Positions 1 through 50,155 of a DNA stretch of 50,155 nt are shown here, one piece after another. The translations under genes and the position numbers were made by a program. The notes below the pieces were generated by a model that did not search any database, was not told where the DNA came from, and was given only the letters and a program-made list of their open reading frames with translations. The stretch's first letter is position 1, and each line of letters opens with the position of its first letter. Origin of the DNA: Pseudovirgaria hyperparasitica (lineage: Eukaryota); assembly GCA_010093815.1 (NCBI GenBank), contig ML996582.1. One strand, given 5' to 3'.

Positions 1-277
1 ATATTACTAATATTATCTAATTATATATATAAATACTCTATACTCTTATAGAAGTTTCTAGAACCCTCTAGAAACTTCTAGAGGTCTTTAGAAACACGAA
101 CTTCTATAGAGTTCTATTAGGTTCTACTATAGAGTCTATAAGTTCTATAGAGTTCTACTCTACTCTATTCTATTCTAAGGAAACTACTAGAGCTATAGAA
201 CATATACATACATCTAGAGGTCTAGAAGATTCCTATTATTAATTAAGAGAAGGATCTAGAATATATAAGGAGGAATA

Positions 278-451
278 TATAAGGAACGGTCTCTCTATAT
301 ATTTAGTTCTCTCTCAATCTAGTCTTTACTTTAAGAATTATACTATATTCTTATTATCTTTAAGCTATACTCCGCCGATCCGTTTATTATATAATAGTCT
401 ATTACAGCTAGATCCTATTATATAACTCTATTTAGATATATATTCCTTATA
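278..451 (+). mobile_element. RIP-degraded 3' LTR of an LTR retrotransposon that extends left of the window
   Basis: Purine tract AAGGAGGAATA (267-277) is followed by TATAAGGAAC...ATTCCTTATA, consistent with RIPed TGTAAGGAAC...GTTCCTTACA terminal inverted repeats. The surrounding 1-480 is TpA-rich and CpA/TpG-depleted. Confidence 0.45.
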
Positions 452-672
452 TAAGGAATATTATATATCTATTTATACCTGTCCTTTTCACAGTTCTTAA
501 AAGTAACGAGCTTGGACGGAGTACTATTCTTCCATGTCTTATGTATGTTTTACGATGCCCTACACTTAGGTATAGTGGACTGAGGACTACCATGCATGTA
601 TACTTTCACAACTCCATGTACACCTTTTCGCCATCCCTCCATTACTACTCATGATAATTCGTCACAAGTACA

Positions 673-1958
673 TCACATCCGCGCTCCACTCGATACAAAA
701 CCATCCGCCACTGCGGTCATCAACCGATTCGCAATTGCGGTCGGTGGCGGCAATCTCAAATTGCCCTTTTTATACCCTGGGGGAGCATCCTCACCTAAGC
801 CACTCGTTCCATTTTGCAACGCCTCTCGCAGCACGTCCATCGTGTACCACTTCGCATCATCGAGTTCTGGATCATTTCCCAAATCGATCGTCTCCCCGTC
901 CGGAATTGCCTGCCCGATTGCACCAATCATCAAGTTTGCCGGATACGGCCATGGTTGTGTGCTGTGAATGACAACACGCCCAAGCTTGATTCCACTTTCC
1001 TCCCAAACCTCGCGCCGAACCGCTTCTTCAACACTCTCCGCAGGCTCTAGAAAGCCAGCTAGTGTGCTATACCAATATGGAGGCCAGCGCCTCTGGCGTC
1101 CTAGCAGGATACGCTGCGCATCTGCCGACACAACGGCCATAATAACAGTTGGATCCGTCCGCGGGAAGCTCAGGTTAGAGATAGTACCTCGCGTGGCGCA
1201 CGGCTCACGTTCGGTCTTGCTGGCATCATTCACAGCTCCAGCTAGATCCTTAGGTGGACAAGTGCGTTTCCAACCAGCGTTCGTGCTGAGTGTTGGGAAG
1301 CCACAGGAAGCGCAGAAGGGGTTGCGCAAATTCCAGTCGAGCATGTGGCGGGCCTCGGCATAAATAGCTGCATCCTGTGCTGGGAGAGACAGTTCCATGC
1401 GGCTCTTAGAGAACGATAGTCCACGCGATTCGAGTGTAACAATAAGGGCTTCGCATGCTTGTATGACGGACTTACGGGGAGTGAGGTCAATGGCGAAGTA
1501 TGGTGCGCCCGAGTGCGATTTGTAGGTCATGCCGTCCTTGGAGCGTTCATCGAGGCCAAGGAAAATGACCTGGGGCTTGTAGTCTGTGGAATTGAATTGG
1601 TCGATGATATTTTGTTCCGTACGTTGGTAGGGATCACCGATAATGGATTCAAAGTCTGAATAGGGGAGGAGAGCAATTTCGGTAGATCCTTTGATCAGTA
1701 GCTCCATGTTCCTATAGACGAGGAATCTAGATGAGGAGTGGTGGAGGGCAGATGAGAGGAAAGAGTAATCGCTGCGGAGGAAGGAAACGCGATTCAGTGG
1801 TGAGCCTATAGATTTGTCAGTGTAGGTTCTTGTCCCTGATCGCGATAAGACAATTCACCAGCGAAGTAGTTTGCGACCTCTCTTCCAAACTTCCTATTCA
1901 GCATTGAGTCTAGGTTTGCGTGGGCGGGCTCTGGTAGGTCGGATATAGGAAGCGGCAT
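673..1958 (-). CDS. NPY1: NADH pyrophosphatase (NudC-like Nudix hydrolase), probably peroxisomal
   Basis: Exons 1958-1859 and 1805-673; GT..AG intron 1858-1806 restores NYFAGSPLNRVSFLR. Zn ribbon (FCASCG...C), Nudix box (GFLEPAESVEEAVRREVWEESG), QPWPYP motif, and C-terminal ARM (PTS1-like). Confidence 0.93.
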
Positions 1959-2341
1959 GTTATATCTGAGGAGATGGCGTTGTCAATTGAATAATTGAAT
2001 GAAGAAGTGAAGCGAGTCAATAGCTTCGAATAGTGTATTTCCCCAACTCTAATGTTGTATAAAGAAACATGAAATAACCACGTCCACCGAAGTAGACTCA
2101 ATTTTACTAATCAACTGTATGCATATATCCTTAACTCCACGCTCGCCCGAGGTCGGTTGGACGCGTATATAACCATGAGATCATTGGTGACTGTTATGCC
2201 GATATTTTCCCGCTATCGAACCGATAGTATCAGCGCGGCGCGGGAAGGTGACGAGGTCCACGACGGTATTATTGTGGCTCCGCCATGAGCTCTCTCAGAT
2301 CACAACCTCTCAAGCTCGAGACTCCAGCGAGCAAGACCAAT

Positions 2342-3227
2342 ATGAGTCAATTCTATGTCAGTAACTGTGACTACCACAGTAGCCTAAACACTTACTTTTC
2401 AGTTCGGCGACGACTCAAGCTCCAATTCAGACAACGACTCCTTCGACTCCCTGCCCTATCCTCAGCCGCTCCCACGCTCCGACTTTCTACAGCCTAATTT
2501 CTCTGCTGCAGCGTATTTGGGCTCGCTCCAGAATCGACATCAGACACTCGAAGACCTCCGAACTGAGCTCCGCACACGCAGCCAGCAGCTCAATCAGCAA
2601 CTACTCGACCTGGTCAATTCAAATTACCAAGAGTTTCTAGGACTGGGTAGCAGTCTGAAAGGCGGCGGTGAAAGGGTAGAGGAGGTTAGAATGGGGCTGC
2701 TGGGGTTCGAAAAAGATATTGAGGCTGTTAAAAAGAGTGTCCAGGAGAAGAAGAGCCAGGTCGAGGAGGCATTAGACGAGAGGAGGAGAGTTGGGAGATA
2801 CATGCAAGTCGGAAAAGCCCTTCTAGAATATCATGAGAGATTATTAGAGCTGGAGCGACGCCTGTTAGTTAATTCGGAGGAAAAGAACCAAGACGATGAG
2901 AGCGAGAGTGAAGAATCCAGCGAGGACGAAGATGATGATACTGCTCTCATGAGCTTGTGGAGATTACGAAGACATGTACGACAATATTTAGTGCTGAGGG
3001 AAATCTCCACACAACTAGGTGTGGACCATCCCTTCTTGGTCGCGCAAGAGGCACGGATACTCAAAGTTCGGTATACCCTTCTGCTTGATTTGAGTACAGC
3101 CTTGAAACAGGCTCAAGCCACAGGGAGGTCTGCTGACGCGCGAGTGCTGTCTGTCATGTCAGTGTATAGAGACATGGATGAAGGTGGCGAAGCAGTGAAA
3201 GTGTTCCAATCCTTACCGAAAGCATGA
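2342..3227 (+). CDS. COG2: Conserved oligomeric Golgi complex subunit 2
   Basis: Exons 2342-2356 and 2403-3227 (46-nt GTCAGT..CAG intron). MSQFYFGD...LPYPQPLPRSDFL...RHQTLEDLRTELR...LVNSNYQEFLGLG is typical of the fungal COG2 N-terminal domain. Confidence 0.85.
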
Positions 3228-3336
3228 GTAGCTGCGTTCATAGCATAGCGTGGGCGTTAGGCAGAACAATGATGCTAATACAAATGAATGAAGTCTTTAT
3301 ATTCCATGCCTTCACTTTATACAATGCTTCAGACAA

Positions 3337-4433
3337 TTACGTAGCCTCTTCGTCCTTTGATATTCCCTTGGTCACCTCTTCTGGGGGTTTGTATGATTTT
3401 TGCGACGTGTCGAACGCTACAATATCTGACAGGATATAGGCTGGTATCGGTTTTTCGATGAAGTCGACTTCTCTCAATGACTGAGAAGACCGGTAATCCC
3501 CATTTAGACTTATGCCAGGACCTTGGGTGGTACTTAGGACCTGTGCATGTCAGCATATATCATACACAATAGAATGGACATTACTCACCACCTCGTGGAT
3601 CGATTTCTGTATTGAGTCATTCATGGCCGCAATGTCTCGTTTCAGCGCGGCCAAAAAAAACCTCACGTTAGTAGATAATTGCTCGGGCGTAAAGCGCAAT
3701 TGTCCGATCGGCAACCTTATAACACCCATACGTTCCTTATATTCACTTGCCCCAGCCACGCCTTTGATGAGTCCCGCACAATCCGTGGTCACTGTTCCGC
3801 TCTTCACGCTCGGCATCAAGCCCTTCGGACCTAGTATTCTTGCAACCTTCGCAGCATTCAATTTCTGCACCGAATTTGTATGGCATATCACCCGGTCGAA
3901 GTCGATTCTCCCCTGTCTTACATCTTCGAATATCGACTCCTCTCCGACGATATGCGCTCCTGCTTTTCTTGAAGCAATTCCTTGTTTGCTCTCCGGATCA
4001 CAGATGACTGCTATTCTCATATCACTGCGGACAGAATTTGGTAATTTTATACGATTTTTTATTGTTGGGCCGCTTTTGAGCGTATTGATTTTGACGTGAA
4101 GTTCGTACTTTGATCGCTGCTGATCTTTGCCAATCTCGAAACAACGAAGATATCTAGAAACATGTTATTAGATGCGTGCGTGCTAGTGAAGAGAATCGAT
4201 GTGACTTACTGCACAGCGTCAGTCAACGCAAACTGCTCTGCATCTTTCAGATCCCTCACGAGGAAGTGTTTTCTATCGTTCTTCTTCTTGCCGGGTAACT
4301 CCTTCTTCATGCTAGCGCGTCGGACTTGCTGGGAGACGTGGAAGCTGGCAGGACAGCTGCTGACGTGTTGTCGGAAGACGCATCGTGTCGCGGATGAGCT
4401 TAGTCGAGCGGCGCCCGACGGTATAGTGGTCAT
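3337..4433 (-). CDS. MRPL1: Mitochondrial large ribosomal subunit protein uL1m
   Basis: Exons 4433-4210, 4153-3589, 3540-3337 with canonical introns. L1 motifs ARILGPKGLMPS.KSGTV and VVLSTTQGPG. Arg/Ser-rich N-terminus resembles a mitochondrial presequence. Confidence 0.9.
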
Positions 4434-4522
4434 TCCGCCTTGGAAATGGATGACGACAAAGGCATGTACATGAGATTCGATCACGGAGAAGAAAGACCCC
4501 CGAACCTTTTTGGGAACTTGGG

Positions 4523-4606
4523 CACGTGACCCAGCCCTATGCATGGCCCACTTCGCTAAGACAACCTATGTCTTTACTTTACTTTCTGTGCCCCTCTTTT
4601 GAGTCA
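4523..4606. promoter_or_regulatory. Candidate sites in the divergent MRPL1/GUS1 promoter: CACGTGAC (Cbf1-type E-box, 4523-4530) and TGAGTCA (Gcn4/CpcA element, 4600-4606)
   Basis: Exact consensus matches in the 241-bp intergenic region; TGAGTCA ends 68 bp before the GluRS ATG. Confidence 0.4.
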
Positions 4607-4674
4607 TCTGGCTAGAGAAACTCGAATATCTTGTTGCCCTTGAACCCATAACTTAGAACATATACTCAGTCAAT

Positions 4675-6632
4675 ATGACAGGCCATAGTGCTGAGGCTCA
4701 GATTGCAGAATGGATACAGAGGGCCGCTGCCTTGGCTCCAATCAATCTTAAAAGCATTGAGGGCCCTCTTGGAGAACTTGATGCTCACCTCACTCTTCGG
4801 TCCCACATCGTCGGACACAGCCTGACAGATGCTGATGTGACAGTTTGGCAGACTCTTAGAACCAACCATGTTGCCAGCTCATTCCTCAAACGTGGACTAC
4901 TCATCAACCTGACTCGATGGTACAAGTACATCGAGGAGGCTTACCCAGCACACGCGAAGCTTCCGGAGAAGCAGACTAAGGCTGCCAAAGGAGACGAGAA
5001 AGATGAGGGTGGTAACTATGATATCGGTCTTCAAGAGCCCGAGAAAGGTGTGGTCACTCGCTTCCCGCCCGAGCCTAGGTAAGTCTCAAGACCATATAAA
5101 TATATTATTTTCATATCTAACGAGTCATAAGTGGTTATCTGCACATTGGTCACGCAAAGGCTGCTCTCCTAAATGACTACTTTGCACATAAGAAGTACAA
5201 GGGTACTCTACTACTACGTTTCGACGACACCAATCCCTCGAAGGAGAAGCAAGAGTTCCAAGATGCGATTGTAGAGGACCTAGCTTTGATGGGTATCAAG
5301 GCAGATAAAACATCGCATACCAGCGACTATTTCCAGGAGCTCTACGAGTTTTGTGTCACAATGCTCAAAGAGGGCACCGCTTACGCTGACGACACCGACC
5401 AGGAGACGATGCGCGCCGAACGCATGGATGGCATTGCCTCCAAGCGCCGTGACAGCTCCCCTAAGGATAACCTCGCACACTTCGAGGAGATGAAGAAGGG
5501 TAACGAAGAAGGCATCCGCTGGTGTATCCGAGCGAAGATGTCCATCGACAACCCCAATAAAGCGATGCGGGACCCGGTCATATACCGCTGTAACCCTGAA
5601 GCACATCATCGTACCGGCACGACCTGGAAAATCTACCCGACCTATGACTTTTGTTGCCCAATCATCGATGCGCACGAAGGAGTGACCCACGCTCTGCGTA
5701 CTACCGAGTACAAAGACCGTGATGCCCAGTATCAATGGTTCATTAAGACTCTAAACCTCCGCAACGTATACAATTGGGACTTTGCGCGAATGAATTTTGT
5801 CCGCACTCTACTTTCAAAGCGCAAATTGACCAAGCTAGTCGATGCCGGTACGGTCTGGGGGTGGGATGACCCACGCATGCCCACCGTACGCGGCATCCGT
5901 CGCCGCGGCATGACCATACCCGCTCTTCAGGAGTTCATCCTCAAACAAGGCCCTTCTAAGAACATTGTCAACCTCGACTGGACTACCTTCTGGGCGACGA
6001 ACAAGAAATTTATCGACCCTGTCGCAGGCCGCTACACGGCAGTCGACAAGACTGACATGGTGAAGTGCGTTGTAAATGGCGCGCGCGAGGCTCCGTACGC
6101 CGAGGAGAAGCCACTTCATGCAAAGAACAAGGATGTCGGTGTCAAAAAAGTATATTATAGTCAGGAGATCCTGCTCGACCAGGAAGACGCGCAGAGCTTT
6201 GCTGCTAACGAGGAAATCACGCTAATGAACTGGGGCAACGCAATTGTGCGTCAAATCAGCCATTCCCTAAACCCTCTTAGTAGTCAGAAAGTCGTTGGGA
6301 TCCACCTTGAACTGCACCTGCAAGGTGACGTGCGCAAGACGAATAAAAAGATCACCTGGCTCAGCTCGAATCAGGAACTGGTGCCAATTGAGCTTGTTGA
6401 CTTTGACTTTATCATTAGCAAGGATAAGCTTGACGAGGATGATAATTGGGAAGATTTCATTACGCCGCAGACGGAATTCCGTAAGGACGCTGTGGCGGAC
6501 GAGAATGTAGCGAAGTTGAAGGAGGGAGATATCATTCAATTTGATCGCAAGGGGTATTTCAGAATTGATCGTGCATTTAGCTATGGGCAGCCAGCTGTCG
6601 CTTTCCAGATTCCTACGGGTAAAACGAAGTGA
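4675..6632 (+). CDS. GUS1: Cytoplasmic glutamyl-tRNA synthetase
   Basis: Exons 4675-5078 and 5132-6632. The intron (GTAAGT..CTAAC..AAG) joins RFPPEPS|GYLHIGHAK (HIGH motif). Also LLSKRKL (KMSKS-like), GWDDPRMPT, and an N-terminal GST-like domain. Confidence 0.95.
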
Positions 6633-7157
6633 CGCGTGGTATAGGAACTCGGGTAGCAAAACCTCTAGGTCAAGAGCGGATTGAGGCTGGCATACAAGTC
6701 GCGGCACTTGGTGGTAATCGATGACTATGCTGGATTGATTGTATATACATTACTCTCAGCATGCTACTATAGAAGCTGCGCATTATCCTGGCACTATGAA
6801 CATGTCGTGGAACACATAATAATCATGGGAGTGCCAATATCGGTGGGTTGAGGCCTTAATCGCCCCTTTTCTTTAAAGAGCACGTTCAAGTCTGGTCGTT
6901 ATATTTCTGTTCATACGTGATTATAGACTGGTAGTCGATGATACGACAATTGATAGTGTCAAATTTGTTTGACACCACAACAACTATTTACTCCTAGTTG
7001 TTTGCAATGCAGTATCGAGTGTTCCGACTATCAAAAACAGAAGCCGAATGTTGTCCCCCCATATAGCTGTAAGTTACGACAGGTGTGACCAACACCACCA
7101 ACAAAGTGACACTCTCTGTTACGAGTCTTCCCAGTGGTGCTTGACGCAAGGTGCAGT

Positions 7158-8015
7158 CTACCATTGCACATCACCACCAACAGCGCTACCCCAACCATCA
7201 CTAGGAATGAGAGGGACGACTCCATCGGCGTCACCACCATCGGCCCAACAACCAACAGCTGTTGGGGCGGCCCGTTCACCCGTCGGAGGAGCAGACTCAC
7301 CACCGAATCCTCCACTACCGCCACCCAAGGCGTCGATTCCATCGTTCTCATTGATCGGCTCCTTACACCTTTTCATAGTATGTCCCTTCTTGTGACAGTT
7401 ATTGCACTCCACGCGACTCCAATCCTTGGGCTCGGTGCAGTCCTTTGCACGGTGGCCTTGCTGATCGCAATTTCGACACTGGAAGGATGCTTCGGAGCGC
7501 GGTTCGGTGCATTCTTTTGCAAAATGACCTTCTTGGTTGCAATTACGGCAGGATATAGAGGATTGTGCGGTGGGGCAATCCTTGGCCATGTGACCCTCTG
7601 TGATATGGTCAGGTAAGATGAGATATGAGACGAGGAAGACACATACTCTGGTTGCATTTGCGGCATTCCATGTTACGCAAGGAGCGTGGCTCGGTACACT
7701 CAGTCTTACGATGACCAGCTGTGCGGTTTATTAGCACTCACTCACGTCTACAAGGGAGGTTACTCTCCACTTACGCTGTCCACAGTTAAAGCAACCATCA
7801 GCAGTGAGCTCCGCAGCAAGTGGAGTAATGTCCCATGTTCCACCAAGCTCCATCCCTTCTTCAGGCTTCGAAAGCGCTGCTACCTTGGCCTTATGGCCTT
7901 TTCCAAACAAGTGGGCCTTGTGGTCCTTGTATTTCATGGATTTATTGCAAGTCTCACAGAAATAGTCGGTGGGAAGGATGTTTTTGAGCTTTGGCCAAGG
8001 GTTGGAATCCATCAT
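7158..8015 (-). CDS. CCHC zinc-knuckle nucleic-acid-binding protein (CnjB/CNBP-like) with an N-terminal C2H2 finger
   Basis: Exons 8015-7775, 7718-7647, 7597-7158 give five CX2CX4HX4C knuckles (CFNCGQPGHRKTEC, CRKCNQKGHMAKDC, CRNCNQEGHFAKEC, CRNCDQQGHRAKDC, CNNCHKKGHTMKRC) and a Gly/Trp-rich tail. Confidence 0.85.
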
Positions 8016-9002
8016 GGAAGTTATAGTAGTTTAACCGCGTGACGTGAGAGAATTTGAGTAAAGCCTTAAGTAGGACTTAGCGAGGTGTTGTGAAAGTTGT
8101 CGTGAGATACTACGCGTTGGGCACACAAAGAAGGTGAGCAAAGAAAGACGTCAGAAAAAACGTCTAACCAGAGGCAGTGATAAGTATCAAGGCAAAGTAT
8201 TGGAGGTTGTTCGACGGAGAGATGTCAGAGAAGTAAGAGGCGAAGGTGAAAAAGAAAGACCGATGACACAGGCTCAGTCAAGTAAACAGCCCATCCGCGT
8301 GACCTTACGGAGTATACATGACAGATGAAAAGAACGCGAATGATACCGTTAGTAAGGAACGCAGTACTTGCTCTTCACTTCACTTCCGTTCCTATGGCCA
8401 TGGGAAGAGTCCTGATCTGGACAGTGGCCCCACCAAAGACAAACAATATCGTTACACAACCTCCAGGCAGGCTCATACCTGACAATATTTACCCTAGCTC
8501 TACCTACTACCTGGGGATAAGCTCGGCACCATTAGGCCTTGCTTAATAGGTATGGGACAATGATAAGAATCATCCAACAGTGGATGAACTTGGAAGAAGC
8601 GACGGTGACGTAACACGAAATAGTTGATTGCACTCTCCTCCTATATGATTGATCTGGCCTATGTGATACTTCGATAGCATCGCGTTTGTCCGCGGACCAT
8701 ACAGCCTATATAAGCCAAGGAAATTCGTGACATGCACTGTGAGGCGCTTCTAGGAATAGAAGAGCCGCGAAACTTAGTCATCAGCATTACAAATGATTGA
8801 ACATATACAAAGGTGTGGCCAAGCAATAGAATGAGGCCACGGATATAGTAAAGAGATGTAGGATGAACAGCAGTCTGACTCACACCTTTCGCTATGCATC
8901 GCAATAAGCAAGCAACAAACGCTAAAATCCAGTCTAATTGTAGCCCGAGGGAATCAGAAGGCGACACATGATAAGCAAGGTATCACTTTCTAATGTTTGC
9001 AT

Positions 9003-12000
9003 TTAGGAAATGCGCTCCATGTCTTCTCGTTGGCGAAGATATTTGCGTGCAAGCTCATCGCCACCGTTCATGCTCATCTCCATCCAGTGTTGTGCTACGC
9101 ACATGGTGATGGGATCGCTACGTGTAGGATCTTCCCTTTTACTGCCGCGATCGCGATTGAGAAGCTCCGCCTTGAATACGTCCTTAGGTCTGGTGAGAGG
9201 AAGGATTGTGCGTATCTGCAAAAGATCGGGATGTGTAAGATAGAAGATAGCCAACTCGCGCTCGGCGACGGCATCACCTTCCTTAGCTGTGATGACAAGC
9301 ATGCGTGCTGCATCTTCCATACTGAACCGTGGTGCTGGGCTATCAGGGCCTTCCGCTCCTGTATTATTGATGGAGGATAGTGTTGAGCTCGTTTTGCTAG
9401 ATCCCGCGCCATCGGATCCTGTGCTGTTTGCTGTTTGGTGAGTGCCACGATTTTGTGTGTTGTATACCACAATCTCATCAGCAATCTCGACCATAACTCT
9501 GCAGACATCCTCCTTGAGGCCTAGAGCCGCTAGTCCAGCGTCCCAGAATGCTTTCCCTCGCGCAGATTTGTCTAACATTGATGCAGGAACAAAGGCGGCT
9601 ATGTACTGTAAGTCACGGAAAAGAGTTCTGGGGCGAATCTCTGCATCCCGGAAGAGGCCTTGCAACACTTCAACTATCATATCAGTGCTGGGTGGACCGC
9701 CGGGTGACTTTGTTCCAGAACGAGGTATTGGTGAGCTCGTGCCATATCCAATATCCGATTGCAGATTCATGGAATGTGAGCGACGTTCTTCACAATTAGC
9801 AATGGCTTCCTGAAGATTCGCAGCTCGCTGAACGGGAGCGACTGGCTCTCTTGAGCTGAGCTCTGGGACGGATCCCAAGGTTGGCGACTGGGGCACTGTT
9901 GGGAGAGGCTGCCGATTGTTAAATTGCCGGTTGGAACGAGACGACAGAGACGCGATGATAATGAGTTCCAGCTCGTACAAGGCATGCAGCTTCGAGAAAG
10001 GATTTGGATGAGTCGCGAATTTGCGGAGTAATCGACGGAATGCCATGTTGTAAGGGAATTCAAGCAGTCCCGCTCGCTTTGCAGCAGACAGAGAAGAACG
10101 AGCTGTCGCATCGCTTGCCGACGAGGACTGTTCGCCGCCAGATTGGTTATCCGTGGCATGCTGGAGTGTGGCTAGGGAAGTAGATGGTGGAGCGCGCTCA
10201 TTGCGGCCAAGTGTTTCCAAGGGACCTCCGGCATTCCGATGCTGGTCCGCTTTCACGGCACGAATGCTCTTCATACTCTTCTTCCGGGCCAATTTCTGTT
10301 TTCGCCTGCGTTCTTCTTCCTCCTTTCGGGCGATGCACTCTTCTCCGAGGTCGCCTGAAAACCAGGAATCGGTCTCGCTGCCATGACCGAATACTAATGT
10401 CCCTAGATCGCTTAGGAGTAAGCCGGTCAATGACTGCTTCAGGTCCAGAAGGAATCTTCTCTTCTCCTCATTGACCGAAGAAGACTGCTTCAGCATCACT
10501 GTGCCTTTGGAAGACGTAGCTGTTTGTGGTCTGATACTTGTGGAGCTAGAAGGGGACTCAGCTTGACCCTGGAATGGCGACCAAAAAGTACTGGTCGTAT
10601 CAATGGTCAGAACTGGATTGGACGGCCCAAAGTAGTCTTGCGAATCTAAGAGATCCACTGTCTTTGCTGTGTTCCACTTGCTAGAGTCAAAGCTCTGCTG
10701 CGAGCCGTTGCGGTGGGAGATGGATCGCAAGCTACCCATGCTAGGACGCTGAGCAAAGTCCAGACTACGTGACCCTGGGCGATTGGTCTCGTACTCCTCA
10801 TCGCGAGCAATAGAGAGTGTGCCAACGCCAGTCAGAAACAAATCCCCCTTCTGTCGCCCGCTGTCGAGGATATCTTTGTCGCGACGATAGAGCTCGCTTG
10901 ACCACAGCACTGGGCCATCCATTACACCCTCACCAACAAGTTTGTTCACGCATCTGTCAATTTCGAGACAGAACCGATGGATTCGTTCCTCGCCTTTGCA
11001 AAAATTTTCGATTGCATATTGGGAAAGCCATTTGGCTGTCATCTCTGATTGATCATCGCCTAGTTTGTTCGGACCTCCAAACTCGGCCTGCGCGGCAATC
11101 AAGTCGACAACTTGTGACTCTGTCTTTAACAAGAAGTTGTTCGTAGATGATCGGGAAAACGTGCGTGGTTTGTGAGATTGGAGAGGCTTTCCGCCAATGG
11201 TTTTCGTTGGCTGGCCCATCATCTTTAACGCGACAGCAACATTTTTGGCCTCCTCGTACCGGGCTGAATTGCGCACGTCAGTGATATACCACATTTTGTC
11301 TCTGAGGCTCTTGAGACCGAACATCATATCCTCAATGGTGCCGTCATGTCGCTCTTGTGATGTATTCAACCATACAAACCAAGCTTCGAACTCGGCGATA
11401 GCCGAAGCTGCTTTGCCCAAGGAATCACGTGGACCCCGAGAAAAGTAATTCAACAGAGCAGCGTAGCCATTCTTCATCAATGTGGGGGATTGCAGCCGTT
11501 TCAGCTGCTCGATCGTCTTGAAATAGATGTGCGCGTTCACATAGTCTGACCTGGCCTGACATTGTGTCATAGCAGCCTCAAGCATTGTAAGCAGAACAGG
11601 CTGTCGCTCCTGGGATTGATCACCGGAATCTGGATTACTGCCACTTCGTTGATGTTGTGGAGATCTTTGTCGTCCTGGTGTCATATTCCTTGATTCCGCT
11701 ATGAGGCTGGTTAAATTGCTTTGACTAAGGTAAGGATTTTTCGATTGCAGATGCTCGCTTTGTGCTCGAGCAAAAGTGCGAGCGTGTCTTCGATGAGTGG
11801 ATGTCCGGTTACTGAACTCCTTAGACTCACTCTCTGGTGCTAGCTCCTTAGGTATCTCATATTCCTCAACTAATTTAGCAATGTTCTGCTTCAATTGATG
11901 GTAGTCAGCCTCCAAATCGATGCTTGACTGACCCTCATCTTCGCTGTCGCTGTCAGGAGAATCATCGTCATGTTCGTCCTCGTCATCACTGTCCTTGTGC

Positions 12001-14479
12001 ATCCTCGTTCGCAGTCCCTTGCCATCTGGTGAAACATAAAGTACAGCCCACCGTTCGGCACAAGGATGACAAGAACCAGAGATTGCATCCACGCCGCCAA
12101 GGATACGAGACATCTCAGAACAAGCTAGTCGTAGCCGGCGGCCGTAGTCTTCTGTGGGCTCTATCTTGGCTGGCCCTGGGTAACGGTGGGCAAGTGATAT
12201 CCTTTCCGGGTCATCTAGTAAAGGCTCTCGGGACGTATTCTCACTTGTCATGGAAGAGGCAGACATACTCAGGACGGAGCTAGCGTCACCAGAAGAAGAC
12301 CGTGGTCCAGTCCGCATCGGCATTGATACCCCAGATAGTGACGATGCTCCCGACGCCAGTCCACCTCGCCGTATAGAGTCTTTATCAGTGCCACTTGACT
12401 GGGGACGACGCTCAGGAAACAGTGTATGGACCATGGTAACGATGTCCGAAGGACAAACCACGATGAAGGGCTGTACTTCAACTGTCTCCCGCGGCGAGGT
12501 AATGGCCTTAGCAGGTAAGAGCACAGGTTTTGACCGGCTCCGGTTATACTTCAGACGTCCAGTGATGCTCTCCACACGTGCCCTTATCTCTGGCAGAACT
12601 GTAGATGGTTTATTCCTGTGCAAAAGTTTAGAGTTTGACGCGACATCGTACACGTGACACCTACCAGTTCATCAAGACGTCGAGTGCGTACTTCGAGGCG
12701 CGAATACCAATCTCCTTGAGGATCTTCTGTCTGGCATGCTCGCTGATGTGATGACCGGTCATAATTCCTTGCGTCTATTGAGGGGTAAGCTTGATTATCT
12801 TGGATGGGCGAAGCGGCTAGACTGACCTCCGGATGCACTATGCTGCTGAGCAGATGCGAAGCGAAGAACCATCTGCCTACTACAAGGAATTGACCCTTCG
12901 AACGGTGCTTAGTGCCTTCCAACTTTCGCAGGAATATGGTACCTAGTTCGAGAAAACCCTCTGGTAGACCTCCGGCTGCTGGTTCATCATCGATAACTTC
13001 GAATAGCTGCTTGACTGCGGAATCATAAAACTCATCGGCCGCGATGGTATCTTTGGTGCTCCGAGCTTCTTGTTGCCCTGTCCTAGGTCTCTGTGCTTGC
13101 TCTTCTGCCTTGTCCAACAGAAATTGGCCATCCTGGAGGACTTTCATCAAGTAGAGTTCGAGATTAACTTTTCCAGGCCATTCGCGCATTCCGGTCCAAA
13201 CGTCAAAGACAGCCTTGATGAACTTTTCAAATCCAGGGACACCTTCTGAGAGTAATCTAGCGCATGTGGTAGCCCAGACGTCTGTACGCCGAGAGTCCTC
13301 CACGGAATCTGGCCCAGACGAATTCGCGAAGACAGTGTAAATGAGAGCGGCAAGAGGATCATGTCGTTGAAATGACAGTAGTCGCTCTACTGAGTTTGGC
13401 CCGGGGGGTTGAGATGATCTAGGGGTTGTGTTGATCGGTTGACCACGTATTTGGCGTGCCATAACGGTATCAATTGGGTCCATGACTTGACGGAAAGATG
13501 TCATGGACGCAAGCTCTGTCTGGTTCAGGCCGGTGACTCGCGTCGCGAGAAAGTCGGGATTGGTTCTTATTTCAGAAAGGAAATCCAGCAGGTCATCCCG
13601 AATTTTGACAGGTATCTCGTGCATAAAAGTGGAAAAGGACTGCTCACTCTTTCCATGCTTTTGTTTCATAATCTCTAGGTCGGGTTCCAACAGAGCATAA
13701 CGCCGTGTTGCATCACAAGAGTTCCGAACGTCATGAAGGGCATTATAAAGCGTAGCAAAACCTTTCTTGTCATCTGCCCTGAAATGATCAACTAGTGTAC
13801 GATGAGCCAGCTCACCACAGTGCACTAAGCGTGCAGACAGAGCGCTCGACACTAGCCATCTATGCAACCTAATTCGCGAGTGTGACCTCCTCTGCTCCTG
13901 AAAACCGCTAAGACGGATGAGGTGGGCAAGTTCTGCTAGAGAGGTCGAGGAGGGAGTCACAGCTGCAGTTGGCAGATACGCTTCGGAGTAATGAGAATGA
14001 TCTTGTGGGAGTAGCGGGCGCGGTATGCGGCCTGCTGGAGCAGAGGTTGAGGATATTATGGACGGTCGCTGGAGAATGTTCGAAGGTCGCTCCTTGTCGA
14101 CGGGTCCGCCAGGGCGGCTCCCCATTGTCGAAGTAGGGTTGAGCGGAGACGACGACCTTGACGGACTCTGAGACCGAGGCGGGAGGCCTGAAGTAATGTC
14201 ATGAGAATCAGCCAGGGGGATAGAAGGCGTGTGGCTTCGAGAAGAGAGGCGAGAGATGGTTGGTGACACGGCTGTTCGTCAAGAAAGGTATGTTAGCCCT
14301 GCCAACACATCATACAGAGCGCATAAGCTGAACAGACACGATTGGGCCGCGGAAGGACCAAGGCTCGAGGGAGGAAAGAATAGAATTCACATACGCGGAG
14401 GAGAGTCACGGCGGGCTGGAGGAGTGGAGGAGCGCGCGGATGTTTTATTCATCCCGCCATGAGAAATGAGGCCCGACAT
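9003..14479 (-). CDS. ~1750-aa protein; putative RasGAP-like + VPS9-like + SEL1-like architecture
   Basis: Exons 14479-14395, 14271-12827, 12774-12665, 12615-9003 (5253 nt, frame-consistent, GT..AG introns) join the 561-aa and 1216-aa ORFs. Alternative start at 14452. Domain calls are by-eye motif resemblance only. Confidence 0.8.
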
Positions 14480-14641
14480 AGATCTCGAGGCGATGCTCGA
14501 GCTTGTCAGGCAAAGACTGTGTATTTTCGCATATCGCTAATGAATGGTAGGTACGTAGAGGTCCGAGAAAAGATCCCTATGCAGCGCTGGAGCGGTGGAT
14601 TGGGTGTAGGACCGATGTGTTGGCAGTTCGAGGGTCCTGCC

Positions 14642-14661
14642 TTCGTTCGTTCGTTCGTTCG
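14642..14661 (+). repeat. (TTCG)5 microsatellite upstream of the large gene; a (GGGCT)n tract lies near 14958-14980
   Basis: Directly visible in the sequence. Confidence 0.8.
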
Positions 14662-16609
14662 AGGTTGATGGGGTCTATTATCGATAAGCTGGGGAAGTGG
14701 GAGACCGGAGTGTTTGCGGGAGTGTTGGCGCCAGTAACTACGAACAAATCCAGTTGGTGTGTGTATGTATGTCTGTATGTATTGTATGTATATAAGTGGC
14801 AGAGACGGGCGTGGATGCGGGCGGGCTTAGGCAGACGGGCGATTGGCTGGCAATAGCTGCGAACGGTGGCTAGAGAGCCTATTACCCTAATTACCTACAC
14901 AGCTCGAGCCTCGAGTCACGGTGTTTCCGCTTGGTGCTGTCCAAAGCTGGGCGGGGCGGGGCTGGGCTGGGCTGGGCTGGTGCAGTTGGCCATAGCCAAA
15001 GCGGTCAACAAAACTGGATGGTCAAAGACTGAGAATGCACAATGAACGTGTTGCGATCAGTTAGTGTTGCGGCTGCTACGACGATTTGCAGTCAATTTCT
15101 GGAACACGACGATGTACACTCAGCACTCAGCACTCAGCACGCACTCGCCAAGCAGTGGCGATGGCGACGGCGACTGCAACAACGCATGCTGGCCAGAGGA
15201 ATTACTACGGTAGACAGACAGCAAGCCGGAGTAGCAGCGTGTGCCCGTTGATCCAGAAGCTGATGACTTGCAGGCCAGCACATTCAAACCTTGAAACCTC
15301 GCGTGTCCAATGAGCAATGAGGATGCATCTCCAGTCAACAAACACTGTCACGACAATGACTGACTGCCAAATGAGCCTGCATATTGCCTCGTGCGCTACA
15401 GCCTCCACCTAATCACTCGTTCGTGGACGTTTTTCCCCTAGCCCACGACGCCAACGGCAGACGAAGCCATAATATTGCTTGCACTTCTCGCGTCCCATCA
15501 TTTGGAACAGTATGCCAGTGGGTCTTCTTATGGCAGCATTCCTATTCTAGTATTAATTATTATTAGTCTGTGTCGATTTCTCTTTCATCGACGTGGCTTA
15601 GGATCGCTAATTTCGTGCCGGGTGGCTTGTAGCGAATGCAGGCTTCATCACACGGCGGCCCATTCTGCGGCCGCTCCTATGTTTGATTCATAACAGAAGA
15701 ATCCTGTACGCCCAAGAACACCATCAGCGCGCTCGCTTGAATATCATCTTGCTTATCTATCCCCAGTCCATGCCCGAATCCGTTTGTTTCAGTACGGTTT
15801 AAATGCCCTCTGACTTCTTCCTCTTCCCGACTACGACCATGCTGTGGCAACCAGATGACTCGACTCGTTTCGTGTGCGTAGAGATGCCACCAGTTGAGCT
15901 TAATTCGCGTGATGATGCGCTGGCAGAAAGCTGCAATGCAAGGCCTCCCTAGGGGCTGCGCCCAATGAAGACAGGTTCTGAACCTGAAGCGAACGCTTTC
16001 CTCGTCCAGCACCTACAGTATCCATGCCAGGTCTGCTTGCCACGCGGCCATCTAGGTGAGAACTTAATTCTGAGCTCTTATCCGCCCGTTCGCTGAAGCC
16101 CATTTTCTCTCTTCATCTCAGCCAATTCCAAACCTCCAACGTTACTCTACGACCAGTTTTGGGACGTTTTGGGTTGCGCTTGCATATCTTTTCAATCATG
16201 AACTTCATGGCTAACATTCCGTTGACCCTTGGCTTGCTGCAATGCCAGACGGGACGCTTGCCAACGCCATCAAGCGACCCCACAGCCTGATCAATGTGAT
16301 GCATCGTATCAATATGATTACATGCATCGAGCCAGCTGACTGAGGGGTTGTAATGTCAACTATCCAGAGCACCAGCCCTCAATATCCTGGTATGTAATTA
16401 GTATGCAGCTTGCAACTGTCATGCTGCCACAACTTAGCTGTGAACGCCTCGACATAATGCGGTTGCTGCTGTGCTTGTGTTGTCATCTTCAGTATTACTA
16501 GTAGTACATTTGAGTCGTTGATGTATCGATCCATTAATTCACCGCACCAAGGTCGATCAGGCTGTAGTTTGGGACGAATGGCAAGACCTAGTTTGTCCTC
16601 GGAGCTCTG

Positions 16610-17936
16610 TTACATATTCCTGATAGCTTCGCGAAGTAGAGGCGCCACTTGTTTACGACTATGTTCCACTCTGCGCTGCCACCATACCGTTCTCCAAACA
16701 TTCACCTCTATCTTATCTATAGAGCCGTCTGGGCCTTGCCAGGTTTTGAGGCCAAGATTTCGGGTGTTGATCTCCATAAAATGTCTCGCAGCTTCAATCC
16801 CTTTCCTAGTGAACGCCCACAGTAACAGCTCCCTCTGGAGTTCCCCTGCCGACGTAGACGAAGCAGTCATCAGAGCAAATTGCCCGAGCTGTCTGTACCG
16901 TGCGAAGTCGCGTACGGACGCTAAGAAAGCTTCACTGCTACTCTCTGTACCAGAGGTCTCTCTCTTAGCCTTCTCCTGCATGAACTCGATCGGCTTGACA
17001 ACTGAGCTGATACCTAAAAGAAGACCGTTTTCGTCCCATTGCTTGTAGTCCTTTTTCAAGATGTCATGCAAGGTGAGGCGCCCAATATCTTTCTTGGCGT
17101 TGTCGATCTGCTCGAAAAGTCGATTTCTGTTGAAAGATACTGTTTGATCAGCGTGACTCTTAATTTTGGCCTCAAGATAGTTCATCGCCTTCACGTCATA
17201 CTCAGTAGTCTTCTGATTTGCTGTCGCGTTGGTAGTGTCGATAAGCACAGACGCAAGCGCGAGCTTGGCCAGCTGTGCGTCCCATAAGGACTTTTCGGAC
17301 AAGTTATCTGCCTCTGAGGAGATAACATCCCAAGTTTCACGTAGATAGCCAGTCACAAGTGAGGTGCAGCTGCCTGATTTCTTGATGATGCGAGGCTCAT
17401 CTCCCGTATCAAAAGGTACCCTGTTTTCCTCGTCATGGTGGTCGATGACACCACAGACTTGTCCAGTATATACAACACCTAGCTTGCCCTGTAATGCATT
17501 GTGGTCCACCAGTATCCACCTTGTGTTCTCGGGCACCAGGCCATATTCGACGGAGCTCAGTTCCGGCAGGTCGTCCAGGGTAATCAGATGGTCAGCCTCC
17601 AGATTGGCATGGGTTAAGAGGGCTGCGAATTCTGGGCGGAGGGCTATGTCTGCGGCAGGGATATTCGTAACTGGGATATACAGTGAAGTGAAGGCTTGCT
17701 TTGGGGGTGCAATCGAACGCAAGTACGAGAAAAGCAGCGAGCATGTTAAGGAGTCTAAGTCTGATACACAGTTTAGTGAACTATACACGACAGCAACCCT
17801 AATCTCCTATGCCGTACATACCTGCAGACTCGTTGCCAATCACAAGTGTAACACGCTCCTTTTTAACAATCGCGGATCTCAGAGACGATTTCGCATGAAT
17901 GAGAAAGTCTCGAAGTGGACTGCGTGGAAAAGCCAT
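16610..17936 (-). CDS. PPX1: Exopolyphosphatase (DHH/DHHA2 family)
   Basis: Exons 17936-17822 and 17760-16610; the intron joins VIGNESA|DLDS. Motifs LVDHN, IDHH, GSCTSLV, KDYK and SRKQVAPL. Confidence 0.93.
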
Positions 17937-18384
17937 TCAAGATTGGGACACAACAGGCTGATAAGTGATATTAGTACTAGAGCCTACCCGCCCGGTAAGA
18001 ACCATATACGTAGACGTACCGTCGCAAATGATACATGGCTGATTCTATCGCAAACCCGAGCACTTTGTTAGGTGACACGGACGGTGACGACCGAGGGACA
18101 GGCAGGCTACTTGCCAGGTGGTCTTGGCAAATCGCAATTACTTTACAAAGGTACCATACCTACCTAAAATGCCGATATCTATCCTGCTATAACTCTATAG
18201 GTAGTTAGTTTCACCTTGGCCAAGAAGTCGAGTCGAGTTCAGTTGGAAAGAAGGACCAAGATTAATCTTTAGGACGTTACGCTACCAGACTTTCTACTCG
18301 CTAAAGCAGGACACAGCATAGGCAAGTAAGCACACCATTTCTGAGAAGATATAGATATCCATAGGCAGTGCACAAGTCGAATAG

Positions 18385-19181
18385 TCATAAAAGCTCTATG
18401 GCTCCTTCAAGAACTCCCTTACGGCTTCTTAGCCTTCGAGCAAGGAATTGCATGATCGGTAGCATTTCTTCTCGATTACGCGGCATTCCATCCGCATTTC
18501 TCTTCCATTCCTTGACTTCGGAATACTGATATGTGTCCTTCAAACGGGCTAGAGCACTAGCAGGAACCTCTGACGAAATGGCAGCCTTGCATAAGAGAAC
18601 CGGGGTCCTACTCTTCTTATCGATGGGCAGCATCGGTGCTGAGTCTGGTAACCAGCCTGCTATGCACACTATCCCTCCAAGCTCTTCATCTTGTAGCTCT
18701 GCGCCTACTTGCAGAGCTGCCATACCACCCTGCGAATAGCCAAAGAACAAGATGTCTCGATATTCGTAGCCACATCCTTCTATCAGTGCCCTTTGCACTA
18801 CCTCTTCGATGATAAGTTTTGCAGACGCCCTAAAGCCTGTGTCCTTGTTCATTGCATCAGAGGAGGGTTCAAAGTAAAGATCATCGCCCCAGTGGAAGCC
18901 TCCAAGGTCGAACGGTAATGGTTTCGGTGCACGAATGGAGATACAAACTGTTTCAGGTAGGTTCATCTGCCGACCAAGGTTCGTAAATGGTACATGGGTG
19001 TCACCGAGGCCATGGAGGAGGATGAGGACATTAATGGGCTGCTGAGATGAAGATGCTGGCTCAAGGTCTGTCAGTCGACTGAACTGTGGCTCAAGTATAC
19101 GATCGACTTACGAGGCGTGATGCTGAAGGCGATAGGCTTACTGAAGGCGAAATCGGCCTCGTTTGGCAACCTGCCAGGCAT
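18385..19181 (-). CDS. Phospholipase/carboxylesterase (abhydrolase_2, acyl-protein thioesterase-like) family protein
   Basis: Exons 19181-19112 and 19055-18385. Motifs ILLHGLGD and GYSQGG (nucleophile elbow). Confidence 0.85.
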
Positions 19182-19468
19182 GGCGTCTCGACGTTGTGAA
19201 GAGCGAATTTATACGCGCAATCGAAACGCCAACGGGTCCCGGCAGGTTGATAGGGCCTACCTATCTATTAGCGCACCTGCTCACCTGTTTATCTATATAG
19301 CTAAGACTTGTTATAACGATAACCAATATAGCGATAAACTTTGGATGATAACTAAACGAAAGTTACTTTCAGAGTAAAGCTATCATTAATACTCTTAATA
19401 GCTATTATAGAAGATATACATATATATATATTAGTTTAGAAATACTTTCTATTATTAGATATGTATAA

Positions 19469-22400
19469 TAATAATAATAATATTAGTAAACTAGGTAGAG
19501 TACTACTCTATAGGCGCATGCCTCCTCTAGTCTAAGCTACTATATAAGAAGAAACCTACGAATAGGAAAAACTCCCTTATATCTATAACTACGCTCTATC
19601 TATCCTCTCGTTCTTTATATATATATAGCCCTAGGGGCTACCTATAGGCCTATAGCCTATATTATAATAGTTTACCCTTAGGTAGCACGTATAGATACGG
19701 AGATTATTAGTTAAGGGCTACCCTTAACTAATAATCGCGGTTCTCCCGGGGTTCTTCCGACGTATACCGGGGTTCTTCTAGTATATATTAGGCTTCTTCC
19801 GGTATATATACGCGGGTCTACTAGAACTAGGGGAGAGGAAGATATATAAGCATCCATTAGGCGACGTTCTTAGGGTATTTATTAAGCTATCGCGTGATAT
19901 CGGAGGTCCTCGTTATATAGACGAGGGCTTATCTTAGGGTATATAGGCTAGAGCACGTCGCGAGGTAGTGGCGTATTATACCTCTCTAGCCGTAGTCCTC
20001 GTACTAGAGAGATATATCTAGGACGCCTCTCTAGTAGAGATAATATAGGAGGCCTATAGCGCCTATTCGGGCTTAGAGGAGTATAGATGCTTAGGCCTTC
20101 GTTAGCCCTTTATATATCTATTTACTTAGTTCCTTCTAAGGCCCTTAGATCTATTCTAGATACCTATCCTATTAGGAGGCCCACTAGGCTTTAAGTATCT
20201 CCCTCTATTTATCCTAGATCTATAACCGTATAACGCGGCTAAGCTTCTTAGGGTTCTATTAGCTTAGAACGGTATCTAGGTTATTTTAAACCTCCTATAC
20301 GGTCTAGCTCGAGTCCGCCTCTATATAGTATTTATATTATACTCGAGTTTATCCTATAGTAGGGAGGGCCTAGTAATACGCGTAGATACGTGTACGTAGT
20401 ACGGCAAAGGTATATACCCTATCTCCTCTACGTTCTTATACTTATTATTTAGTAAAATATATAAGTCTCTATATCTAGTAGAAGTCCTATATACTCGTTA
20501 CGTTTATCTCGCGTTAGAGAAGCGTTATATTAGTAGCTTTATATACGCTAGAGATAAGGCGGAGTATACGGTTTTATATAGACTTAAGCTTTACCCGCCG
20601 AGCTTATATAAGGGCCGTATACTAGTACTCGTGTCCGTATATAAAGGCTAGGCGTGCTAGGGAGATATATAGCTGTCTCGCCTTATCCTAGGCTATTCCC
20701 TATATAGATACCGTAATCCGGTGTATAGCGGTTTCTATCTAGAGGGCTCTAGAGACGGCGTGTGCCACCTATGGTCTCTATTTTAGCTTATTATCGATTA
20801 TAACGCTAAGTACACGTATACTCTATACTAGTAGTTCTATAAAGGCGTCGATTTAGGGGCGACGTACCCCCTCCCTAGTAGCCTATCCTCTATAGCGGTT
20901 AATAAAGTATATAAGCTAGTATTTTTTAGGTGTGAATTTTACTCCGTGGCGCTTTACCTACTAGACGTATTTCTCGTGGTCTCGTTCGAGTCGTGTATAT
21001 ATTCTACTAGTACTACTATCGACCGCGAGGAGGTATATATCGTCCGCGTATCCGACTATCTCTATATATTCTATTCTCTAAAGGAGGTCTACTATAAAGA
21101 AGAGGAAGAGGATCGGGGAGATAGTGCTCCCTTACGGGATGCCGTATACTATCTCCTTATATTCGCCTCGGTATCCGGGGATATATATTTAAGTAGTCCT
21201 TTATACGAGGAAGCACTATATAAATTATATAATCTACTTAGGTATTCGCCTTATCCGGAGGTTATAGATAAGTCTTATATAGTTTACCTTATTAAACGCC
21301 TCTACTATGTCTAGGGAGAGTAGCGTGACGACTCGTCCTTATTTCTATATAGTCTAGATAACCTCGAGGATATATTAAATAGCTATAATTAGGGAGCTTT
21401 CTATCTTCGCCTTCTGGTTTACTAGGAGAAGGCCGTGTACCTATACTACTATACTTATCTTCTTAGTAATCGTAGCTTCTAGTACCTTGCCTAGGTAGGA
21501 GAGGAGGGCGATCGGCCTCCATCCCTTCAGCGTATTTAGGCTCTTCCCTAGTTTTAGGAGTATAACCGTGTATACGGTTTAGAAGCTCTATAGGTAGTAT
21601 CCTATACGGGCGCACGCTTAGAATATATAGCCTATAATTAGTAAGGTCGCCTATATAGTCCTCTTAAGGCATCGATTCGGAATTCTATCTAGCCCGGGCG
21701 CTTTATCGTTCGGGAGTGTCTTAATAGTACCGAGTATATTATCGTCCGTGATTTCCCTAGGGATACTTATAGCTTCCGGGTATTCCGTGCCGTCGATATC
21801 TAATAGGTCTACGGGTTCTAGGAGAGGGAATATAATCTCTTATAGGATCTCTATTTTCTCGAGGCTTATAGAGTACGTCTTTTCTTAATATATAAGGGGA
21901 GGTATAAGTAGTATAGGTGTCGGGGAGGCGGTGCTTTTAGCCTATTTTACTATATACCATAGTCTAGTAGTATTACGTGTGTATCTATCTATAACTATAT
22001 ACTACTATTTACGTCGCTCGTTACGGAGGACTTTATCTTATTATCTTCTTATCTCTCTCTATTTATCCTACGCTTTAGGTATATAGTTATAGTATACGCG
22101 TCTATATAATCTCCGGACTTCTCGCCTATACTCTTATACTTAAGATATGCTTTTCGGGTCTAGGGGTCTATATATTCGGTACGGCACGTGTTTATCTCTT
22201 ACTCCCTAGTACGCCTATAGAAGTGTATTTACGGCCTGGTTAATGGCCGGGCCATTAGATACGTCGACTATAGACAGGTCTAGGATCGTCAATTCCAGGT
22301 CCTTTAGATACTTTTCCTAGTTAGTATCCTTCTATAGCTATCGCCCTCGTTAGTCTTAAGGGGTAGATACGTCTATTAAGGTCTCTATATATTCGTGGTC

Positions 22401-24761
22401 GGAGTCTATCTATATAAGGCTTAGGCGGTAGTATTAAGTCCTATTATAAAGGTGTCTAGTAGCTAGGGTAAGGTCGAGTATAGATCCGCCCTTATCTTAT
22501 TTATGTTTTCGCTAGGTAATCTATCCTATTAGTATAAGAAGGTATAGAAAGCCATAGTATTAGGTACGTAGTTCTCTAGCTTAAAGCTCTTCGCGGGTGA
22601 CGGTTAGTCTACCCTACTAGCTATAATAGAGGTTAAAATCTCCTAGGAGGATGTGTTATCCTAGCTCGGTAGTACCCTTAAGCATGTTATCCGCCTAAAG
22701 CGATTAGTTCTAATTATATATATTATATATATAGAGGGGTCTAATATTTATCTAGAGGTGTAGTATTATCCGGAGGTTATCCCGTTTAGTATACGACCAT
22801 AATAAGAGTAGAATAGACTTATAGATATGGAAGAGGACTCTCCTCTCCGGTCCTAGGGGGTGTATTATATAATATCCTAGGTGTGTTATTGGTTTATTCG
22901 TCTAGTAGTATTTATATAGCTCCTATATAGCGAGTATTATAGCTCTAGTCTCCTCGAGGAGTATCGCCTAGTTCTTACGTTTATACTATACGTTTGCCTA
23001 TATAATTAGGAGTATATCTTAGTCTCTTATTAGATGCTAGGGAATATATAGGCCTGTATATTCGTTCCTCTAAGTCGTGACTATCCTTATACGGTAGCGG
23101 CCTTAGTGATTCCTTAGGGCCGTCCTATTATTAGCTTTCTTGGGACGGTTTACTATTCCTAACCGCTTCCTCGTGAGGAGGTAGTCTATAGTAGTAGTAT
23201 TATAGTAAAGAGAGGAACGGTAGTAGGTCGCATCATTTATAGCTACCTTACTCCCTTTATCCGGATTAAGTAGATGTATTTAGTGACCTATTTACGTTTC
23301 GCGCACGTAGCCGACTACGATAGATGCTTACCGTCGTAGTTAGAGTACTTCGCCGTGTCCCTATCCCTCTAGCCCTCTCCTTATGTCCCGTAGGGGTACT
23401 CCTAGGTACTATATTCTTATTAATACTATCTATACCTAGTCTTTTAGGAGTACCGCTATGCCGTGTACCCGTATCCCTAATAGTTAAAGTACTATATCAT
23501 CGCCTATACTCTATCCTATGGTTCCGCTATAAGAAGTTCCCCTTCTACTAGGAATCCCTCTTACGTAATTTAATGCGCGAGAGCGGGGTCCTTAAGCTCT
23601 ACTATTATAGTAGAGTATACCTTCGATCTGGTTTTAATCCCTTATATATTCTTCTACCATGCTCTTACGATCTTAATCCCTGGGTATTTTTACTCATTTA
23701 ACTATTCTATCCGCATAATATTCTTTTCTCCGATAACCTATCCGCTTACAGGCATAGAGTATACCTATATCGGGTATATGGCCGCCCTAATAGAGGCGCC
23801 TAGAAAGATACTACTAATCGCGTTCGGATTACGTAAGATAGTCTACTACGTAATATTCGTTATCGTGGTAAGTACTACTCCTTCTAGCGTGAGTTTAGGG
23901 ACGACGACGTTTAACTATATTCCCTTTTATTTATTAATCTTACTTACTATATCCTTTAGGGATACTCGCTAGACCTATGCTAGGGTATCCTTATCCTAGA
24001 TTACGACGCGTATACTATACGCTACGTCGCCGGTCCGGGGGGCCCATGGTATAGCCTCCGGTATTACTACTATTTATATCTATATACTAGGGCGCTTACC
24101 TTAAGTGAGTTCCTCCTAGATTCTATATAGGCTGGCCTCTATTCGGTCGAGCCTACCCTCCGGTCCTCCTAGTTATATCTTCTTCTCCTCCTCTATAATT
24201 CCCTTTAGGTTCCGGATAAGGTCCTAGAATATATATAGAAGGGTCTTCTAGCCCTCTCCGGCTTCCTTCTCTATATATACTACCTAGTAGTTAATGTAAT
24301 CTAGGAGGGTTTCCCCTGTTAGGGTCCCCTTTATTCCGTCTATCTATAGCGGCGTACGTCTTTAGGTGTGTTCTACGTTTTAGATAGGTATATAGCTACC
24401 CTTAGTAATATTACTATATGGCCTTTTCTATCGTACCGGTAGGGGTATATCTAGTATATACCGGGGTATATCGGTGCCTAAGGCCGCTATATTTATTAGT
24501 TAAGGGCTACCCTTAACTAATAAAAGGGGGTCGGCGTATTAGCGTTCTAGTAGCGTGGTCCGTGCCTCTATCTCCGTAAGGATTTTAAGAGGGTGTGTAT
24601 ATATCTTTACACGGCGGTAGCGTCTTGGTTTCGACGCTACACGTACGTGCGTATGGTAGTAGTTAGTATACTCGGTGTACTCTATTAATTAAGGTATGTA
24701 TCTCGCTATATTACCCCGAATGGACCAAGTTAGCCTCTTAGGGATGTAAAAGAAGTTTTTC
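19469..24761 (-). mobile_element. Full-length Tad1-like LINE, copy 1 (RIP-inactivated)
   Basis: 16-bp TSD TATTAGATATGTATAA (19453-19468 / 24762-24777) and a (TAA)n tail. De-RIPed ORF1 has CCHC knuckles (~23290-23500). ORF2 has APE motifs (IQAN, IQEP, ~22920-23010), RT motifs (KAPGPDGIPN, WRPIALL, GIPQGS.ISPILF, GYADD at ~21040-21054) and a C-terminal CCHC. Confidence 0.92.
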
Positions 24762-25011
24762 TATTAGATATGTATAAAGAAAGGTAGATAGTATTAGAGT
24801 TAAACCTATGATATAGGCGTGTATAGTAGGGAAATAGCTAGCTATAAAGCGAAAATTTTCTCTTTATTACTTCCGTTTAGATTCTATTATTCATGCCCCC
24901 CCCCCTGCGTGACACTCTATATTATTAGTATACGCTCCGAAAATCAGCGGCGGGCCGTAGTATCCTTACCTTCTAGAGTTATATAAATAATTAAGGGAGT
25001 AGTAGGTAATG

Positions 25012-25413
25012 CTAGCGAAAGCCTTCCACCCTACTTCGAACGGTAGCCATGGCGCTCTAATAGCTCTCGTCCCTCTTGTCGATAATGTTTCCCTCTTCTA
25101 GCGCTTCTAGAAGCTTAAGGACATAGTCTTAATAGTTATAGCCTATAGCTTCGTTATGGATCACGGCATTCTAAGCTACTGCTTCAATCGTACTAATCTT
25201 GGATGTATCTACTAGACATAGGAGTATTAGCTCGGAGAGAGTTATAGATTAACGAGTATTGGACTACTGTTTCTCATATCGGTAACGAGTTAAAGATCCC
25301 ATGATATTGAAAATAAGCTTTTCTTCTTTGATAGGCCCGTTAATAAAGAGACTCTAGTGCTTGTACACGTCTATATCGTTGTAAATGGCGATACTAAGTT
25401 CGGCGGTCGGCAT
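25012..25413 (-). pseudogene. RIP-inactivated host gene, HW...NCQ family (DUF6540-like by recollection)
   Basis: 134-codon frame MPTAELSIAIYNDIDVYKH*SLFI...GYN(Y)*DYVL.LLEALEEGNIID...VEGFR* with six internal TAG/TAA stops, all restorable as TGG/CAG/CAA, and no frameshift. Confidence 0.75.
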
Positions 25414-25892
25414 GTTAAAAGTAAATAAGATGCCGTATTAAGTGTTTCCAGGTAAAATTATAGGCAGTGTAGGTTGATAGTTGATATAGTACATTCGGTT
25501 CCTGTATCTTAAGCTTATTTATAGCGAGGAGCTAGCATTAACACATAATACATCCATTCCTTTATAAGTAGTGTACTCTTAGTACCCTTAAAGCGATTCG
25601 GTTCTTCTAGTATAGTAGTTAGTATATAGAGCTCTAACTTACTTTTAATAGATATAACTCTAATATATACTATATACTTTATAAGGTTCTTTAAACTAAG
25701 TTCAATTATAATTTACTTTAGAATTAGTCTTAGATATTAAGATATATATATATAATTAGATTAGTATACTTCTACTAAAATAAATATACATTTTACTTAA
25801 TAGAGAAGTTAGACTATCTCTTTAGATCTTTAGCTAAATATATATTATAAGAATTAGTAGAGCTTTATATACTTAAAGATTTAGTCTTTTAT

Positions 25893-26132
25893 TATAAGAA
25901 TTATAGATATAGAATAGTAGTCTAATAGGTTATAGAAGGATTTAGAAATATATTTAAAAGGGTAGTCTACTCTTATAATAAGGTTAATTTCTAAAGAGTA
26001 GAAATTAAGTATATACGGTCTACTTATATAGTAGTCTTACTTAATCTAGCTAACTTAATCTAGATCTATCTATTACGGACTATACTAGACTATAGTAGTC
26101 TAGTTAAGTCTATTCTAGTATTAGCTCTAATA
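25893..26132 (-). repeat. 3' LTR of Gypsy-2
   Basis: Aligns end to end with 39171-39409. Confidence 0.85.
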
Positions 26133-26341
26133 ATATTCTTCTTCTTTTTATACTTTACCCTAAAGTACTTAGCTATATATAAATCTATAATTCTATAAGT
26201 ATTATATTTATATATATATCTAATTAAATCTATATAATATTATTTATAGCCTTTATATTAGTAAACTTAAACTCTAGTTTACTTTTATTTATACATGTAC
26301 TTATCTCTTTATTATAGACTTTGGCTTTGCCTTGTCTCTAG

Positions 26342-26522
26342 TATTATATAACGGAGCCGGGACGGATAGAGGCTAGTATAGGGGTATCACGTGACCTTGC
26401 TTAAGACTATACTTAAAGCTATAACCATACGGCTTATCTCTACTCTCTCTAAGTTAAATCATAATATATCTTAATTACTATTGTAGTAACACCTTAGTTA
26501 TATCCATTATACTCTTACTTTC
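26342..26522. mobile_element. Possible solo LTR of another family within the Gypsy-2 3' region
   Basis: GC-richer patch with ATCACGTGAC, a TATA-like segment and RIPed TG...CA-like ends; no TSD could be resolved. Confidence 0.3.
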
Positions 26523-26759
26523 TAGCTACTACCTTAGAGATAGCTCTATAGATTATATAACTACTATATTAACTAAGCTTATATTTAGTTCTCTTATTCT
26601 AAATTTTCTTCTTTAGTATATCTATCTTACTCTTAAGGTAAGTTATTAAATTATATACTATCTCCTTTAGTTTAGATCTATTTAGGTCTAGAATAGTCTA
26701 TTCTTATTAGAGCTAGTTCTATATAATCTATTCGCGTTATTATAGTTACTAATTTAGCT

Positions 26760-28200
26760 TCTTTAATTACCTTTAAGACTAAATAAGTATTCTACTCTTA
26801 GATCTCTAGCTAATATATATATATAGATATCTAATACTAGTTCTATTTCTAAGCCTATCTTCTTCTCTTATAAGACTTACTCTAAAGAGATTATCTCTAC
26901 TCTAGCTATACTAGCTAAAAAATCTACTTATTATAGTAGTATAAAGGCGTACTCTAAGTTAGAGAAGAAGGTAGCTAAGACTACTACTACTATTACTACT
27001 AATATAGCTACTAGTTACTCTAATCTAGATAATTCTAGTACTAGTATTATAGAAGAGATAGCTATAAAGCCTATCTATATCTACTCGCGCTATCTATCTA
27101 CTCTATCTTCTTTAGAGAATAAAGAAGATCTTATTATAGATAATAATTAAGAGTTTATACCTTTACCGCTCTACTCTAAATACTATTTCTCTTTTTAGTC
27201 TAATATAGACTAACTTAGTTACTCTAGATTCTTTTAGAACCTTAATATTTACTCTAAACCTAGCTCTAGTAATAATAAGGCCTAGGTTACTAAAGATACT
27301 AAACGTAGTTATAGTTTATACTATAGAAAAATAGTAAACTATAGTTTAATATACTTTAAGTATATTAAGACTTATATAACTAGCTCTAAATATCTCTTCT
27401 ACTCTAACTCTAGTATTAGCTACTACTCTACTAACTATAATAGATCTATATATCTAATCTTTAAGCTCTCTATCTACTACTACTACTATACTATTCTTAG
27501 TAAAGTTTATCTTTAGATAAGTCTATTAGACTATTTTAGTCTAGAGTAATCTAAAGTTATCTATACTAATATATTTTTAGATTTCTATTTATATATAAGA
27601 TATATATAATAATCTTCGTATCTATAAGACTCTTAGCGGTTCTAGTAGTTATCTAGCTTCTATATATAGAGAGTTTAGAGAGCGCTATAAGCTCTTTCTA
27701 GAGATTATTAAAGTATAAGTTTAGAAACCGTTAATTATTATTAATCTTAGCTTATAATTTTTAGTTACTATAAGATTTCTAGTACTTAGACTATCTATTC
27801 TAGGGAGTTAGTTTTAGCTACTAAGGCCGCGGAAGAGATTTATACTATTTCTTTCTATCTATCTCTTACTACTAACGGGTCTTATAAGAGATCTACTAGT
27901 TCTTCTTCTAAGTTACCTTATAAGAGAGTATATATTCTATTCTAGATTATTCTAGACTATATTAGCTAACTTTAGGTCTAGTCGCTCTACTCTAGCGCTT
28001 AGTTATTATCTTACTAGACTCTAACTAAGCGCGTAGTTACTCTAGAGGATAAGGTCTCTAATCTCCGTTACTCTATTACTTAGTTAGTTTATTTACTATA
28101 CTCTAAGAGTAATAATAAGATAGAGAAGTAGCTCTATAGCTCTATTTACTAGGGTTTCTATATAATATATATTAGCTCTATCTATCTAGTTTCTATCCGT
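26760..28200 (+). pseudogene. Antisense spliced cargo gene of Gypsy-2 (Zn2Cys6-like cluster + coiled coil), RIPed; ends approximate
   Basis: One frame with only RIP-type stops once introns 27517-27580 and 27715-27764 are removed. TAY codons at CxxC-x19-C-x18-CxxC-x6-C spacing (27352-27510). C-terminal heptads LTKRVVTLEDKVS.LR (~28021-28100). Confidence 0.6.
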
Positions 28201-31200
28201 TTTAGTCCTTTTTAGACTATTTAGATATCTATCTACTAGTTTTCTAGTAATTTAATTCTTAACTTAATAATATTATATACGTTCTTATTTATTCTATAAC
28301 TATTAAATTCTAGGTTCTAATTTTCTTTAAGTTACTTAAATATAGATATTATATATAAATTAGTTTATCTCTCTAAATTATATTAGAGTATCTAAACTAG
28401 TAGTCTAGTAGTTATTAGTTCGGGTACTCTAACCTTTTATATTATATATTATAAGTTTAATTCCGTAGTAGAGTATCTTTTTAGTTTCTTAGTTCTATAT
28501 TCTTCTTATATATAATAGTCTATATTAGTCTATTCTAGACTTCTCTATATTATTCTATTATAATATATTATATTATATATCTATAATAGTTATTTATATT
28601 TTCTTCGTATTTAGTAACTATATATTACTTAAATTATAGGGCTACCTTATAGAGTTTTCCTAGTATATATTTAGAATTTATAATTCGATACTTTATTCTC
28701 TATAGTATTCTTCTTCTTTTTATAATAGCTCTAATAGTACTAGGTTTATAGTAGTAATATATTATTCTATAACCTCTATTTATATATAGCTATCGTGGTA
28801 CTTAAGATATATACTATAGATTTCTAGGTATTCTTATTCTTGGTATAGTTCTTCTAATAGATTTAATACTTTTAGATACTATTCTTATCGAGTCTATATT
28901 TAATAATATAGTCTACTTTATATATATCTAGTCTATCTTAGAGTATAATAGAGTATAATTATATATTTATACATTTATATATATTAGATCGAAACCTTTT
29001 AAGTAATAAGACATAGAATATATTATAGACTTTTATATTATTTCCTAGGTCGAGCTTATAGACTCTTATACTAATATAACGTTTAATTCGGAAGGGACTA
29101 GCCATTTTATAATTAAGCTTTTTATTTACTTACGATATTTATATATTATAGATATTAAGAAGGACTTTATCTCTCTTCTTATATACTTAATCTTTAACTA
29201 ATCTATTATAGTACTTTATATATAACTTATTTACTTACTAGATTATTATACGATAGTTATATATAGTTTTAAAGATTTTAATTACTAGTTTCTATATATA
29301 GACGTTAATATCTATCGTTTAGTTAAACTAGACTATATAAGATTTAAAACCTATTCTTAGACTATATTCTAGGTTCGCCTAGAAGGGGGTAATATCTATT
29401 ATACTATAATAACTATTATTATATATAAATTCTACTATACTTAGTAGAGAGACCTAGTTATCTTACTTAAAATTATAGAATATATAAAGATAGGCCTTAA
29501 GTGTTTAGTTCTATCGCTCTATCTAACTATCTATTTATAGATAGAATACTATTAATATATTCCTATTTATACCGGCTATTTCGTAGAATAATATCTAGAA
29601 TTTAGACATGAATATACTCCCTTAGTCTATAATAATCCTTTTTAGTATACTATAGACCTTAATAATCTTATTCTAGAATACTTATGCTAGTTCTTTTAAT
29701 ATAATCATCTTCTATATAGAGATATACCTAGATATCTTTATAAGTCTATCTATAATAATAAGAATTAAATTATAACTTATTCTAAGTATCTTACTTAGAG
29801 GTAAGTTAACTATAAAATCTATAGTAATATCTTTCTATATAAAGAGAGGGACTAGTAGAGGCTATAAATTCCTATATAGCTTATATCTAGATGCCTTTAT
29901 TCTTTAATAAATTAGATAAGTAGCTATCTATTCTTTAATATACTTAGATATATCTTTCTAAAAGTAGTACTAATAAATCGAGCTTAGGGTATATATATAC
30001 CTAAAATATTCTACTAGGTTAGCGTTATAGTATTAACTAACTATAGTAAATTATATATTATCTATTAGTATATAGTACTTTCTATTATAGTAGAGTAAGC
30101 CATCTATAAAGGTCTACTTATAGTCTACTTTAGTCCGTAATAACCTATCTTACTATATTTTATATAACTTTAAAACTATTAGATCTATCTTTTATAGATC
30201 CACAATTAACTAGATAAGGTCTATTTAATATATATACTAGGTACTATCGCTCTCTCTAATAGCGCTAATAAATAGCTTACTAGGGACTTTAGTACCACGT
30301 CTTTAGTTACTAGCTTTAGTCTTATAAATTTAATTACTAGTATTAGTATTAGTATCTCGCTAATTATTAGATAACTTATTATCTAACCTTATCCTTAAGA
30401 GTTAGGTCTATAGCTACTCTAGAACCCTATAGCTACTATAATCCTAGGCGCCTTCTTTATAGTTAGGTCTTCTTAATATTCTATTAGCTAGGTTTATACT
30501 TCTAGATTAATAGTAGATTATAAAGTAGAAATTTATAAGCTACTTAGTCTATTAAATCTATTAATAATTTAAAACTATTATACTTATAAACCCCTTTAAG
30601 TTATAGTAATTAGTTAGTAACTTAATATTATATATAGTACCTTTAAGATAATATCGCTACTACTTAAATAACTCTACTATCACTAGTAGCTCTTAGTTAT
30701 AAATAGTATATCTAGTCTTAATATTAGCTATCTTACGCGAGAAGAACGTAACTAGATACTATTAGACCTTTTTAGACTCTATTAGCCTAGGCTAGAAGAG
30801 TATACCTAAGATTATAAATTCTAATATATTAGTTTTAACGTAAATAGATTTAGTTAGATTAAAGTATACTAGTAATAGAGTAGTTATAAATGCTTCTTTA
30901 ATCTTCTTAAAGGATATTCTTTTAACCTCTATTAATTTAATAGATTATAATTTAATATTATACTATTTCTATCTACTATAGACCGTAATAGATAAGTTAG
31001 TAGTAGTAGTATATATATTAAGTAGTACGGCTAAATAGAAGAAGTATTTAATAAATTTTTAGTAGTAGTTAGCGAAGCTAATAAAGACACGTATATCTTA
31101 AATAGATTTTAGTTTAGGCTAGTCTACGATAGTAGTAACCCTATCTCTCTCTATAGTTATATCTTAATTAGTAATAATAAAGCTAAGAAAGTTAATATAG

Positions 31201-32537
31201 TCCTAATAGAACTCGTATTTAGATAGCTTAATATATAGCTTATACTTTTCTAGCCTATCTAGAACTATACGTACATGCTAGATATACTTCTCCTTATTAT
31301 CTAAGAAGATAAGATTATTATCTAGGTATACGATATATATTATATTAAGTAGATCTACTAGCACGTTATTAACATATACTTAGAAGGTACCTAGCGTATT
31401 AGTTAGTCTAAAAGAGACTATAGTATACTTAAAGTATCTATAATAGGTTCTAAAAGTTATTTTCTATTTATCGCCCTCCTTAATATAAAGGCGATAGTAG
31501 ATATTATATAGATTAAGCTTAGTAAAGATCTTTATATATTCTAGTCTATTAATAGACTTAGAGATAAGAGGTAGTAGATAACGATTCTTTCGCGTAATAT
31601 TATTTAGGCTATAGTAGTTAATATATAGATAGAGGCTTCTATCCTTCTTCTTTATAAAGAGAATTAGAGCTCTAGCTAGAAATATACTAGGCCTAATCTA
31701 TTCTTATATAAGGTTCTTTTTAATATATTCTTAAAGAACTTATAATTTAGGTTCTAAAAGAGGGTAGATAGGTCTATATAGAGGTTACTAGCCGTCTTTA
31801 AGATTAATAGTAAGATTAGTAGATTAGTATTAAGATAGTTTAGAGAAATCGATTACTAACACGATATATTAGTATATTTTATACTAATATAGTAGGTTTT
31901 TATCTACTTTAATACTAAGCTTACTATTTTAGATAAGTAAGAGTATATAGATAGTAGAGATCGCCTTCTTATAATCTTTATAGAATTATTTATTATTAAT
32001 AAGCTATACTAGTTTCTATTAAGGTAGGTTTATACGCTAGCTAGCTATTTTCTTAAGGAAGTCTAGTTTTAGATTATATTTCTTAAGCTATAGTATATCT
32101 AGGATTATATTAAAGGGACTATCTACCACGATAAAGGTTAAATAGTAGGGTTTCTATTTCCCTCCGCTATCCTAGATACTATATTTAATAGTATAGGTAC
32201 TATATAACTTAATAGGACTATTAATACTATAGAATATAGTATCTATTAGAGCTTAGATATTAATACTAAGTTCTTATACTTATTAAGTTAATATAATATT
32301 AGTAGCTAAACTACTATTAAGTATTATAGTCTAATATTATCTATAAGGGACCTTAATAGGTCTAGCCTATAGTTTAATATACTATTTAACTAGTTACCCC
32401 TCTATTATAGTTACATCTATAAGTTATAAGAGTTTCTTATAGACTATTAGTTTTTTATATTCTATACTAGATAGTTAGACGCGATATATTCTAGCTACTA
32501 GCACTTATAATATATAACTAATTAGTTAGTTATATTA

Positions 32538-35500
32538 ATAATAATAATAATAATAATATTATATAACTAGGTAGAGTAGTACTCTATAGGCCTATGCCTC
32601 CTCTAGTCTAAGCCACTATATAAGAAGAAACCCTATAGGGAAAAACTTCCTTATATCTATAACTACATCTCGTTAAACCTCTATTTCGTCTTAAGTATAT
32701 AGCTATAGGGTACGCCTATTAGCCTATAGCCTATATTACCGTTATTTTACCCTTAGGTAGCACGTATAGGTGCGGAGGTTATTAGTTAAGGGCTGCCCTT
32801 AACTAATAATCGGGGTTCTCCCGGGGTTCTTCCGGTATATATCGGGTTACTACCGGCGTATACCGGGTCTCTTCCGGCATATATTTCCGGGTCCACTAGT
32901 ACTAGAGGAGTAGTAGATATATAAGCATCTATTAGGAGACGTCCTTAGGGTACTCATTAAGCTATTATATAATATCTAAAGTCTTCGTGACGTGGATAAG
33001 CCATTACCATTATATATAGAGGTTAGAGTATATAGCTAGATAGTGGCGTATTATACCTCTCCGGCCGTACGCCTTATACCATAGAGACATATTAGGGACG
33101 CCTCTCTTATAGAGGTAGTATAGGAGTCCTATAGCGCCCGTTCGGGCTTAGATAAGTATAGATACTTAGGCTTTCGTTAGCCCTTTATATATCTATTTAC
33201 TTAGTTTCTTCTATGGCCCTTAAATCTACTCTAGGTATCTATCCTACTAGGAGGTCTAGTGGGCACGGAGTGCCTCTTTCTACTTATCTTAAGTCCACGA
33301 CCGTATATTTTTCACGAGTTCTTAAAGACTCTACTAGTCTAGAAGAGCGTCTAGGTTATCTCGGACTTCTTATACTACTTAGCTAGAGTCGGCTTCTATT
33401 AAGCACCTATACCGTATTTAATTCTAGCCTATATATAGGAGTGCGTGGTAATATATACTAATTCGTACACGTAGCGCGGCGAAAGTATATTCTACGTTTC
33501 CTATACGTTCCTATACTTATTATTTAGTGAAGTATACCACCCTCTATATCTAGTAGAAGTTATATATACTTATAACGTCTATCTCGCGTCGTAGTAGCAC
33601 CGTGTTAGTAGCTTTATATACGCCTAATATAAGACGGAGTATATGGTTCTATATAGATTCGAGCTTCATTCACCTAGTCTATATAAGGGCCGTGTACTAG
33701 CACTCGTGTCCGTACGTAAAGGCGGGTCGTGCCATAGATATATATAGCTAGCGTGCCTTATCCCGGGCGGTTCCCCACGTGGAGACTATAATCTATTATA
33801 TAGCGGCTTCTACCCGGAGGGCCCTAGAGACGGCGTATACTACTTATAGTCCCCATTTAAGCTTACTATCTAGTATGACTCCGAGCGCGCGTATGCTTTA
33901 TACTAGTAGTTCGTTAAATATATCGATTTAGGGGCGTCGTTCGCCTTCCCTAGTTACCTATTTCCCTTAATAATTAATAAAGTATATGAGCTAGTATTTC
34001 TCCGGGGCGAACTTTGCTCTATGGCGTTTTACCTACTAGAGGCACCTCTCGTGGTCCTATTCTAGTCTTCTATATATTCGGTTAGTATTATTATTGATAG
34101 CTAGGAGGTATATATTATCGGCGTATCCGACTACCTCTATATACTTTATTCCTTAAAGAAGGTCTACCGTAAAGAAGAGGAATAGGATTAGAGAGATAGT
34201 ACTCCCTTATAGGATGCCGTATACCGTCTCTTTGTATTCGCTTTAGTATCTAGGGATATATATCTAAGTTATTCTTCCTATGAGGAATAACTATATAAAG
34301 CGTATAATCTATTCTAGTATTCGTCTTATCCGGAGGTTATAAATAAGTCTTATATGGTTTACCTTATTAAACGCTCCGGCTATATCGAGGGAGAGGAGTA
34401 ATACTACCCGTCCCTACTTCTATGCGGCCTAGACGACTTCGATAATATATTAGATAGCTATTATTAGAGAGCTACCTACCTTTGCCTTCTGGTTTAGAGG
34501 GAGAAGATTATATTTCTATACCGCGGTACTTATCTTCTTCGCTATTATAGCCTCTAGTATCTTACCTAGGTAGGAGAGAAGGGCGATTGGTCTCTATCCC
34601 TTTAGGGAGTTAGGGCTCTTTTCTAGTTTCGGGAGTATAATAGTATAGGCGACTCGGAAGTACTAGGGGTGGTACCCCTACGTGACGCATGCTTAGAATA
34701 TACGAGTAATAAGTGGTAGGGTCGCCTTTATAGTTCTTTTTAGGCATCGATTTAGAATTCTATCTGGTCCGGGTGCTTTATCATTTAGGAGTATCTTAAT
34801 AATATTAAGTATATCCTCCTCCGTAACTTCTTCGGGGATGTCTACCGTATATAGGTATTCGGCGTCGTGAACGTCTAATAGGTCTACTAGTTCCGGGAGA
34901 GGGAATATGGCCTCCCGTAGGGCCTTAGTTTTCTTAAGGCTCGTGGAGTATGTTCTCCCCTAATATATTAGGGGAGGCATAAGTAGTGGAGGTGTCGGAG
35001 TGTCTACGCCCTTGGCCCATTTCGCCATGCGCTATAGCCCTATTATGTGTCGTGTCTATTAACTAGTAATTATACGCTACTATTTACGCCTTTCGTTACG
35101 GAGGACTTTATCGCGTTATCGTATTACTTCCTTCTATTCTTCCTACGACTCGGGTATTCTCGTACGGTATACGCGTCTATATAGCCTTCGGGCGTCTTAT
35201 CTACTTTCCCGTACTTAAGGAATCCCCTTTACTTCCGGGGGCTGGTATATTTAGTATAGTACGTGTTTATTTCTCGCATTCTAGTATATTTATAGGAGTG
35301 TCTATACGGCCTAGTCTATGGCTAGGTTATTAGATACATCGACTATAGAGGGATCTAAGATCGCCGATTCCAGGTCCTTCAGGTACTTTTTCTAGTCGGT
35401 GTCCTTCTATATCTATCGTCCCCGTTATTCATTCGGGGTATGTACGTTTATTACGGTTTCTATATATTCGTGGTCGGAATCCGTCTATACCTAGCCTAGG

Positions 35501-37821
35501 CGGTAGTATTAGATCCGGTAACTAATATACTCCGTGGCGAAGGTAAGGTTAAGCGTGGACCCGTCTTCGTCCTATTTATATTTTTTCTATATAACTTATT
35601 CTATAGGTGTGAGTAGGTATAGGAAGTCGTGGTAGCGGGTGCGTAGTTCCCTTACTCTAAGTTCTTCCCTAACTACGGCTAGGCCTCCCTACTATTAGTA
35701 GTAGAGGTTAAAGTCTCCTAGGAGGATGTGTTACCCTAGTTCTATAGTACCCTCGAGTATCTCGTCTAGTATAAGTACACGTTATTAGTTATATATGTTA
35801 TATATATATAGGGGGCCTATATCTATTTATAGGTGTAGTGTTATTCTAAGGTTATCGCGCTCGGTATACGACCATAATAAGAGTAGTATTAATCTATGAA
35901 TATAGAAGAGGACTCGTCTTTCTAGTCCTAGAGGGTATATAGTGTGGTATCCGGGGTATGTGGTTAGTTTACTTGTCTAGTAGTATTTATAGGGTTCCTA
36001 GATAGCGAGTATTATGGCCCCGGTCTCTTCGAGGAGCATCACCTAGTTCTCTCTTTTATATTATATATTTACCTATATAATTTAGAGTATATTCTAGTCC
36101 CTTATTAGGTACTAGGGAGTATATATACCTATATGCTTATTCCTTAGAGGCGCGACTGTCCTCGCGCGGCAGCGGCTTTAACTATACCTTTTAGTCGTCC
36201 CATCGTCTTCGGGATAATCTACTATCCCGCCTAACTACCTTCCGGAGGGGAGGTTAGGGGTATTATAAAGGAAGGGCCCGAGATGGGTGTTATATTCTAT
36301 AACTATCTCGCGCCTCTTACTTTTATCGTACGAATGTATTCTATAACCTATTTACGTTTTATATACGTTAACGACTACGACGGGTGTTTCCCGTCGTAGT
36401 TTAAATACTATACTATATCCCTATTTCTTAGCCCTTCTCCTCGCGGTTTATAAGGGCACTCCTAGGTGGCGTGGTCCCCACGGTACTATCCGCACTTAGT
36501 CTTCTATAAGCACCTTTATATAGTATGTCTATACCCTTAGTAGTTAAAGCACTATATTATTACCTATGCCCTATCCTATAGCTCGGCCATAAGGAGCTCT
36601 CCTTCTACTAGGAATCCCTCCTATATAATACGTTATACGAGGGCGGGGTCTCGGAGCTCTATAATTATAGTAGAGTGTTTTTTCGCCGTCGTCTTAATCG
36701 CCTATAGGTTCTTCTACCACGCTTTCACGATCTTAATCCCTGGGTATTTTCGCGCGTTGGATTATTCTATACACGTAATATCCTCCGCTCTAATAGCCTA
36801 TCCCCGTACGGGTACTAAGTATACCTATATCGGGTATATAGCCGCCCTAATAGAGGCGCCTAGGAAGATACTACTAATCGCGTTCGGATCGCGCGAGATG
36901 GTCTACTACGCGATATTCGTTATCGTGGTAAGTACTACTCCTCCTAGCGTGAGTTTGGCGGCGATGATATTTAACTATATTCCCTTTTATTCGTTAATCT
37001 TACTTACTATATCCTTTAGGGATGCTCGCTAGACCTATACTAGGGTATCCTTATCCTAGATTGCGACGCGTATACTATACGCCGCGTCGCTAGTCCGGGG
37101 GGCCCGTGGTATAGCTTCCGGTATTACTACTATTTATACCTATATACTAGGGCGCTTACCTTAAGTAAGTTCCTCCTAGATTCTACGTAGGCTAGCCTCT
37201 ATTCGGTCGAGCCTACCCTCCGGTCCTCCTAGTTATATCTTCTTCTCCTCCTCTATAATTCCCCTTAGATTCTAGATAAGGTCCTAGAACACATGTAGGA
37301 GGGTCTTCTAGCCCTCTCCGGCTTCCTTCTCTATACGTGCTATCTAGTAGTTAATGCGATCTAGGAGGGTTTCCCCTCTCGGGGTCCCCTTTATTCCGCC
37401 TATCTATAGTAGCGTGCGCCTTTAGGTGTGTTCTACGTTTTAGATAGGTATATAGCTACCCTCGGTAATATCGCTATATGGCCTTTTCTATCGTACCGGT
37501 GGGGGTATATCCGGTATATACCGGGGTATATCGGTGCCTAAGGCCGCCATATTTATTAGTTAAGGGCTACCCTTAACTAATAAAAGGGGGTCAGCGTATT
37601 AGCGTTCTAGTAGCGTGGTCCGTGCCTCTATCTCCGTGAGGATTTTAAGAGGGTGTATATATATCTTTACACGGCGATAACGTCTTGGTTTCGACGCTAT
37701 ACGTACGTGTATATGGTAGTAGTTAGTGTACTCGGTGTGCTCTATCGATTAAGGTGTGTATCTCGCTATATTACCCCGAATGGACCAAGTTAGCCTCTTA
37801 GGGATGTAAAAGAAGTTTTTT
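32538..37821 (-). mobile_element. Full-length Tad1-like LINE, copy 2 (RIP-inactivated), inserted in Gypsy-2 gag
   Basis: 16-bp TSD TTAGTTAGTTATATTA (32522-32537 / 37822-37837) and a (TAA)n tail. Colinear with copy 1; ORF1 ATG intact at 37550. Confidence 0.92.
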
Positions 37822-39170
37822 TTAGTTAGTTATATTAGTACTTAGTAGTTTTTCTAAGTAGTACTTAGGTACTATATATTCTATTCTACTATAGGTATAG
37901 TAAGTAACTTTAGATCGTTTATATAAGTTAGTTCTTATATCTTAAGGTATTAATTAGTAGGAAGACCTATAATATAATCCTTATGGTTTTAAATTTAAGG
38001 TATAGTAGTAGCCTTATAACGTTCTATAAGATCTATTACTAAATTAGTTTTAGTTAGATAATTTTATATTAGATTAGATTATTAGGGATAGTTATATACT
38101 AGCACGGTATTAATTATTTATTATACGCTAGTATCGCTCTACGAGGTTTATAAGAGCTTAAAGGTCTATAGAGATTATTATTATAAGGTCGAGATAGTTC
38201 TTTATATTTAGGGCGAGGGACCATTTAAAGTTATTATACTATTAAATTATATAATCTTCTTTAGCTTCTCTCTAGAGGGGCCTAAGGTATTTAAGGAGTT
38301 ATAATAGTAACTAATTATCTCGTTATTAAGTCTTAAAGATATAGCCCTAGGCCTAGTCGCGTTATTTAGCTCTATTACTAAAATATTAGAGGAGAAATTT
38401 AGTAAACGTATTCTAGTTATAGGTATCCTTAGGATATTTAATTTAGTATACTATCTAACGTTCTAAAGGTATTAGATTAAGATAGTTCTAGGTAAATCTA
38501 ATTTTATTACTATTATTCGTGAATAGATAGAAGAATCAGCTATATTAGTAAGTCTATATATAGAAACTCTTTCTACTTTTACTATTAAAGTAAGATAGTT
38601 TCTTAGGTTAGAGTAATTAGGATAGTAGTAGACTAGAATAGACTATTTTAGTTAGTATAGGTCTATATAAATATAGATTAGTCGTTACTAGAACTAAAGT
38701 ATATAATATAGCTTTAAGTCTTATAGTATATCCTTAAGCTTTATTAAGTTCGTGTAGTTATTACTTAAGTTAAGTCTAATATCATCTCTCTTTATATAGT
38801 CTAGTATATATATTATTATAGAGTATAGTTAATATTAGATAGTTCTAATAAATTAGCTTATTAATATTAATAGAGTCTAGTCTTATATTAAGATTAGATC
38901 TAGTATAGTTTAAACTAGACTAAGATAGAGTATAATAGACTCTATTCTTATATTCTATAATATCTTCTATAGTTATACGGAATATTATATAAGTTATTAG
39001 TATAATAGTCTATAAGATATAGTTATTAGTAGAGATAGTTATAGATAGACTATTCTTCTTATTTAGATTAGAAGAAGGTCTACTATAAGAGGCGGTACTA
39101 CGAGTATTATAACGAGTAGTTAGAGCTATTTCTATAAACTACTATCGTGCTATATAAAGAGGAATTAAAA

Positions 39171-39409
39171 TATAAGGATTATAGACGTAGGATAGTAGTC
39201 TAATAGGTTATAGAAGGATTCGGGAATATATTAAAAGAGTAGTCTACTCTCTTAATAAGGTTGATTCCTAAAGAGTAGGAATTAAGTGTGTGCGGCCTAC
39301 TTATATAGTAGTCTCGCTTATTCTAGCTGGCTTACCCTGGGTCCACCTGTCACGGACCGTACTAGACCATAGTATTCTAGTTGAGTTCATCCTGGTGTTA
39401 GCCCTAACA
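39171..39409 (-). repeat. 5' LTR of Gypsy-2
   Basis: Minus strand begins TGTTAGGGC, contains CTATATAAG, and is followed on the minus strand by gag. Confidence 0.85.
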
Positions 39410-41721
39410 TATATCCCCCCCCTAATCTAAGTCTATATAATCTTTAGCTATTATATTATTAGATTTAGAGTCTTTAATAGAGTCTCTATTAATATAGAGC
39501 TCCATTTCTAAATCCTTAGAAAATAATATATATTACCATAGCTTATTTAAGGCTTTAAAGTATTCTAGACTTGGATTAGATATAAATCTAGCTAGATAGC
39601 CTACTAGGTATTTTAGGTTATATCTAGTTAGACTAGTTAAATAGATAAGAGAACCAATTCCCCTTTAGAATTATCTAATATCTTTTAATTTAGCTTATAA
39701 GGGGTTTTTATCTAATTTAATACCTAGAGATAAAGGTATTTTAGATAGCTTTATATTCTCTTTATTAAACTTAATTAATAAGTTCTTAATAAAAGAGGAT
39801 TAAGATAATATAATAGAACCTTTAGTTCTATCTCTCTTTATTTCTATTTCTAGGTAATATTTAGCTTACTCTAGATTAGATATATCTAATTTAGAGTACT
39901 TAGTTATCTCTAAATAGAAGTTATCTATATCTTTAGTATTAGATGTAAAAACTAATATATTATCTATATAGGCTAAAATAATTAGATTATCTCTAATATA
40001 GACTATATTTTCAGCTATAATTTAAGTGAACTTTAAGAATATTAATATATCCTTAAGTAGGTCTTACTACTCTCTAGCTAATTATTTAAGTCTATATAAA
40101 GCTCTATTTAATTTATAGACTCTATTAGAGTAATTAGAGTCTATAAACCCCTCTAGCTAGTATATATATATAGTTTCTTTTAATCTAGTATTAGGAAAAG
40201 CTAATTTAAAGTCCTATTAATATATTTTAAGGTTATATAATCTATCTATAAGTAGTAATAAACGAATTACTATAGGTCTTATAGTATAAGTAAAAGTTTC
40301 TAGGTAATCTATTCCATATTTTTATAGAAAACCTCTAGCTATCTATCTAGCTATATACTTATTAATAGTATTATCTAGGTTTAATTTAAGTTTAAATACC
40401 CATCTACTAGAGATTATATTAGTAGAACTATTAGGTTTATCTACTAAATCCCATGTATTTTAACTTAATAAGTCATTATACTCCTTAATAGTAGTATTTT
40501 TCCATTCTATAGCATGTGTACTTTTCATAGCTTATTTATATAATTTAGACTCTATAATATCTAAGGATATATTATAAGCACTAAATTTAAATAGACTATT
40601 ATAAGTATAATAACATATAGCATTAGAACTAATATTACTATTATTAGTATAAGCTAATTCGTCTTCTAAATCTAAATTAATAGAGTCTATAAACCATCTA
40701 GGTTGTCTAGAGTCTCTAGACCCTCTAGAGAGTCTAGGTTGATTTTCTCTATTATTTATAAATTGATTCTGACTGTAATTATCACCCGATTCGGCTGTAA
40801 TTTTAGGAGTATTTGAATCATATATAGACTCGTTATCTGTGTAATTTTCGTCTTCTTCTAATTCATTTTCACTTAGTTCTCTATATATAGACTCTTGCTC
40901 TAGAGAGTCTAAGTAGAGTTTTTTACTTTTATTATAAAAAGTACTCTCTAGTATAGTAATATCTTTAGCCCATATAGTAGTATTATTACTAATATTAAGT
41001 AATTTATACTAATTATTATCATTATAGTTTATAAGATAATATAAGCTACTTCTAGGCTCTAATTTATTCTTAGGTATATGTTCCTTTTTATATACTCTAG
41101 AACCCTATACTTTTATATGTGTAATAATTGGTTTTTTACCATATTTAAGTTCATAGGGAGTTTTATACTCTATACTAGAATGTGGTATTCTATTATATAG
41201 ATAACACGCAGCTAATAGAGCTTTAGCCTAGTAATAATAAGGTAAATTAGCTTAATAAAGTAATAATCTAACTTTATTAAGTAATATCCTATTAATTCTC
41301 TCTACTTTAGAGTTCTGTTCTAGACTATAAGAACATGTATAGGTATATTCTATGCCTTTTTTATCAAAATAAGACTTATATAATAATGATTTATACTCTT
41401 TAGTATTATTAGAATGGAATCTCTTTACTTTATTATTATTATTAGACTAGTTTTCTTGTCTAGTAATATAATTCTTAGTAATTAAGAAGTTCTTATCTCT
41501 ATTTTTCATAATATCTACCTCTAGATATTTAGAATAGCCATCTAAATGAGTTATAAAGTATATATAATCATTTATAGTAGATGGTAAAGGACTATAAATG
41601 TTACTATATATAACCTCTAGATATTCCTTAGGTTTAGGAATATAATTAGACTTATATATTTTAGTATAACTAGTCTTTAGACATATTTCACACTCTTTAT
41701 ATAATAGATTATTATCTAGAA

Positions 41722-41949
41722 TGTTAGGACTTAGCCTTAGGTAGAACCCGACCTACACGTACCTTAGCTAACAGGGTTAGGAGGTAACGTGAAGGGCGGT
41801 AAATAGTTACATACTAGATAGATCGGCGTCCCTTTATATATATACTCTTAGATTCCTACTAAAAGGGTTCGGTAGTAATTCGTTCTATAATAGAATACAC
41901 CCTATTATTCTATCTAACTATACTACTATCTAATAACTCTATTCTTATA
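41722..41949 (+). repeat. 5' LTR of Gypsy-1
   Basis: TGTTAGGAC...TTCTTATA; differences from the 3' LTR are essentially transitions. Confidence 0.92.
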
Positions 41950-44900
41950 TTCGAATTACTCCCTATATAGTACTATAGTTAAGATAGTCTAACTAGAACC
42001 GAGAAGGTCGATACGATCCACTATAGAGATAAGTAATACTATATTAAATAATAGGGATCCTCTATAATTAGTATTAATTCTAGCCGTTTCTAACCGAGAA
42101 GTAGAAATATTAGACTAAATTACGGAGCTTTTAGACGAAGAAATGGTAGATACACCAAGTAACTTCTAATAATATAAAGCCGGATAATAAGTCGTGGCGG
42201 AGCCACGTAAGGTATTATAATAAACCATCGCCGAACTTTAGGAATCCGTCGCAAATTAGGCTTAAGAGATTTAAACCCTTAAAGAATAGGTAGAACGCGC
42301 GAAACTCCTTATAAAGAGACGAGAACTTAAGGAGTCTCTTAAAGAACTACGCCGAACGATAGTAGGTGGACGACTTCCTACACTAATTCAGGCGGAATTA
42401 GTTTACCTACTATTAGAGTTGTAATAATCCACCGTATACCCGGCCGCTTCGTTACCGATTTACCCTACTCCTTCCCTAGGTATGCCGAAACCTAAAGACC
42501 CGACTATATTTATAGGGAAGAACTAAAAGGAGTAGAAAGACTAGAAGAGAGACTACGAAAAGTACTTTCTTAATAACCCTCTACTCTTTTCTATTAAAGT
42601 ATAACGTATTTCGTTCGGAGAACGATACCTAGACTTATAATCCCGCGATTAATAGGATAGATAGAAGGAAGTGTAGCTACTATCTACGATAACCTAGGAA
42701 TATTTAGCTATATTTATACTAAACACCCTCGGAACAGATAGAGAACGTGAAAGAAAGGTACTATCTAAGTTAAGAAGCGTGGCATAACGACCGAACTAGA
42801 CACCTACTTAACTACTATAATACCTCTAAAACCTATAGGATAATATCCCTACGCTATAGGAAAATATTTATATATTCTAGTTTCGCGAAGTACTACTTCC
42901 ATTAATCCACAAAAGACTAGAAATAGTATTATTAAGTTTTAACTATCTATATAAATTAGAGGAGAAAGCTAACAAATACTACCGCATCCTTAAGGAACGC
43001 GGCTCTCTAGGTAAAACCAACGAACCCTATACGGGTTAGAAACGAGGTCGATCGAATACGTTCGATTAAGAGTAACCTTACCGCGATTAGCGCTAGAAGA
43101 GCGTAAATCGGGGTAGAAACGCGTTAAGAGGATACTAAAATAATCGAGGCGGTGCTTCTTAACGCGGAAAAGGATAAGGCATAGACTTAAATATAACACC
43201 TATTATAAAATAGTAGAATTATAGCGCACTTCGTTACTATAAGTATAGAGAAATAGAATATATTTCGCCTAACTATAAGAATCCGAAAAAAGAATAGGCT
43301 AGTACACGAGACCTAACCACGTCCTTAGCTAAATTATATATATTTAGAAGGAGCCGTAGCGCCTTCCGGCGAGTAAAGACCTAATATTACTAAAAGTATC
43401 GTTACCCATAGTAAATAGTAATAAAACTATATAGGCCCTTATAGATACTAGTATAGAAGATAACTATATTTTATCGATTCTCGTAAAGGAGTATAGATTA
43501 TCGTATAATCTTAGTAAAGTTAGCCGAACTATTATAGTTAATAGACATGAAGTTAGAACTTTAGGTAAAGCTATAACGAATTACGAAGTTCATAACTCGA
43601 AGATAATAAAATAGTAGATGTCTAATAAATTTATTATGGCTAATATTAGCTAATAGAATATGATTCTAGGGATGCCTTAGCTTAGACGCCTAAACCCTAT
43701 CCTTGATTTTTAGAAGGAGACATTAACGTTCCGATAATACTATAGTAAATTATACTAGTAAGTCGTAACTATTAGTAAGGAGGCATGGAACCTTACCGTA
43801 CGGACCCGATCGTCGCTAATCTATCTTACGTCCTTATTAATCATTAATAAAGATAAGAATAATAGTAATAATCGGGGCGAAGACACGCTACCTAATGTAT
43901 ATTCGTAGTATACGGATGTGTTTTTAGTAGGAGATACATTACTTCTTCCTAATCACGGGCCGTATAAGCTAAAGATTAAGCTTAAAGAGGGAGTAGACGT
44001 CCCTTATAGTCTACTTTACCTACTTTCGAGACTAGAACTCGAAGTTCTTTATAAATATATTAAAGAATATCTTAAAAGAGACTAGATACGTCGTAGTATA
44101 TTATCGGCCGGCGTACCTATTCTCTTCGTAAAGAAGAAAGACGGAAGTTTACGTCTATGCGTCGACTATTAGGCACTAAATATAGTAACTAAGAAGAATC
44201 GTTATCCATTACCGCTAGTTAGTAAATCTTTAGACTAATTAATAAAGGTAAAGTACTTTACGAAGCTAGATTTACGAGATATATATTACCGGCTTTAAAT
44301 TCGTTACGGAGATAAGTAGAAAACCGCATTTCGGACTAGATATAGTTATTTTAAGTATACTATTATACTATTTAGGCTAATAAATGCGCTAGGAGCGTTT
44401 TAAGGATATATTAATACTATACTCGTAGGATTACTTAACGTGATTTACGTAGTTTATCTTAATAATATACTGATTTACTCCGATAGCATGTAGGATTATA
44501 AAGAATACGTGAAATCGGTACTAAATCGTCTAAGGTAGTATAAACTCTACGCAAAATTATCTAAATGCGAGTTTTACTAATAAGAAGTTAGGTTTCTCGG
44601 CTTTATTATAATATATAGCGGCCTAAAAATGGAGCCGGAGCGTGTAAAGACTATTATAGAATAGCTAGAACCTACTACTATACGTTAAATTAGAATATTT
44701 ATAGGTTTCGTGAACTATTATCGTAAATTCATTATAGGCTTCTTACGAATTATAGCGCCGCTTAATAAACTTATAGAGAATGGCGGTAAAATCTCTATAG
44801 GTAGGCGAGTATAGCGTAAAGCTAAGTCGGTCGAGATATAGTTAACGCCGGAAGCGCGAGATACGTTCCGATTATTAAAGAATTACTTTATAACTACGCC

Positions 44901-47359
44901 GATTCTTAGGCATTTCGATCCCGAGAAGTATATTTAGGTTAAAACTAACGCGTTAGGATTCGTAATTACTAGAATTATTAGTTAACCATATAAAGATACG
45001 AAAGATAAGGTGTAATAGTACCCGGTTACTTTCTTTTCCTATAAAATAGCGGATATAGAGACGCGTTATAACACGCACGACTAGGAACTACTTATAATTA
45101 TTAAGAGTTTTAAGTAATAGTAACATTATTTAGAAGGCTCTATATATTAGATCGAATTATTATCGGATTATATAAATCTACGTTACTTTATGTCGACTAA
45201 GGTCCTTAATTACTAATAAGTACGTTAGGCTAAGTAGATGTTAATATTTAACTTTAAAATCTTATATAAAGCTAGAAGAGAGAATAAAGCTAATCCTCTA
45301 TCACGGCGTAAAGATTATAAGAAATCGTTATAGAATAACGTAGATAGTCGGTGTAAGTTAGACTATGCTATACTTTAGATACTATAAGACTAGTTATCTA
45401 ATAGAATACTAGAAGCTAGGATACTTTCGGCGATTCTCCGCGGGAATTAGAGCGGGTATTAAGTAATCTAAATAAACGTCTAAGAAACTAAGAAAACCCT
45501 TAAAGACTTAATTAAATCTACCTAGAATTCTAATATATTAGTAAAGAAAGTCATAAGTATAAAAGGAAGCGCTATAGATCCGCCGTAGTTATTAAGGTAG
45601 GAATAACAATTAGACGCGATCTACTTCTAAGGCCGACTCTACGTGCTAGAAGGCGACTTATAAATTAATATTTTAAGGGAATAGCACGATTACGTGTTAG
45701 TAGGGCACTTTAACATTATAAGAATAGTTAATTTAATCCGAAGGACGTACGACTAGCTAGGTCTTTATAAATATATAAAAGACTACGTAAAAACGTATAA
45801 CGTTTACCAGTATACGAAAGTATATAGACACTTACTATATAGCGAATTAAGGCCATTACCTATGCTAAAGGAGGCATGGAAGGAATTATTAATAGGTTTC
45901 ATTATAGATCTACCCCTAAGTAAGTGTTCTAGACACATTTATAATAGTTTACTTATAGTTCTAGATAGATTTACGAAGATATTATACTACATCCCTATAA
46001 GGAAGACGATCTAAGCACCGGATCTTATAGATATACTACTCCGTGACGTAGTCCGGCTCTATAGTATACCGAATAGTATAGTTTCGGATAGAGGTCCGTA
46101 GATAACGTCTAAATTTTAGAAGGATTTCTACTATACGCTAGGAATTAAGCGGAAACTTAGTACTACGTTCTATCTATAAATAGATAGGTAGACGGAGCGA
46201 TAGAATTAGATAGTCGAGGCGTATTTACGCGTATATTATAACTATAAGTAGGATAACTAGATAAGGTTAGTCTGTGTCGCGGAATTCGCGTACAATAATA
46301 GCCGATATACGTTAACCTACGGACTTAGTTCAAAGTAGAACGACCTAACGTTAAAGCAATAGAAATTACTATAGAACTATTCCAAACGCAAAGAAGCGTT
46401 GTAAAGTTACTATAAGATACTACGAATTATAGTAAATCATACCATGATAAGGGTAGAAAACCCATGATCTTCAATGTTAGGGACAAAGTTTTACTAAATA
46501 GTAAGAATATTCATAGTATTAGGCCAAAGAAGAAGCTTAACTATATGATAATAGATCTATATAAGATTACTTATGTAATTAATAACTAGGCGTACGAGTT
46601 GCAACTCCCTCCTATATTAAAGATATATAATGTATTCTATATTACGCTTCTCGAGCCATTTCATGCCTTATTATTACTAGATCGTTCTAAATAGATACTA
46701 TATAAAGTAGTTACGTAAGAAGGTATAGATATCTACGAAGTTAAGTAGATACTTAGCTAGTAACGCGCCGAAGATAGCACGTGGCTATATAAAATTTATT
46801 AGAAAGGATATAATCCTAATAAAGATACTTAGGAACCTATAATAAACATTAGTAAAGTAGCGATATTAGTATATAAGTAGCGATTAGCAAAGGAAGCTAC
46901 GGAATCGTAGAGAATTATACTAAAGTACGGCGATTCGATATTTTTTAGTATAGTTCGGCGCCAAGAACGGCCGCCTAAAAGGAAGAAGGTAAAAGAGACA
47001 TAGATCTTTAAAATATTCTAAGGAATTAAGGAACTTCCTTAGAAAGTTTGAACTTAGAACTTTAAAAAATTTAACTAAAAAAGAGACTTAGAAAAATAAT
47101 TTACTAAGAGAAATAGACATCGAAAATCGGTGCTAATTAGTATAGATCAGTATAGATTACTAAAGAGATTAAAGAAGTTATTATTAAAGAAAGATAAAAT
47201 TAAGAAAGCTAAAAGAAAATATAAAGATCTATATAGATCTATATAAACTCGTACTAATCTATCTAGAAGAAGTAAGATCGCTTTAAAATTAAAACTAAAA
47301 AACTAAAAACGCTAGATAAAAGAGATATATTAGTACTAATCGGTATAGATCTAAACCGA

Positions 47360-48341
47360 TTAAGTCGGAGTAGGAGTAGAAGTACTAATTACCGCGATAG
47401 TTATATCTAATTCCTTCCGCTAGTTCTTATTTAGTATAGTATAGAGCTTTATAATATAAGTCTCTAGCCTTTCGTTCCGACGCTATAAATTCTATATAGC
47501 GCGCCTTATAGCTATAAACTCCTCTATAGAAACCTACGGAGTAGCGGGACCTAGGATAGAAAGGGATAGACCGGCACGGGCACGCTAAGAATTATATAAA
47601 TTAGCAAAAAGATTTAACGATTAGTATAGAACTATATACCTTTAGTATAGAAACTTCTAGATTAGAGCTATCTTCCCTAAATTTATAGCTCTTTAGCATA
47701 CACGAGGAAGGAACCTTAGCCTTTTTACTAGAACCTTTTCTAGGGATTTTAATATCGCTAGTATATAGAAAGAAGTCCGAAGTAGTAGAGATTTTAGTAC
47801 TATTATAGAGATTAATATATATTAGTAAGAATCTATAACGATTTAAGAAAAACGATATTACCTAGTAATTATAGTAATAATAGCTATAGTAGATTCCGAT
47901 AAATCCTTACGGATCTTATTAGAATCGTACTCCTAGGCGTAACCCTTACCTTAGGTATATAGCTCGTAGAAAGCCTTCTCTAAGGCGTTACGATCAGTAG
48001 TACCACGCTCCTTATCAGTAGAGGTTACTAGAGGCCTAGTAGTAATCTATACTAATATAAGTAAATCTACGTAAAGTTCTTCGAACTTACTTAAATACCT
48101 ATAAGTAATAACGCTTCTTAGTTATATAAGTACTATATATTATAGATTTAGTACTACCGTGAGTAATATACGACGGAAAGCGATAACTATAATAATATAT
48201 AGCTAGATTATTAGAGCCCGGCCTAGGTCGGGGTAGATTAATGGCTTTCGACATGTCGGTAATATATATAAGATAGGGATTATTCGAAGGCGCCTATTTC
48301 CGCGCCGATTACTTTAGAGTATCGAGATTTCGGGAAACCAT
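47360..48341 (-). pseudogene. Antisense four-exon cargo gene of Gypsy-1 (Zn2Cys6-like cluster + coiled coil), RIPed
   Basis: ATG at 48341. Introns 48098-48047 (52 nt), 47861-47800 (62 nt) and 47639-47585 (55 nt), all GT..TAG, with CTAAT branch points in the last two. The spliced frame is continuous with only RIP-type stops. Confidence 0.7.
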
Positions 48342-48825
48342 ATTATAATTATTATTAATTTATACGGATTATTACGAATTATATTATTACTAGCTAAGGA
48401 TGGCACGAAAATTAGTAAATTGCGTAAATCGTACTAAATTATAGTAAATCTATATAAATCTATGTCTATAAGGATCGGGTAATATACCTAATAATCTAAA
48501 AAACTCTATAAAGAGTTAAGAAGTTTTTTAAAGAAAGGAATATTTCTAAGAAAAGATTTTAATATAGGTAGTACCTAGGCTTACCTAATTATATTACGTA
48601 ATACGCTAGGCCTAATTAGGTAATCTCACCTATATAAGAAGTTAAGATAAATAAAATCTAGTTTATTAGGAAAACGCTTATATAAATCTTAGATTGGTAA
48701 ATATTAGTAAGTATCTAAGACGAAGTATAGAGAACGACTAAGGTCTTACGAGACTTAGGATAGGGATATAGGGATAGATAATAATCTAGGTTACTAATAG
48801 TAGCTTCCTAGAGGGAAGGAATAAT

Positions 48826-49053
48826 TATTAGGACTTAGCCTTAGGTAGGACCCGATCTATAAATACCTTAGCTAATAGGGTTAGAAGGTGACGTGAAGGG
48901 CGGTAAATAGTCACGTGCTAGATAGATCGGCGTCTCTTTATATATATACTCTCGGATTCCTACCGAAAGGCTTTGGTAGTAATTCGTTCTATAATAGAAT
49001 ACACCCCATTGTTCTATCTAACTACACTACTATCTAATAACCCTATTCTTACA
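48826..49053 (+). repeat. 3' LTR of Gypsy-1
   Basis: TATTAGGAC...TTCTTACA, directly after the PPT. Confidence 0.92.
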
Positions 49054-50155
49054 TAGGAATTCTATAATCTTATCATTTTTAAGTTGATTTAATGCCTTTT
49101 GATTTATATAGCCTAATCTATTATACTATAAATCTATAGTAGAATTAATAGAACTACTTTGAGTGTCTATAATCTCATTTTCTATAGAGGTATATAAAGA
49201 ATCAGGTTCTTTATATATAGAAGTTGTCTTAAGAATACTAATATTATTTATTATACTAGCCTTAGCTAATAGCCTCTTATTCTTTAAATAGATACAGGCA
49301 TAGTTATCTTTAAATAATATAGACTTTCCATCTCTAATTATCTTTCCTATAGATAATAGATTTACTCTAAAATTAGGTATATAAAGGTAGTTCTTAATTA
49401 ATATCTCTATATTAGTAGATGTAATTAGAACTCTATAATCGCCTATACTACTAGCATTTATAACTCTATTTGAATTTCTCTATTTAATAGTATTATTATA
49501 TTCTTTAATACTAATAAAGAGACTCTTATTAGAGCATATATTAATGCTAGCCCCTGAATCTATAATCTAAGAGGTTTTATAGAAAGAGCTATTAATAGAC
49601 TCTATTTTTTAAATAGTAGAGTCATTAATTAAAGTAGTAAATACCTCTTCTTCTTGTTTAGAAGAAGCATTTATCTCTTTATTCTTCTCTTTCTCTTTCT
49701 TTTGCTTTTACTTTCCTTTCCCCTTATTAGAGGGTTTTAAATAAGGATATTTTTTAAAACACTTATCTTCTATATGATTTGGTTTCTTATAGTAAGAGCA
49801 TTTATTAGAACTGGTATTATTAGCCATTTCTATATTAATTATCTCATTTTTTGGTAAAGACTTTGATTTTATCCTTCTAGACTCATCTAGTAGATAATTA
49901 AATATTTCATCTATATCTAAATCCTTATCCTTTCTAATAGACTAGGTAATAATAGTTACTAGGTTTTCATATTCCTTAGTAAGGTTATTTAATACCCATG
50001 CTATTATGAATTTATTAGGTAATTTAAGTAATTTAGACTTTAGATTATCTCTAATTCTTATAATCTTATTTAAATACTCCTCTATATTCTTAGAGGCTCT
50101 AAGAGTAGTATTAAATAATTCTTTATATAATAAGAATTTAGAGCTAAACCCCTTT

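Follow-up and report, generated by a model that had tools for sequence, protein, structure and literature searches.

The window (the whole stretch of DNA that was analysed, 50,155 nucleotides) contains a RIP-degraded chromovirus that occupies 41722-49053 on the plus strand. The parts of this element, and the basis on which each was placed, are as follows.

41717-41721: left target-site duplication (TAGAA), from reading of the sequence
41722-41949, plus strand: 5' LTR of 228 nt with a TG..TA end; the repeat pair is 89% identical and its ends were set by reading
43400-46664, plus strand: pol, RIP-damaged, with RT, RNase H, integrase and SH3_Tf2-1, from Pfam
46734-46859, plus strand: chromodomain-like pol end, then a Lys-rich tail to ~47300, from Pfam, tblastx and codon score
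48810-48821, plus strand: polypurine tract AGAGGGAAGGAA directly before the 3' LTR, from reading
48826-49053, plus strand: 3' LTR, from the repeat pair and reading
49054-49058: right target-site duplication (TAGGA), from reading of the sequence

The RT, RNase H and integrase domains stand in gypsy order, with Pfam matches to RVT_1 (E = 8.5e-18), RT_RNaseH_2 (E = 1.1e-14), Integrase_H2C2 (E = 9.3e-8) and SH3_Tf2-1 (E = 1.5e-9); rve falls under its Pfam cut-off. The RT-INT part of pol has accumulated 66 stops in 996 codons. The Pfam Chromo match on the pol end is itself below threshold (E = 0.077, 13.4 bits versus a cut-off of 25.1); this part has a tblastx match in the equivalent part of the second gypsy element of the window, and PF00385 is carried by nearly all of the 120 pol relatives among the matches listed. 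Similarity of pol did not place the element beside any particular group. The family is a high-copy one, spacer included, as all 30 of 30 bins are covered by 11,174 contig pieces of sequencing run X1. These pieces have no listed indel for the family in the spacer, so the frame changes described below are not private ones. Codon scores trained on pol are positive to ~47200 and pol-like codon usage extends to ~47200-47300, which leaves a pol-signal-free part of ~1.5 kb, shorter than the ~1.8-kb spacer of a first-pass annotation of this DNA.

Between the end of the pol signal (~47300) and the polypurine tract (48810) and 3' LTR (48826), the minus strand carries a frame that runs from an ATG at 48341-48339 to a TAA at 47362-47360 once three GT..AG segments are removed. 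The antisense, intron-containing gene that the first-pass annotation placed between pol and the 3' LTR, with its ATG at 48341 and three GT..AG segments, is borne out by a rise of the period-3 χ2 from 15.0 to 60.9 when these segments are removed. The gene model (47360-48341) is listed here in the direction of its reading.

48690-48752, minus strand: possible 5'-UTR intron, GTAAGA..CTTACTAATAT..AAG, resembling intron 2, from a repeat family in the window
48091-48341, minus strand: exon 1, ATG at 48341, three in-frame RIP-type stops; period-3 χ2 21.8, z 4.6 (48099-48341)
48036-48090, minus strand: intron 1, 55 nt, GTAAGT..TAG; it shifts the frame and its ends are uncertain
47862-48035, minus strand: exon 2; period-3 χ2 24.3, z 5.7
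47800-47861, minus strand: intron 2, 62 nt, GTAATA..CTTACTAATAT..TAG; present in all 8 best of 119,791 GT..AG triples
47640-47799, minus strand: exon 3, without a stop, with the basic patch PRKGSSKKAKV; period-3 χ2 13.0, P = 0.027
47585-47639, minus strand: intron 3, 55 nt, GTATAT..GCTAAT..TAG; matches a strict intron pattern
47360-47584, minus strand: exon 4, helical-looking end, TAA at 47362-47360; co-linear alignment with the C-terminal half of group B relatives (see below)

The spliced frame comprises 270 codons, with nine internal stops (two TAA and seven TAG) and the terminal TAA. The continuous frame that had been proposed stands, with these nine stops in it; the accompanying argument that the stops are restorable has no discriminating value, since RIP could account for any TAA or TAG whatever. 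Two alternatives for intron 1 (48112-48052 and 48098-48047) score equally and keep the same phase. Intron 2 holds a branch-site-like TACTAAT, and the exact 11-mer CTTACTAATAT occurs three times in the window, always on the minus strand and twice in the spacer. Exon 1 matches exons 2 and 3 in its codon-position composition, and its start codon is ATA instead of ATG in most other copies. By itself, exon 4 gives no significant period-3 signal (χ2 = 7.8), and an overlapping frame in it is fully open; the family differences listed for this exon (47576, 47564 and 47561) are all third-position synonymous in the frame.

The period-3 signal is limited to ~47260-48400 and is missing from 48310-49000 and from the LTR, and flanking non-coding parts reach χ2 values of 1.7 to 5.8. 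The spliced value of 60.9 compares with a maximum of 29.7 in 1000 shuffles, and was matched by 1 of 5000 random triple deletions and by 20 of the 119,791 alternative GT..AG triples. Codon-position composition is alike in exons 1, 2 and 3, with A making up.37-.47 of first positions, C.26-.30 of second positions and T.45-.47 of third positions. The summed length of the minus-strand open reading frames (ORFs) of 86, 64, 54 and 42 aa is also greater than expected (P = 0.003 under a first-order and 0.0095 under a second-order Markov model, 2000 simulations each). Stops, including the terminal one, fall on 10 of 270 codons in the minus model, compared with 18 of 270 in the codon-aligned plus frame and 66 of 996 in true pol, and it is on the minus strand only that the GT..AG segments restore the phase of the coding signal. 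Pol-trained codon usage scores weakly over the gene and is of little power in its detection.

We examined 79 metagenomic chromovirus loci; in 35 of them, the sequence includes the end of pol together with 600 nt or more beyond it. Of these 35 loci, 12 have C-x2-C-x6-C in an antisense ORF of 100 aa or longer that is situated between pol and the 3' LTR, and 7 of these 12 have the full six-Cys Zn2Cys6 spacing; sense-strand equivalents in the same 35 loci number 0 for the half-site and 0 for the strict spacing. Across all six frames of the 79 loci, the strict motif was found 11 times antisense and once sense, with two of the antisense instances being Cys-rich junk. The ORFs fall into homologous groups (E = 1e-94 to 1e-4), here called group A (L063, L068, L071, L074 and L079) and group B (L027, L036, L045, L046 and L064). 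The first-pass annotation had called for dN/dS between families; computed on these ORFs, it is 0.18-0.29 (five of seven pairs, those that were computable). In L036, removal of a 57-nt GTAAGT..TGCTAAC..CAG intron yields a single 339-aa ORF, and L027 has a 47-nt GT..AG intron at the same place. Antisense ORFs in three further loci (L003, L012 and L024) are without a Cys cluster.

The proteins of these relatives are ~170-340 aa in length and combine a six-Cys cluster (C-x2-C-x6-C-x8..11-C-x2-C-x6..7-C, followed by a long helix), a Lys/Arg-rich patch and long helices that are predicted to pair, with an acidic tail in one group. Pfam Zn_clus was detected in 1 of 18 ORFs at 14.6 bits, below its cut-off of 21, and was absent from the other 17. 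The best PDB sequence match of the group A profile is the Zn2Cys6 domain of LAC9, with all six Cys aligned and an E value of only 0.22; in Foldseek searches, 12 of the 14 weak matches listed are Zn2Cys6 DNA-binding domains; and structural neighbours in the Atlas carry the automatic name Zn(2)-C6 fungal-type. When the clusters of groups A and B were compared using hhalign, they aligned weakly (E = 0.017, probability 2.7). A predicted homodimer of one relative scored 0.46 (best control, 0.01), its runs agreed in at least 77% of contacts and the partner pLDDT was at least 76; among solved structures, 21 of 30 pairs formed by one chain attain the homodimer mark and 0 of 23 single chains do, and the model supports binding short of proof.

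In the window copy, the strings quoted in the first-pass annotation are all present in mutated form (PYLIYI, YSTY-x6-Y, SSKKAKV, K|RARAG and EFIAIRRAI*NL*RRNERLE). The candidate for a former Cys cluster lies in exon 1.

48105-48194, minus strand: Tyr cluster Y-x2-Y-x4-Y-x10-Y-x2-Y-x6-Y, ending in YSTYITKKRYY

A loose [CY] pattern matched 13 times in 39,302 codons, and this match alone is free of stops. We also scored the RIPed part of the window with a matrix built from 21 half-sites of the relatives (C-x2-C-x6-C) that allows for RIP. The segment 48099-48143 on the minus strand, in frame in exon 1, ranks first of 39,134 positions by a thin lead (11.9 versus 11.8 and 11.6 for the next two), and the proposed second half-site, Y-S-T-Y-x6-Y, is the best match in the RIPed part of the window to that of the relatives. 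The first half had been drawn as P-C-L-x-C-I followed by x25, and this assignment was not supported: it picks 6 of the 11 Tyr in the stretch, its second Tyr codon is TAC, still Tyr, in most other copies, and the tighter spacing at 48105-48194 (x2, x4, x10, x2, x6) fits the relatives better while remaining non-canonical. The canonical six-position pattern C-x2-C-x6-C-x5-12-C-x2-C-x6-8-C had 0 strict matches with Tyr allowed for Cys; the window has no Cys at Zn2Cys6 positions, and Pfam Zn_clus (PF00172) did not appear on its exons at E up to 10. A comparison of copies for ancestral Cys was also proposed in the first-pass annotation. Among the 14 family differences listed in the gene stretch (40 of 171 listed overall), none restores Cys, and instances of His, Tyr and Arg are seen: one His becomes Tyr in other copies at 48161, and for the single Cys codon of exon 3 (47702-47700) most copies have CGT (Arg). 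Cluster, basic patch and helical end follow one another in the window gene as they do in group B. As for the claim of a Zn2Cys6-like protein with a basic patch and a helical end, intact relatives do encode such proteins, but window and relatives alike miss the Pfam Zn_clus threshold.

Direct searches with the degraded gene returned no homologue. A word-indexed protein search found none for exon 1 and none among 333 candidates for the exon 2/4 frame; HMMER, run with the exon 1/3 frame on 1.84 billion representatives, returned nothing beyond a spurious bacterial repeat protein; no Pfam family matched the antisense gene at E up to 10, whether all frames or single exons were used; the 79 metagenomic loci had no tblastx match to the spacer; the purine/pyrimidine pattern of exon 2 with 17 plain bases had 0 metagenome matches; viral contigs scanned with the 86-aa ORF and with a piece of pol held no relative; and the 64-aa ORF of exon 1 met only unrelated bacterial clusters in the ESM Atlas, at 0.88. 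In alignment that allows for RIP, the window gene scored 52.6 against the group B profile at gap costs of 7/0.5, a value that none of 200 shuffles and none of 132 real RIPed segments attained; part of this relaxed-gap score is compositional, given that the reversed query reached 44.1 and the best unrelated segment 47.2. Scores were not significant for the group A profile (P = 0.2) or, at standard gap costs, for that of group B (P = 0.36). In pairwise RIP-aware scoring, 4 of 16 relatives beat all 40 of their own shuffles, with a highest z of 3.7. Full-length homology of the window gene to the genes of the relatives is no more than suggestive at the level of sequence, the relaxed-gap score and some of the pairwise ones being all that exceed their controls.

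We favour, with moderate confidence, the reading that 47360-48341 on the minus strand is a RIP-inactivated accessory gene of the family that stands in, or parallel to, the class of antisense zinc-cluster genes in the relatives. The most serious alternative, which we hold to be unlikely, is a real antisense intron-containing accessory gene that does not encode a zinc cluster and is unrelated to those genes, with Tyr and His as the original residues and a resemblance that comes from the composition of Tyr-rich RIPed DNA, from Lys-rich patches and from helices. The coding evidence is independent of the identity of the protein and would serve this alternative equally well; further points in its favour are the non-significant group A and standard-gap tests, the reversed-query score, the His-to-Tyr difference at 48161, the second Tyr of the earlier proposal that stays Tyr in most copies, the non-canonical spacing and the cluster-free antisense ORFs of L003, L012 and L024. 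However, the half-site that ranks first of 39,134 positions falls in frame in exon 1 (the chance of the top position falling in a 270-codon gene is ~0.7%), the cluster, basic patch and helical end follow one another as in group B, and Cys-cluster genes occupy the same position in 12 of 35 relatives.

It is improbable that there is no gene here, and that the frames, GT..AG pairs and Tyr pattern are products of chance in an AT-rich, TpA-rich RIPed 3' untranslated region, helped by free choice of introns and restored codons. Any TAA or TAG can be called restorable, the minus strand of the AT-rich parts has 0.4-0.8 intron-like motifs per kb in other places (versus ~2 per kb here, three sites), homologues were missing from the direct searches and pol-trained codon scores are near zero, all of which a chance origin would accommodate. 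What it does not accommodate is a period-3 signal that is as strong as that of real pol, local, and coherent only with these introns (1 of 5000; 20 of 119,791); fully open chance frames in this region (86 and 54 aa) are without such a signal (χ2 of 8.0 and 7.0). Moreover, the spacer of a second, diverged gypsy element in the window gives an antisense coding signal of this kind (χ2 up to 57). When the spacers of the two elements were compared by tblastx and in purine/pyrimidine dot-plots, matches were confined to pol, and BLASTP between their antisense frames found nothing. Rfam had 0 matches in the window.

We consider it very improbable that the gene is a reverse-oriented fragment of a host gene, introns included, that was captured by one ancestor of the family and is carried as a passenger without a role in the element. 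Introns and a host-like gene structure would fit such an origin, as would the lack of detectable tblastx similarity to the antisense genes of the 79 loci; yet the protein searches gave no match to a host protein either, the gene is laid out as a whole one, from start codon to stop codon, it occupies the conserved antisense gene position of the relatives in the same orientation, and a family of very many copies carries it. A broken third sense ORF after pol is scarcely credible: period-3 statistics are strand-blind and the codon-aligned plus frame has stops at the density of true pol (18/270 and 66/996), but the signal changes frame three times with no indels listed in the family, the segments between frames begin with GT and end with AG when read on the minus strand and not on the plus strand, stops are roughly half as frequent in the minus frame, C is enriched at position 2 of the minus codons (the usual coding bias) and the genes of the relatives here are antisense (12 versus 0).

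Antisense genes at this position are already known, in Boty (brtn) and in plant elements; brtn of Boty-like elements is reportedly from Zhao et al. 2011 (Virology 417:248). Published descriptions give brtn as an extra opposite-strand gene in the interval between pol and the 3' LTR of Boty-like, chromodomain-bearing Ty3/gypsy elements of Botrytis cinerea and Sclerotinia (PMC7264820, PMC8365987, PMC4227169, PMC5987419), and as described it is like the window gene in position and orientation. The plant Ty3/gypsy elements Grande, RIRE2, Retand and PvRetro13 are described as having antisense additional ORFs between pol and the 3' LTR in most family copies, again with the position and orientation of the window gene (PMC7264820). 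Compared by description only, they differ in that they belong to plant, mostly non-chromovirus lineages and that the account of them reports no zinc-cluster identity (PMC7264820). Our literature search found no paper in which antisense genes of fungal retrotransposons are linked to zinc-cluster proteins, and the words 'antisense' and 'zinc' are absent from 'LTR Retrotransposons in Fungi' (PMC3248453). The zinc-cluster identity of the antisense gene and its spread appear to be undescribed so far.

Among characterized proteins, Gal4, Lac9, Hap1, Put3, Leu3, Pho7 and AlcR, which combine Zn(II)2Cys6 with a dimerising coiled coil, resemble the proteins of the relatives in six-Cys spacing and long helix. 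Groups A and B match the window gene in place and orientation, with the 5' end toward the LTR, and share the cluster, basic patch and helices; they differ in intron number (three in the window gene, one in group B, no apparent one in group A) and in the distance from the cluster to the basic patch, which exon 2 makes ~55 residues longer in the window gene. HBZ of HTLV-1 is antisense-encoded, transcribed from the 3' LTR side, spliced and nuclear, and modulates LTR-driven transcription. It is a bZIP protein of a vertebrate retrovirus, with a dimerising domain of DNA-binding type, and offers the closest analogy, with no homology, for how the window gene may have worked.

On the reading that we favour, the window gene is probably a dead copy of a real antisense accessory gene of the zinc-cluster/coiled-coil class; that it belongs to, or parallels, this class is argued from position, orientation, architecture and one strong motif match. 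Such an accessory gene would lie between pol and the polypurine tract and point toward pol, with four exons and three short spliceosomal introns, whose antisense orientation relative to the genomic RNA would let them persist through retrotransposition. Its transcript would start near or in the 3' LTR, and the intact protein would be nuclear, dimeric and a sequence-specific binder of DNA, acting on the LTR of the element itself, which it might switch on or limit, or on host promoters. TGY-to-TAY and CAR-to-TAR changes would then have destroyed the gene in the window copy. The putative roles raised in the first-pass annotation (transactivator, anti-silencing or copy-control factor, driven from the 3' LTR) are ones that we infer as candidates.

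The relatives suggest that many fungal retrotransposons carry their own DNA-binding regulator. More tentatively, and with more doubt than conviction, we propose that a considerable fraction of fungal chromoviruses (12 of the 35 in our sample) encode an antisense Gal4-like zinc-cluster/coiled-coil transcription factor of their own beside the 3' LTR, sometimes intron-bearing, that would control LTR activity or host genes in the manner of HBZ, the window gene being a RIP-killed, three-intron member. Exchange of such genes with the many Zn2Cys6 factors of fungal hosts may also have taken place. In the usual description, LTR retrotransposons consist of gag and pol and rely on the host for transcription factors. 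If true, the proposal would give fungal chromoviruses a regulator of their own in the form of an element-encoded DNA-binding dimer, would provide hosts with a ready source of zinc-cluster genes and would account for the long 'spacers' to which annotation pipelines assign nothing in many fungal gypsy elements. Since some members are intact (L036, L063, L068, L071 and others), the class can be tested directly, and period-3 statistics combined with RIP-aware scoring can point to genes of this kind in genomes where heavy RIP defeats homology search.

Several minor observations concern the sequencing runs and the repeats of the window. None of the runs is listed as RNA. The three joints listed from the runs are single-contig deletion variants instead of splice forms and were not counted as evidence. 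Run X3 (organism B) covers 13 of 30 bins and has no contig over ~47250-48290; it was not counted as evidence. Tandem repeats are short AT-rich ones only. Runs X4 and X6, whose kind of data is unknown and which were likewise not counted as evidence, contain a 155-nt contig over 47394-47546, a 359-nt contig over 48498-48852 and LTR pieces, all of them of low depth except for one LTR piece.

The focal element is a Ty3/gypsy chromovirus degraded by repeat-induced point mutation (RIP), and it lies in the final 30 kb of the window among nested, mutated, AT-rich transposons (GC 0.22–0.43). ORF evidence places its insertion within a minus-strand copia-like element. Its pol matches Pfam RVT_1, RT_RNaseH_2, Integrase_H2C2 and SH3_Tf2-1; rve and Chromo score under threshold.

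Features of the focal chromovirus
41722–41949, +, 5′ LTR (228 nt; 89% identical to the 3′ LTR)
48810–48821, +, polypurine tract
48826–49053, +, 3′ LTR (228 nt; ends set by reading)
5 nt, target duplication, TAGAA (left) and TAGGA (right)

Nearly all differences between this copy and others are transitions, chiefly at CpA/TpG, which is the signature of RIP in this family. Pol-like codon usage runs to about 47200–47300, and about 1.5 kb remains up to the polypurine tract. All 30 bins are covered by 11,174 contig pieces of sequencing run X1, so this spacer belongs to a very high-copy family; as no indel is listed among the differences, the frame changes in the antisense gene discussed below do not stem from indels unique to this copy. 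Elsewhere in the element, the pol tail (47133–47249) is unusually conserved in a contig of run X3, from a second organism, with 1 letter different in 117, other X3 pieces across the element being 5–12% different. In run X6, a 2,840-nt contig at a depth of 2,604 (remaining contigs, 4–120) includes 96 nt of less mutated, LTR-like sequence that corresponds to 48864–48959 of the 3′ LTR. The copia-like element is split into 40532–41752 and 49126–50155 (minus strand); its ORFs of 158, 101, 117 and 77 amino acids, which by reading only resemble integrase and a gag with a zinc knuckle, carry the strongest period-3 signal of the region (χ2 65–71).

The spacer very likely contains a real gene, antisense to pol. 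The start codon (ATG, 48341), stop codon (TAA, 47360) and three intervening GT..AG segments that the first-pass annotation drew are all present in the sequence, and its choice of strand and of three introns stands. The spliced frame has 270 codons and 9 internal stops, every one TAA or TAG; that they are restorable carries no weight, because any TAA or TAG qualifies. The minus-strand ORFs of 86, 64, 54 and 42 amino acids are unusually open (P = 0.003 and 0.0095 under two Markov nulls). Codon-position periodicity is strong in exons 1 and 2 (χ2 = 21.8 and 24.3), moderate in exon 3 (13.0) and flat in the ATG-to-LTR region (1.7), the LTR (5.8) and the pol tail (5.2), and a sliding profile limits the signal to about 47260–48400. 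Exons 1–3 have one composition in common (position 1 A-rich, position 2 C-rich, position 3 T-rich), and their phases become coherent only once the three GT..AG segments are removed: χ2 is 60.9 spliced versus 15.0 unspliced, with a maximum of 29.7 in 1,000 shuffles. Random triple deletions reached 60.9 once in 5,000 trials, and of the 119,791 non-overlapping triples formed from 135 GT..AG candidates of 45–80 nt, 20 scored as high as the chosen introns. Intron 2 is retained in all of the top eight triples, which also contain intron 3 or a close variant of it; for intron 1, three placements are equivalent in phase. Exon 4 taken alone shows no periodicity signal, and it also contains an overlapping open frame. 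Intron-like motifs are enriched just two- to fivefold in the spacer, and pol-trained codon scores across the gene are about zero.

Period-3 statistics cannot tell the strands apart, and on the plus strand the codon-aligned frame has 18 stops in 270 codons, a density like that of the true pol (66 in 996). We prefer the minus strand as the coding strand because GT..AG segments occur at the phase changes there only, because it has half as many stops and because the genes of relatives are antisense. Three 47-nt repeats (47588–47634, 47809–47855 and 48691–48737; 68–74% alike) correspond in position to intron 3, intron 2 and what may be a 5′-UTR intron, and two of them have in common the exact minus-strand 11-mer CTTACTAATAT.

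Direct searches with the focal exons and spacer (protein search, Pfam, and tblastx including 79 chromovirus loci) returned no homologue. Those metagenomic loci (L-numbers) came from a pol query, which yielded 5,025 chromovirus polyproteins, and an alignment of 24 of them. Many have long opposite-strand ORFs downstream of pol that form mutually homologous groups, and the grouped ORFs carry six Cys with Zn2Cys6 spacing, for example C-x2-C-x6-C-x8-C-x2-C-x6-C. Across the 79 loci, read in all six frames, the strict six-Cys motif occurs 11 times antisense (2 being Cys-rich junk in L072) versus once in sense (L046). Among the 35 loci that include the pol C terminus and at least 600 nt beyond (22 more being too short to judge), 12 have an antisense ORF of at least 100 amino acids with at least C-x2-C-x6-C, and 7 have the strict motif in an antisense ORF; both sense counts are 0. 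The dN/dS values of these ORFs (0.18–0.29 in five computable pairs; two pairs were saturated), together with introns in two loci, indicate that they are real genes. Locus L036 has a 57-nt intron (GTAAGT..TGCTAAC..CAG) directly upstream of the first Cys; its removal leaves a single 339-amino-acid ORF that runs from a charged helical N terminus through the cluster, a patch rich in Lys and helices to an acidic tail. An intron of 47 nt (GT..AG) occupies the same position in L027.

Three loci have much longer antisense genes than the others: L016 (6157–8036, minus; adjoining ORFs of 270 and 369 amino acids, C-x4-C-x6-C-x10-C-x2-C-x6-C), L033 (3077–4282, minus; 402 amino acids, two half-sites 14 residues apart) and L003 (6066–7012, minus; two overlapping ORFs without a Cys cluster). 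The gene in L046 (8511–9173, plus) is the sole one of group B, one of two homologous groups considered here, on the strand of the matched pol; this locus may be rearranged or contain a second element that runs the other way.

Evidence under every formal threshold points to these proteins being Zn2Cys6-like, and we therefore use that name and do not file them under PF00172. Pfam Zn_clus matches 1 of 18 ORFs (14.6 bits; cut-off 21), and the top PDB sequence match (E = 0.22) is to the cluster of LAC9, in which each of the six Cys aligns. The protein of L063, in group A, falls in Atlas clusters of 62–140 ‘hypothetical proteins’, mainly from Ascomycota, and its structural neighbours there are auto-named Zn(2)-C6 fungal-type. 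Group A proteins are about 170–190 amino acids long with no apparent intron, and are modelled as the cluster followed by an 85-residue helix (pLDDT 74 overall, more than 90 in the helix). The predicted homodimer scores 0.46 versus 0.01 for the best control, a mark that 21 of 30 solved pairs of one chain attained but none of 23 single chains, with contact agreement of at least 77% and partner pLDDT of at least 76 between runs; the model supports homodimerization but falls short of showing it. In the L063 model (residues 68–129), the long helices pair antiparallel (97 with 97, 83 with 111), whereas the Gal4 coiled coil is parallel.

Under RIP, TGY (Cys) codons become TAY (Tyr), and exon 1 of the focal gene is Tyr-rich. 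We scored every window codon as a distribution over possible pre-RIP codons. With a 15-column matrix of 21 distinct half-sites from the relatives, applied to six frames of 19.6 kb of RIPed DNA, IIYSTYITKKRYYL* (48099–48143, minus, in frame in exon 1) ranks first of 39,134 positions with a score of 11.9, a thin margin over the runners-up (11.8 and 11.6); the chance of the top half-site falling within the 270-codon gene is about 0.7%. Rank 8 (27304–27348), a C-x2-C-x6-C-like Tyr site, belongs to the antisense frame of the second gypsy element in the window. When Tyr is counted as Cys, the canonical six-position pattern has no match; loosening the first loop to 4–8 gives 13, of which the sole stop-free one (48105–48194; x2, x4, x10, x2, x6) has, like group A, a His three residues past the third cluster position. 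This compact cluster is a better candidate than the PCLxCI followed by 25 residues drawn in the first-pass annotation, although its spacing is non-canonical; the earlier cluster falls, its second Tyr codon being TAC in most copies, while the general zinc-cluster-like type stands.

Whole-protein similarity to the relatives appears equivocal. P is 0.2 with the group A profile and, at gap costs of 11/1, 0.36 with the group B profile; at 7/0.5 the latter scores 52.6 versus 31.9 ± 5.4 for shuffles (0 of 200 reached it), 44.1 for the reversed query and at best 47.2 for 132 unrelated RIPed segments. In the co-linear group B alignment, the matched parts are the basic patch, an acidic stretch, GP(S/A), EE(M/F)..RR, (S/R)N(D/E)R and LET(F/Y), and in pairwise RIP-aware comparison 4 of the 16 relatives score above every one of their 40 shuffles. 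None of the 14 family-difference positions listed within the gene restores a Cys (131 further rows lie outside those listed), His 48161 is Tyr in other copies, and the sole Cys of the model was formerly Arg. On balance, we lean towards the focal gene being a RIP-killed member of, or a parallel to, the zinc-cluster-like class.

The focal copy is inactive. In a functional copy, the antisense transcript would start upstream of the ATG, in the stretch up to the 3′ LTR or inside the LTR, and may carry a 5′-UTR intron (48752–48690) that resembles intron 2. Once spliced, it would encode a small nuclear protein that dimerizes via its helices and binds DNA via the cluster, the element's own LTRs being natural targets; it could activate them, as the acidic tail of group B might suggest, or restrain them. 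For plant elements and, among fungi, for Boty (brtn), antisense genes have been reported in the interval from pol to the 3′ LTR (PMC7264820, PMC8365987, PMC4227169, PMC5987419). As described there, brtn is like the focal gene in being antisense and in its position. A full-text literature search found no zinc-cluster protein tied to an antisense gene of a fungal retrotransposon. The value of the finding lies chiefly in the class of intact relatives reached through the focal gene.

The second gypsy element (about 25000–32500, minus strand) is diverged, with 66% identity in the reverse transcriptase. Its pol-to-LTR spacer (26827–27945, plus) has a strong antisense coding signal (period-3 χ2 up to 57), and frame +1 has open stretches of 107, 76 and 51 amino acids, with 4 stops in 230 codons; this frame has no detectable similarity to the focal gene. 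The element is flanked by two direct copies of a LINE-like element (19465 to about 25000 and 32541 to about 38000), 72–92% identical and 13,075 bp apart, with minus-strand Pfam matches to RVT_1 (4.5 × 10−17) and Exo_endo_phos_2.
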